Source: Laetmonice hystrix
Lineage: Eukaryota
Direction of reading: 5' to 3'
Length of the DNA: 64,000 nt
Assembly (NCBI GenBank): GCA_965235115.1
Contig: OZ249437.1
Location: 35,898,001-35,962,000 of the forward strand
Shown: piece after piece, positions 1-64,000 of the stretch
How the letters are laid out: each line of letters opens with the position of its first letter
How positions within the stretch are numbered: position 1 is the stretch's first letter
The notes under the pieces: generated by a model
Database searches by the model: none
What the model was told of the DNA's origin: nothing
What the model saw: the letters and a program-made list of their open reading frames with translations, nothing else
Position numbers and translations under genes: made by a program

Positions 1-145
1 ACGGCATGACAACAGGAGTACAATTAAAACAAAACACATTTATATGTACATACATGACAAACACTTACAAGGGCCTTAAATCTATATACAGAAGCTTAGT
101 TATGTGACGCATTCAAAAATACCTCCCATTTTTTAAGAAACCTTC

Positions 146-1757
146 CTATTTGTTTGTATTCTTTGCTACTTTATTTTCTACCATTAATTCTTCGTTTAAA
201 CTGCTTTTGAAACCCGTTTGTTCTGTAATTGTTTCCTTAACTTTACATCCATAAATATAATACTTTCCTAAAGGTACAACACTGTTCCATATTATGATAT
301 TTTGAGCTTCTGACAGGTCTCCGAACAAAACACACACTTCTGATAAATTTAACATTGCCATGTACTAACAATTGTATTAAACCATGTTTCAACTTGTCTC
401 CAAAATATTTAGACCTTTACGCACCTATAGAGTAAGTGGACATAGTGTTTCTTTATCGGCGTTACAAAATTTGCATTGATCCGTATCTTTGACACCCATT
501 TTAACTAAGAGGGGATTTAAAGCGACTATATTATGCAAAACTGTGTACATGTATTGAAATTCCTGTATTTTCTTAATATTCCATATGCTATATATGCATT
601 TGCTAGGATGAAGATGTAAGGTGACAGAGGATACCCCTGACGTACGCCCAGGGCCGGATCGGGCGTGGGGGGTGGGAGGTGGGGGGTTGCAACCTCCCTT
701 AGAATCCCCCCATAAAAGAAAAAAAAAGTTGTCGAATTCTTTCCTGAAAGAACCACGGTATGAATCTGAAATCTAAAGTGGTAATTACCCAATATCCCAT
801 CAAATAATAATAATAATATAAGAGAACAACAGCCAATAACTGGCAATGATACATTGATAGGCCGACTAGATGTCTGCAACCCCCATCCCCCCGCTCCTTG
901 GAAAAAATCCTGGATCCAGCCCTGCTTACCCCCTTTCTAATTTACAATATTAGGGTCATTCCATGTCAAATCGACCAGTGGCTCCCGGGTGACCATCTCC
1001 AATTTTTTTCTTATTTGGCATGTAGTTAGATCTATATATCTGAAGTACATTTCTGAAATTTTTCTTCCACATTCCCAACGGTTCCCATGTTATACCCCCA
1101 TGAGTTTGGGTGGGGGTACCCCTGAAAAAAAACGCTTCTTTTTCTGAGCCGTTTTTAGAGGGCTGCCATTCAGAAATTATAAGAGCTGGCAACTTGTATT
1201 TTTGCCCACTGAAACTTTAATATGTAGAGACCAGGAAAAAGTAATAACATTTTAATTCTCTGCTTATTCCTTGGAGCACCATGACCCCAAAATAGAAAAA
1301 AACACATCGGAGAAAAAAAATTCAATATTCAAACATTTTTCATGCAAAAGTTCCTTCTTGTAATTTCTTGATCTTTGGGGATTTGATTTATGGTTATATG
1401 AGGTGCATGCAAACACCAAAATAATCTTCTAAAAATAGACACAGGTGGCGCCACTAGTGGTCAAAGTTGGCCGATCGCTAAATATGACCCATTTTGAGGG
1501 GCCATTTTGCCTATGTTGCCAAGGTGGAAGAGCATTGTGATATTTTTTCCTTGATAAAGTACATTTTGGACATTAAAGAAAACTAAGTCCCTAATCCCTT
1601 CCATACTTCCTTCCCTGTCAAATAGTTTTTCAAATAATATCTCACCTAGGTTTTTCTCTAGTTCTTCCAGCTTTTGCATTAATTCCTCCTCCTTAGACCT
1701 TTGTTTTTGAGCACGTTGTTTTGAATATATCCCGTTTATATCCAATATCCAACACAT
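146..1757 (-). pseudogene. Decayed, internally deleted L1/Tx1-clade LINE ORF2 fragments (copy 1)
   Basis: Minus-strand fragments: post-endonuclease helix [23 protein letters not shown] (about 1757-1650); RT motif [18 protein letters not shown] (about 940-600, split by a MITE); C-terminal cysteine motif CKFC..ET..HLLYRC..FW (about 480-380); C-terminus [11 protein letters not shown] (361-146). Stops and frameshifts throughout. Confidence 0.8.
649..924. mobile_element. hAT-like MITE inserted into the L1 RT motif
   Basis: TIRs CAGGGCCGGATC / GATCCAGCCCTG. Imperfect 8-bp TSD cgtacgcc (641-648) / cttacccc (925-932). Removing it restores L-E-R-G-V-R-Q-G. The same insertion is at 31421-31693. Confidence 0.65.
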
Positions 1758-4093
1758 GACTATTGTCTAAGTGTTTCAAGACTAGTGTTTACTTAATCAA
1801 GCTAAATTGCTTATTTACTAAATTGTGCCATGTACATGCTGCATCACGTAGCTCAATCAGTGTTTCCAACAACCATTTATGTATTTATGTACTGGAAATA
1901 AATAATTTCTGATCTTATATTATCTCATTTTATCTAATCTTATATTCTATCTCATCTTATCTTACATTGTTACAGTATATTGGCATTATATTAATGTTTA
2001 GAGAGGTAATATCACCGATAACGTCTGGCATCTGGGTATGCGTAAGGCCAAATTGTTCCCCCCTCTAGAAAAAGTTGTTCCACTAATTAGATTTTCTTAG
2101 ACTTTTGATATGTTATAGAGCAGCTCATGAGCTTTCATTTGGTATATGGTGTATTACTATTGCAATTTGTTTTGGGTTACGGCCCATTTGAGCACAAATC
2201 ACCCGGTCTATAAGTTACGTCAATATCGTGCGTTAAACCACAGTAGCGTACTTTACTAGTTTACTGACTCTAGATTCACGGTCAGCACAACAAACAGGGT
2301 AACAGCGATTACCGGTACGCTAAACGTTGGGCGATGAGGTAGTCCATTTTACTGGGTATACAAATGGTCTCGCCATCTAGTGGCAGACCGGCGCACTAAT
2401 TCCACAGACAAAAGGCAAGGCGCCTGTTAGGCTATCAGTATCACTGCAGTTCATGCTTGAAACACTGAGACGTATACAAGTACATTGTACTTGAAAAAAA
2501 CCCAATCTGTCAGCTAGATGATCGCAATGCCTGCTTTTATTTCAAAGCCAGTGACTCAGAAAGTTTACATAATTATCAGCCTCTCACGGCCGGTAAATTC
2601 GAAAAGTCCGACTGTGAAATCATGTGAAGGATGCACACTGGACTGATTGTAAGGATTCTCTCCCACAGTTGAAACAACATCCCTGCAGACATACATTGGT
2701 GTGGCTCCGATCGTGCAGGAGCATTACCATCTGACGTGGTGCACCAACACCTTGCATAAGAAAGCAGAGACTGATGTGCCGTTCACTCTGTGAGGTCTAT
2801 CGGAATCCGTACCCCGACCCCTGTCCGCCTTGCCCACATCCTTCTGATCTACGCCAACATCTTGTAGTCGTTGTAGCCACAGCCCCCTACCCTCCTTTAT
2901 CAGCACTCCTGCCGGGCAGGGCCAAATGCTACTGTATCCTGGGCTCCTACCCATGCCTCCCCCATCTCCTTTCTCCATCTGTTGCCCACGTGGGTTTGGC
3001 CAGCGATGCGTTGCATCCCCCGAATTACTGTGTGTGGCCCCCACGCACGAACACCTCCAACAACATGCTCAACTGCAACAGCACATGCACAAGCACACCC
3101 ATCGCAGAACTCCTATAATTGATCCAAATGACTTACAGCCAGTGTCCGTTTCTTAGGACCCGTTGGCGCGCTTCAGCATCTTTTGATGCCTAATGGTTTG
3201 CTAAGCTTAGTTAGTCAATTACGGGTGGTGCTAGGACGGCTGACACCTAGTGGGGCATGCAGTCAACTCGAGTTAGTCAAACGGTAAAACCTGTCCACCA
3301 AGACAAAATGAGGTTGGCAATACGGGTAACGTACCACATCAATATCGCCAAAGCAAAGAAATAAACTACAAGCAGGAAACTTCAAAGAGAAAGAGTTAGA
3401 ATTAGGACTTTTAACTGATCGTCTTTTGTTGATGATGAAAAGGGTTTGATCACGGAAACTTTCTCAGAAATAATGTTTTTAGAGTCAGAGCACCAAAGAA
3501 ACACATGTGATGCAATAATTCAAGTTTCAAGCTGCAAAATAGTTCAATAGTTCAGAACACTGTTTCTAATCAGCTAAACCATACTTTTCTGGTTTGAATC
3601 ATTTTGACTTTTAGACCATGATTCAGAGTCAATCCAAGGGAAAATGTGTTGCCCTACCCTGCCATCTAGTGGCTTGATTCTGAACTACACCTGTAAATGC
3701 TGACAGTACCAGGCAGCCACCTTCTACAATTGTTCGTCTCGTTGCCATTCTAAATTTCGCTTTTTACAGATTTATGGTGTTTAGAAAGTACTGTTCACTT
3801 ACAGTAAACTGATATGTGTGTAAATCTATGAACAAATCGTTAATATAACACTTACATGATCAGAAATTATTAACAAACAAATGAAAATATAGGTATATAT
3901 TCGGTTCTTGCTTTGATAATTTCTCAATAAATGGGAGAGGTGATCATCTGTTTAAGAAAAGGGATTGGCGAACTCTATATGGGAGACCATTAAAAAAATC
4001 AACAGAGGAACTGCACTGATTCCAAGAGGCTGGGACAGCCTGTGGTGAGCCGGCATATGGAATGATTGTGGAAAGATTTGAAATAAGACTTAC

Positions 4094-6355
4094 CATCTAA
4101 GAATATATCACTACATAGCTCTTTGTCCAACCAGAACATGTGTGCAATTGGTCCTGAAAAGAAAGTATATTTCATCAACTCATTATTGTGCTATTAACAT
4201 ATCTGGTTGCATAAGGTTTATGTACGGTACAAACACAAAGCATTTGAAAACTGGCAAGCGTAGTAATTCTGTCTTTTGGGAACGACTGAAGTTCATTTGG
4301 ACTTACTGGGGTAATCAAGAATTAAAGTTGGATGCATGGGGTGATGCAAAACCAACATTTTCATATACTACTTACAATTCATTAATCAACATGGAGACTT
4401 GATTTTCTTTATAATCTACATCTCCTCTATTGCAAATCAGATTTGATAGTTAGAAAAAGTAGTTAGAAGTTTTAAATCAATTTCAACACATAAGATAAAA
4501 AGTGCATTCGCTTGATTCAGTTTGTAAACAAGGCCAGTAATATCTGACACCAGAATCTTAGACCTACTCGATGGATTCTCTCTATCTTCTGCCTTTTTCC
4601 ACATATTTCACCTTTTATTTAGTACAAGGATACTCACCTGGATCAGCCAAACCAGTTGTTTCCAACAAGATGTAATCAAATTTGCCTTTCTTCTCCATGA
4701 GGTTCTCTATGGCCTTCACACCCACATCTCTGAAAATCAAGTATAAGCAAAAATAACTCCTATACTATTCTGTTTCTTTTTTTATATCATATATAGACAG
4801 GGTTTCCGCCAGAAAATAATTAATGGGGGGGACGGGCGAGCCCGGAACGGGGGGGGGGGGGTCTGGGGGCCCTCCCCTAGAATTTTTTTTTCATGAACTC
4901 CGGAGATGCGTTTTCCTGGCCTCTCAGAGCGAGAATAGCTTAAAAAAAAACACTGCTCTGCAGATTTATGGGGGGGATATCCCCCTCATGTCCCAATCAT
5001 GGGGGGGATAAATCCCCCCGTCCCCCCCTCTGGCAGAAACACTGATAGATCTACAGTCAATATGCCATGATAAGATTAATACCTTTCAACTGCAATGCGC
5101 TGGAATACCTGGTACTGTAACATGTAGCAAATGTACATCTACTTACTTGACAGAGCAACAGAGACATCCATTTCGCAGTTCAAGCCACTCTTCAAATAAT
5201 TCTCCAGACTGTCCAACTGACATTGACTTTTCTATAGAACTCCCTAATGAGAAATAATCATAAGTCATTATCAAATTATATGCCAAGTCTCGTTGTTTTT
5301 ATAATTTCTAAGAATATCCCATATCATCGTAACAAATCTTTTCTTGTATGTAAACTAGCAGTCGGAAAATATAATTACCTTCTCCAAATTCATTGAGAAT
5401 TACAGCAATACGCTTTCCATGTTGCTCTGTAAGAATGTAGTTCATTAAGGTCGTTTTCCCAGCTCCTTAATGAGATAAACATAAAGTAAATCATGAAAGA
5501 ATATAAAATGAGATTTATATCCGGGTAATATTTCTAATGGTGTTTAAAGTCCATGTCCTTATTAAAAGCTTGTATTGTGCAGATTGATGCAGTGAGGATT
5601 ATTTTGCGGCAATTTTTATTTTTACGAATTGATTTCGGAGTGAGGAAAATGTAAAGTTTTGAGGAAAATGTAAAGTTTTCAGAAAAAAAAGGCAGTTGAA
5701 ACTATGTAACTTCCAAAAATATAACCAACTGGACTGCTTGGGGGTTACACCTTCTGCGATGTTATAGAGCAAATGTACCTAAATCCAAGCCATATTCTAT
5801 ACCAAAACTCATAAAATCCAATATGAACTGATATTTTCACAATTGTGAACCACAATATGTATTTGAATACATACAATTATATTAGAAATCACATGATATT
5901 AAAGTCTGCCTGGTTACAGATTGGGAACAAGATGATTCTTAGTGTAATAACATACCGCGGTGGGGTTTTCTTCAAAAATATGTGAAGTACACAAAAGACC
6001 CAATACATTTTTATTACTGGGGGTATACTTTAATGGACCTCAATCGCAAAGAGAACGTTTGTTGTGATAAAATACATTCATTACTCTACAAACATTTAGA
6101 TGTGAGAAGTTAATCTATAGACAGCACATATATTATTATTTTAAATGCTGTTTGCTTGAACTTTCTATAGAATACATTAATAAGGACTGCAGTAGAGATG
6201 AATCTTCACAACATACCCAGAAACCCTGTGATGACTGTTATAGGAACATGGACAAGTTTAGCTGGTACCAATTCTGGAGCATCCTCATCATCCTCATCAT
6301 CCGTCAGTGTCTCAGACATGACACCACAGTCCTCTTCATTTCCAAAATATGACAT
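4094..6355 (-). CDS. ZNG1: Zinc-regulated GTPase metalloprotein activator 1 (COBW-domain, G3E GTPase); coding exons 1-5 only, gene continues left of the window
   Basis: Exons (minus) 6355-6217, 5465-5379, 5243-5147, 4729-4638, 4153-4094, all GT-AG and phase-compatible. Translation: [143 protein letters not shown]. It has the Walker A, CxCC metal-binding and ETTG motifs and a PELVP docking-like motif. Exon 6 was not found inside the window. Confidence 0.93.
4798..5044. mobile_element. Poly-G MITE with CAGGGTTTCCGCCAGA TIRs and 5-bp TSD
   Basis: Left cagggtttccgccaga, right tctggcagaaacactg (2 mismatches). Flanks are ATAGA on both sides (4793-4797, 5045-5049). Lies in ZNG1 intron 3. Confidence 0.75.
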
Positions 6356-9300
6356 TTTTGTCAGCCTTTTTTTGCACTGGCTAGAAATAAAGCATAATAC
6401 AGAGTTTCATGCTGACATCACTTCCCGTTAGCGACAACTGTGGTGGCCATCTTCCTGGGTGAAAACAAGTACATCGCATGTAGTAAATATTGTTAGAACT
6501 AATATGATTTGGGTGCTACCCAGGGGTGAGCGCAGTTTTATTTAGCCTAGCTACTACAGTTTTGTTTCAGCTTTCCATAGCCAAATAGTCATTGATAATG
6601 ATACGCCGGTCCGGGTGTCTGCCAAGTCAGGCCAAAGAATTAGAGAAAACGTCAGCCCCGGGAGTAACAGGTCACTTAGCAACACCCATTGTCGTCTTAT
6701 GACGACCATGGTAATATTGTCACGTCACAGTAGACTTTGGAATAAGCATGTGTTGATATTGTGACATCACAGTGGAAATCAACAGATCGGGTTCTAAATC
6801 CACAGTCTAGCAGGCTAAGTTTTCCGCCATTTTCACTTCGGTCAAGCGGCCGTAAACGGGAGCGATTGGCCGTTACGTTTCCGACAGGCGATTTGACGTG
6901 AAGAGTAGGTAGAATCAAATGGAAAAGTCACTAAATGTTTGGAATCTATTTATAGAAGTGGCAGATAAGGAAGCGGTTTGTAGATTCCCATGCGTTTGGA
7001 AAATTTGAATTTCGATGCAGTGCAATTTAAGCCAATCAGATTGCTCCGATTTTGCCGGCTCCGTAATACCACCAAAACCTCTACGGATTTCCATATCCGA
7101 TCGATGCACGGTATGCAGCTCTCCTTGGGTATAGAGCTTGCTTCGTGAGCCGCTTTGCGGCTCGTTGTGCTCGCTATGATAATGTCTGGTATGTACTGCA
7201 GACAATGCAGACTGCGCAGCGAGCCGCACAGTGAGCACAGCGAGCTCGCTCGTGAAGCGAGCTCTATGACAACAAATGTGAAAGGGTAGCCATGGCGACA
7301 CATACCGTCTCACATAAAATTTTCGTCACGTAAAACCGGAAAAACTATGGAGGAAATCCATGGAGGGTCATGTGACCCTTGCACAGCATGTGTGATTTGT
7401 GACGTCACAGTGAACAAACAGTTGATGAGTGTTCACTGTGACGCCACAAAATCCCGACGTCCGTGCCGCTGAGTGACCAGTGCTGACATTGTATACTGTT
7501 GGCCTCTCGTCGCTGCGCTCGCCCTCTAGGACTAGGTAGCACCTACAGGTACATCATATTATCTAGATATCTACATAATCTAGTACTAAATTCAACTTAA
7601 AGTGGGTTCCTACTAGTTCAAGTATAACCATGGCATTGGCATTGCCATGCACCCATGCCCATGGGCATGGCCTTTCCTTTCTAAAACTAAAGCCAACTTT
7701 GTTGCTTTAATGTATTTCTGCAGTCTGGACATTTTAACATTAAACCTCACCCCCCCCCCCCCCCCCCCCACACTGGGAAGTACGCTTTACAGAGTCTGTA
7801 CCGTACACTGTTAATGTTATTGGGGCCGGGGTGTTTCAGTTTGGGTTCAGTATCAGTGCTGCCAGGCCCCAGAGCAGGACCAGCCAGGGCCCAGGCCAGG
7901 GGGTTCGCCATTCTCTCCCAGGGTTCACCGCGCGGGCGGATTTCACCTCTGTGGACATCTAAACAAAATGCACAAAATTTGAACATTCGATGTTCCCACC
8001 AATATCATCTAGAAATTAGTATCAGTCCTTTTTCTGTTTGTCCCCGACATTACAGAACAATGACACACATGTCATGTCATGGACTCTTTACATGGAATTT
8101 TGACTGATAACTGAGGAACTCTATCTTCGGACGGGTATTACTGGGGTATGTAATAAGGTCAGTGAACAAGTCGTGTAAATATACATTCGCCGGTTGTCAA
8201 GATTACGAGGGTACGAAATTGTAACGTCACAAACTTTGCCGATCTCCGGCGATGACAGTGCTTGGATTAAGAAAGGAGGGACCTTCCTAAACAATTCTAA
8301 GTCTGTGACATTGTTTGGTTCAATATTTTATCCCCTTATGTCACGTTTCGACGTCCGTCCTTGTGTATTTTAGGAGTTAGGGGCGTTTGAACTGCCGAAG
8401 CGAAGCACCGTCCGCCATTATATCAAAGACCTATGAATGATTATATTTAGGCCCCGTTATGATCACATTCCATTGTGACCCATTGTGACGTAGCGCTATT
8501 GTGAATTGTTCCTGACGTCGCTGACATTGACAACGTGCTACACGTGCTCGTTGTTGCCCTGGTTATTGTCTAAAAAGATAGTCCCGGTTAGATGTCAACA
8601 GAGGTGAAATCCGCGCCATCGTCCCCGGCGCGGTGAACCCTGGGAGAGATTGGGGGTTCGCGTGCAGACGAGACGAGCGATAATGGAAGAAATGTTAAAC
8701 GCTTACACACATACCTAATTTTCAAGACCTACACGCGACACGTTTACTATATATCCCTCCCTAGACTTCGTTCTGAGAAGTGTTGGCACAATAAAATGTA
8801 TTCTATTACGTGAAATATCAAGCGAACTAAGGTCCAATTTTCTCTCGTACCCGAAATCGCACTGTAAGTGTAACGTGAATTTTGTTCCCAGGAATGTTTA
8901 CATTCACAAGTGTGATTATTCGTCGCCAGATGTCGCTGGTGTTGCTTCATTTCAGTCGAGCAGAGAACAACCCGGGTCAGTCTAGTTTTTCAACTTATAA
9001 GAAGCAAGCAACCAAAAAAAGAAGATAACATTCTGCCATAAAAAGAATTTTCATTGAAGGATATGATATAAAATTGATTCAGGATAACCAGCATGTGGCC
9101 ATTTCAGGCATCACTTAATCATGGGGATACTTTTTCATATGACATTGAGATCAAAGGTTATCAGTGTTTACAAACAAAGTTGGACAGGTGGTGTCTGATC
9201 AACCCTGATTAAACATTAGTTACTATCGACGAAACCAAGAGAAACCGATCAGTTAGAGCTTCAGTGCTCATGATATCGGTATGACACGAATCTTACATCT

Positions 9301-9413
9301 GCCTTTACTCAGTCAAGACTCAACAACATCTGTGGCTGTGCCTGTGGTGGTGTAAGCCAGTGACAGTGACTTCTTATGTTTTGGTATCTCCACATCATCA
9401 CATGTATATGCAG
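6356..9413. promoter_or_regulatory. Divergent (head-to-head) intergenic and promoter region of ZNG1 and CCDC17-like
   Basis: Sits between the two start codons and is locally CpG-richer. It contains TGACGTCA (about 7400), several TGAC(A/G)TCA-like sites, a CCAAT box (about 7032), a YY1-like gccatctt (about 6446) and X-box-like sites at 6671-6683 and 8553-8566. TSS positions cannot be determined from sequence. Confidence 0.5.
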
Positions 9414-9430
9414 GAACTTGAGGCTTCACA

Positions 9431-12400
9431 ATGTTCAGATGTGAGGGTTGTCAGATGAGGTTTGACTCCACGGATTTACTACACCGTCATGAGGAGCGCT
9501 TTTGTGATGTCAGACAGAATATAGGCTCCTGGTTAGGGGAAGTGGAAGAACCTCCCAGTGATCTTATGCTGGAAAAGGTATAGCCTACAGTACCGGCAGT
9601 AAAGGACTTGTATTTTGTAGATGAATTCAATTAGCTATAAACTTTAAATTTCTATATGAAAACTGAACTTTGAGTGGTGCAAACAAATTATGACCTGAAT
9701 GTAGACAAATGGCCCTGTGATAATATTGTAGGTTGTAGAATTGAGAGAGTTAAAAGACAAAAAGGCTAAGTGGCGCCAGGAGAGAGCTATCGATGACAGA
9801 TTTCTGCTTGATAAATTGGCATCAACACATAAACTGGATCGAGAGGAAATTAAGGTCAGTGATTATATTTTTCAGTTAATTAATTCTTACAGAACTTTTG
9901 TTCCATTCATTTGCAATTGCACATCATCATTATGATGTTTTTCTAGAGACAGAGAAGGCAAGAGAAAGATCGAGAAAGAGAAGTTCGATACGAAGTCCAA
10001 CAAGAACAGTACAACAGAGTAAAGACTCAAATTAGTAGTCAGAATGAGGTTTTACATTCTCTCAACAAAGGTTTGTCACTTTGCCTCATTCTAACAGTGT
10101 CTCAGTGTGTGTAACAGTCCTCTAAAAAATGGCTTTCTTTTAAAGTTGTATGGCTGACAGCATCCAATATCAACATCCATATGAAATCGCTTTTGTGTCT
10201 AGTTGTAAAAAACATGAAACAACTAGAAAATGGCTCTAGTATTTTTGATTGATTTTATCATTCTTTCATTCTACAGACCTTGAAGAAAAGATGAGGAGAG
10301 TTGAGAATGCTAGAATCCGTAAGGCGATTGGTGCCCCACCAGCCAATAGTATGCCAGTTTATAGGTAAATTATCATTGTCTTTATTGTAAACTTCAAACA
10401 ATATCTCTGTGTTTTTTATGGTGTTTAGCTCATATTCTAATGAAAGAAAACATGGTGAAATCTTCAGGACAATAAATTTTTGTGGACAATAATCTTTATG
10501 AAGGTTATACATGGGTAATGGAGACCAGTACGAGCAATAAATAACTTACTCAATAGTATAGACAACCTTCAGTAGATATTTCAGTACATAATCCCCAGTA
10601 AATATTTTGTGACTGTACGACCCAGTCCTGAGATCAGTGGTATCCAGGAGAAGATTGACGTTATTGAGGAGACATTCAGCTCTGTGAAGTCTCGACTCTA
10701 TTACATGGGAGGCTGTGAGCCCACAGTGGAGGAACCTGAGTCAGACTTCACCTCAGATTCTATGGATCTCCCTGAACTGGATGCTGAGGGATCCAACGGG
10801 ATCAGAGCATCACTTGATGATGGAAGACAGAGTGATGGAGGGTCAGATCAGATGAGGGTTCATGAATATGAAGATAAGGGACGAGTCAATATGATGAGGG
10901 AACTTTTGGAAACACAGACTTCACCAACAGAGGATCATCCTACAGATCTTGTCAGTGATCGATGGAAACATCTGGTGAAAATAACCAAAACTGGAAGGCC
11001 TGCCGCTGAACAAAGGTTCTTTTAGTTACTTAAAAAAGTGATACATAGTTTCAGTTATATGTTTTGTGCCCTTTCTCTGTTATTATTATCATTCTTTTTT
11101 TTGCGCAAGAAGTGCGTTAGTTTGTTCTGTTTGTTCCAGAGATCAAAGCATTATGCCATCATGAATTCAGACTTTGCCTTTCTGGAGAGCCTCAACATGG
11201 AGTTACAATATCCTAAGATTTACATGTACATGTATAGTGATTGTGAGGATTCTTCAGGTACAGCCTAGGAAGCCACCAAAGCCAAAGGTCTGACAAAACA
11301 AAACGTTATGTCATGTCTTTTTTGTATTTTCTAACTCGTAGGCATGGCTCTTTTCATCCAAGGCCTAAAGAACTGAAATGTTACCAGTATAGCATTGCAT
11401 GTGACATAATTATAAAGCATGTTTTCACTGTAGCTCTAGGAGACCCGCAGAGTCAGGAGGACCAAGTGTTCTCACTGAAATCAGGTAGGCTGTGACTCAT
11501 CATGCCTTTTGTGGAATGTTAGAGGAATTGGAAAATCCAATCTCAGAAACAAAAGAATTTGGAGACTGTTGGAGTGATTAAATGGTCTAATTGGCAGCAT
11601 TGATAGCAAACTTTTCCAAATTTGCCATAGCTCCTTATAGCTGGGGAAGATGGGGGAAATATCTACTTTAATAAAACCACACTTCTTTAGACTACAGTAA
11701 TGTATCATTGAAAGCTTTTACCTGTAAGCAAGATTTAGTCATTGCATGTCTGATTTTTAATTCGGTTACAGAAAAGTGCGGGAGTCTTACCTGAGACAAG
11801 GGGGCAGCAACCCAGATGTTCTTGCTCGTATCAGTCAGTTGGAACACAGTGTTGTGCCTGTTGGAGACACAGACATTCACAGGAGCAATGGTAGATAAAT
11901 ATCTAATTTAAGAGTTACCATGATCATCATGTTTCCATAAATTGACTAGTTTGCAAAGCTACATAATTACTACAGAATTCATAAAATACAAGGGCTGTGA
12001 AATTAAAGGTGTAGATAAGTTATAGAGTGTCGAAGTTGTGCAAGAACCTGTACATTTATCTCTGAAAATCGACTTTGCTTGTTATTGCATTACCACATTA
12101 TCACAGTGCATTTAATAGTGACAGTCACATTCTTTACTCCTCGTCTGTTGCTCATGGCCCGATCTTATTTTATTCTCGTATAGTTCATCAATAGCCTCGT
12201 GATTTTTCTACTAGATAATATGAGAAGAGTGACAAACCAACTGGCTGTACTTGAGGAGGAAAATTCCAGTCTGAACGAGCAGCTGCAGTTACTGCAGGGT
12301 CATCGAGTTGATGACCTCAGTCTGGGCTGTAAGTGAATGGATATAGCAACACTTTACATTCCACACCACTCTGGTCAGGATTGGATGGGGAAATACCAAC

Positions 12401-15400
12401 TTCATTATCATATCTGCTTATTTAAATAGAAATGTGTATTCATTCATTTTAAACAACGACATCTTAGAATATATTTGATTCTGTCCCCAGTGACTCGACC
12501 CCAAGCACTAGTTACCAAACAGAGAGAGTATGAGTTGCAGTGGACTGAACTCAAAGAGGAACTAGAACTTCTCAGACAACAGGTGGCGCTGCAGAAGCTC
12601 CAGCGTGAGGCAGACGTGCATGACTATGGCGGGAGATGGTCACCACACCGACGCCCTCCAGACAAACGGGCTCCTCTTCAGGTACATCATTGCTGGTGTC
12701 ACATAACGCTTTATTGTTCTGACTTAGAGACGCCTTAGGTGAGAAACCAGTAGGCCTTTATTATCTTGAAGAGGTATTTTGCATAGCTTTAGAATTCCTT
12801 TAAAATTGGGCATGGCGTATTGCAAAATTCCAATCATTGCACCCTTGATTGAATACAGGTTTACAATAACTGGGGTACATGTGATAACTGTGATTAGCTA
12901 ACTTACTTTTACTACCAACAAAAAAGAGCACATCAGTTGTCACTAATCAGTCGTAAGTTTATTTCATCCATTGATTAGATTTTTTCCTAAATTGTTTACA
13001 TTTACAGTGATTGTGAAATGGTGAGATAAACTGGAGTCTATAAGTACCAGTAATCTTGAAATGTTGTTTGATTATATGAATCACATAAGTTATTTCACGT
13101 TAAATTTAAGCAATATACTAGATCCACATTTTTTTTAAACTTGAAATTTTCAGGAGAATGTTTTAAACCATTTGGCTGACTGGTAAGATTCCATTTCATC
13201 CCGAGCATGAAACCAGAACTCGCAAAAAATGTTAGTTCGCTTCGGAGATCTATGGTGGTAGTTGCAGACATAAAAAGGGTTCTTGCTAATGCATGACATC
13301 ATTGAATCTATACTCTGCATGATTTCGATTAGTTACTTCTCAAGCATAGTGCTTTTATTCTGAAGGATGAAGTAGCAAATAATATCCACTGCACATTTAA
13401 TTTATTTTAATGTTTTCTTTTCTGGTGTGCATCAAGGCACTGACCTCATACGTGGACAAGGTTAGAGCACTGCAAGAAAACAGTTTCCCCAAAAAGCTTA
13501 CTTAGTGGTCAGCTTTATTCACATCATTGTAACCTGTCACATTCATGAAACCTAGATACACAACAAATGTCTTCATAAGAAAATTTCAAGGTGAAAAATC
13601 TTGGTTATATGATAAAAGTGGCCCTGCCTTGGCAATCTGAATAACAGTAACTGAAATTCAACCCAGTCGTAAAATGTGTTTCCTTTGCTTACTAGAACAT
13701 GCATTAGAAACAGCTTAAAGGTTGAATTATTCCATTTATTGCACATCACACAATGCAGGAATGGACCTTCGATCCAGACACGACAGTTGTTCCTTTGGTT
13801 GTGGAACCTTCCCCAGGGCTTAAGTCTTCAGTCAAGTCTTTGGAGTTTGATGACATGCCCACTGCACCCTATGACCCCAAGTAAGCTGCCTTTAGTGTCA
13901 GATTTAACGCCAGGGAATCGACCAAATATTTGAACTGTATCGACATAAAAAAAGCCGTAAATGTCATATTTCTGTTTCAGGGCAGGGTTTGAAATCTTCT
14001 ATGACTTTGTCGTCGGTCTGAAGCCCACCAGCCAAGCCTGTGGTCTGGTCGCGAGTCTCTATACAGAAGAGAGTCAATATGGCGAGCCTGGTAGTCTGCC
14101 GACAGTGCTCTGTGAGACAGCGCCACCTCTCGGCAGTACATCACATCACAAGATGGCCATGGTTGCTGCCAGACAACCAGTTGTACGGTCAGTTTATTGA
14201 GCCAGTTTAATTCTTGAATATTTTCCTCTTCCTGTTAAATTGAGTTGAATCATTGTATTTTAGCGAACAGGGACATGGTTTATCATAAAAGACATCAGTA
14301 GGCTGAGACCGTATTTTACCTATCGTTTTTAAACCCAAAACAGCACATGGCCAAATGGCCCTTCCCCTAAATATACTTGTGAACAAAGCATTTATACATT
14401 GTATATTACAAATCAATAGGTGTATGCCATCTGAGAACATGAGCTTAGTCGTTGAAGTCCAAATCAGTGATTCACACAGCGCCAGTGAGGGGCAAGTAGG
14501 AGAAGGCACCCCAGGGCAGCAAGGAACCCCAGATCCGTGCACTCCGGGTCCATTAACAGCAATGGGATGGTGTAAAGTCGACCTGTTTGACAAGGCACTT
14601 CACCTGTTGAGTGGATGGTGGAGAATCGCAATCCGTGAGTTACCAACACTGCCAAACCTCCCGATGTCTCATCTCAACACGGTTCCTCAGTATGGGCAGG
14701 CGGAGCTACTACTGCGACTTGTCAATCACAGGAATGTAGCTGACCAATCAGAAGTCCCGCTGGATATCTTGAGGTTGTTCCCCATGTATCGGAACATGAA
14801 TCAGGTATGTGCAACCATGATGCCAACCGGGAAAGTTGTGCAATAACGAAATATCAAAAAGGCACCAAATATTTTCTCGAATGTACTTCACTCGAATATT
14901 TTTCTATGATAGCCTGACTAAAGGATGGCATTTAGAACTGATGGCAAACTTACACTGCCTGCTGCAATACCTGTCATAGAATGCAACAAATCGGTTCTGA
15001 AAATCACTGTTTGAAACTGTTGTATCAAGGTATCAAGATCTTTCTTGGAATATCAAATCCCCCCAACTCGTCAGTCTCTGGAGAGAGTACTCTCATCTCA
15101 GGTATTAGGGTAGTTTCTTGATAACTCGGCTGACCTTAAAATCTGGTTGTTAACTTAAACCCGTTTTCAGGACTACCGTAAGTGACACACAAAGAAAAAA
15201 AAATCCGTAAGGAAAAATATTTGCTTCAATATACGGTATAAAATTTACTAAAAAATTGCATGAAACAAATTATATTTCAATGTCAGCCTTGTTTCCCCCG
15301 TTGCATTATTTTTTACTTTGAAGTTTCTCTCTTTTACCCCAGTTCTCATGCGGTTGTGACTAAGTTGCTACCCCTGGAGAAATGTTGAGTTGAGTTTTGT

Positions 15401-18400
15401 TGAGATTTGTATTTCAGTATTTATTGAATTCCAACTGAAAGGGTAGTTCTTGTAAAATATGGCAATAATGTTGTTTGAAGGAGCTCAGGTTTCATGAAGG
15501 AAGTCTGGAGAAAACGCTAGGTGGCAGCATGGTAGCTTCCCAACAGAAGATCACTGCATCAACGCAGTGAGTACATTTTTTTAGCTCATTGTAAATCTTT
15601 AATTCTGAGTTAATACTTTTTGGTACGCTTTTGATCTCAGGACGTATTTCTTGTAATTTTTATTTTCTTTCTCAGCCAAACACAAGTGGTAAATATGGGA
15701 GTGCAAATTGTGCACACCAAATATATGCCCCCTGGTGAGGCCAGACTGCGAATCACTGTCTATGACACCTCCACTGGCCAGGTAAGGGTCTCGCTTGGTC
15801 AGATATGTTATGTAACATTACATATACATGCTCAGTTATGCACATTAGTTATTTTTTGTGTGTGAATTTGATAGACATTAAAATGAACCTGTTTTCTAAA
15901 ATCTTGTGAAATTTCAATTAATTTCTTTGTCTGTTTAAAGTAGATACAGTACCTCAGGTCAAATGAAATAAAAAAAAAACAGTTTTTGTATTCTTTACAC
16001 AGGTGGTTCAGTGTGCCTCAGGCCCTGTCAACTACGATACAACAACTTCAAAAATGAGTTTTCGGTACCATTACTTCATCTTTGGCCACCAGGAGGCAGT
16101 GTTCAAGGATCTCGTCTTGAACTCTGACCTTGTCCTTGTTGTACGGTTGTACTTACGGATAGACAAACAACCTAATGCTCAGAAGTCCAAAAATTCTGCT
16201 GGAACTTCGGAGAGAGAAAAACTTGTAGCCTGGACTGCCATGAATCTTGTTAGATACAGTAAGATCATGAGTCGCTTACCAATATTACAGTAATGTAGTA
16301 TAATTTAATGAAGAAATTAGGTCCATTTCGTCGTACGTATGGTCCATTTATAGCCAATATTGGAGCTCTTGAATTGGAACCCTACTTCAAGAGGTAGAGG
16401 CAAACCAAATGACGCTAAATGACGCCTCTGTGTGCATAGATGTATATTCTTGTCAAATAACTCCTGAGCCAAGGTGATGTCTGTGTCAGTTATTGCGGTA
16501 CTCGTTTGTGTTTTATTCTATACTAGGTAGCATAGACACTTCCAGTTCTGGCAGCAAGTCTTCAGTTCCAAAAGGCCACCTGGTGGAGGGAAAGCACACT
16601 CTGCAGTTGTACCGGGCTCCAGTACCAAGTACACTGAACCTACCGAAGTCGATCGCGTCCCCCAGTAACAAACCCTATGGCAAGGCGTTTGTCAAGATTC
16701 TGATGTTTCATGTTGATCAGCGGCCAGGGTCCCTCACACCAAGCGACATCTCGAGTGATGAAGACAGCGAGCAGCTGGACCAAGTGAGAAGACAAACTGC
16801 ATACAAGTTGAGAGGGGGGGGGGGGGACAAAAACCTGATATGTCTGATTTGGTTTATCCAATGCCCATTAGCGCCAATGTAAAAGAAAAAAAAACATTTG
16901 GGGGGCTTTCTTTTATTTATGAAATAAAACAATGTAAATCTCATGCGTAACGGGGAACAGTGTAAAATAATGAAGTAGCACATAGATTGAATGTGATTTA
17001 ACCTTGTCATTGTAGCCCTGGCTTTCTTTCGAACCCCGTCAACGTGTTCAAAATGAGTCGTTTGAACCGGGGCAAGGATTTGATGTCTATATCGATGGCT
17101 GCAGATTCCTGCCAGATGGAGTGACAATAACGCGCGTATGTCACTGACCATGTTTTAGGCCACATCAATCTCAATATTTTCAGTTTTGAATGTTAAAGTC
17201 TCTGTGTACTGTAAGGTTAGATGAGCTGTTTGATTATACTGACGATGTGGTAACCCTCCGGGAGAAAGACCGTGCGGATGTAATTTGCCTGTTTACGCCG
17301 GCAGGTGGCGGGCCGTATCTTGGACCGTCAGTTCCGGAAGGTAGGCCAGGACATCAGTGCCACCGTGGATCCAGAGAGTGACATGTACAACCCACGCTTC
17401 AGGTATCGACTGGAGATCAGGGACGTCCAGGTGCCATCCACAGCCACACTGCTGTTAAAGGTTATCTGAATTATTAGATCTTCGTGCCCGCAGTGTGGCT
17501 CGGATCATTTTGATCATCGGTTTAGCGATTTATATCACTGAGTGGTTTGTAGTGATCACTGGACTTTTAGAGGCGAAAGTCCAATCACTTCAGAATCAAT
17601 GCAATCTATCAATCAATCAATCAATCAATCAATTAAGAATGATCAGATTCCTGCCTACTGGCCAATCAATGTCCGTTTTAATGATACTAGCTGGTTTAAA
17701 ATTTGCCAAAGTAATCATCACTAATATTATTGAGTCTGAATTATAAGCCAGTAAATTAACATAGCTATTGTTATGTTTATATTAGGTCATATTATGTCTG
17801 GCATACATATGTACGCTATCCCTGTTTCAGGTGTATACAGTCAATGAATGGACGAAGAAACTGGAAACACTCGGTCATACCACACTCAACATTTTCACCA
17901 TACTTGGTTCCACCAAACAACCTAGTTCAGATTCTCTCGTCCAGGTGGCGCTGAACGCAGGCGGCCACCAGTTGCGCCTGTACAGTGAGGGACCCACAGG
18001 GCTAGAGCCATTGACTGGTATCTGTCTGCAGGATATGGGGATTCGATACATTCCCTGTGCCACCCTGCTTGTCAGGATCGTCAAGGCTCCCCTCGGCCCC
18101 GACAGAGTGCCTTTAGAGGTAATTCAGTGCTGTATGAAGCACTTTACAAGCCTGATGTTGCGATAACTAGCATTAGATGACTAGCATGAAGATTTGTGAA
18201 GTAGGTAATTAAGCCTATTCCTACCTATTCATTATGTTCAGTTTATGTACCGTAGTTATTTAGAGAAAGGAATGTACCGTAAATTTTGTCCACTTACATA
18301 ATTTCCTCCAGTCCTCCAAAGTTCCTCCATCGGATTGGCAGCGGCTTGGGTTGTGGGTGGCGCCCCCTGATTACAACAAACGGCACTACCAATCCATGTC

Positions 18401-21291
18401 GTGCGCGCCCTCTGACGGCGAAGTCAATATATACCACAGCCAGGCCAGGCGCCCTCAGGCACTGGTGAAGGACTCGTTACACTTACTGGTGTCAGGCCCA
18501 GAATTGAGAGCGCTCAAAACTGACAAAAGTATTCAGACATTCATTAAGGTAGTCCCTTTTTATTCTATATAAACAATTATCTTGTTAATGCTGCTTTCTT
18601 TTGTAACATATTTAAAGAAGAAAAATTGGTATTCGTCATCACAGTTATTTGATACTTGAATCAAATGGAAATAATACCTAGATATTTGAGACGAATCAGC
18701 ATAAACGACATGCTATGTTAATGTGAGATATTTAGTTAGACCAATGACAACCGTACATTTTCCCAATAGAGCCACCTGACAAAGCTACTTGAAGCGCCCC
18801 CTGGTGTGTACGATCTCACATTCATCAGCCGCTACAGTCCCAAACATGGGATCATGGTCGGTGCACGTTACTCTCTGACCAATACATTTTACGATGATAA
18901 TAAATTAATCACAAATGTAAAGATCTCACAGCTAATAAATTCTCATGACTATTTCATACACACATACACATACTTAGATTTATCAGTATCTTAATTATAG
19001 TTGATGTGATATTTTATACAGGTAGCCTTAGATGGTGCAGCAAACCTACCCTGGCCAGGTTTAACTCATGCTTCTATATGCCTGAACCCACCAGGCGCGT
19101 TATATAAGGTAGCATTATCATATGACATTTGTCTGATATTTGATATTTGATATTTGACTTTTGTTTGATATTTGATATTTGACTTTTGTTTCTTTAGGTC
19201 CGGTTGCACTGAAATGATTAGTAAAGAAATCACAATAACATTCATTCTATGCCGTTGTATTGAGAATTCCATAGCATCCTCCTCCTCTGTGACAGGGCCC
19301 ACCTCAGGCCATGTATGACCTGCCAGAGTTCACGAGAGAGTTAGCTCTAGATACCACCAACCAGAATCCTCAGTGGACCGATGGATACAAGGTTAGTGTA
19401 GCATTCAGTTACAAAACAAACGGAGGAAACGGGATCTGTGCTTGAAAATTTAATTGTGGTCGCTAAGTATTATAGTGACTGGATTGAATTTTACTAACCT
19501 CCTGGTAAAAGAAAAGGTGCTGGTAAGTGTGTACTTTAGCTTTCTGCTAGCTTCAATGAGATTTCAGAATTAAGGTCATTCCAGGAGTAGTAAAATATGT
19601 CTTTATTAAAGGTGTCTGAAGAATTATCTTAGAGGAGCTATCTCTGCAATGTAATTATTTTAAAGGTCCTTGTTTTTTTGCATGAGAAAACTAAGTGATA
19701 TGGGATCCTTCCTTCCCGCCTCCACAGCCATTCCCGTACCGGAGCTACCACCCTCACCTGACTGTCATTGTCCACTTACATGAGATTGTCATCACTGTGG
19801 ATGCTAGAGGATACAAGTACAACCTTATGGAACAGGTTCCCATAAACTTTCTTTTAATATACTCTTTTGTACTTTTTGTAATTTGTACATGTGTATAATA
19901 TGTGTGTGCACGTGGACAGAAAGGCCTTCAGATCATCAACCGGGGCCTCTTGCACGGGGGTTAGAGGTTTACGCTAGGTGGTGCATGGATCAATGAGGGT
20001 TCTGCAGAACCAGGGATACGTCGTATATTACATTGGATACATTAGATACCCACTATAGGCCTACATAGAGTGGACAGAAACACCTCATGATTTTTAATAG
20101 TGAAATTTTTCTCCAGGGATGGACTGCCATACCTGTCTTCTCGGGAACTTATGCCGTGACTGCTGCATATCAGATGCCCTTGTTCGAGGGCTCGCCAACA
20201 GAGGGCGTCCTGGCTCAGTTAGCCATGTCACCATATGATGAATGGCGACACGCAGGCCTTGCTAAAAAAACAGTAAGCCCGTTTAGTAAAAATAACAGCA
20301 ATAAATTATTAAATAAAATTAACAAAACGGGAGAAATGAATGTTAAAACTGTGCTAACTGAGAAAGATGTTGCCAGTTACAGTTAATGCCGGGAGCGTCC
20401 GTGTGGGTACGTGTTGTAGATGGGCGGAGGATGGATGAAATACCCCACTCTCTGAACCAGAGGGCCAGACCAAAGGTACGGGTTCTTATTGCACCAGGCC
20501 AACACTATATTCAAACAGACAACAAGCCGGCGGGAAGGAGGGGGAGGGGACTGTGCTGGCGGGTTTGTAATCACTAGGTGCAGCCAGGGGCGCCGCTTAA
20601 TATTTCAAAGTGGAGGGGACAATTGCTCAGGTATGTTTGACCTTTTCGCCCAGATCTAGGTAGGCCTAATTTCCAGGGGCTTTTGACCTTTTAAGGCCGC
20701 CACCAAAAGTGGCGGGGGGGGGGGGCAGATATCCCCCCTCGTCCCCTCCCCCTGTACACAGTTGGTATAGTGACATGACCATTGTTTCTGAACGATTTAC
20801 TAGACGCCCTGGTGGCGTTAACATGAACTAAAGATTTTACAGTAGCACAATATAAAATGGTCGACCCATCGGTAGCATGCATTTAATTGGAACCGTTCGT
20901 CATTTGCAGGTTGAGGTTGACGAATCTTATCTACCAGATTTTGCCAAGCAGAGCTACATTCCTTCAGACGCTGAGGGTACAAAGCTTCGGGATCTTATAC
21001 CTGCAGGCAAAGCTCTGTCCAGTTTTAATAGAAAGTTTGCAGCCAAGTTTAAAAGTGTAAGGAATTATTTTTAAAATCAACTTAGCTAAACCCTAATTTC
21101 TTCTCTTTTTTTGTCTTCAGCGTATTTTTAAATGCATCTTTAAGCATTTGTGTAACTTGTAGTATTTGTTTCTTTTGATAATCTGTTTTACATAACTTTT
21201 AAAAGTAAGTTTTAAATTAGGAACTAATCCCCCCACCGCTTTCTTTTGACTTCAGCTTGTGTACCGCCTTTACAACGCTGGACGTCTGTAA
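9431..21291 (+). CDS. CCDC17: Coiled-coil domain-containing protein 17-like, long form (about 1450 aa; N-terminal C2H/C zinc-finger-like motif, coiled coils, several C2-like domains)
   Basis: Hand-spliced exons: 9431-9577, 9732-9854, 9947-about 10048 (donor uncertain), 10277-10364, 10626-11015, 11440-11484, 11772-11890, 12215-12328, 12491-12681, 13759-13880, 13981-14187, 14420-14804, 15481-15566, 15676-15781, 16003-16258, 16527-16783, 17016-17135, 17305-17460, 17831-18118, 18312-18548, 18770-18856, 19022-19108, 19296-19391, 19728-19835, 20117-20272, 20377/20383-20475, 20910-21056, 21256-21291 (TAA). The motifs FRCEGCQMRFDSTDLLHRHEERFC, RKVRESYLRQGGSNPDVL, APYDPKAGFEIFYDF and LLSGWWRIAIRELP..PQYGQAELLLRLVN match my recollection of vertebrate CCDC17. 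All junctions are phase-compatible except exon 3/4. Confidence 0.85.
17608..17636. repeat. (TCAA)n microsatellite
   Basis: tcaatcaatcaatcaatcaatcaa in a CCDC17 intron. Confidence 0.85.
19128..19190. repeat. Short tandem repeat (TTTGATA units within a duplicated about 25-bp block)
   Basis: tttgatatttgatatttgacttttg occurs twice in tandem in a CCDC17 intron. Confidence 0.75.
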
Positions 21292-23992
21292 TATCAAAGC
21301 TGTGAAAAATATCCATCACATCAATGAGAAATGCGTAATGCGTGATTTAAATTAAAGTCTCTGAAGGATTGCGAGATGAAACGGTTGACTTTTTCTTGTG
21401 GGCAAGGTTGGCGGGAACAGTTTATAATGCGTAATACGTCAACGATAACTAGCTATAGGTTGTATCTTGAGCTACTGAATGAATCTCTCTCGTCATATCT
21501 CGTCGTATTAAAATAATGTGATACTTTATATTATATTATATGGCCGTAACACTTAACTTTGGTAAGTTGTCGGTCAACTTGTGTAAACTGTGGCTGACAA
21601 ATAACACGAGGCAATAAGGTTCATCGCATACGTAATATTTACTTCATGAAAAGTTCACATCAGCATATCAATGCATACAATAATTATGTTATCACGACCC
21701 ACACTGCGTCTGTTAATACATGCGTGCCGACTGCTGACGAGAAAAGCACACAATTATAATACAGTCTTAACAATAACACAATGCTCGCATTTGTACAGTA
21801 TGTATAAACATAGAGAAATCGGTAAAGTGATGTGTTCACCTGGTCTACGATTCCTTCATCATCGATTCCGGCGTGATATCTTTAAAATCTTTACTTCTAT
21901 ATTTTCTTCCTGTCTTTCATATAAAATTATATCAGTTATGACTACACGTTTATAAATAATGCATATAATATATTAAATTGGTAGTTCTCAAATCCATCTA
22001 TAGCCCATTGTACATCAGCCGACTACTATAAAATTATTATAGTGTATAAAAAGAAACGTCCATGTCTGTCTGGACATCAGGACACCGGTGCCCAATGTGA
22101 TCTAAATATCCCGTTTTTATTTTAATCTTATTTATATCGAACCATATTTCCCCCAACGCTGGTCCTACTACTCATTCATACCGGTCGAATCTATAAAATA
22201 CTGACCATCCATTAAACATCTGGTAAACCATCACCTTACCAAAAAACATAACATAATTCTAAGTTATGTGACGTTCTTTGACTTTACTCTCGACCAGTTC
22301 TTGCTATCACACTTTTACTTAAACCTACCTACCGGTACCCGGTCGTCTGTGCTGAACTGAGCTTGTATTATGTCCGCTCGATACCATACGCTGTCTGAAA
22401 ATATCTTTGGGCAGAAACACATTCCAGATTTCATAACACATTCCAGATTTCATACCACGGTATGGAACGGATGGGAGGACGGGGGTTACAAAGTTAGAAT
22501 TATCTCTAGTGAACGACATGGGTGACGAATGTCTGTATCTCGATTCCTCTGACTTTCCTTTCCTGTAGCGCCCCCTACACCAGAGAAGTTAATTTGAAAA
22601 CAATATACTAGTTTTATACCAGATTTGGAGGGGGCGCTACAGGAATGGCAAACGGTTTATTCCCATGTGTCCTGCGGCATCAATCTGTCGGTAGTAGAAC
22701 ACCCAGTCAGTATTATAAATTATCACAGGGCTACTTACTGTTCGACCATTTCTATCCCTCTCCAGTACCAGACACACTTTCTACTCTTGTTCATAAACCT
22801 CAAAACTTTCCACGGCCAAGTAATCTGCTAATCTATAATCTCAATGATGAGAGATTCAAACGAGTTTTACCCGAAGGAGTTCGGACAAACGAGGGGTGCC
22901 GCTACCGGTTCCAACTACATGTATTCTCTGCCCTACAAAATACTTTGCATATTATTTATGGTAAGAGCTGTCACAATACGAAAATATCGCGCGAAAAGGT
23001 GGACGGAAAATCCCGTATTGTGAATCACAGTAACAACTTCATTTAACTCGGCTCACACATCTTAACATGAGCCAACGGTAAACTCACAAAGTCTGTAGAC
23101 TACTAAACTCCTTAAAAATCCAATGCGAGGAGATATGTTACCTTCCTAAAGTTTATACCGGTAGCCTACATCCCAAGTAAGATGTGATGTGACGGACAAT
23201 GTTATATTTCGACATGCAGAGATGTTAAAGATCTAAGTTTCAGTTACCAACTCGTAAAGATGAAGTCCACTGTTACAGTAGTTGTTCCATGGCCACGGGT
23301 GTCGCGGCCTGTAAAAACTTTGTCCGTTTGTCCGTCCTTGGTCCCATATTAACATATATATCTCTTCCAGACTTTTACAATTTATACGTATTGCTCGTAA
23401 AATTAAAGTTCCATTTACAGGTGGTTGGCAATATTCACAGATATTTGGTTTCAATATTGCGTATGCCTACCATATTATTCCCATTACCGTTTATAACCTG
23501 ACATTTTGTGGCCTGACAAAATATATGTCAGCATTCTAGTTTACCGTACGAGTTGGAGTTCCCTGGCCCAGAAAGCGGAAACCTTGGAATGCACTTCTCA
23601 GTCTGGATACCAGGGTTGTCTCTCGTGCACAAACAGTTAACACACACATCCCATGCTGTATGCGTTATAAATACATATGTCACAGTCACAGTAATTCAAT
23701 ATGAGCACAGGCATAAATCACGGTCACATATCATATTATTATACATAATACATTTATAAGCGCAACAATGTCAGTGGCGATACATCGAGTAGACAAGAAG
23801 AGATTTCTAAAAATATAATAATATACCAGACGTTTGGGGTAAACCAGGCAGGATTTGATTATTGACTGTCTCTAGACCACTTGTAAAACAGTCGTTTACT
23901 AACACTGCCCAGAGGCCGTATTTGCAGGCAGTATGTCGGTATGTCAAATATCACCATGACGCCAGTATTCCAGGATCCGGCATGCACTTTGT

Positions 23993-24278
23993 CACTGGCG
24001 GATCCAGGATTTCAGAAAAAGGGGGGGGGGGGGGGGCGCAACTTTTGTTGGATAATCAGTGGCCCATTTTTAGGGGATCTGGGGGCCCTCCCCCAGAATT
24101 TTTCTTTTCTGGGACGTCGAAAACATGTGTTCTGAACATGTAGAGTAGAAATTTCTCCCAAATTCTTTAACGAAATTGCATTATTTTTAAGCATGAAAGA
24201 TAGAAAATAGGCATGATTTTGGAAAATAGGGGGGGGGGGGGCGGGCCGGGTGCCCCCCCCCCCCCGGACCCGCCACTG
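23993..24278. mobile_element. Poly-G MITE with CA(G/C)TGGCGGATCC TIRs and 5-bp TSD
   Basis: Left cactggcggatcc, right ggacccgccactg. Flanks are TTTGT on both sides (23988-23992, 24279-24283). It shares the internal gggggccctcccc(c/t)agaa motif with the 4798 element. Confidence 0.8.
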
Positions 24279-25158
24279 TTTGTATTATAAAGCCACCCTA
24301 AGATGAAGGCTGTACAAAAGGTGGCAAAGACTGTTTGACAAAGAAAAAGGTTTCCTTTCTAACTCCCCGAATATTCTCACCGAGGATCCACTGTACGAGT
24401 AAAATATTTTCTTGAATGTCCTAACGCGTCAGACCTTTAGTTTGTGTAAAACAATGTCTCAATCCTATCCGGATCCTGTCAGACACTTGCAGTCCTCCCT
24501 TATCATTGGTAACAAGGGGATAAAGATAACGTCAAACGTTTACTGTCTTACACCACACACCGAGTCATCCCCATACGTCTCGCTATATTCAGGAAATCGA
24601 CGATAATTTGTACTTTGCGACAAATATCGCTCACCAACTGTCTTTTAAAACGAAGAATATATACCGTAATATCGAATTAACGTCAGAGCCATCAGAGGAA
24701 AGAGGTGAAGAGTAAAATCGAAGTAAGAAGGAAGCGATTGAGGAGTATGTGAGACTTCTATCTGTGATACTGTAGGGAGGTCAGGGAGGTCAGGGACTGG
24801 GAACTTCTTGATCACCCAACAGTGTGAGAACAAAATCTAAATCAGGGTTCTCCGCCGACCTGACGATCAGAGTTTACATCAAGGGGCGGACATCAGCTGC
24901 ACTGATCCTATCGGCAAACCCTCAGATATTTATCATGACGGCCGGCGCCAAACAAGAGGACCACGCTGATCCTGGTTGTGGGTCACTTGGGAAGAGTTGG
25001 ACACTGACCGATGTCCAATGCTGACCACCTCTGATCCGGCGTTTCTAACTTCATATCCTGGTTTCTACTTATTGCAAGTCCTCACTGGCCGACTCGGGTA
25101 AAGCTAAGGTCAGGTTAGGTCGTCTTGGTAGGTATTCCTTGAAGCTGGTGCATTTTGG

Positions 25159-28100
25159 TTACAAAATAGTACATTTGCTGAAAGCTGACTTTTTCCCATG
25201 TGTTCTCCTTTTGGACGGGTGCGACAAGTGTATTACTTCATTTTTACAGTTTGACTTTTCTGATGAGTTCTGTGTAGTGAAGATATCTGAAAATAGTTCA
25301 TACATAATATATATGTCAGAGTAGATCATGAAATCATTTATTTACTGCAGCTGTTTACACTTTAGTTTACAAAATTCATATAAGTGTTAGGCAAGAGACC
25401 TTAAAAAATACCACTGTTTCTTTTCAAGGCACTTTAAAGCAACTCCTTTAAAATTTACTTTAAAAGTCTGACGAAATCCTTACAAATACCGCGCTACTCA
25501 CTTGGTCCTATTTTCTGTGTGGTCGTTGTGTCCTCGTCCATTTTACTGATCTGGGCAAGGTACTGCTCAGAGAGGTAGCGGAACACTGCAAAATGTCGAG
25601 CGATGTACCAGTAAATACTGACACTCTGAACAATCTTGGCAAACCCACACTGCCACTTTACAGTTACTCGGATTTAAAACATAGAAGACTCTCACCAATT
25701 TATAGGAAAACCATTGGTTGAATCAAGTTGACTTTTTTATGATATAAATATGACCAACGTTTCGGACCGACCAAGGCTTTCTTCAGGGCTCAGATTGTAC
25801 AACGTTAGCAAATCATAGAAAGATGCATCAAATGTACAAAAATATAAGAGCCTATGTAACACTTTGCATCACAATAACTGGTTAAACAGTTGGCTGCAAC
25901 AAAATCTCTTAAGTGAAAGAACTTGATCAAATGTTACATTAAAACCAATGTCACTGAAAAAAAATCTGTCTATTTTGATAAAAGCTATTTTGTCAATATG
26001 GAATAAAATTAATGTTATTACATTTACCGGTACTCACCATCATCGACTAACAAGTTCTCCTTCACAGAAGTCCTGTAGAATTTTAATTTCTGCCTTTTTA
26101 CTAATGCCTCAGCCTCTTCCCTGTGATGACAAATGTTAACAATGCAATTAATAAGCATACATTCGTACGACCCGGTACGCAGCTGAAACTCTTCTACGTA
26201 TTCTTAAATGCTTATGTAAATTCTACTTAGTTACTGAGGCTGAGAAATCGAGTTACCTTAAGTTTAACACAACAAAATGAAAAGTGTGTATTTGCACCAA
26301 TATATTTATATCTCCGAGTGTGTTACAGCTTTAATAACAATGTCCCTCCCCAGGCAGGGCGTGACATAGACACTTACGGTTTGATGACTGCTTCATCAGA
26401 CAGGTCAATTTTATTCTGTACGAGCACCATGGCGATCTCTCCAACCTCTTCCTCCACCTGCAGATGTAACAAAGCAGACACTGGTGAGACATATAACATG
26501 TGTAGGGGCTGGTCGGTAAGATGGGTAATGCCGATCACAAAGGTTTTCAACATTTTGAACATTTATATAATGAGTCCTCAAATCTGTCATAATCAACACC
26601 ACTCAATTAATACTGAAAACAGCCATACCTTTTTTTTCCATGTCTCAACGGCCTCAAACGAGTCTCGATCAACAGTGGAGAAAGCGAGAACACAGGCCTG
26701 TGCACCTGCAAAATAATGAAAAAAATATGTAGACGTGTATAGTTTCCACTTCGAAACTTTTGAACAAAACAAGTAGCATACAGGTCTAATTCTGTGCTTT
26801 TTTTCCTTGGAAGATTATTCTGATTAGCTTACAGCACAACAGACTGTCATTTTGAACAGAAACTAAAGACGAAATCATCATTTAGCACAACAGATTGTCA
26901 TTTTGAAAAGAAACTAATGACGAAATCATTATGCACAACAGAGATAAAGAGCATCATGGAATCATTACTCTGAATTACACAAGTTATTTAACCACATTTT
27001 TACAGCAAGAGCGCCCGAGAAGTGATAATAACTGTTCTCATGGGTCTTTATCCCCGTAGTAACCGTAGTTACCATGGTGATTGGTTACTTAAAAAGATCA
27101 AGCCTTATCTGAGCAGCTGGCGTGAATTACTCCGTTTACAACGAGTGACGTATATTATACGCCCATCTGCTACACCCCCCCCCCCCCCCACACACACACC
27201 CTAACCATCCTCACGCGCCATGTAACTTGTAATAAACCTGCAGCTCCACCGACACGGTTGACGGTAAAAACCGCACCTGTTAATGGTCGCCACTGGTCAT
27301 TAACTATTAACGCCCGCCTATAGAGAAACTCTCCTTTCCGTGAGCCGCGTCGTTTTTGGCCGGGTTCCTAGAGGAAGTATTGGCTGCCACTCGACTCTTA
27401 CCCACGTCATTAATAGATCAGGCCCAGCCAAGACTCGTGACGTACCATCAATATCAGGTCTGTCCCTCATATTTAATCTAATATTTGAAAAGTTTGACAC
27501 ATAAGGACAATTGTATCATTAATTTAATTCTACATTCTCTGCATCAAATGCAACAACAACCAAAAGAACATTGTCATCTAGTTCTTTCCCAGATATGAAA
27601 ACATTCCGATGAAAATCTTGCACGACAAAGATAAGTAAATCATCGGACGTGGTTAGACCCTTAATGACATCACGGTAAAAAAAGGTCTGTCGTTAAAACG
27701 ACATTCAATGTTTCACGCCTATTCGGTACTGTTAGAGGCTTTGACACCTGTCCATCGGATTCGGTAAAAGTGTATCACAAGAGCTTTAATCTTGTCACAA
27801 AGATGACTTCTCAATACAGGTGAAACTATTCAGGAGATAAGGAGCATCGAATTATCTTGCCAATGCCGAGCTACCTAGATCAATTTTCATTAAACATGCT
27901 TCCTTTTAACGATTGGGCAATTCCTTGTCATGCGCAGTACAAAATGATCCCCCTATGGTATTCCTCATGACCTGCCAAGGATTACTTCTTACTTAAACAC
28001 AAAGTTTTCAACTGAAGTTTTTGCCAAGGACTACTTCTTACTTAAAGTAAATACAAAGTTTTCAACTGAAGTTTTTGCCGACTGTTTCCAACCGTAACAT

Positions 28101-31100
28101 GTTTCCATTTACAAGAGCTAAGATTTTGCATAGATTCGTCTTGCCCCTCGCGTGTGAACTGCTCCAACCCATCCAAACGTGGCTAAAGATTTTTTTGTAG
28201 TGTGCATCCACGTACACTGACATACTCTATAGCCCCCGGTCTCTAAACCACCGGAATCTCCACAAACTCATACACTATAGGTCATTCCTATTACACCACA
28301 GAGTAACCCGCAGGTATGGAGAAGACAATGGGATGACTTTTATTATGATGAACTCTCCCCACCTCTGCCTCATAAGGATCATTTCACACACTAGTCATAG
28401 TCGTCCGTTTATTTCTCACAGAACAATTCTTCTCAAACAGACTAAAAGACTATATTGTGAGCTCAATTTTGAGTGACCTTAGCTTCATCGTTGTGCACCA
28501 TACGGTATGTTATGTTAAGCTGCAGTGGTTCCTTGGGTGGGCCCAATGATAACTTCCCAGGATATTTATCAGGCCGGGTCCAGGCATATCCAACCATTGA
28601 TAGCCTATTCCCTTATGGTAACCATCCCATTCCGGTAAGGGTTATGGGCAGGGGCAGGGCTAGCTTTTAGGGGGTGATCTGTTGACCGACGAACTTTGCG
28701 AATTATGTTTGGAGCTGTTTTGAGTGATAGATTTTCAGTGCTAATAACCAAAATTCGTGTAGAGGTTGCCACGGTGGATTTGCCCTTTGCTAACTAGGCG
28801 CTAATGTGAGGGCTATACCCGATTACGGTACCAACGTTGCCTGACTGCTGCTGCTGTTTATTGTTGTTTTGGCCATCACGTTGACGGATGATCAAGGCGA
28901 CACCTGGCCCACCTGTCCAGGACCCCCTGACAAACGGTCCACAATGGGCCCCGGCTAAAACAAGCACCAGGCGTACGGAGCGCCATCTGCTGTACACATC
29001 GGCCATGAAATATAGCGGTGATGAGGAGAGAGTCGGAAGTCGGCGATCTCTGAGACGAGAGGAGGGTCACACTTGAAAGGTGACCACATACCGATCTCTG
29101 TGTGACACACCGAGTCCGTCAGTCACACACACACATAGATGGCCATATGTTGTACCCGTTTGATCATGTGTCACCCAAGCTTTCAGTATCCCTTGATACT
29201 GAGATCTGGATGATGTCGGGAGGTTGGGGGGGGGGGGGGGGGGCAGATAGACTTATGGCCTATTCCTACTTGATATATCGGGTGGGCCAAAAAATTTTGG
29301 AACACTCTTTTCTTGACTGTAATTTCTATAATTTTTATTTGTAGACGTTTTGACCCATTTTTCTGAAATTTGTACCACAGACCCCAAATAACCAGATGAT
29401 ATGATGTTCCAAATACTAACTAGAAACACTGATTGCTGAAGCAACACAGGGATCCCATCCCCCTGGTTATCATCACTTGTCAACACGTTGTGAACCCTGA
29501 TGCAGTGCACACTGGGAAACTGTCGTGCCAAGCCACCTCTCAGATTCCCACCACTCATTGGCGATTTATCTCTCAGTGCTCACCAAATATGTGCAGTGGG
29601 CGGAGATTAATGCTAGTGTGACGTATGACATGACGCTATGCCATAAATCTTGGTGTCACTTGAAAGAGCATAGGCCTACATGACTTGGCCGCCATCTTGG
29701 ATTTGTCAAATTCGGGGAAAATGGGTGCAGTTTTCCATCCTAACTCCAATGGTTAAAACCCGACATTGATAATGGCCTAAAGGGGCTAACTTTGAGGGGC
29801 CATAGCATTGAAACTATTGATTTTAGGGAAGCCATCTTGGTGTCACAGACAGTTGACCTATTACCCAATCCAATGGTGCTGAAATCGGAAATTAGGTCAA
29901 CTTGGTCGCCATCTTGGATTTTTAAAATTCGGGTCAAATGGTTCAATTTTGTATCCTATCCCCCATTGAGAAAACCAGACATTCATATCTTTAATCGTTT
30001 TTGAGATTTCATTGAACTTTGATTGAAAATGACCTAAAAGGGTCAACTTTGAGGGGCCATAGCATGAAAACTATTGATTTTAGAGAAGCCATCTTGGTGT
30101 CACAGACAGTTGACCTATTAAAAAATCTTGGATTGGTCTATTTGAATGCAATTACAAAATATCCTTTGGTAACCAGTACCAGTTCAATCCTGTAATCATA
30201 TAGTCTAGGTGAAATAAGGAAGCACCCAAAACAAATTGCAATAGTAATAAACCATATACCAAATGAACGCTCATGAGCTGCTCTATAACATATCAAAAGT
30301 CTAAGAAAATCTAATTAGTGGAACAACTTTTTCTAGAGGGGGGAACAATTTGGCCTTACGCATACCCATATGCCAGACGTTATTTGTGACATTACCTCTC
30401 TAAACATTAATATAATGCCAATATACTGTAACAATGTAAGATAAGATGAGAGTGGATCTAAGATTAGATAAAATGAGATAATATAAGATAAGAATTTATT
30501 TATTTCCAGTACATAATACATAAATTTGTTGTTGGAAACACTGATTGAGCTACGTGATGCAGCATGTACATGTTGCAATTTAGTAAATATAAGAGATAAT
30601 AAAGATAATATATGTGTGATTTATTAGCAAACTAGTCATATACATATACATGTACATATCATATGTAATATCAAACTGACATTTAATTTTGTTTTAATTT
30701 TGTAATTTTTTTAAAATTTCCCACATAAAGTTATATTTACTTACAAAACAGGACAAAAACACATTTACGTATACATACACGGCATGACAACAGGAGTACA
30801 ATTAAAACAAAACACATTTATATGTACATACATGACAAACACTTACAAGGGCCTTAAATCTATATACAGAAGCTTAGTTATGTGACGCATTCAAAAATAC
30901 CTCCCATTTTTTAAGAAACCTTCCTATTTGTTTGTATTCTTTGCTACTTTATTTTCTACCATTAATTCTTCGTTTAACCTGCTTTTGAAACCCGTTTGTT
31001 CTGTAATTGTTTCCTTAACTTTACATCCATAAATATAATACTTTCCTAAAGGTACAACACTGTTCCATATTATGATATTTTGAGCTTCTGACAGGTCTCC

Positions 31101-33678
31101 GAACAAAACACACACTTCTGATAAATTTAACATTGCCATGTACTAACAATTGTATTAAACCATGTTTCAACTTGTCTCCAAAATATTTAGACCTTTACGC
31201 ACCTATAGAGTAAGTGGACATAGTGTTTCTTTATCGGCGTTACAAAATTTGCATTGATCCGTATCTTTGACACCCATTTTAACTAAGAGGGGATTTAAAG
31301 CGACTATATTATGCAAAACTGTGTATTGAAATTCCTGTATTTTCTTAATATTCCATATGCTATATATGCATTTGCTAGGATGAAGATGTAAGGTGACAGA
31401 GGATACCCCTGACGTACGCCCAGGGCCGGATCGGGCGTGGGGGGTGGGAGGTGGGGGGTTGCAACCTCCCTTAGAATCCCCCCATAAAAGAAAAAAAAAG
31501 TTGTCGAATTCTTTCCTGAAAGAACCACGGTATGAATCTGAAATCTAAAGTGGTAATTACCCAATATCCCATCAAATAATAATAATATAAGAGAACAACA
31601 GCAAATAACTGGCAATGATACATTGATAGGCCGACTAGATGTCTGCAACCCCCATCCCCCCGCTCCTTGGAAAAAATCCTGGATCCAGCCCTGCTTACCC
31701 CCTTTCTAATTTACAATATTAGGGTCATTCCATGTCAAATCGACCAGTGGCTCCCGGGTGACCATCTCCAATTTTTTTCTTATTTGGCATGTAGTTAGAT
31801 CTATATATCTGAAGTACATTTCTGAAATTTTTCTTCCAAATTCCCAACGGTTCCCATGTTATACCCCCATGAGTTTGGGTGGGGGTACCCCTGAAAAAAA
31901 ACGCTTCTTTTTCTGAGCCGTTTTTAGAGGGCTGCCATTCAGAAATTATAAGAGCTGGCAACTTGTATTTTTGCCCACTGAAACTTTAATATGTAGAGAC
32001 CAGGAAAAAGTAATAACATTTTAATTCTCTGCTTATTCCTTGGAGCACCATGACCCCAAAATAGAAAAAAACACATCGGAGAAAAAAAATTCAATATTCA
32101 AACATTTTTCATGCAAAAGTTCCTTCTTGTAATTTCTTGATCTTTGGGGATTTGATTTATGGTTATATGAGGTGCATGCAAACACCAAAATAATCTTCTA
32201 AAAATAGACACAGGTGGCGCCACTAGTGGTCAAAGTTGGCCGATCGCTAAATATGACCCATTTTGAGGGGCCATTTTGCCTATGTTGCCAAGGTGGAAGA
32301 GCATTGTGATATTTTTTCCTTGATAAAGTACATTTTGGACATTAAAGAAAACTAAGTCCCTAATCCCTTCCATACTTCCTTCCCTGTCAAATAGTTTTTC
32401 AAATAATATCTCACCTAGGTTTTTCTCTAGTTCTTCCAGCTTTTGCATTAATTCCTCCTCCTTAGACCTTTGTTTTTGAGCACGTTGTTTTGAATATATC
32501 CCGTTTATATCCAATATCCAACACATGACTATTGTCTAAGTGTTTCAAGACTAGTGTTTACTTAATCAAGCTAAATTGCTTATTTACTAAATTGTGCCAT
32601 GTACATGCTGCATCACGTAGCTCAATCAGTGTTTCCAACAACCAATTTATGTATTTATGTACTGGAAATAAATAATTTCTGATCTTATATTATCTCATTT
32701 TATCTAATCTTATATTCTATCTCATCTTATCTTACATTGTTACAGTATATTGGCATTATATTAATGTTTAGAGAGGTAATATCACCGATAACGTCTGGCA
32801 TCTGGGTATGCGTAAGGCCAAATTGTTCCCCCCTCTAGAAAAAGTTGTTCCACTAATTAGATTTTCTTAGACTTTTGATATGTTATAGAGCAGCTCATGA
32901 GCTTTCATTTGGTATATGGTGTATTACTATTGCAATTTGTTTTGGGTTACGGCCCATTTGAGCACAAATCACCCGGTCTAATATGTCAGAATTGTGTGGC
33001 GATGGTCAAGAGTGTTCGACTCGCAGTGGAGAGGTCCCGGGATCAATCCCGGTACTCGGCATGTTTTTCACTTTTTTTATTTTTCCCCCCTAATTTTTAA
33101 AAATAGTCACGTGACCTAAAAAAATTATATAATAAAGAGCATATATGACTTCCTATTCATGTTCAATAGTAACCAAGGCTCCATCTTTCACCGTTTGGAA
33201 GTTACAGCCAATTGTTTCTGAAAACGGCCATGACCCCAACTTCAATGCCACGTGGTACCCTTAAAATAGCTCACAGCGCTTTATCCACACAGACCCCATT
33301 GAAGGCCCCCATGGAGATTTCCTGAAATCAATTTGGGGTCGATTTGACCAAAAATGTGGGGCGTGAAACAATTTTGTCACTTTTTGACATATGACTTACC
33401 GGTACATCTCAAGAAGGTTAAAGGTCAGGGGTCAAATGTAGTAACAAAGTTATGGGCACTTAAGTGATAAGGTCCCCGATATGAATAAATTTTGTTCTGC
33501 TCCTTCAAGGACTCTAGAAATAAGGTATTTTCCCCAACTATTGATGACGTCATAACTCTCTGACGTTACGTCATATGACGTCATGCATATAAAAATGAGT
33601 TACTATGCTCATGAGCAAGGGTCCCACCAAGTTTCATTACGCTACCTTAAGAAACAACTGAGAAATCGACCATTGTTA

Positions 33679-33716
<38 letters not shown>

Positions 33717-36700
33717 AACTCCAACGCGTATTATAATAATAATCGGGAAGACGAAACCAGACAATTTCAAGATCCAATCCCCCACTTGGGGGATGGGATA
33801 ATAACATTAGGGTAAGAATTATAGAAGTTACAGTCAAGAAAAGAGTGTTCCAAAATTTTTAGGCCAACCTGATATACGACAAGGTACAATTACCCCTCTT
33901 TAACTCATATATTGGTGTATAGGCAGGCCTATATTTGCACCTCTTTAATCAACACTGTAGACTAAATCTTTCCTCCAGATCTTAAAGATATGCAGAATTT
34001 TACAAGATTTTCACGTAGCTAAAAGATGGTGTAAAGGATTGTTTAAAACTTGCATAGACGGTAAGTCGCATACCGAAATTTATGCTCAGTATTTCCCCGC
34101 GTATCACACATATCAAATAATTATGCTAAATATGTAAATCTAAAAATCAAGATACAGTCAACGATATCGGTTTGGATAAATATGATCTCCGTTATGAAAT
34201 GAGGAAGCAAAAAAAAAAAAATAAAAAATGCACCCATCTCTGTTGAAGTGGAATCCTTAAATGACCCAGTTTCATAGAAGGATTCGTCCAATTACTGAGA
34301 TTGGATTATTATAGGACACTGTCACATACCATGTGCTACAAAACAAACCTGTCACGTGTGTCCGTCATATCAGGACGAATTAGACTCCATGGGATAATTC
34401 TTATAATAGGTGACCCTCCTGACCCTACCAATGAGGCCCCAACTCTTTAAACTGCGGAAGCACTCTATGGAAATTAGGAACAAACGCAACCGATAATTCC
34501 GACATCCACGGTACATGGTGTTCTATGGGCAAACAATAATCATTATTTGTTCACGTTTCTGACAAGTTACGACGATTATTGAAGACCAGAATCTTGCAGT
34601 GTTACATGTGAGGTAAAGCAAGAATCATGGACTCGAATGTTATCATTGGGCGATTTAGCCTTTCTGCGATATCTTATCCTTTTATGAAAATAAGTGGCGG
34701 ACTTCCCTACCTCCACATTGGCACTTGAGCTAACCTTCCTAATCAAAAACATCCTGAAAGCAGAACTAATTCGGCGGCACCTTATGAGGATAAGCCACAC
34801 AAGTGGTAATTATTTAATTACATAATTACGAGGACATGAATAATGGTCTCCAGTTTCTATGAAAGGCCCTATCGCTGGCAATCAGCCAAATAGGGAATTT
34901 ACCGTATCATCTGTGGCACAATAACACAAAAGAACGTGTCCCCTTTGAGGCATTCGAATGTGAAATTCTCTAGTTAAAGATCTGTTCCAAATTTAATTTC
35001 TGACCGAGCTTTCTTCATCCTCAACATGTGGGGATCGATTGATATCGCAGTGATAAGTGCATGCATATCATTCTGATCAGACTTAAATGCCGAAAAGCTA
35101 ATTAATTAAGAGCTCATTAAATTCGAAGTGGAATCAAAGAATTCAAGTTGATGGCCCTTCAGGCAGTTTCACTGCCAACTTATTTCCCTTAATGAGAGAC
35201 AACTATTCGCAGCATGGGTCTATTTTGAGCTCAGTTGGGTAATAGGTTGCACACACTATATATTATTCGTTACCTGGCTGCGATTCTTGCTATCAATTCT
35301 TAGTGACTCTTTACCACGGACCAATAGCCGTCCGTTACACCTAAACCGTGATGTCATTTGTCACCGAGGTTATTACTGAGGTTAGAGTTCAAAGTTTCTG
35401 ATGGACAGGGTGTCAAATAAACACCTGGGACTGGTAGTTACGGCAGCCACACCTGCAAACCAGTGGACCGTAACAACTAGACCAGCCTTTCTAGGATCAT
35501 GTACACAGAGCGTGGGGATTGGAAGCGGGGCGGGGGGGGGGGGGGGGCGGGCTCTGCAACCTCAAGATATTTTAATACTCATCTTGAGCTTTTAATATAC
35601 TCGGAGATATATTTTCGGGGGGTTAAAAGTCAACAACAAGAAACACAACAACAACAAAAAACACAAAGACAGTATAACAACAGACTGAAAAGAAATTAAC
35701 TAGAAGAAATAAACTCACCTCGATAATATGCCTTTGTGATGGCGTCAAATTCTTCTTGACCAGCTGTGTCCCACAACATGAGGCGTACATCCTCACCATT
35801 TATCCTGGAAAACAAAGTATATCATTAAAACCTCACTCTTAATATCATTAGTATATCACAGAACAAAGCTACAGTTTGAGGATCACATATAGTAATACGT
35901 CTTTTTACTGATGTTTTTGGGTTGGCTTCCCTGTGTTAATGCCACTTGTTTTTAAACCCCACATATAGACAGACATATAGATAGACAGACATAAAAACAA
36001 TGACCGCTATATAAAGAATAAACCTGCGCACTATTCCATACTTAAGTTTTTACTTTGTGTTATTTTACGTGCACTCCTGCACTTACACGCCTGGCCTTTT
36101 ATAAGTCAGTCGGGAGTACTGGTCTGTCAGGACAGACGATGTCCAGCCATCACACATCACAGGAAGGAGTCCGAATTTCTAATGTCCACTTTGTCTTATT
36201 TTACTCAGCCGGAATGTGACAACCGTCACACAGATGGCTCGCCTAATGTTTTACGACTGTCGCTGTACGGATTAATATTGCACGTTTTAGGTCATGCATG
36301 AAAGCACCAAAAATGCACCAGCTGCGTGTGCTTGTTCTATTTTCGGTCCTCGTCGCAAGAGAGAGAAAACATTTTTTCAAGGAATCAGCCAGGAAGCCAG
36401 GGAAGGCTATCATGCACAAGTAAAACGTTGAAATCTAAATTGAGAAATACTATGTTCCATGGAAATAAAGTAACGTATATTAGCTTTCACATGACAAGGA
36501 TCCCACCACAACGACTTTCTTTTGGTCTCTTACTTCTCTCGTTGGTAATAAGGTAATGAGATTTATTTACTACATGCATTAACGCTGGAACCAAAACAAA
36601 AAAACATTCAATTACAGGCCAATCCTTCACTATACAATGACGGCTTGTAATTACCTGTCTGCAATTACTGGAGATATTAAATCAAATTAACGCCTTCAGA

Positions 36701-39700
36701 TTGCTTCATCATGAAAATTGGCCACAGATTTCGGGGCGTTTACATGCAACGCTACTTGGATGACACACCTGACCACCCTTTCAAAAAGCTTTCAGTCTGA
36801 TCTGTGAAAAATCTTCACAATTTTACATTTGTTTTACCGTAATAGGAAAGCAACGCTTCATGTCCAGGTCACAAGTTCTTAGCATGACCACAGGACTTTG
36901 ACCTCTATTTCTAACGACATCTACATGATACTATAAGCAAAATTAAATTTAAAAAATAATTAAATGATTGATAACTAGCTACATCATTTATACCGTATGT
37001 ACATGTAAGTGAAAAAAAACTTTGAAGATAAGAAAAAACAAACTAATTTCATTTCAAATATTTACAATCTTTTCTGCACTCAGGGGTCATGTGCTTAACC
37101 ACGGTCAGGCCGTATAGAGTTGTTGGCATAAAAAGTAATAAATGGCATTACGATGGGTTCATCATGTCCACAACATTGTCAACGCTACCAAGCTCTTGCC
37201 TGGCACTGTGTCAAGCAATGAAACGATGACCTGAAAGGTCATATTGATCTTAACCTTTTCAATTAAGGAATAGAAATGGACTTCGTTTATCATCCCTTTG
37301 TGTGCATGATCCATTGTTGATCTGATTAGAGACTTGCAAAGTGAAATAGAATCATCAACAAATGATGACATGGCAGTTTATGGTTTCTGAAAAAAAAAAC
37401 AAAGACCACTTGGGGCAGAATGATTTCGTGGTAAACCCTTACAATTCTGTGCACTTCTAAATTTAATGTTACTAACGTCATAACATCAAGATTCACATGA
37501 ATTTAAGATATAAAGACATTGGGGCAGAGACGTTTCCTAAGATCTACACATTGTCTCTTTGACTATGTTCACACTGCTATACAGTGCCACTGTAATCCAG
37601 GGCGAGTTCCGCCCTCAGGCTTAGCTTCACTCTGACCCCTGACCCTCACGAAGGCCACAAGCAGACATTAATAATCAGGGCAGATGTAAATGACGACTCG
37701 GTCAAGTACAACACCCATTATCTTATAAAGTTCAGGCACGTCTTCATTCCCAGTCTCTGGTGAAGACCTCTCATGGATCCGGCGAGCAGTGAACTGACTG
37801 ACAGCGGGTTGGCTGGCCTGGCGCCGTGGGCCGTCGGACAGTTCTGGCTATGATGGAGTGTGAAACAATAGACAAGGTTCGACCTTTGGGGGGAGCGAGG
37901 TCCTGGCCTCGGCCACGATCTTGTCTGACCAGGCTATTTGCCAAGGAAACGAACTAGTCTGTACGTGTTATTATATCTGATTCTTTTACTCACTGCGAGA
38001 AGAAGGAAAGCAGGAGCGGACCTCAGTCACTATTAATTGTGTGTGAAGGCGAGGTTTTACAGTGGGCCCAGTAGCTTGAAAATTCTCAACTTGAGTAAAG
38101 CTTACTTAAGTAAACGTGTAGGTTTTTGATTTACATACATGTACTCTCCAATGGATACCTAGGTGTTTATTTTCTCTTCAAATCTTAAAGCTTCATTTCC
38201 CATCACTTGAAACTGACCGCAATAATACAAGTGTTTAAATAACAAATATCCAGGTCTGTGAGAATTCACCTTGTAACCTTTTTCAGGAAAATGTGTTTTT
38301 AAATAAGCAAACAAAAATAACATAAAAATGCAGTGTCATTTAAATGTCACGCTTTCACAAGAAAAGAATACAAGTGACACTTCAGAGACTTACTTAAGTT
38401 TACTTAGTTCTTGACGAAATGGTTTCAAATATCACTGACATATGATATTTTAGGTGCATCATTCCGTAAAGTACGCATTCAAACATCCCATAGAGCAAAA
38501 AAGGGTTTCTAAGGCACATCTTTTGGCTTCATATAATTAAAAAAAAACCCATGGGAATGAAAGTTTTCTTCGCGTCTGAACGTCGTTAATTTCACATGGT
38601 CCTTCAATGACTATGAATGTAGACCTGAAGTTTAAAATAACATCCACATCAACGTAAGGTAGAGTGGTATATGTCATGCAGTATAGTGAACATGACTACA
38701 TGGCCAGAGAGCTTGTCACACATGTCTTGACCCCGAGCTATTAAATTTTCATTCCTGTTTTAGTTTGCAAGTCTGCAAACATGCAACCCAACCTAGCAAC
38801 GCCTGGGCTGATTGCAACAGGAAGGGCTGACACGTAAGTCTTACGTTACCCGTCGGGTGAAAGTTATAATGCATTCTACAGCAGTGAGGATGTTAAGGAA
38901 ACGTACAAGATATATCAACATAGAAAAAACCCAACCACATACCGGTATACATTATGGTACATATTATTACCACACTCAACTTCCACTCTGTGGGGAAACC
39001 CTCTAAGTTTTTTTTTGTATTATGATACTTCTAGTGCTACCCAAACAAAATCTGTGTTGAATAAGCGAGGTAATAGTGACTAATAGGTACGTCTACGTTA
39101 TCCGATAGAAGCCATGACTAGGAGTGCGTATTCTATTATAACTGATAAATTTACCCGTTTACACGTTCTGACAGCATGCCATTGTGCGTACATCACACAT
39201 AATGTTGGTTTATTGGACTGCAATCTTTCATGAAATTCTATAGAGGATATTTTTTATCATGACGGCTGGTACTGAGTTACGAACAGCTGTCATGATCCAA
39301 GCAAACAAAGATGTGAGTACGTGAACATAGACTAATATCTCCCCTAGTAAACAACGCTGAAATCAAGATATCGGACAAATTCCCACACCGAGAGTTGCAT
39401 CTTACATTACAAGTGCTTACACCTAGCTACTAGTATTATACCTTTTCCCTGAGATAGAGTCGGAAGTAACTGGCTTCTACACTGAACCTTTGTAGTTTAT
39501 TTCGAAAACTTCACTCAAATCACTCATAGAGCATACCGAAGGCACATAACTGCGCAATTGAAGATTAATGATGCTTCTGTCAGAATTCCTGTCAAGGGTA
39601 CCATTTGAAGCAGCACTACTTCACCCAGGTGTCAGTATTATCCCATCCCTTAAGCCTATTCGACACATGCCTGAAAATCCTGTATCGCCAACCCCGGGTG

Positions 39701-42700
39701 TTACGTTGGGATTGGGTTAACTAGAAGCGCGAAACACATGTTCACCAAACGGCCTTTCTGATACAGGATTGGGCAGAGCACCTAGTTACGTACCATCACA
39801 TAACTGTGCCATAAAAGTAACGACAAAATGAGCAACACCCCAATTATGTCATTCAAAGACCAAGCAATTGTATTTCCGATCAATCGGGAATTATTCCCGG
39901 AGCTCGGACTAATCCTGGCACACGGTTAACACCTGGGGCCCAGTTGATCGGGCAGTATCGAATCACCCTTTATGGGGTAAGTAGAGGGGTCTGGCTGCAC
40001 CTGCCCGGGGGGTGTTATATACACCTGACCATTATCAACCTGTGTGACTCAGGTGTGTCAACCGTATCAGGTGTCTTACTCAATGTACAGGGAGAGATAT
40101 GTCACCCTTGGAGTAGTTAATGAAGGCACGCTCAAACTCAATACACAATGTATTTAGGCACCACCCATACCCACCAACGGAATGTGATCGCCTTTCAAGT
40201 TCGCCTTTAATTGACACACAACTAAAACGTTTTACTGTACTTGGTGCAAGGAACCTAAGTGGTTCTACATGAACAAAGGCCCTTTGTAGATAACCCCCCA
40301 ATTCCAATACATTGTAATATCATATTATAGAAAATAACTTCGGTTTGATCGTCATATCCTTCATTCATGATCTCCAATACGACGTTGTTCATTTCCCCCA
40401 AACTCAAGTTCAATCTGTTTGACGTTTGCGCCTGGCCTACAAATTAATCTCACATATTAATTAAAGTCTTTGGATCCTAACATTTTCAATGCAATATGAC
40501 GATAGAATATCTCACAAAACGTACATTTCAATAGACCTTTCCTGTAATCAGTTTGAAACCCAAGTAGAAGGAGTGGACTGCCATAGAAATATGTTTTTCA
40601 ATCCGTATAGTGTTTGTTCAATATCCCTTCATGTCTGAGACACTGGGTGAGCCTTCCCAGATGTCTTAGATTACAACCATAGTTGATGTCATTCATCAAC
40701 TGATGAAGATGACGACAAAAAGTCTCTGCCACAGGCCACCGACCTTAAACAACTCCATGGAGGTAGGGTCTCGAGTTTCCTATACGACCCAGAGCACAGC
40801 TCCTAAACCAGACACCGACAGCTCCTCGGCCAGGGGCACGATTTCAATAAGATACTTACCCCCCAAACCAGGCAGACCAACCCCTCCCCTGTACCAGTGG
40901 GGAAGAACTCCGAACAAAAGCCGTCCACTATGTGATTTCAACCTGTCCCGTTCGGGACCACTAAACACTTTCTACCTCTGAATACCGGTAACTCCCCGGA
41001 CACGTACCTGGAGATATTTGACCCTTCCTAATATCTTCACACATGATTCATGAACGAACCGCTGATCACAGTACGGGTGTGACAGAAACTTCAGACAGCG
41101 ACACAATACCCTGTGTATATCATGAATAATTCCTAGTCTTGGCGATGGTCCCGCTACAAAATGATCCAGTTATTGCTACAAAACAATATTTGTTCATTCA
41201 ACCACAATGAGCGCAGCCGATTCTCCACTGAGGGCAGCAATGAGTTAATGACGACCATTACTGCTGTCCACGACTGTTGTTTATGTAGTACTATACTACA
41301 AGTATCCTGTCACAGTATATGCGACATAAATGGCCATTAAGTGAATTACTAGCATTTAAAAGTCTGACCTCATCCCTTTTAATTTTCTGCTGTAGGCCGA
41401 TGGCAATGATGGAGCGATTTAGTGATGCTGACAGAATGCGTCATGCCTGACAGTATCTGCTGGGGTACTGGGGCGCGAGCATACATATTCACTTACAGAT
41501 CATATTTCACATACTTGAACGCCTAAACTTTTCACAAGCCCTAACATGTAAGCTGAAATCACTGCCATTGTGGGCCTATCGTCAAATCTGAGAAAAGCAA
41601 AATCATGGTGGGCTGTTCTAATTCACATGTTTATCTTTCCGTGAGATCCCTTCTCGGGATAATACAAACCACCTATGGCCCATGGGGTTCGTACTGTGCG
41701 TACGATAACTTTGGATGGGTTTCATCAAAGGAGTTACTTTTACGTCAGGCGGGAAGGTCATCTTACCTGACATGAGGATGGTGGCTGAGCGGGTAGCTTG
41801 AACTAAATGGCGGCTGCCAGGCACAAAAAACAAAAAAAACCATAACCTTTCTCTCAGCTTCACCAAAGAGATCCACGTCCAGAAGCGGCACTAACCACAC
41901 CACATAATAACACAATGCCATCCTTACGCACTACTTATTCATATCTTGTCTGTTTTCCATGTTGCCATGACAACCACCTGATACAAGACGCAGGGATGGG
42001 TGGATATAAAAGATCTCAATTAACTCACCGCGGCTGTGTACCGGCCATGAATCCACGTCATTGTAGCCCAAAGGAAGGGAAAACTATGGAACCGTCAATA
42101 TGGCAGGTGGTGTCATAGAACTGGTAATAAATCACCTCAGAGTCTGACATGAGATCACAGACTTGGGATCTCTTTGTTCTGGTCGGGCCACTTAGTGCTT
42201 CCGCGACATCTACTATCATCATATTTCATACGAATGCTGTCCCTTTTATACAGTTGGTAACTTTATGTCAGAGTCTGTTATCAATGTGGCTTTATACAAA
42301 AAACTTATAAGAGATGTGAACTTTCTAAAAGCAGAGCGAGTGCACCATAATGCGGTGGTAACCACTTACTCTGAAAGTTCTGCACAATTCGCCCAGACAG
42401 CACTGACATGTGCGACTCCACACCGATTACTATTGGTCGAATCCCCATCGTGACGGATATCGGCCATAAGTAACAGTAGTATTCACTCTCAAACTTCCTT
42501 TACATACAACTCCAAAATAGAGAATAGAGATTCTCATCAATGTGAAAACAATGTTGCCGAAGAATATAATTACATGAGGCTTCCTGCCCTTAATTTTGCA
42601 GACAGGCCAGGTAAATGCTCTCGCCCTATTTCCAGTGGTGACAACGGGAACTCTTTTTTTTATCCTGTTATTTAACAATACGGCAAGCAGTGCAGGCGCA

Positions 42701-45700
42701 CATTAAGAAGGACATAAGGAATATAGATTTGCACATTCTTAATGACTAGATCCTCATTTCTGTGGGCTTAGTTCATGATGAGTTTTCCCAATCCATCTTT
42801 ACAACTGAAATGTGAGGCAGCGCCAGTGCCTCCACAAGAACCTGTAGTATGCTGCTTTCATTACCACGCTATTTGAGTTTTGACTAGAGGAAACAAATTC
42901 ACCCACGTAAACGACTCTAAGCTCTCGGATAACACTCCATCAATGACCACCAGTATTTTTTACAAAATGTATGATATATATTTCGGCCCACTCTTATACA
43001 CTATACCCGTATTCCTATGAACCACATGTCCAAAGTATAATATATCACTCATGTTGGCACATTTTCCCTCTGCTTTCCACTCTTCCAAAAATCAATAACA
43101 GAATCGACTCAAAGAAATCAATGGTGAACTCAATCCGAGGTGGGAATTGGTAGCCAAACTAGTCATGTTGCTTTGTGAAAGGCATGGCAAGTAGGACAGG
43201 ACTAACAAAGGCAGGGGGGGCGGCACCCCGATCTCACGCCCAACCTCGGGCCGAGGTAGAACTCAGTCTGAATTATTCATCTTACCCACACAGCAGTTCA
43301 AGCCAAACCGTTTCCGAGTGAATGTTACCGACTTGCCGTGGGTCTCATGTGATGCTTACAAGGAAATGATCCAGATTCCAGCCATCAGCTCATTACAATG
43401 AGAAAAGGTGACCTGGGCCTCTGGCTGTTCTCTGATTCAGTCTCATATGTACATGGAAAATTAGTGTTCGAATACACTTAGACTGATATAGGACGGTAAA
43501 CAATTGTAATCTTGGCATCCTTCTTTAACTTCGCATATTCAGCTTATTCTTTAGATTTGTTTGTGTCTTCCTAAATGGTAAAATAAGGACAACACCGAAA
43601 AACTGCTAAGGTTGCACTCTATGGGTTTGAGGTTTTTTTATTTCTTGTCCATGCATGTTCTTCACAATAAAATCAGATTCCGAGTTCATTTGCAACTAAA
43701 GTTGGCATGTTTCAGCTGTGTTATAAGAAAATGGGAAATATTGTTCCCGTTTTTCCTTCAGTTGTTAAATATTCCATACCGAAACGGTAATTTGTATACG
43801 CCATACCGGTAGTTTGTGTTGTATTCCATCATATTACTCGGTAATTGGCCTTGACACTGTCACTTTCAACACTTTTCTGTGGTTAGAAATTCCATATTTA
43901 TTCCTCCCAGCCACTCCATGATTCATCCTGAATTCAATTAACATTATTCATATAGAGAATGTACAGGGAAATGCAATATCTATGGTGTCAAAAATGAGAA
44001 ATTATTAAATGTTGCCGTCCATCCCTATTGCGTCTGAAAATGACGGCCTTATTAAGTATACTCCCCCCTCCCCCTCCCCCCCCCCAAAAAAAACAAGCTT
44101 GTGAAGCTTATAGCCCCCACCACGAACTATGGATTCTTGAAAAAACGATGCACGACTTCAATTGATCTTTGAAGGGCAAAGGAAATATTGTCAAATGAAA
44201 CTTCGTAAACTTAGTAAAGTTCTATGCAGTTATATGTAGGCCTACAGCTTGATGGCGTTATCCGGCGTAAAGATGCATGTGTCTGCAATAACTATGCAGT
44301 TATATACAGTTTGATAGTGTTATCCGACATGAAGTGTTTTGTAGATATGCTTGACCTTGATTGACCTTTAGAGGTCAGTTATGTACAGTTTGATAGCGTT
44401 GTCTGGCGTGAACCAACTGATAGGGACAAATTATCTGTGGGTCCGGGAACTATGCGTACTTTTGGCACGCTTGTTGCCCCTTATGCATTCTGTCAGCAAG
44501 AACGAAATCCAGAAAATGTCAGAGTTATTGCTTCGAATTTCTTTAAATCCAAGATGGCCACCAAGCAGCCATTTTTAATGATATATTTGACCTGTGTCCT
44601 CCTTAAACTGTCCCTGGTTATTATGTAATGTTTCATGCAAGATTAGATGTTGTTATTTTCAACTGGTTTGGAGGTACAGGCAATTAAAATATGCATGACC
44701 TTGATTGACCTTTCAAGGTGGCTCAAGGTCATGGAAAATGACCCCAAATGAAACTTCATATATGACTTCCTATCTATCAATAATAATAACTATTGCCTTA
44801 TCTTGCACCGTTTTCGAGATATGAGCCAAAAACAGTGTTATGGGGGGGGGGGGGGTAAAATGTTAATATGGCCGCCATGTCGCCATATTTTCTCTGATCT
44901 GGCAATACATTGGCATATACATTGCCCCTCATATACACCTACTTTCCACCAAATTTGAAAGAAATCGGGATTGTTTTGTCTGAGTTATTGCTTCAAATGT
45001 GTTTACATCCAAGATGGCCACCACGCGGCCATTTTCACTGATGTCAAAAATATCTTTGACCTGCCTCATCCGTGGACTGTCCCGGATCATTATGTAATGT
45101 TTCATGCAAGATTATGTCGTTATCTTTAACTGTTTTGAAGATCCAGGCTACTGCAAATATGCATGACCTTGATTGACCTTTCAAGGTCGCTCAAGGTCAT
45201 CGAAAATGGCGCCAAATGAAACGTCATATATGACTTCCTATCTATCAATAATAGTAACTATTGCGTCATCTTGCACCGTTTTCGAGATATAAGCCAAAAC
45301 AGTGTCATTGTGGGGGTCAAGAAACAAATATGGCCGCCATGTCGCCATTTTGGATCTGAATTGAAATTTTATTGTGATGCATATTGGCCCTCATTATGCC
45401 TCATCCCTGCACCATGTTTGAAAGAAATCGTGATTGTTTTGGCTGAGTTATTGCTCAAAATGTGTTTACATCCAAGATGGCCGCCAAACGGCCATTTTGA
45501 ATGATATCAAAAATCTGTTTGACGTGCATCATCCTCAGTTCATCCCTGCTCCTTGTGTGAAGTTTCAAAGAAATCGACCCATACACTTCTGAGAAATCGC
45601 TGTCTACGGACATACGGACGGACGGACGGACGGACGGACGGACGGACGGAGGTTGAATTATAAGCCCCCCGTTGTGGGGGCTAAAAAAATCACATATAAC

Positions 45701-48415
45701 CAGGGGCCGGTTTCTTTGTCCCGTTTGATACCCCTAAATAGTCACCCTCATTGCCTCGCCGTTTTTTGTTTTTCTTTTGTTGTTGTTTTATGGCTGAAGT
45801 TAGGCAAGGGACTTGCCCAATGACTGAGAAACCGCGGCCCCTGGACTTTCACTAGCCGACTGCAATCCCATACATAACACTCTATTCTGGCATAAGCATA
45901 AAAGACCTCTAAGGAAAGTCTCTTTATTTTACTTATATTATTATTATAAGAAGGTCCTTTTGATCAGGCTGAATACTTTAAGAACATTAGCCACAATGAT
46001 CCCAGGGAAGTGCCAGGCAGCCTTCGGTAAGTTGGCTCTGCCATAAGGCATTCTTATTCAGACACCCACCAGTAGCGGGTGATCCCACCAGAAGGCATTA
46101 CGGTATACACACCTACCGATAACCGGAAGGTCCTGTAAATGCTCCAAGGTATTCCAGACCACGATCTTTCATAAGTGGACTGTCCCCTCAGTGCCTCTGC
46201 CCATTTTCTCTTCCGGGTGGCCATTAAACACCTCATTGTCATCACACCCAACATTCCTATGGAGATGAGCTAAGTCGTCGATGTTATGTGCTTGCTTTCT
46301 ACCAGGGAATGGTCATTAGACAGGACGGAGCCCCCGGGGCTTTCCACATCCTTGACCGCCAGGTACACACACACACCTACTGACCAGTGACCAACACTAC
46401 TTCCTCAAAGCTTTCTTACTTTCAAATTTACTTAAACCATACCTTAAATTGACAGTCCTAGTTTTGTGCTATGTGAAGCCCTAGCAACACCTACTGGGTG
46501 TCCCAAAAGTTACTGTGCGGTCAAATTATTATTATATTCCAGTGGACATTAACTTTTGGGACACAATGCCTTACAAATATTCCTCAATGCTGTCACAGTT
46601 ATTGCTACCCCTACATAACATTTCCCGACTTCACAGGTTTGGGGAGAATCCCTTGCAGTCACCACCTCAAGGCCACCAATCGGGATATGTTTATCTACCA
46701 GGGTTCCCCACGTTTATGCAATTTATGTATAAATTCAGTGTACATGTACATACATTTATGATAGTGGTTTCCTCAGCAATAATATTGACCGTATACACCA
46801 CGTTTTTACTGGCAAGGTTTGATCGGAGGACTGAATGCCTGTCTGTCTAACGTGGCCAGTCCGGTGACGTGACGTCCTTGTCACGTCCCTGTGATAGGCC
46901 TACTGTACTGAAAACAACCCTGATTGAAACCTCCCACACAAGAGTCCCAAAGTCTTACATGTCCAACAGGCTAGTCAATTGATGGATCACGTTCTACGTT
47001 GGCTTTATCAAAGGAAATAGTGTCCTCAAGTGCCAGCCTGACCAAACCCCAATTTGCGACAATGACAATGTCGGATTTTTCGGTCGGTGCAAAGAATGAC
47101 GTTAAATTCCTCCATGTTTATGGTCTGGGTTAAAAGTGTACGGAACATGACGGTTACTAAACGTTACGAGTGTGTCCAACGGAGTCTCTACCCGTACTCG
47201 AATAGTGATCATAGTTCATGCCTCGTGCTCATGTTTCATAGAAGATACCTGTGGTTTCACAACAATGGACAGGTTACATGTACATGGAATCACTTCAATG
47301 AGGAAATGTTTTCTTCAACGTTCAGGTCAAACTCTTATAACAGTTACATATAAAGTTAACTTTGACTTTATAATGATACTAAAGGTATCAAATTATGAGT
47401 GACACGTTGTAAAACATTGTCATGACTTTTTACAAACACTAAAGTCTTGATAAGAACGGTATCTTTTTCTGAGCACAACCAATGCTTTGATAACACATTC
47501 CATAGTTCGCCAGTTGTATCAGAAAATAAATAAATTATTAACAGTCTTACTCTTTTGTTTCCCTCTCCTAAGTTCACATGGATCTTGAACCCTGCCATGG
47601 AAGAATCCACAGTTAGGATTTCTTTAAACCCCCCTCTAGTTTGTCTAATAAACCCAGCAGCTCTCAGGTACCAGCATAGAATGATTACATCCGGTTATAT
47701 GTTCACCTGATGGATTACCTATATCGATGACAGGTCAATTACTCTATGTCACGATTATCAGGATTTTTTTTGTCTGGAGCCAGTGAATGACAGCTCGATT
47801 ATCATAACAGATGGACTCCTACCTGACCATCAATGCGACTTTCTTACTGTTGTTACAATATTACTTTCTCCAACAAGAAATGTCGAGGAAAAGGCCACCT
47901 CAATACATACGTCACTATTGTCCACCTCTATGCAACTCAATGTATTCAGAAAACAGACCTGTCTAGTGTTTGAGTGTTGACTTCATATATCATTTCACAT
48001 TTACCACAACGGTGTGAAGCCGGAGTTATACGACATTGATATACCCGTCGTATTGTGTTTGTAAGAGTACCAATATTGACACTACAAGATCGGACTGGCA
48101 ATGAGGCAAGCTGGTCTCATCATTTTCACGGAGGTACAATCCACTCATCATCCGCCAAAGGCCTTTACCTTTTACTAGTCAGACAGACAGACAGACGATT
48201 AGCCAACAGGACGGTCTTGATTTAAACGATTCATAATGAAAAATTCACTTTGATACTTACTCAATTTGCCTCTCAAGGAAATCGACGCCTATTGTTTTCT
48301 TGTAATCCTTGGTGAAGATTCCCTTGCAGTACCGCTGGATCATGCTGCTCTTCCCTACTGCTCCATTGCCAACGATAACGACCTTGATGGCCGTTTCTAC
48401 CTCCTCCTCCCGCAT
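25159..48415 (-). CDS. RAB23: Ras-related protein Rab-23, complete CDS in 7 exons
   Basis: Exons (minus) 48415-48261, 35804-35719, 26705-26629, 26457-26378, 26120-26038, 25585-25502, 25286-25159. Translation: [147 protein letters not shown]. It has all G boxes, the RAB23-diagnostic N-terminus and a C-terminal CaaX. The first coding exon starts at a splice acceptor at 48484, so a non-coding exon lies further right. Confidence 0.96.
27974..28080. repeat. About 50-bp tandem duplication
   Basis: gccaagg..tacttcttacttaaa..acaaagttttcaactgaagtttttgcc occurs twice. Confidence 0.8.
30201..32980. mobile_element. Foldback-type TA-flanked element with about 390-bp imperfect TIRs carrying L1/Tx1 cargo (copy 2, complete)
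   Basis: 30201-30589 is the reverse complement of 32581-32980 (a few substitutions, one deletion near the outer end). Ends: TA-gtctaggtga / cacccggtc-TA. The interior 30779-32580 matches 1-about 1810. Confidence 0.8.
30924..32526 (-). pseudogene. Decayed L1/Tx1 ORF2 fragments (copy 2) with hAT-like MITE at 31421-31693
   Basis: Same motifs and same lesions as 146-1757. Confidence 0.8.
32995..33060 (+). other. tRNA-like segment (SINE head or tRNA pseudogene) inside the HINE
   Basis: A-box-like tggcgatggtc and B-box-like gggatcaatcccgg, followed by a T run. The cloverleaf is not convincingly intact. Confidence 0.45.
44091..45689 (-). mobile_element. Helentron-associated HINE/DINE-1-like element with internal about 465-bp tandem core repeats
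   Basis: End 1: aaacaagctt-gtg-aagctt hairpin + tatagccccc. End 2: (GGAC)n at 45615-45650 + agccccc-cgttgt-gggggct + A run. The core units at about 44545-45005 and about 45006-45470 are clearly homologous (ccaagatggcc...tatatgacttcctatctatcaataata...ttgcaccgttttcgagatat). Confidence 0.8.
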
Positions 48416-48416
48416 G

Positions 48417-48430
48417 GTTGCTATGGAAAC
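48417..48430. promoter_or_regulatory. RFX X-box immediately upstream of the RAB23 start codon
   Basis: GTTGCTATGGAAAC is a near-perfect palindromic X-box, with one base between it and the ATG. Another strong match GTTGCCATGACAAC is at 41961-41974. Confidence 0.55.
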
Positions 48431-50303
48431 GCGTCACCTTGCCGACTCTCCCGGTGCCCTCATGGGGTTACTGTACCATTAGGCCTGATGAGAGAAAATT
48501 GAACTAAAAGTTAAAACTATCAAAATGTATACACAAATGAATAAATAAAGCTTAGCGCAAACGGAAAATCCAACAACATTTCAACACGCATCCTCACTAA
48601 AAACACAAGTGAAGTAGCATTTTAAAGTCTTAACGCCATCCCAGTATTGCGCACCTACAAAACTTCTAGCACCTCCACATTCAGGAGTTGACCACCAAGT
48701 GCCAGCGGAAGTTCATACAGTTCATTCAAACGTTCTGAATATGGAGTGGACTCTCTGTCATATCTTGAGTGGATTCTTCAGAAAAGCCTGGGGCAGAACA
48801 TGTGGGCCGGAGCAAATACCGCCCCGTCACCTAGATTTCATGTTCTCGCCAAAAGCTACATCTCAAGACATCCCACATTGCAAAAGGTACATCACAGAGC
48901 TCGCGAGTGAAGCCTTTCTCCGTCATAACCACCTTGGGCTACGGATTCTCAGGAAAGTTTTAGTAAAACTCTCAAACAAAAGCTTCCCCTCAAATTCCAA
49001 TAAAAAGGGTTCTTCATTCAATAATGGTCGGGAATCCTGACTGAAGAATCAAAATGTGGTATTGCCCTAAGACTCAAAACAGATCACTGTGTTCAGGAAT
49101 TTGGGAAGGCGGGGGGGGGGGGGGGGGCGACTCATCTATTTCTGCCTCTGGTAACGTCAAATTCTATCGGTGACCGTTCAGTTTTAAGTCGGTCTGTAGA
49201 AATAAGGGGGGGGGGGGGCGCTTACGTCCCCCATCTCCCAGAATCTGGTCCTGGTGCCAAATAAACGACCATTCTGCAGCCTGATGAAGGGGGCCATGAC
49301 TTGACTATCGGTGCGTTCACCTCCATCACAAAACTTGTGTGTTCTGCCAAGTGTCCTCGGGAGACAGAAGATAAGTGATCCGGTGACATGTCCCCTGAAC
49401 CAGTGTCCCACTTGGGATGTCTGACTCGCTGTGTGCCTTCAGCTAGGACCGCCCCTGATTCGGCACTCCACCCCCCACCCCCTCCCCAACGGACCTGCTA
49501 CGTGACATGGTCAAATGTACAGTGTTCACCTTACGTTACCTTCACACTAAATTATCTGCTCGCATAGTTTTCTAAGTTTGCAAGTTTGACTCATGGTAAA
49601 ACAAATAAGAAACCTTATTATAAACGGTTTGCTGATTTATGAGTAGGAAGTTAGCTGTGCAGTATATTATCTAATAATATTGCCCGTCGTCAAAGCACTG
49701 GCGTTCACAGAAAATAAACGCCTTTGAGGATATCAAATAATCTAGGGTAATAATTATATGTAAAAAAAAAGCATACAAAAAATAACCCCACACATTAAAG
49801 AACCACCCTCTGCCCGCCAGCGTCAGTTTGCCCCCCCCCCCCGCTCTATGCCCTAAGATACTAAAACACCTCTTTAAACTCCTCCGAGTACTTGTACTTA
49901 ACCTTTGCGATATCTACCATTATGAAAATTCAAAGATAATAGCTTTACAACAGCAACTTCAGAGTCAGAAATAAACAGACTGGTATTCTTCTTTAATGCC
50001 CTGGTGTTTTGTGTTGTTCTGTTGAACCAGGAGTTGAATAAAAACTGAATTGCAGCATCGACTGGGAGAAACAAGCTTGTCTTTGGTTACTCGATATTTA
50101 TTTCTTGTCTTACTGGTGGGTGTTCTAAACCTACGGAAATGGACATGACGGGTCAATACTGGTGTTAACTGTTGTGGTAATCGATCATATTTTAGTGATT
50201 CAGGACATATATATGTGAAAGAATTTCAAGTCTGGCGGAATGTAAACTCTCCGGACCTGAATCCCTGCACCAGCTTTCCTTAGGGTTAGAAGACCGGTGG
50301 ACC

Positions 50304-50460
50304 CAGTGGCGGATCCCCCCCCCCCCCTTCAGCTGCTGACTAAATGTTATGATGGTTAAAATGGAGCAAAAAAAACCGGACCCTTTTCAAGGATCCCTTG
50401 AGTACACCTTCACCCAAACATCACCCCCCCCCCCTTTCCTGAAAGCTAGATCCGCCCCTG
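50304..50460. mobile_element. Poly-C MITE with CAG(T/G)GGCGGATC TIRs and 5-bp TSD
   Basis: Left cagtggcggatcc, right agatccgcccctg. Flanks are GGACC on both sides (50299-50303, 50461-50465). Confidence 0.8.
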
Positions 50461-51404
50461 GGACCTGCATTTCGGAGACTCAGGTCCGTCGGCCTGCATT
50501 CCAGGACTTGAAAAGCTGTAAACGTCAAGGTTGAAACGAAAATATAAGTACTTTAAAATACTGTGCTTTATTTTTTAACTATTCCACTAAAAATTCAAAA
50601 CCATTTCATTTCGCTGTCTTCCTCGCTGATCACTAAAAAGTAAAGAAAACAATTACGTTTTGAATGAAAGATTACCATACAGATTTCTACATATTTTTAA
50701 TATATTTTTGTGTCGACTTTCTTCAAGAAACAACCCTTTGTCTCTTGTCTGCTGTTGTGTGAACTGAATCCCACTCCTATTGTTTGCATTAGTCCAAAAT
50801 GATGCCTGTATCGTACCGTTAAAACCAATCCAATTAGAAGTGTCAACCACCTCAGGTCCATATGCACCAGGGCGGAACAACCTGGTGTCATCACATTGTA
50901 AAACATGTATATTTAACCATTACCTTTGAAGATACACAATGACACAGGACTGGACACGACCAACAACCCCGCCACCACGCAAGTGGTTCTCCCGAAATAA
51001 CTCCTCTTATGTTGAGGCATTGTCTAAGCCGGGAAATGACATGTTAATTCCCTTTAACCTCTACATCTTTCAGTTGTACAAGTACATGTATTTTCTAGTA
51101 TTTTCATGTTATGGAGAAATAAGCCAGTTCATTAAGTATACCTCCACAAAGTTTATGTTTCATATATTAAAATTATACGAGACTTACCTTGGTACAAGTT
51201 GAAGTAGAATTATAATTTTACCGAGGACAACACGTAGTGTTGTAGGGAATATCTGAGAAGGAGAGCGCGTGCGCGGGGAGACGGCAGACTTGAACTAAGT
51301 GCGAGTTGAAGCAAAGAATCCCCCTAACTGTACGAGACTGACCTTGTGTAAGTGTCCAAGTCCCCAGTATCAACCCTTTGAGACCTGGGGTGGGTGGGAA
51401 AGGG

Positions 51405-51539
51405 CAGATATTCCCTACAACACTACGTGTTGTCCTCGGTAAAATTATAATTCTACTTCAACTTGTACCAAGGTAAGTCTCGTATAATTTTAATATTTTA
51501 CCTCGGACAACACTGACGTGTTTCCGGAAATATCCGAGA
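51405..51539. repeat. DIRS internal complementary region (ICR)
   Basis: 51405-51494 is the exact reverse complement of 51166-51255 (90 nt). 51495-51539 is the exact reverse complement of 56451-56495 (45 nt). Together they spell the predicted circle junction. Confidence 0.95.
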
Positions 51540-51621
51540 CTTTTAGAGCTTCTTTGCGTCTTAACTCGCTTACGGGCATGACAACAAGACAAATGTATTA
51601 CTGCATACAGAACACACTTTA

Positions 51622-52893
51622 TTATGTCAGTGCTTCATTTAACAATCTCTTCGCAACCTCTTGGTCTTCATCAATATCCTTATTATAAAACAGGGCGAAT
51701 GACCGTACATTTCGCCATCTAGCCTGTTTCAAAATCTGTCCTATCGAAGCTCCCAATCTATGGGCCGCAGACGCTGACGCCCCTCTAGTAGAGTGGGATT
51801 TATACACCGAAATATCAATTCCCGCCATGCTAAGCACAGCTAGCGTCCACCTCGCTAAACTGTCTCTCGATATAGCCCTATGTGGCGCTCGATAACTTAA
51901 TAACAATTGACTCTCCCCTTTCCTGAATCCTCTCGTTTTTTCCAAATACTGTCTCAGTGTTCTAACCACACAGACTGTGGGACACTTGTCAAACGATTGG
52001 AGGATAATTGAGTCCAACCTATCCCCTAATCTGTTATGTTTCAGTAAACATTTCATCTTAAACACTACCTTATGCTTTGATTTAACGAGTCCATCTATAT
52101 TTAAATTTACAACGGTTTGGCCCCTCTGTGAGGTCACCAGTAACAGCAAAACTGCAAGTTTTAAGGATAGATATTTTAAGGATAAATCCTCATTGCGACC
52201 CCATTGCTTGAACAACTTAAAAACCTTTTTGACATCCCAAAAAGAAGAATAACGAGGTTTTGGCGGGTTCCTTTCATAAACCCCTTTAATTAGCCTACAC
52301 ACCAACGGGTGTTTCCCAATACCATAGCCGTCCATATCCGGTAATACAACCGCTAAAGCCGATCTGGCAGCATTCAGGGCCCCATAACCCAGGCCCCTGT
52401 CTGCTAAACCTCTAAGAAAAGCACACACTTGGGGTAAGGTTGGCTCCAACAAAGTGACTTTATATTGGCAACAGTAGGTAGCCCATTTCTTTAAATAAGT
52501 TGTGTAAAGTTTCTTGGTGGAGTTTCTCCATGATGCCATAATGAGTTCAACTGTTTTCTTATCAAAACCAGCTTTTAACAACTTTTTTCCCAAAAAAGGT
52601 ATGCCACCAAGGGGCAGCTGTGTAACTTTTCTTTGTTTCGTGGCTCCCCGTTTGGTATTAGATTGTGTGGCCTGCTTCTGAAGTACAGTCGTCGTGACGC
52701 CGCCTTCTGGACTGTTGCAAACCACGGCTGCGTCGGCCACCACGGAGTGATCAGGATTCCTCGTGTTCCGTCCGCCAACATCTTGCTGGCGACCCGGCCT
52801 ACTAGACTGAAAGGCGGAAAAATATACATAAAACCTTCTGACCAGTCTAACGTGAACGCATCTGTTTTCCATGCTTCGGGATCTGGTCTCCAT
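51622..52893 (-). CDS. DIRS tyrosine recombinase (YR), 423 aa, open
   Basis: N-terminal SAM-like helix STKKLYTTYLKKWATYC and catalytic residues R (TSQRGQ), K (LKHNR), H-x-x-R (SHSTRG), W (ARW) and Y (ALFY). The first 319 nt overlap the MT-coding frame. Confidence 0.95.
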   Translation of the reverse strand: METRSRSMENRCVHVRLVRRFYVYFSAFQSSRPGRQQDVGGRNTRNPDHSVVADAAVVCNSPEGGVTTTVLQKQATQSNTKRGATKQRKVTQLPLGGIPFLGKKLLKAGFDKKTVELIMASWRNSTKKLYTTYLKKWATYCCQYKVTLLEPTLPQVCAFLRGLADRGLGYGALNAARSALAVVLPDMDGYGIGKHPLVCRLIKGVYERNPPKPRYSSFWDVKKVFKLFKQWGRNEDLSLKYLSLKLAVLLLLVTSQRGQTVVNLNIDGLVKSKHKVVFKMKCLLKHNRLGDRLDSIILQSFDKCPTVCVVRTLRQYLEKTRGFRKGESQLLLSYRAPHRAISRDSLARWTLAVLSMAGIDISVYKSHSTRGASASAAHRLGASIGQILKQARWRNVRSFALFYNKDIDEDQEVAKRLLNEALT

Positions 52894-53759
52894 GATACAA
52901 ATTTATCTAGTTTTTTATTCAACCTTGACGCAAACAAGTCTACATCTGGCTTTCCAAAGGCCTTACATATTCTATCAAATATCTGTTTACCGATTTCCCA
53001 TTCCGTTTCGTCCATAAATTTTCGGGAATGTAAATCTGCGATCTGATTATTAATACCAGGTATGAACGCAATCGTAATCCAATTGTGTGCCTGCTCTGCC
53101 CAGTTCCAAATCTCCCGGGCTACCCAATTGCACTGAGGCGACCTTACACCGCCCATATTGTCTACATACGCTACCGCTGTGGTATTATCTGTTAACACCT
53201 TCACGTGTACCCTCGTTTCATGACACAAACTCTTCAGTCCATACAATATTGCTAGTAACTCTAAAACGTTAATGTGTTGCCGACTTTCGTCAGCTGACCA
53301 CCGGCCCCCAGTCTCCACTGAGTCCGTGTGAGCCCCCCATCCCAGCATCGAGGCATCAGTGCTGACCTCCATGGTGATTTTAGGGGGTCTTATACTTTTA
53401 ACTGCAGCTGGTAGTGCAGATAGCCACCACCTAATGTCTTCCTTTGCCCTGTCTGTGAGCACCATGGTATGATCAAAATTCCCCTTCGCCTCTCGGAGGG
53501 CCATATTTTTGTCAATCTCTAAAAATTTTATATGTGCAGCTCCGTACTGTACTCCCGAGGAATACGCTACCATCAAACCAATAAGTCCAGCTACCTCGCG
53601 TATAACCACACGTTTGCTTTGTAGGACTTGTAATGATGCTCTGCAAAATTTGTCCTTTTTATCTTGTGTAAGACTAACCGTCATCGAGGATGTGTCCAAA
53701 CTGAACCCCAGAAAGGTCAACTTCTGCGTTGGGGTCAATACTGACTTGTCAGGATGCAC
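52575..53759 (-). CDS. DIRS pol, C-terminal part: RT thumb, RNase H and DNA N6-adenine methyltransferase-like domain
   Basis: HPDKS..TFLGF; RNase H STDASMLGWG / HINVLELLAI / TDNTTAVAYV / IADLHSR; MT-like DLFASRLN...YIFPPF...PWWPTQPWF. Joined to the RT ORF across a +1 frameshift at the A8 run 53760-53767. Confidence 0.92.
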   Translation of the reverse strand: MHPDKSVLTPTQKLTFLGFSLDTSSMTVSLTQDKKDKFCRASLQVLQSKRVVIREVAGLIGLMVAYSSGVQYGAAHIKFLEIDKNMALREAKGNFDHTMVLTDRAKEDIRWWLSALPAAVKSIRPPKITMEVSTDASMLGWGAHTDSVETGGRWSADESRQHINVLELLAILYGLKSLCHETRVHVKVLTDNTTAVAYVDNMGGVRSPQCNWVAREIWNWAEQAHNWITIAFIPGINNQIADLHSRKFMDETEWEIGKQIFDRICKAFGKPDVDLFASRLNKKLDKFVSWRPDPEAWKTDAFTLDWSEGFMYIFPPFSLVGRVASKMLADGTRGILITPWWPTQPWFATVQKAASRRLYFRSRPHNLIPNGEPRNKEKLHSCPLVAYLFWEKSC

Positions 53760-54480
53760 AAAAAAAACCCAAAGTTTGAAATAAATTACACAATGAGTTT
53801 ATGGAATCCCGACATTCCTGAAAAGAATCTGCAATAACGAAAGAATCATCAATATAGGGGAAAGCCTCGTTACCTGCCTCCCTCAAATGTGCAAATGCTG
53901 GGCTCAGAATTTTCGTAAAAATCCTCGGGGCACAGGCTAGACCATTTGGCATACCTACATATTCATAAATAACATTTTCAAACCTGAACCTTAAAAACTT
54001 CCTATGTTCTTCACGTATATTCACAGTGTAATACGCGTCTGATAAATCTACTGAACCGAGCCAGGCCCCTGGTCTAATTAAGTCCAAAGCAGTCTGTAAT
54101 GAGGTCATCTTAAAATGTTCATATTGGACAAACTTATTTAAGTTAGTCAAATCCAAAATCAGTCTATGGCCCACTGGCTTGGGTCGTAGAAAAATATTCG
54201 AAATAAATTGCCCATCCAGTGGCTGTGCTGGTCTGATGACACCTTTTTTAACCAACTTGTTAAGTTCTATCCTCAGACAGTGACGTTCTGCTTCACATAT
54301 TCTAAATGGGTGCGGTTCCCTTTCCTGTACAGGCTCCCCTTCCATAAAGGGAATACGTACTCCCTGTACCATAGAAAGAATCCAGGGGTCCCTCGACAGT
54401 TTCAGCCACTCACGCACACATCTAGCAATGTTTCCTGCCTTAAACTCAAGATCAGGCAAAGCGTCAACAGAGGTACCCAC
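53749..54480 (-). CDS. DIRS pol, N-terminal part: reverse transcriptase (frame stays open upstream to about 54590 without an ATG)
   Basis: FISNIFLRPKP..RLILDLTNLNKFV..HFKM..GSVDLSDAYY..GMPNGLACAPRIFTK..YIDD. Confidence 0.93.
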   Translation of the reverse strand: MGTSVDALPDLEFKAGNIARCVREWLKLSRDPWILSMVQGVRIPFMEGEPVQEREPHPFRICEAERHCLRIELNKLVKKGVIRPAQPLDGQFISNIFLRPKPVGHRLILDLTNLNKFVQYEHFKMTSLQTALDLIRPGAWLGSVDLSDAYYTVNIREEHRKFLRFRFENVIYEYVGMPNGLACAPRIFTKILSPAFAHLREAGNEAFPYIDDSFVIADSFQECRDSINSLCNLFQTLGFFCAS

Positions 54481-54485
54481 TTGCT

Positions 54486-55778
54486 CTAATTCCGGGTCCC
54501 CTTCCGCTGAAAATCCGGACGTGGAGCCGGGGGAGCGCCTACTGCCGCAGTAGGTGGCTGCCGCTGCCTTGACCTCGCCCTGGGGTCATACTGTTGTCCT
54601 GGCTGTCGATATGCATAGTGCATGCCATATGGATAGGCTGGCCTCATGTGCTGGTACCCAAATGACCTTTGGTACGGCGCTACCCGATAGGTTGGGTATG
54701 TCACCATACCGCGTGTCCGGCCTCTCCCGGACCCTACCTGAGCAGGAAGTCTTACCTTTCCTGCCGACTGCTTCATCATCTTACCAGACAATTTCTGTGC
54801 CGCCTCACAATGTTTGGCCGCTTCCTCGATATTTCCTCCAAAAAGCCACTCCGGCGACTCCCCTGAGAATTTGCTCAACGCTTTAGCATAGACACCTTGC
54901 ATGCCCGATCTAATGTTCTCTTTCCGTTTCGACTTCAGGCCATTGCTTACCAAGGCTAACGCCTTAATGGCATCTAGTGCATTATCAGCTAGATTATCCA
55001 GTCCTGTGTCTGATTGTCCCCTGTCAATCATTAAAGCTGCTATCGGTGTTAATGCTGACAAGGCTGCAGCAACTCCCGCCTGAAGCTTTTTTATAGTAGA
55101 ATCGGTGGATCTTGCCTGTGGATTCATCCCAGTATAAATTTCCATTTCCACCTGTGGTATAGTTAAATGAGGAATGTTCTCTGGTGGAGGATACTTTGAT
55201 GCAATATCCTCTAATTCTGTCCCTCCGGGTGAAATAAAACAGTTTTCCACAATTTCCGCTAAGCTGGGGTGAACTGGTTCGCCCTTTCTGGAGGCTTCTC
55301 CTACTTTTTCTTTATTCTGTTCAATTAGCATCGCCAATTTCCCTTTCGCAAGCTGTATAGGTACTTCCCGAGTTGGAGCTGGAGAGGATTCTGCACGTGG
55401 CCTATCATCTGATGAGTAGGAACTGTGAAGGTCAGGCCCCATCCCGCCTGCTGTATCTTCCGACTCATACCCACTCCAGGTATCCCACTCCGGGAAAAGC
55501 GTCGGCATAGGCATAGGCGGCGGCGCAAAAGGTAACCCGTACTGAAACGGGTACGGAGCGTGAAAAAACTCAGATGGCTGAGTTTCTTCCATTTGTATTG
55601 GCTGTGCCTGGGTCACAGTCTGCGGCTCCTCTGCAGTACTTAGGGAGGCTGAAGCGGACGTAGTTGGTCCTTGCTCCAATTCTTCATTTTTCTTATTTCT
55701 TGTCTTCGCCTGCTTTTTCTCCTTTGTAGACCCTTCTACAGCAGTGTCTGCAACCTTTCTTCCCTCTTTCTCGGGCAT
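54486..55778 (-). CDS. DIRS gag-like ORF1 (probable start ATG 55778, MPEKEGRK...)
   Basis: Open frame of about 430 codons with an acidic/proline-rich N-terminal half, a helical core (PHLTIPQVEMEIY...KLQAGVAAALSAL) and an R/G/Y/P-rich tail. The track start at 55826 runs through a polypyrimidine splice acceptor. Confidence 0.85.
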   Translation of the reverse strand: MPEKEGRKVADTAVEGSTKEKKQAKTRNKKNEELEQGPTTSASASLSTAEEPQTVTQAQPIQMEETQPSEFFHAPYPFQYGLPFAPPPMPMPTLFPEWDTWSGYESEDTAGGMGPDLHSSYSSDDRPRAESSPAPTREVPIQLAKGKLAMLIEQNKEKVGEASRKGEPVHPSLAEIVENCFISPGGTELEDIASKYPPPENIPHLTIPQVEMEIYTGMNPQARSTDSTIKKLQAGVAAALSALTPIAALMIDRGQSDTGLDNLADNALDAIKALALVSNGLKSKRKENIRSGMQGVYAKALSKFSGESPEWLFGGNIEEAAKHCEAAQKLSGKMMKQSAGKVRLPAQVGSGRGRTRGMVTYPTYRVAPYQRSFGYQHMRPAYPYGMHYAYRQPGQQYDPRARSRQRQPPTAAVGAPPAPRPDFQRKGTRN

Positions 55779-55780
55779 AT

Positions 55781-56349
55781 CTGTCCGGAAGAAAAGAAAG
55801 GAAATAAATACTCGGCCTATAACCAAGCCAACTCAAAACCAAGTTAAAAATACCATTCGTATTAATCAATACAGAGTGTTGACAAACCCAACCGACCGTG
55901 ACGAACCACCGAACCAATTCACACCTGGGTCGGTTTGACCGGTATGGCACACGACACGGTCGTATTGAAATTGACCAACTCCTTGTCAAGACACTGTGAC
56001 TAAACCTGAGACACCCAGCGGGTGTTCTCGTCACGGCAAAAAAGATTTATTGAGTTAATAGTTTATCCCGGACCACGTCCGTCTATAAAACTCATCAAAA
56101 TGCCGTAAAGGCTTACAAATGAACGAAGGCAGCGCCAACGTTCCGTGACAAAATGCCTTACAGGCTTACATGTGAACGAAGGCAGCGCCAACGTTCCGTG
56201 ACCTATCTGAGACAACGCCAGCGGGAAGCCTCGTCACGACAAATTCTTAGGGTTTAAAACAATAAACCAGACCACGTCTGGTTAATAAACCCGTATGCCT
56301 TAATGGCTTAACTCCAAAAGGAGTAAAACTTCAACCAAGGAACACTCAC
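55781..56349 (-). other. Candidate spliceosomal intron in the DIRS 5' leader
   Basis: Donor CAG|GTGAGT at 56349. Acceptor tttatttcctttcttttcttccggacAG at 55781, 2 nt before the gag ATG. Confidence 0.7.
56108..56202. repeat. About 54-bp direct repeat inside the DIRS leader intron
   Basis: ggcttaca..tgaacgaaggcagcgccaacgttccgtgac occurs twice. Confidence 0.85.
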
Positions 56350-56821
56350 CTGTAACGCATTCAAAAACCAGCGCGAGTGCAGTTCAAACACGTCCGCCCC
56401 CGGCAAACACTACACACGAAACTGCCGTCTCCCCGCGCACGCGCTCTCCTTCTCGGATATTTCCGGAAACACGTCAGTGTTGTCCGAGGTAAAATCATAT
56501 ATATAATTGTGTGTAAAGCTGTTAAGGATGCAGCAGTATGGTACATGTTATGTTGTGAAGTTAGCAACCATCATTATGACCAACAGTATGTTATAAATCC
56601 ATATCTTCATATTTTAGTATAAAAAGACTTTAGAAGTGTCTCTGAACATCAGTCAGTGACAACCTTACTGTATATATTCCGCCAGGACAATATTTCCTAA
56701 TACCAGAAGATGTTATGACGGTCAATTGATTTATTATTTTTATTATCATTTCTTAACCATCGTGTTTGGTATCATAATAAAGGAAATAGCAGTATGAACA
56801 ATTAGAACACCATATTTTAGG

Positions 56822-57284
56822 TGTAAGTTAAATATAAAAAGAGTTACCCAATATCTGTAGGTTGATGTGGTGAGGGCAAGGTTCGTTCCGGTGGCTGGTC
56901 AGGGCTAATTAGTAAGCTCCGCCCCATTTACTACCCTAGAGTATATATACCCCCTTAGTTAGCTAGACAGAGAGACATGATAGGGAGATCCAGGGAGACA
57001 CACACAGATAGAGACATAGGCAGAGATACAGAGAGAGAGTTCTGAACCAGCCACCCACGCAGCCTGGCCATGACCATCAACCACCGTAACTCCTGGTAGA
57101 TGTTTTGCCTTTACTCGAAGTATTATGGCTGGACTATTCTAAATCTTATTTTACGTTATTTGGGTATACTACCCACTGGTATGTTCGAACCATGTCGGCA
57201 TACCCCACTTTACTTGTCTTGGCAATCGCCACCACTGTTCAGCCACCAAGACAGACATCCTAGAATAAACTACCAACAACCACA
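56822..57284 (+). mobile_element. Possible solo LTR
   Basis: TG...CA ends, TATA-like gtatatatacc (about 56941) followed by an AG-rich tract, and AATAAA about 20 nt before the end. No TSD found. Confidence 0.3.
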
Positions 57285-60200
57285 TTTTTAATCAAACCCC
57301 CAATCATTGTGTTATTTTATCAATATGCTAGCTTTCCCCCCATTAGAAAACCTCTCTTATAAGTCGCGTGGAGTTGGGTTGTGGTGCAGAGCTAATGCCA
57401 TGTTAGATCTGTCACCCACCGAACGACACGACGAAACCTCTGTGCTCCCTGCCCAATGACATTTCTAACCCGACGCGTTAAATAAATGCCAGTTACGGTA
57501 ACAGAAAGGAACAATAAACTGACCTCTCTGAGCCCGACAGTTTATTAACATACAACAGTTACTCTCATTCTCTATGTAAAATGTATGTATACGGAGTGTA
57601 CATAAATCATCCATTCCGCAATATTTGTTCTCAGCAAATCCTCGGTGAAAACACAACTTGATAGCAGTTGATATACTAGGCTTCAGATCATCGACAGAGA
57701 TATAAACTGGTTTCAGTTACATAGTACGGACATATCTCTCTAAAGGTGCTGTAAGCTTTATGGTGGAGACATCATCCCTAAGAAATGGTCCCAGACAGGC
57801 TATAACCTAGCTATGTAAACACTAAATGCGATACAACGTTTACTAAGAGGATAAAAAACCGCAGCCTCTTTCTTACTGCTCATACATCCTGGCCCTTAAT
57901 ATAAACAACTTTCACTGAACTTCACAGAGACTGTTGTATTGGTATGTAATAATAATACATTTCCAAAACTCCCATACTTCCCATCTAAGCACTCCAGTAA
58001 ACTATATCAAAATTACATCCTACAATTAACAAACAGCTTTTGTCTATCTTCTCATCATGTCTTCCCTCAAGTCAAAATATCCCAGGTGGAGACAATAGGT
58101 ACAAGGCTCTTCCTTTATCCTAGGTGCAACTGACCCAAATAGCATTCCCACAAAACACCACCTGGTGCACACCAATTTTCTCATGGTCACAGCCCGACCA
58201 CTGCCACTCATGCCTCTGCGCCTATGCTAAACCTAATGACTCTTCCCTTGCGATGACCATCATGTATTCTTTTTGTGTCAAACATAAACAGTGAATACGA
58301 CATTAATAATTCAGGAAATTGAACCAGTTTTTCCTGCTTTTAAATGCATCACTTGATCATAATGGGTCACGTGCAGGTCACCTAAAATGGGCAATTTGTC
58401 TTCTATTGTCCTTCGTTGTACAAACTCTGCCATATAGAGAGACGACCGCCCTGTAAGTGGGGTTAAGACCCTTTCTAAGATTCTTTGCAGGTATATCACC
58501 CCAGACGGGGTATAAACCAACTGGGTTATCATGTACCATAAAACTAAAGCCTTTCCTGTCAGTTCAGGGTCAGGTTCACACGAAGGTACTCAGAGCTCGC
58601 CAACACACAATGGGAACTGAAAGCAAGGTGTTTACAAGTTGACCATTATAATGTAGGACTGATCCATTATTTGGACACCGTAGACGCCCATCATGATCCC
58701 AAAGTACTATAACTGATGCTATAGGCCGAATCCGTATGAAGCTGTGGTGCTTCCAGTCTATCCCTTGACATTCACCCTGGGATGTCTGTCTGAGAGCTCC
58801 CTAGTTGGAGATAATGAAGGACAAACCTTGGCACTCCCGTTCAGAGATACCTACCATACAGCTCTGCCTCTGCTAAAAATGGACCTTCTGTTGTAAGCAG
58901 AGATCGCACAGCGTGTATTTCTCAATGAGATGAAATCGACCGCTAAAAGGTGACGCACACAGTACAGAGCTCCAACGTGCGGCGATGAGGACTTCAATAT
59001 GTTGTTTATGTACAAACCGTCAAGTTGAAAGTTACATTCCGACAGAAAGTTCATGTCTCCACGCCGTCAATTAGTGGTTAACCACAATCGTTCACTCTAC
59101 CATTCACAGGCTGTTCCTAACCACTCACTGACCATTACTGACCATTACAGAATATTTCAGAAGAATGTTGGACACATCACGGTAGGACGTACATCATATC
59201 ACAGGGTTCGGTTGTCACAACGTAATGGTGAAGTTAAACGGAAATATACATAGTAATCACATTTGGTGATGTCTCAAAGGTGTTCAGAGAAAATTATTTT
59301 AAGACTATGATTTTCTCAAATTATAATTTTAAAAAACTGTCAGTTCATGTTCCCTCCAATTTCAATTTCAACGTGTTCGTTAATAGCTGCATTGCCTAAG
59401 GCAGAGAGCTTGTCACAATCAAGGGAGGTAAAAAATTTCCATCTGAAACTTTTTTCACATTAAGTGTGAATGCCAGTTTGGCATCGGCTGGACTGTGATG
59501 ACGGGATGAGCGCTGGCGCTTGGAGGCACAGACAGGCTGTTATAACATGACAGCTGCCTGTAGGGCCCCACGTGGCACAACATATTTAGTGTTTGTAAAT
59601 CTATGGGTGAACAGACTGACCTCTGGCGTTATGATACATGAGCACGAAAAACAAAAACAACGGAAAATTCTCATGAATAATTAGACATGATCACGAGTCC
59701 CTCTATAAGTATTACCAACATTTCACAATGACAGTGACATGATTCAACATTCCTTTGTTGTGATATTTATATAAGGAAGGGTTCTGAGTAAAAAGAAATG
59801 AGCAAAAATCATAAAATGGCTTATGATGGAGGCAAAAGTTCATCCAATTTCAAGGCACTTCATTAATTCACATATGAGTGACTACACTCACAATATAGGA
59901 ATGACTGGAATGACTGAAAAACTCAACAAAGCGGGTTTATGGAGGGTTGACGACTGGGAACACGTCTCCCTGGATCAGTGAATGTTAGATGTTAGAGAAT
60001 GTCGGAGCTGAGACAGAGCCCCCCACCCCACCCACCCACCACCACCACCACCCCCACTGGTCATAGTTACAGTTCTACATGCCGTCCACACCTGAGCTGT
60101 TTCCCTGGTCTTTACTCTGGTCATACATTCCGGGGATAGGAAGAAAATCTTCATCGATTCTCATCACGAGTTGGCTGTTGATGTAAACGGGAGAACATAC

Positions 60201-62859
60201 TCCCCACCCAGCTCCCTATATTGCTGATTACAAAAAAAACCTGCGTGCGCTTATTAAGAGAATGAGTTTTAATTCGACAAATATCATAAAATAATCATGC
60301 ACCTGTTTGGATCTGGTAAGGTAACTGTGTAACCTCTTCACTTAGAACGGAACGGTGGCAGTTAAAATTCCCCCTCGCAAACTTCTAGTAAATGCATCCT
60401 TTGTCCCCGAGTTGCAATAAGCATGTTGACATATAAAGGTCCCTCGGGACACACGGAGATCTGAGTGACAAAGACTTGGCTTGAGTTCACCCCACTGAAG
60501 ACCGGCGACAGCGCACCCGTTAGTGTGGTCGGTGTGTGTGTTTGGGGGGCGGGGGGGGGGGGCTGCTCGCAGGGGGTCTGTCCCTGGCCATGGGATACCA
60601 GAACTCCTATTAACCTGGCTATTGGCCGGGATACGTTCCTGGTAACATATGTTGGAAATACGGTTGACTCACAGTCGTGTTTTTCCTGTCACCTGGTTCT
60701 ATTGGAGTGTAGGTGTATGAGTGTAGATTAGAAAAGAAGGCTGAATGGGGTATTTTGTCCCCGAGTTCGGCTAGCCCAGTCCGAGGTGAATGGCATCTAT
60801 TCTTGCTGATCCCAAAGCGTACATCCTTAGAACTTCTAACACAATCTCGGCGGAGCGTCTACAGGTATGGCCTATCTACATCAGGTTCTGTGCTATCTTA
60901 AAAGGTGCAAATTATATATCCAGCAGCAGATCTGTTCTACATACCACCTCAGCGGAGGACTCAATCAGCTCTTGAGCTACACACAGCTCAGCTCAGAATC
61001 AGCTGGTTTTGGTCCACATTCTCCACAGATCCATGCCTGAAGGCACTGAGCCCTTGCTGCGTGCTGGCAATAACGTGCTGACCGCCGACACACTGAGCAT
61101 ACAATGAAAGACAATGTGTGGGGAAACTGCCTGGAAGATGACACGTCAAAGTCTCAGAGACTACCTGGGGAATCTCGTTCGTGACCTAGGTTCATGACCT
61201 TTCTCGCCCCAAAACGCTTCCTTATAATTCACTAAATTATCTGTTTTCACCTAGTATATGACTATCAATTTATCAGTGAGCCATGCTATACTGTCCATTA
61301 CTTTCCTATAACGATGTCATCGTCTATAAATATGTAATAAGAGAAGGAGAGCACTTAACAATATCATACCACTTGCATTCGCCTTAAGTACATAATTCCA
61401 ATTTTGAGTGGGGATTAGGAGCACACCTTTAGTACCACGGAAATTGGGCCAATTGCTTGCCCTACACAGGTCAAAGGTTAAGGGTTACTGAAAGGGCCAG
61501 TCAATCATCTCTGTTACAGTTAGCATTACAGGCAGCTGGGGGACATGATCATACAACCATCATGCAACATGAACCCTACCTGCATGCAATCTATGCAGTA
61601 CGTATGAGACGGCTATATGCCGACAAAAAATGTCACCCTCATACCATGATACATAGACAAAGACACATCACTGTAGCTGGTGTTCCTTCCAAAGGTAAAT
61701 GATTCCCTTGCAATATTCACAGGAAGATTCTGCCTTATTGCGACACAGTTCATCTGCTAAAATAGAATGTCGTATGCCTTCAGTATGCAGTTGGTCAGCT
61801 CTGAGAAGATTTGACTAATGAGACGCCTTTTAACATTTAACATAAAACAGTGACTAAAATATTCATGCTACTGAAATCAAAACGATATCCTTTCAGAAGT
61901 AAGGACCTAAGGACGGGCAAGGAAGCATGACAAAAAATTGGAGAATTTCTGTTTTATAAATGTAAAAAAAAGACCGAAATGAAAACCTTGGAAGTTGGAA
62001 GACCTACTTATAATTATATCCTGCCTTCCTGGAACATCTTCCCAATTTCTAGCTTGTAGCAACGTGTATAGACTACGATCTGTATTAATTTGGAGACACG
62101 AAACAATCCCCTTGGTCTCAACGTTTCACCGACCTGCAGTACAAAGTCAATGTCCTGGCGGGTTGATCCATCAACGTGTCACTAATCTATCAATAGCTCG
62201 ACTCCCTGACACATACACATGCCCACAGAGACCTCTCTTGATGTGTCAGAAGGAGAAGACGTGATTCTGAGCTGATTACACCCAAACCTCCCAGCCGCCC
62301 ACCAACCAGAACGACAGGCCCCACCCCCTACACACACCAAACCTCACCCCTTCTCCATCTCTTCGGGTCTCCGTGACCCGTTACACTGAAGTCGCCCATT
62401 GGTAGAAACCGACTTGGGTCTCCTGGTGTCCTTTAACCGGAACTAATTAAGTAATAGATCACCACCCCGATGAAAACCCAATTGTGGCCAGTGTCAGCCT
62501 GTTCCCCGCCCCCAGTCTGTGGAATCCCACGTTCTGCTGTCAATGAGGTGAATCCTAGGACTTTGTATGTGGTGAGCACCGTTCATCAAAGCGTTCAACC
62601 GTGGTCATTTCTTAACACACGGTGTCCTTCTGAGAGGGCTACAACAAAGTAGTATTGCAAATACTTTATACCTTGAGCAGTGGTTAAAACATATAACATA
62701 AATCAGTCCTCAATGAGAATCAAAGATGTTCACATTCACTGTGTGGATTTGTTCTGGTTATTTGGGGGAATGCCTAGAAACTACCAGGGGGGTAAACCAA
62801 TTATTTGCCAGTTTGGAGAACTTTATTAACTTGGGAAATACATGCAGTGACACAGCTAA

Positions 62860-62999
62860 AATTAACAAATACAAACTAGGCCCCATTATTCAGCTACTCC
62901 CCCAAAAAAATTTCCAGGGGAAAATATTTTGCATTACTCTCCCCCCCCCCAAACTCGCACCATTCCCGCCAAAAAGTCGAAAATCTCCAGGAAACCCTG
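62860..62999. mobile_element. Truncated poly-C MITE end related to the 4798 element
   Basis: Ends in ggaaaccctg, the reverse complement of cagggtttcc. The matching left TIR was not found. Confidence 0.4.
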
Positions 63000-64000
63000 A
63001 TGCACCCTATCCTTTATAAGGTACATGTACAATTCTGCAGTAATAAATATAAGTGATCAGCTATGCACACTTGGAATTAACAAAATAAACAGTCTTTAAA
63101 AGACTCATTCCTGCTTTCTTTTATCCTCTTATTATTAAACTTTAAAGCTAAAGAAAACAACCGGTTTTGGCTGCATCAATAATGTACATATATTAATAGT
63201 AATACGTCACATTTTAGAACAAAGAGAACAAAGAAAAAGTAAGGTCTTGCTTATAAACGTTTTGTTGTTTGACTATTCTAGGGTTAATCCCCAAAATGAC
63301 TCAGGGCTGGGTACATGTGTACCTTTGGTAGTCATTAATTGAGGCTGAATCAGATCTGGACATGTGCCTTTGCCGTTGTAAAATGGGGTTGCAATCTGAT
63401 TAGCATCAAAATGGATAATGGCTGTTGTCGCGGTGGGGTGTTGAAACTGCACAAGAAAAGGATTTTAAGGGGGTTATTTAAAACTAAACCAAATAGGCTT
63501 AGAGTGTGCTTAGTAATCCTGCCACTATCTAGACATACCATGTACTTAACTAGGATCTAGATTGGGGTTTAACACCTCAGCAATACCCAGGGTTTTATCA
63601 AGGCAATTACACAGAACCAGAGTATTTGAAAGAAACCCCCTCCAAACTTGCAGCAAGTAACTCATGCACTCGGATCATACTCTAATCAACATTGGAGGAC
63701 AAGTTAGTTTTTATACCACTCACAAACAAGTCATCTTCTCAGGCTTCTGAACGGCTATGTTTCTATTTAATCCATTACCATTGCAATCCACGTCAAAATT
63801 ATTTGTTCAGTGCCGTTGCTAGGAGTTGAAGTTATTTTGTTGTTGTTAACAAGCAGAGAAATGTATTTGCATTAACCTTATCTCCCCAGGCTTTCTGGAC
63901 CTTTGTCTCATCTTGGAGGAATAAGAGATGAACTGAAAATCGCTAATACACATTGGGCAATGTTTGTTAGGGGGAGATCATTCTTTGTCCTCCCCCCCAG

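What the first reader, a model, noticed from the sequence alone, without database searches (positions are those of the whole stretch)
51166..56495. Essentially intact, very young DIRS1 element just upstream of RAB23
Seen: all DIRS modules are present, gag and YR are fully open, pol has only one 1-nt frame break, and the ICR matches both termini with no mismatch over 90 and 45 nt. Known: DIRS1 elements replicate through a circular intermediate whose junction is templated by the ICR and integrate by YR without a TSD. Inference: this is a recent, possibly polymorphic and possibly still competent copy, 2.7 kb from the RAB23 first coding exon and on the same strand.
Basis: partly seen in the sequence, partly recalled or inferred. 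Interest (0 to 1): 0.7.

Follow-up and report, generated by a model that had tools for sequence, protein, structure and literature searches.

The report
Young DIRS1 retrotransposon with split polymerase
This is a real, very recently inserted jumping gene of the DIRS1 type upstream of RAB23. Its reverse-transcriptase gene is split by a one-letter frame offset shared by all four young copies, so it is probably not self-sufficient even though the family has jumped recently.

Summary
A minus-strand DIRS1-like tyrosine-recombinase retrotransposon occupies 51163-56495. It has inverted terminal repeats and an internal complementary region that matches the 3' end over 92 nt and the 5' end over 45 nt, both without mismatch. 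gag and the recombinase gene are open. The RT/RNase H/methyltransferase gene is split once, inside a T8 run at 53760-53767.

"Recent" is strongly supported. Two other copies on the same chromosome are identical over 5.3 kb, and a fourth is 99.8% identical. All four have unrelated flanks. Paralogues of the 1.3-kb repeat that hosts this copy give the empty site: a clean insertion at an AT, with no target duplication.

"Competent" is doubtful. All four young copies share the frame offset, and the genome holds no unbroken copy of this subfamily. Older copies, a sister family and foreign homologues all read through that site in one frame. So broken copies have moved at least three times. My preferred explanation is polymerase supplied in trans, for example by an intact sister DIRS1 family of at least 22 copies whose ends are 83-90% identical. 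The rival is slippage on the T8 run.

Polymorphism could not be tested: only one sample was available and the flanks are repeats. This is a new member of a known kind.

The parts
51163..56495 (-). Whole DIRS1-like element, counting the junction trinucleotide at each end (sense strand: starts ATT, ends ATA). One AT of the two comes from the target.
56451..56495 (-). 5' terminal 45 nt, matched without mismatch by the first part of the ICR
   Evidence: I3
56422..56472 (-). Left ITR core, 90% complementary to the right ITR core
   Evidence: I2
55779..56450 (-). 5' leader, with a 53-nt tandem duplication at 56096-56201
54486..55778 (-). gag-position ORF, 430 aa from the first ATG, open. It is 31% identical (E 1e-49) to the ORF1 of a related element in another assembly. 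No Pfam family.
53752..54585 (-). pol, first open stretch (-1 relative to gag, 97-nt overlap): RT fingers/palm with YIDD at 53856-53845
53760..53767 (-). T8 homopolymer in which the pol frame is offset by one nucleotide. Shared by copies A-D.
52578..53798 (-). pol, second open stretch: RT end, RNase H-like domain, Dam-like methyltransferase
51622..52893 (-). Tyrosine recombinase ORF (423 aa). It overlaps pol by 318 nt in the -1 frame. R257, K285, H367, R370, W393 and Y403 are invariant among homologues.
51405..51539 (-). Internal complementary region: the reverse complement of the 3' end joined to the 5' end (the circle junction)
   Evidence: (I1, I3)
51237..51287 (-). Right ITR core
   Evidence: I2
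51164..51255 (-). 3' terminal 92 nt (right extension plus the edge of the ITR), matched without mismatch by the second part of the ICR
   Evidence: I1
50800..51162 (.). Left part of the ~1.3-kb host repeat unit that the element interrupts
56496..57438 (.). Right part of the host repeat unit
48260..48415 (-). RAB23 first coding exon (at least this much), ATG at 48415

Best explanation
The stretch is a genuine DIRS1-like retrotransposon that integrated very recently into a solo copy of a 1.3-kb repeat, 2.75 kb upstream of the RAB23 start codon and on the same strand.

Its cis parts are complete: the ITRs, and an ICR that spells the junction of its two ends. gag and the tyrosine recombinase are open. 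Integration was a conservative recombination at a 2-nt AT shared by the element's end-to-end junction and the target, with no duplication.

The polymerase gene (RT, RNase H, MT) is split by a one-nucleotide offset in a T8 run, and all four young copies carry the same offset. The copy is therefore not autonomous as read.

The subfamily still moved at least three times while carrying the break. I infer that it used polymerase made elsewhere. The most likely source is the intact sister DIRS1 family in the same genome, whose ends and junction are far better conserved than its genes. An unbroken sibling missing from this haploid assembly is the alternative source.

Shown: the anatomy, the identity of the copies, the shared break and the empty site. 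Inferred: the source of polymerase and the replication route.
For: - Anatomy.
- Copies: B is identical to this copy over 5330/5330 nt. C is identical except for the boundary base. D has 9 substitutions and a MITE insertion. All four have unrelated flanks.
- Shared break: only these four copies, plus two copies at 91% and one short 86% fragment, cover the break region in the whole assembly, and all four young ones have the T8 form.
- One frame elsewhere: the ~90% copies and five sister-family copies read through the homologous site in one frame. Most foreign homologues are single pol ORFs of about 630 aa.
- Persistence of the break: with the old copy as outgroup, 6 of the 7 differences between this copy and D that could be polarised are derived in A/B/C. 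The broken lineage therefore kept evolving and moving after D split off.
- Candidate helper: the sister family has at least 22 copies, about 99.4% alike. One of five fetched copies has gag, a 633-aa pol and YR all open, with PF00589 at 4e-11.
- Conserved ends: identity to the sister family is 83-90% at the ends and ICR, against 50-65% elsewhere.
- Empty site: paralogues of the host repeat read ...TTTCAT-AT-CATATAT....
- Literature: DIRS-1 RT acts in trans and the ICR is essential (PMC7192593). The ATT end trinucleotide and 3-bp junction rule are described in PMC3266345.
Against: - No experiment or RNA data link the sister family's proteins to this family's RNA.
- gag is only about 40% identical between the families, so co-packaging is not assured.
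- The element keeps its own open gag and YR. Three of the four derived coding changes in its lineage are synonymous. That hints it still depends on its own genes, which a pure passenger would not.
- The break lies in a homopolymer, which is also the ideal place for slippage to bypass it.
Confidence: 0.55

Rival explanations
1. The element is autonomous after all. A small share of transcripts (polymerase slippage on the T8/U8 run) or of ribosomes (a shift on UUU UUU U) joins the two pol stretches and yields enough RT/RNase H/MT for a low rate of transposition.
For: - The offset sits exactly in an 8-nt homopolymer, where the P-site Phe tRNA can re-pair perfectly.
- The run is specific to the young subfamily. 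The old copy and the sister family have no long T run there.
- No unbroken copy of the subfamily exists in the assembly, yet the broken lineage kept moving.
- The low copy number (4, against at least 22 for the sister family) fits a throttled element.
- Compensatory frameshifting at homopolymer indels is known, for example in herpesvirus TK (PMC5009743). RT itself makes +1/-1 indels at U runs (PMC5737442).
Against: - The site is not conserved in any relative, so it is not an established recoding signal.
- The next codon is an ordinary sense codon (UGU) and I looked for no stimulatory structure.
- There are no RNA data.
Confidence: 0.3
2. The T8 run is a homopolymer-length error of the assembly, and the element is fully intact.
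For: Homopolymer indels are the commonest long-read error. The four runs available come from the same sample as the assembly and may be the same data.
Against: - The same length appears in four separately assembled copies.
- Run X1 holds a contig that matches 53719-53992 exactly, at a depth of 95, about four times the rough per-copy depth of 20-24. The only different-length contig listed in table 8 has 19 mismatches, so it belongs to an old copy.
Confidence: 0.07
3. The identical copies arose by segmental duplication or gene conversion, not by transposition.
For: Three identical copies lie within 10 Mb on one chromosome.
Against: Identity stops exactly at the element's ends in all four copies and the flanks are unrelated. 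Paralogous empty sites show a precise insertion.
Confidence: 0.02

Closest known systems
DIRS1-like retrotransposons of animals (superfamily DIRS1, order DIRS; survey in PMC3266345)
   Same: gag, RT/RNase H/MT and YR genes. ITRs, plus an ICR that overlaps at a short junction. A right extension. Size of 5.3 kb against a survey mean of 5.16 kb. ATT at the start of the element. No target duplication. A long pol/YR overlap.
   Different: pol is split by a frame offset shared by every young copy. Only 2 of the 3 junction nucleotides match the target in three of the four insertions (ATT at the start, ATA at the end).
Dictyostelium DIRS-1 (PMC7192593)
   Same: The ICR spells the joined ends. The ICR was shown to be essential and RT was shown to act in trans, which is the precedent for helper-dependent copies.
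   Different: Different gene order and ORF overlaps. DIRS-1 piles up in centromeric clusters, whereas these copies are dispersed in gene-bearing DNA.
PAT and Ngaro elements (the other YR retrotransposons)
   Same: YR in place of an integrase, and integration at a short homology.
   Different: They carry split direct repeats, not ITRs plus an ICR. Ngaro also lacks the MT domain. Here ITRs plus an ICR are present.
Compensatory frameshifting at homopolymer indels (for example the herpesvirus thymidine kinase G run; review PMC5009743)
   Same: A one-nucleotide indel in a homopolymer inside an essential gene of a mobile or viral genome, in a lineage that still propagates.
   Different: No product or altered transcript has been observed here. 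The resemblance is one of position only.

Membership tests
DIRS1-like retrotransposon | Tyrosine recombinase with the catalytic R-K-H-R-(H/W)-Y residues instead of a DDE integrase | tested here: met
   242 homologues, most with PF00589. R257, K285, H367, R370, W393 and Y403 are invariant. The profile matches Cre/Tre at E 4e-6 over the HxxR...W...Y region. The sister family's YR, 58% identical, scores PF00589 at 4e-11. The protein itself gets no Pfam hit.
DIRS1-like retrotransposon | Reverse transcriptase with the YxDD motif | tested here: met
   RVT_1 at E 9.6e-14, above the cut-off. YIDD at 53856-53845.
DIRS1-like retrotransposon | RNase H domain after the RT | tested here: inconclusive
   RVT_3 scores 21.3 bits against a cut-off of 21.6. 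RT_RNaseH has E 0.007. Some homologues carry PF13456 or PF17917.
DIRS1-like retrotransposon | Methyltransferase (Dam-like) domain at the end of pol, which separates DIRS1/PAT from Ngaro/VIPER | tested here: met
   Dam PF05869 at E 5.6e-6 and 26.6 bits, just under the 28.1 cut-off. The sister family gives the same hit, and PF05869 is on record for several homologues.
DIRS1-like retrotransposon | Inverted terminal repeats plus an internal complementary region matching both ends, which separates DIRS1 from PAT/Ngaro | tested here: met
   92 nt and 45 nt at 100%, in the order expected for the reverse complement of the 3' end joined to the 5' end. ITR cores 90%.
DIRS1-like retrotransposon | Insertion without target-site duplication, at a short sequence shared with the junction | tested here: met
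   Paralogous empty sites carry a single AT where the filled site has AT at both ends. All four copies are preceded by AT. The sister family behaves alike.
Autonomous (self-sufficient) element | Uninterrupted pol reading frame | tested here: not met
   One-nucleotide offset at 53760-53767 in all four young copies. Relatives are in one frame there.
Programmed recoding site | Shift-prone sequence at the frame junction | tested here: met
   T8 run.
Programmed recoding site | Conservation of the shift site among related elements | tested here: not met
   Absent in the ~90% copies, the sister family and foreign homologues.
Programmed recoding site | Trans-frame product, or transcripts with an altered run length | not testable with these tools
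   No run on record as RNA. All runs are stored as contigs, which drop rare variants.

The most novel reading that the evidence does not exclude
A lineage-specific T8 tract inside the RT gene acts as a recoding or slippage valve. The element looks broken in DNA but makes a trickle of full-length polymerase from slipped transcripts or shifted ribosomes. It therefore stays autonomous at a throttled rate, which would be an unreported expression strategy for a tyrosine-recombinase retrotransposon.
Probability: 0.25. Interest if true: 0.6.

Novelty: new member of a known kind. Interest (0 to 1): 0.3.

Why it matters
DIRS1 elements are the least understood retrotransposons, and their replication has been tested only in Dictyostelium. 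This animal genome holds two co-resident DIRS1 families with the same architecture. One is intact. The other has a polymerase gene broken in every young copy yet has clearly been moving. That offers a natural helper/passenger (or slippage) system in which to ask which proteins act in trans and which end sequences are recognised.

The paralogous empty site also shows that 2 nt of identity with the junction is enough for integration.

For RAB23 itself nothing is shown. The insertion lies in an older repeat 2.75 kb upstream of the start codon.

Tried and rejected
- Presence/absence at this site. Only four runs hold the stretch, all from one sample and all stored as contigs. The contig that skips the element (51163 to 56494) has a depth of 400-930 and carries the paralogues' variants, so it comes from about 20 paralogous repeat units and not from an empty allele. 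No verdict on polymorphism.\n- Expression. No run is on record as RNA. A small run of unknown kind (X4) holds pieces of 51690-54017 only. Part of these come from a degenerate fragment on C7 at 13.78 Mb, whose internal deletions match the joints 53354>53802 and 52766>53170. This was not usable.\n- Pfam on the YR, whole and in parts, found nothing. Membership had to be shown through homologues.\n- Pfam and the protein atlas on gag gave no named family.\n- A recurrent break at the same pol site in shorter foreign homologues was not found. Their starts are scattered, and those that span the site read through it.\n- The organism was not identified.
Full report
WHAT IS THERE

The element lies on the minus strand.

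Repeat search finds three inverted pairs:
- 51164-51255 with 51405-51496 (92 nt, 100%).
- 51495-51539 with 56451-56495 (45 nt, 100%).
- 51237-51287 with 56422-56472 (51 nt, 90%).

Read in the sense direction, the block 51539-51405 is the reverse complement of the 5' terminal 45 nt followed by the reverse complement of the 3' terminal 92 nt. That is the reverse complement of the 3' end joined to the 5' end, which is the definition of a DIRS1 internal complementary region (PMC3266345). The third pair forms the ITR cores, and the 3' end carries the long right extension. The window holds no N.

CODING CAPACITY

Stop-to-stop open stretches:
- gag: 55832-54489.
- pol, first part: 54585-53752, in the -1 frame relative to gag with a 97-nt overlap.
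- pol, second part: 53798-52578.
- Recombinase: 52902-51625, in the -1 frame relative to pol with a 318-nt overlap.

Pfam gives RVT_1 at 9.6e-14 on the first pol part. On the second part it gives Dam-like methyltransferase at 5.6e-6 and borderline RNase H models.

The recombinase ORF has no Pfam hit of its own. Three other lines support it:
- It has 242 homologues, most with PF00589 on record.
- The R, K, H, R, W and Y catalytic positions are invariant.
- The family profile matches Cre/Tre across the HxxR...W...Y region at E 4e-6.

The gag-position protein has no named family. It is 31% identical (E 1e-49) to the ORF that stands before the RT in a related element from another assembly.

THE BREAK

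The two pol stretches overlap by 47 nt around a run of eight T at 53767-53760, 26 codons after YIDD.

COPIES AND AGE

The window is C2:35898001-35962000 of a 627-Mb assembly.
- Copy B (C2, 42.65 Mb) is identical over 5330 of 5330 nt.
- Copy C (C2, 32.63 Mb, opposite orientation) is identical except for the boundary base.
- Copy D (C6) differs by 9 substitutions and carries a 724-bp MITE.

Identity ends exactly at the element's ends and the flanks are unrelated. These are therefore separate insertions, not duplications.

With no difference in about 16 kb of summed sequence, the 95% upper bound on divergence per copy is about 1.9e-4 substitutions per site (my calculation). At an assumed rate of 1e-9 to 1e-8 per site per year, that is under roughly 20,000 to 200,000 years.

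A search with the 261 nt around the break finds only these four copies at 100%, two at 91% (one old copy that lies in an inverted duplication on C7) and one fragment. The subfamily is therefore small, and every young member has the T8 form.

IS THE BREAK REAL, AND IS IT OLD?

The ~90% copies and five copies of a sister family read through the homologous site in one frame, and they have no long T run there. Most foreign homologues of the second pol part are single ORFs of about 630 aa, and those that span the site are continuous. The offset is therefore a derived feature of the young subfamily.

In the contigs of run X1, a piece matches 53719-53992 exactly at a depth of 95, about four times the rough per-copy depth of 20-24. 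The other-length piece listed there has 19 mismatches and belongs to the old copy. An assembly error is thus unlikely. The caveat is that the runs come from the same sample as the assembly.

With the old copy as outgroup, 6 of the 7 differences between this copy and D that could be polarised are derived in A/B/C and one is derived in D. The lineage therefore carried the break while it fixed several substitutions and produced at least two rounds of daughters. Of the four derived coding changes, three are synonymous. That is suggestive of constraint but not significant.

INSERTION SITE

The flanks 50800-51165 and 56494-57438 are the two halves of a repeat unit of about 1.3 kb, with at least 20 paralogues at 94-99%. 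In the paralogues the halves are joined through a single AT (...TTTCAT-AT-CATATAT...). The contigs of the runs show the same joint, 51163 to 56494, with 2 nt fitting either side.

The filled site has AT at both ends, and the centre of the ICR has the same AT. In the sense direction the element starts with ATT, the commonest start reported for DIRS1-like elements (PMC3266345). It ends with ATA. Two of the three junction nucleotides were therefore shared with the target. Copies B and D show the same pattern, and copy C shows GTT...ATT. The sister family also inserts at AT. This fits conservative recombination by the YR between the end-to-end junction and a short matching target, without duplication.

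Because the empty-site contig is explained by paralogues, it says nothing about an empty allele.

THE SISTER FAMILY

At least 22 copies (a lower bound) of a second DIRS1 family share the same plan. One fetched copy is 5260 bp, with ITRs and an ICR of 91 + 54 nt. The copies are about 99.4% alike.

One of five fetched copies has gag (478 aa), a continuous pol (633 aa) and YR (370 aa, PF00589 at 4e-11) all open.

Identity between the two families:
- 3' terminal 92 nt: 90%.
- 5' terminal 45 nt and the ICR: 83%.
- Leader, gag and YR: 50-65%.

The parts that the machinery must recognise are thus the best conserved. gag-to-pol is -1 in both families, and a GGATTTTCAG motif at the end of gag is shared.

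HOW IT MOST LIKELY WORKS

Shown: a cis-complete element, recent integration by a duplication-free mechanism, and repeated mobility of copies whose pol is split.

Inferred: replication by the DIRS route. In that route an RNA lacking the extreme ends is copied to cDNA, the ends are restored on the ICR, and the YR integrates the product. Only the need for the ICR and the trans action of RT have been shown, and only in Dictyostelium, where most cDNA is linear and single-stranded (PMC7192593).

I prefer trans supply of RT/RNase H/MT as the source of polymerase (0.55), from the sister family or from an unbroken sibling absent from this haploid assembly. The rival is slippage on the T8 run (0.3). Slippage is mechanistically plausible (PMC5009743, PMC5737442), and it is favoured by the absence of any unbroken sibling and by the hint of continued constraint. 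No relative conserves the site, however.

COMPARISON AND NOVELTY

Every structural criterion of a DIRS1-like element is met except RNase H, which is borderline. The element fails only the test of autonomy. It is a new member of a known kind.

The earlier notes of this scan on the same genome were leads only. They cover a DIRS pair that looked heterozygous near CaMKIV, protein-less YR-type elements without a known helper, and an insertion site mimicking a circle junction. They agree that YR elements are currently active in this genome.

RAB23

Exon 1 (ATG at 48415, minus strand) is confirmed as Rab-23-like at E 3e-25, against 1e-9 for other Rabs. It lies 2.75 kb from the element's 3' end, on the same strand. 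I searched this exon alone and joined no spliced model. No effect on the gene was tested.

Noticed in passing
G000 C2: 32.63, 35.95 and 42.65 Mb (loci L003, L002, L001): The three identical copies all lie within 10 Mb of one 54.7-Mb chromosome in a 627-Mb genome. The post hoc chance is roughly 5e-4. Possible readings are local re-insertion, or very young low-frequency daughters still linked to their source. With n = 3 this stays unexplained.
   Followed up: no
G000 C7: 9339799-9348200 (minus) and 9458444-9465394 (plus); host-repeat paralogues at 9272053 (minus) and 9533037 (plus): The ~90% old copy and its neighbours occur twice, in mirror symmetry about 9.4026 Mb. This is an inverted duplication of at least 260 kb, or a fold-back assembly artefact.
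   Followed up: no
G000 C6:18821830-18822553 (in L004): Copy D is interrupted by a 724-bp MITE with terminal inverted repeats of about 32 nt and a 5-bp duplication (CCAGG). A cut-and-paste family has therefore been active since that copy inserted.
   Followed up: partly
window 50800-51165 and 56494-57438: The host of the element is a solo unit of a ~1.3-kb repeat with at least 20 paralogues at 94-99%. Elsewhere, several stand as direct pairs 3.8-3.9 kb apart, which looks LTR-like.
   Followed up: partly
window 54489-54585; L034 4123-4200: The gag-pol overlap is -1 in both DIRS1 families, and a GGATTTTCAG motif just before the gag stop is conserved between them. This bears on the separate frameshift note on this window.
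   Followed up: partly
window 51690-54017: A small run of unknown kind (X4, 59 M letters of contigs) holds pieces of the YR-to-RT half only, and none of gag or the leader. One 749-nt piece differs from all assembled copies at 52356 (A>G). If the run is RNA, this would be expression of some family member.
   Followed up: no
window 51689, 52926, 54834: At sites where A/B/C differ from D, the contigs of the runs often carry the D-type (ancestral) letter at full depth. The animal may hold more D-type copies than the assembly shows, or contig building may simply have dropped one variant.
   Followed up: no
window 56096-56201: A 53-nt tandem duplication (92% identity) lies in the 5' leader. The sister family also has tandem repeats in its leader.
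   Followed up: no

Follow-up and report, generated by a model that had tools for sequence, protein, structure and literature searches.

A putative programmed -1 ribosomal frameshift cassette at the gag/pol overlap of a DIRS1-like retrotransposon from Laetmonice hystrix

The DIRS1-like element and its gag/pol overlap

The window analysed here is a stretch of 64,000 nucleotides of Laetmonice hystrix DNA (contig OZ249437.1, positions 35,898,001 to 35,962,000). It harbors a young DIRS1-like tyrosine-recombinase retrotransposon on the minus strand, with the following features (positions are those of the window).

51164..56495 (-): whole DIRS1-like element, whose ends match the limits of identity between copies
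51237-51287 and 56422-56472 (-): inverted terminal repeats, 51 nt, 90%
51405-51496 (-): internal complementary region, 92 nt, 100%, complementary to 51164-51255
51495-51539 (-): internal complementary region, 45 nt, 100%, complementary to 56451-56495
54486..55826 (-): gag ORF, open from 55826, first ATG at 55778, stop TAG at 54488-54486
53749..54585 (-): first piece of pol, in the -1 frame relative to gag, from the RT N-terminal part to the YIDD region
53760-53767 (-): T8 run, site of the pol frame break, with the rest of pol in the +1 frame
52575..53759 (-): second piece of pol, with the RT C-terminal part, RNase H and a Dam-like methyltransferase
51622..52893 (-): putative tyrosine recombinase ORF, -1 relative to the second pol piece, overlapping it by 319 nt
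54516-54510 (-): slippery heptamer G_GAU_UUU in the gag phase, with GAU as P-site and UUU as A-site codon
54503..54509 (-): spacer of 7 nt (CAGCGGA) between heptamer and stem
54469..54502 (-): predicted stimulatory hairpin, 5' arm 54502-54493, 3' arm 54479-54469
54475..54483 (-): 5'-splice-site-like motif CAA/GTGGGT, overlapping the loop end and the 3' arm of the hairpin

DIRS1-like elements carry three ORFs, namely gag, RT/RH/MT and YR (Piednoel et al. 2011, PMC3266345; Malicki et al. 2020, PMC7192593), and neither of these papers states how DIRS pol is translated. Like the published elements, the one described here has inverted terminal repeats, adjoining internal complementary regions and a long pol/YR overlap (PMC3266345, PMC7192593). 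The two internal complementary regions abut at 51495/51496 and match the element termini. Pfam searches of pol detected RVT_1 (E = 1.3e-13), weak RNase H-type matches and a Dam match (E = 2.6e-5) which, at 24.4 bits, is under the curated 28.1. There is no Pfam match in gag or in the window's own recombinase ORF. The latter is 63-67% identical to the homologous ORF of L082, L084 and L087; PF00589 is present in the homologues of L084, L094 and L095, with only a weak match in L082 and L087. Protein searches used as query the uninterrupted pol of the sister family L020.

The frame break at the T8 run, overlooked in an earlier sequence-only reading of this DNA, lies within the RT and is common to all 4 young copies. 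Either the fusion is truncated and the copies are mobilised by proteins acting in trans, or slippage bypasses the T8 run, or the run was miscounted in the assembly.

The 3' end of gag reads CCG GAT TTT CAG CGG AAG GGG ACC CGG AAT TAG, so that the UUU of the heptamer is the 8th codon ahead of the gag stop. The pol frame, -1 to gag, is open from 54585, 35 codons upstream of the GTG at 54480; the two ORFs overlap by 97 nt. The earliest AUG in the pol frame falls within the conserved pol N-terminal motif (..DPWILSMVQG..), and none is found before the conserved domain. The sequence-only reading had described pol as lacking a start ATG and open for about 35 codons over the gag 3' end, had placed G_GAU_UUU in phase eight codons from the gag stop, and had pointed out that a -1 slip there gives GGA TTT TCA GCG GAA..., which is the pol frame; all of this was confirmed. 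The heptamer is not of the canonical X_XXY_YYZ type.

Downstream of the heptamer, the imperfect pairing proposed earlier is present after the 7-nt spacer. The predicted hairpin comprises 10 bp with a bulged A (A54474) and a 13-nt loop (54492-54480) that encloses the gag stop. Folding of the window site, suggested by the same reading, does yield this hairpin at -17.5 kcal/mol, but taken alone it is no better than shuffled sequences (z = -1.08; 27 of 200 shuffles as good). A search of Rfam found nothing at this site. In-phase N_NNU_UUY occurs at 26 of the 1537 codon positions of the element's ORFs, which corresponds to about 0.54 expected per 32-codon overlap, while in-phase GGAUUUY occurs in those ORFs only once, at this very site. 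Given how common N_NNU_UUY is and how unremarkable the fold, the site in this single copy is real but not beyond chance. At the level of sequence, what lifts it beyond chance is the comparative data described below.

Conservation of the heptamer and the hairpin among DIRS families

Twelve families of this genome, with pol identities of 40-65%, have pol in the -1 frame relative to gag and carry an in-phase N_NNU_UUY in the overlap, 8-9 codons ahead of the gag stop; for the homologous site in general, the distance is usually 8-10 codons. The forms found are G_GAU_UUU/C, G_GUU_UUU, G_GGU_UUU, A_AAU_UUU and U_AAU_UUU. Sister families have the canonical G_GGU_UUU or A_AAU_UUU at the place of the window's heptamer, and changes among families lead to canonical slippery heptamers. 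In other assemblies, 9 of 10 loci have pol at -1 together with an in-phase slippery heptamer in the overlap, as follows.

L082 and L086, other assemblies: G_GAU_UUU
L087 and L096, other assemblies: G_GGU_UUU
L088, other assemblies: A_AAA_AAC
L083 and L094, other assemblies: U_UUU_UUA
L095, other assemblies: U_UUU_UUG
L085, other assemblies: G_AAU_UUU or C_CCA_AAG

The gene caller reported 4-nt stop/start overlaps in L094-L096; these are artefacts of its accepting TTG/GTG starts and were rejected as restart signals.

Conservation of this kind might reflect protein constraint only, with pol expressed through non-AUG internal initiation, reinitiation or a processed mRNA. The peptides around the site are indeed conserved in both frames (DF.RKG in gag, S.EG in pol), and part of the nucleotide conservation could therefore be due to the proteins; moreover, the fold of the window copy is not significant alone, and some DIRS families plainly have fused or +1 layouts. 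However, 16 of 16 loci have U as the last base of the P-site codon, whichever of the amino acids D, N, G, V or I it specifies; multiplying the codon-usage expectations gives 1.4e-7 with the loci treated as independent, and since the families share ancestry, this and the other p-values overstate independence. The pol frame also has stops at or just ahead of the heptamer in several families. In L061/L080 a pol-frame TAA forms nucleotides 1-3 of the heptamer and the overlap is just 25 nt, which pins the shift window to those 25 nt; L047, L055 and L063 have a pol frame that opens 3 codons ahead of the heptamer, and that of L095 opens at the heptamer itself. Furthermore, the many AUGs within gag rule out leaky scanning, no AUG precedes the conserved domain of pol, and the stem arms covary where the peptides differ. 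Protein constraint as the whole explanation is thus improbable.

The hairpin evidence comes from several comparisons. Across DIRS families it begins 3-10 nt past the heptamer, with the gag stop in the loop, and junction windows outfold control windows of the same element in 14 of 14 families (Fisher p = 8e-8). An ungapped alignment of 7 families, whose sequences were picked for stems in register and carry that selection bias, has 80.5% of cells pairing vs 39-55% when the partners are slid; 6 of its 11 pairs are altered on both sides, and RNAalifold independently predicts the same helix. A 12-sequence alignment gives 83.5% of pairing cells, a value reached by 0 of 500 shuffles, with the bias that it was fitted to a covariance model. 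Two further alignments were set aside: a 15-sequence MAFFT alignment was dropped for pair counts because the stems of L053, L064 and L061 were out of register, and another was discarded because it included chance matches. Scoring 150 candidates from the 627-Mb genome with the covariance model of the cassette gave 23 matches, nearly all directly upstream of DIRS pol, with 3 of the 23 outside that comparison; C11:25290036, C3:2200538 and C5:31086416 are new matches. The model missed the most diverged junctions: L064 and L061 had no match at the junction, and L053 was matched at E = 0.7. On these alignments, the predicted hairpin covaries, with compensatory changes in the stem. Comparison with sister families, which the sequence-only reading had named as a test, thus shows the heptamer, its phase, its distance from the gag stop and the downstream stem all to be kept, and the same holds in other assemblies.

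Some sister families depart from this pattern. L050/52/54, L059/62 and L073-75 have pol in the +1 frame relative to gag, and in L049, L071, L079 and L084 a single ORF spans gag and pol, so the -1 mechanism is not universal in DIRS elements.

Expression of pol and of the recombinase

We consider the gag/pol overlap site likely to be a programmed -1 ribosomal frameshift cassette. Most ribosomes on gag would terminate at the UAG at 54488-54486 and produce Gag. A minority would stall while GAU occupies the P site and UUU the A site, their mRNA entry channel being blocked by the hairpin 7 nt downstream. Both tRNAs would then move back one base, the A-site tRNA-Phe re-pairing perfectly with UUU and the P-site tRNA-Asp going from GAU to GGA. 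Translation would continue in the pol frame (..PRPDF-SAEGDPELEQVG..), giving a Gag-Pol fusion. The directly established part of the case consists of anatomy, phase, conservation and covariation, from which we infer the mechanism. That a Gag-Pol fusion is made by frameshifting had been proposed from the single copy, and sequence comparison across DIRS families supports it.

The hairpin also embeds the conserved 5'-splice-site-like motif, and the functional element could instead be a splice donor of the CAG/GTGAGT type, the hairpin being incidental or a regulator of the donor, and splicing perhaps serving recombinase expression. In most families the motif scores far over background at this spot, as judged with a rough self-made matrix. 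It is also found in two fused gag-pol families that need no frameshift (L049 and L079), and L071 has a similar CAG/GTATGT in a different codon phase. A donor at the start of pol, however, cannot give pol a start, and therefore is no substitute for frameshifting. In addition, two families (L041 and L044) have GC in place of GT, and the motif of the window copy, with A at position -1, is itself weak. Neither a conserved acceptor nor any spliced, intron-less copy came to light, and deletion family C, which is abundant, has microhomology and not GT..AG at its boundaries. A splice donor as the functional element is accordingly unlikely.

Transcriptional slippage on the T run could shift the frame in some mRNAs without ribosomal slippage. 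A U run is present and reaches 6 nt in family F (L044), but it is just 4 U in most families, and runs known for polymerase slippage are longer than that. Slippage by the polymerase would also leave unexplained the conserved hairpin at a spacing of 5-9 nt, which is typical of ribosomal frameshifting. We regard this explanation as very improbable.

A second junction may be related to the putative gag/pol frameshift. The recombinase frame is -1 to pol, and the overlap has no AUG in 5 of 10 families examined. Most families examined have an in-phase C_CUU_UUY 5-6 codons ahead of the pol stop; the distance is 1 codon in L044, and L087 has the canonical G_GGA_AAA 3 codons ahead of the stop. All three proteins might come from one genomic RNA, as Gag, Gag-Pol and Gag-Pol-YR, through two -1 frameshifts in succession. 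Since the gag-pol hairpin embeds the splice-site-like motif, its fold could determine whether frameshifting takes place on unspliced RNA or the donor is used. We offer this combined scheme tentatively and consider it doubtful.

Significance and comparison with known frameshift systems

Many animals, fungi and protists carry DIRS elements in abundance. A full-text literature search, with the classic DIRS papers outside its reach, found no paper on frameshifting in DIRS, in agreement with the earlier remark that the expression of DIRS pol is not settled. A Dictyostelium DIRS-1 paper, returned by a search on DIRS splicing, does not treat ORF translation. The candidate cassette would supply the missing piece of pol translation for one large animal DIRS1 clade, and its 60 nt (heptamer, spacer and hairpin) offer a directly testable answer. 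It also provides an annotation rule for joining DIRS gag and pol. Furthermore, the presence of -1, +1 and fused layouts in one genome is a natural experiment on how easily the Gag:Pol strategy changes.

The gag-pol -1 frameshift is an ordinary retroviral strategy, exemplified by HIV-1 with U_UUU_UUA and a stem-loop, and the cassette most likely works in this way. As in retroviral and Ty3/gypsy gag-pol, gag is upstream, pol is at -1 without its own start, the heptamer stands a few codons before the gag stop and is followed by a spacer and a 3' hairpin, and a Gag-Pol fusion would be expected as a minor product. DIRS RT/RH is related to Ty3/gypsy RT (PMC3266345). Unlike those elements, the DIRS element has a putative tyrosine recombinase and ITR/ICR and lacks a protease and a DDE integrase. 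Its heptamer is the non-canonical G_GAU_UUU, and its stimulator is a simple covarying predicted hairpin with the gag stop in the loop.

The other group for comparison is formed by RNA viruses with GGAUUUU sites: the dianthovirus RCNMV, umbraviruses (PEMV2 and others), mesoniviruses and insect-specific flaviviruses (GGAUUUY). GGAUUUU is cited as an efficient -1 site in RCNMV (PMC3111606) and is the main site in umbraviruses (PMC13098196), which bears out the RNA-virus precedent invoked for the heptamer in the sequence-only reading. Umbraviruses and umbra-like viruses interchange GGAUUUU, GGGUUUU and AAAUUUU (PMC13098196, table 2). The DIRS heptamer is identical to the viral one, the same interchange is seen among relatives (PMC13098196), and a structure lies about 5-8 nt downstream (PMC3111606). 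The viral sites differ in serving replicase or overlapping genes, some with long-distance interactions or pseudoknots, whereas in the DIRS element the 0-frame stop lies 7 codons downstream, in the hairpin loop. The cassette has no sequence homology to the viral sites, and it would add a eukaryotic retrotransposon case to the GGAUUUU, GGGUUUU and AAAUUUU sites otherwise drawn from RNA viruses.

The element and its gag/pol junction

The window carries a DIRS1-like retrotransposon with 51-nt inverted terminal repeats, and its two termini are each perfectly complementary to one of two adjoining internal regions. The gag ORF has no Pfam match. Pol has matches to RVT_1, a Dam-like methyltransferase and, weakly, RNase H, and a third ORF is probably homologous to tyrosine recombinases (YR).

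51164-56495, minus strand: DIRS1-like retrotransposon, 5,332 nt
55826-54486, minus strand: gag ORF
54516-54510, minus strand: heptamer G_GAU_UUU, in gag phase
54502-54469, minus strand: hairpin, 10 bp plus one bulge, after a 7-nt spacer

The genome has four copies with at least 99.8% identity, which stops precisely at the element's ends and so marks them as independent, recent insertions. One young copy (L091, G000:C6:18818159-18826488) has an insertion of ~725 nt within the RT coding region, matching window position ~54063. Two older copies (~90-94% identical) lie inverted on another chromosome (L092 and L093, G000:C7, ~9.34 Mb and ~9.46 Mb). They are nearly identical to each other, in opposite orientation and ~118 kb apart, so that an inverted segmental duplication seems a likelier origin than two separate insertions.

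The sequence-only reading had proposed a -1 frameshift at G_GAU_UUU, and all its statements on the site were correct when the sequence was re-checked. The gag 3' end is CCG GAT TTT CAG CGG AAG GGG ACC CGG AAT TAG, and the pol frame, -1 to that of gag, is open from position 54585 and overlaps gag by 97 nt. The first pol-frame AUG falls within the conserved ..DPWILSMVQG.. motif, which leaves pol without its own start. The downstream pairing is present as the hairpin, whose 13-nt loop contains the gag stop. In-phase N_NNU_UUY occurs at 26 of 1537 codon positions in the element (~0.5 per 32 codons), GGAUUUY in phase is found once, at this site only, and the hairpin fold has z = -1.08. The heptamer class and fold of the window copy by itself are not above chance.

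A 5'-splice-site-like motif, CAA/GTGGGT (54483-54475, minus strand), overlaps the end of the hairpin loop and the 3' arm. In most DIRS families (L020, L043, L047, L055, L059, L049, L079 and others), fused gag-pol families included, a conserved motif of the CAG/GTGAGT type occurs just past the gag stop, and by our own rough scoring matrix such motifs are far commoner here than elsewhere in the loci. A splice donor at this place cannot give pol a start, and is therefore no rival for pol expression.

Further downstream, the pol frame breaks within RT.

53760-53767, minus strand: T8 run, site of the break
53759-52575, minus strand: rest of pol, in the +1 frame

The break is common to all four independent young copies, while the two older copies have a single frame through this position. 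The run overlaps the in-phase heptamers G_GGU_UUU and U_UUU_UUU. The young copies may have moved with proteins supplied in trans, as Dictyostelium DIRS-1 has been shown to do (PMC7192593); slippage at the T8 run could bypass the break, or the break could be a systematic assembly error. The two pol pieces were treated separately in this analysis.

Slippery heptamers among DIRS families

Candidate DIRS pol loci number more than 1100 in the 627-Mb genome, and about 45 of these, from some 25 families, were compared. Twelve families, with pol 40-65% identical to that of the window, have a long gag ORF with pol in its -1 frame and carry an in-phase heptamer 8-9 codons upstream of the gag stop; heptamer and phase, the conservation of which had been named as a check, are thus kept in sister families. 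In three more families a canonical heptamer (A_AAA_AAC, U_UUU_UUU or G_GGA_AAC) lies at another position within the overlap. The intact pol of L020 (sister family B) served as query to retrieve ten loci from eight other samples. Nine have pol in -1 with an in-phase slippery heptamer inside the overlap.

Heptamers at the gag/pol overlap (heptamer: loci of this genome, 8-9 codons before the gag stop; loci of other assemblies)
G_GAU_UUU: window, L020, L041, L055, L064; L082 (8 codons before stop), L086 (Asn-rich insertion ahead of stop)
G_GAU_UUC: L047, L081; none
G_GUU_UUU: L053; none
G_GGU_UUU: L063; L087, L096
A_AAU_UUU: L043; none
U_AAU_UUU: L061/L080; none
G_AUU_UUU: L044; none
A_AAA_AAC: none; L088 (Tara Oceans contig, 43-nt overlap)
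U_UUU_UUA: none; L083, L094
U_UUU_UUG: none; L095 (at opening of pol frame)
G_AAU_UUU or C_CCA_AAG: none; L085

In L061/L080 the pol-frame TAA is formed by heptamer bases 1-3, the overlap being just 25 nt, and the open pol frame of L047, L055 and L063 begins three codons 5' of the heptamer. The slip must therefore fall within the stretch from heptamer to gag stop, where the sole slippery sequence is the heptamer itself. The codon preceding UUU/UUC ends in U in 16/16 loci (codon-usage expectation 1.4e-7 assuming independent loci, which these are not fully) and encodes D, N, G, V or I. These amino-acid changes show repeated substitution with U retained. In L086 (L086:577-707, from a Logan contig) the Asn-rich low-complexity insertion, which sits in the hairpin loop, has displaced the gag stop to 31 codons from the G_GAU_UUU heptamer.

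The cassette of heptamer, spacer and hairpin is typical of a large clade and not universal, given several exceptions. Pol is +1 to gag in L050/52/54, L059/62 and L073-75, with cassette-like local sequence persisting, displaced by one base, in L052 and L059. Gag-pol is one ORF in L049, L071, L079 and L084, the last being the remaining locus from other samples. L060 has an in-frame stop, and no heptamer was found in L058.

An abundant derivative of family B (at least 16 loci of this genome, L023-L035 and L037-L039) lacks a ~130-nt segment that takes in both the cassette and the N-terminus of pol, with microhomology at the deletion bounds. Its pol is +1 to gag and many copies still retain ORFs of ~660 codons; this derivative is probably non-autonomous.

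The recombinase ORF overlaps pol by 229-427 nt in the -1 frame relative to it, and in 5/10 families its frame lacks an AUG there. Most of these have an in-phase C_CUU_UUY 5-6 codons upstream of the pol stop (1 codon in L044). A few codons before this stop, L087 has a canonical G_GGA_AAA and the window has in-phase C_CUU_UUY and G_GAA_AAA (52584-52599, minus strand). A second -1 frameshift may occur at this junction, for which the loci named besides the window are L016, L041, L044, L082, L084 and L087.

Comparative evidence for the hairpin

Almost every family with the heptamer at the homologous site has a hairpin that starts 3-10 nt 3' of it, includes the gag stop in its loop and varies between families in its loop-proximal base pairs; L043 has a perfect 12-bp stem (z = -4.95). 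Junction windows were more stable than controls taken every 10 nt across the same loci in 14/14 families (rank p 0.008-0.235, Fisher 8e-8). In an ungapped MAFFT alignment (A2) of seven families, related sequences picked for stems in register, 80.5% of cells were paired vs 39-55% with partners slid, and 6/11 pairs change on both sides, values reached by 1-2 of 500 shuffles. The stem, also proposed for checking in relatives, is thus kept with paired changes on both sides. RNAalifold independently predicts the same helix. A model-fitted alignment of 12 related sequences, biased towards the covariance model, was 83.5% paired, a value reached by 0/500 shuffles. Across the whole genome, the covariance model of the cassette matched 23 places among 150 candidates scored, nearly all directly 5' of a DIRS pol match and three at unchecked places. 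Rfam has no family matching the site.

Proposed mechanism and known systems

Tandem -1 slippage on G_GAU_UUU would be the simplest reading of the gag/pol site, and we infer this mechanism from sequence comparison. After the slip tRNA-Phe would re-pair perfectly in the A site, the hairpin would act as a roadblock, and ..PRPDF-SAEGDPELEQVG.. would be produced. A -1 frameshift between gag and pol is textbook knowledge, and the heptamer is already known. A full-text search, the reach of which did not include the founding DIRS papers of Goodwin and Poulter, found no paper describing frameshifting in DIRS. Efficient -1 frameshifting is attributed to GGAUUUU in red clover necrotic mosaic virus, and the heptamer has been proposed for mesoniviruses (PMC3111606). 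In umbraviruses and umbra-like viruses GGAUUUU, GGGUUUU and AAAUUUU are interchangeable (PMC13098196), and this is the same set found among these DIRS families.
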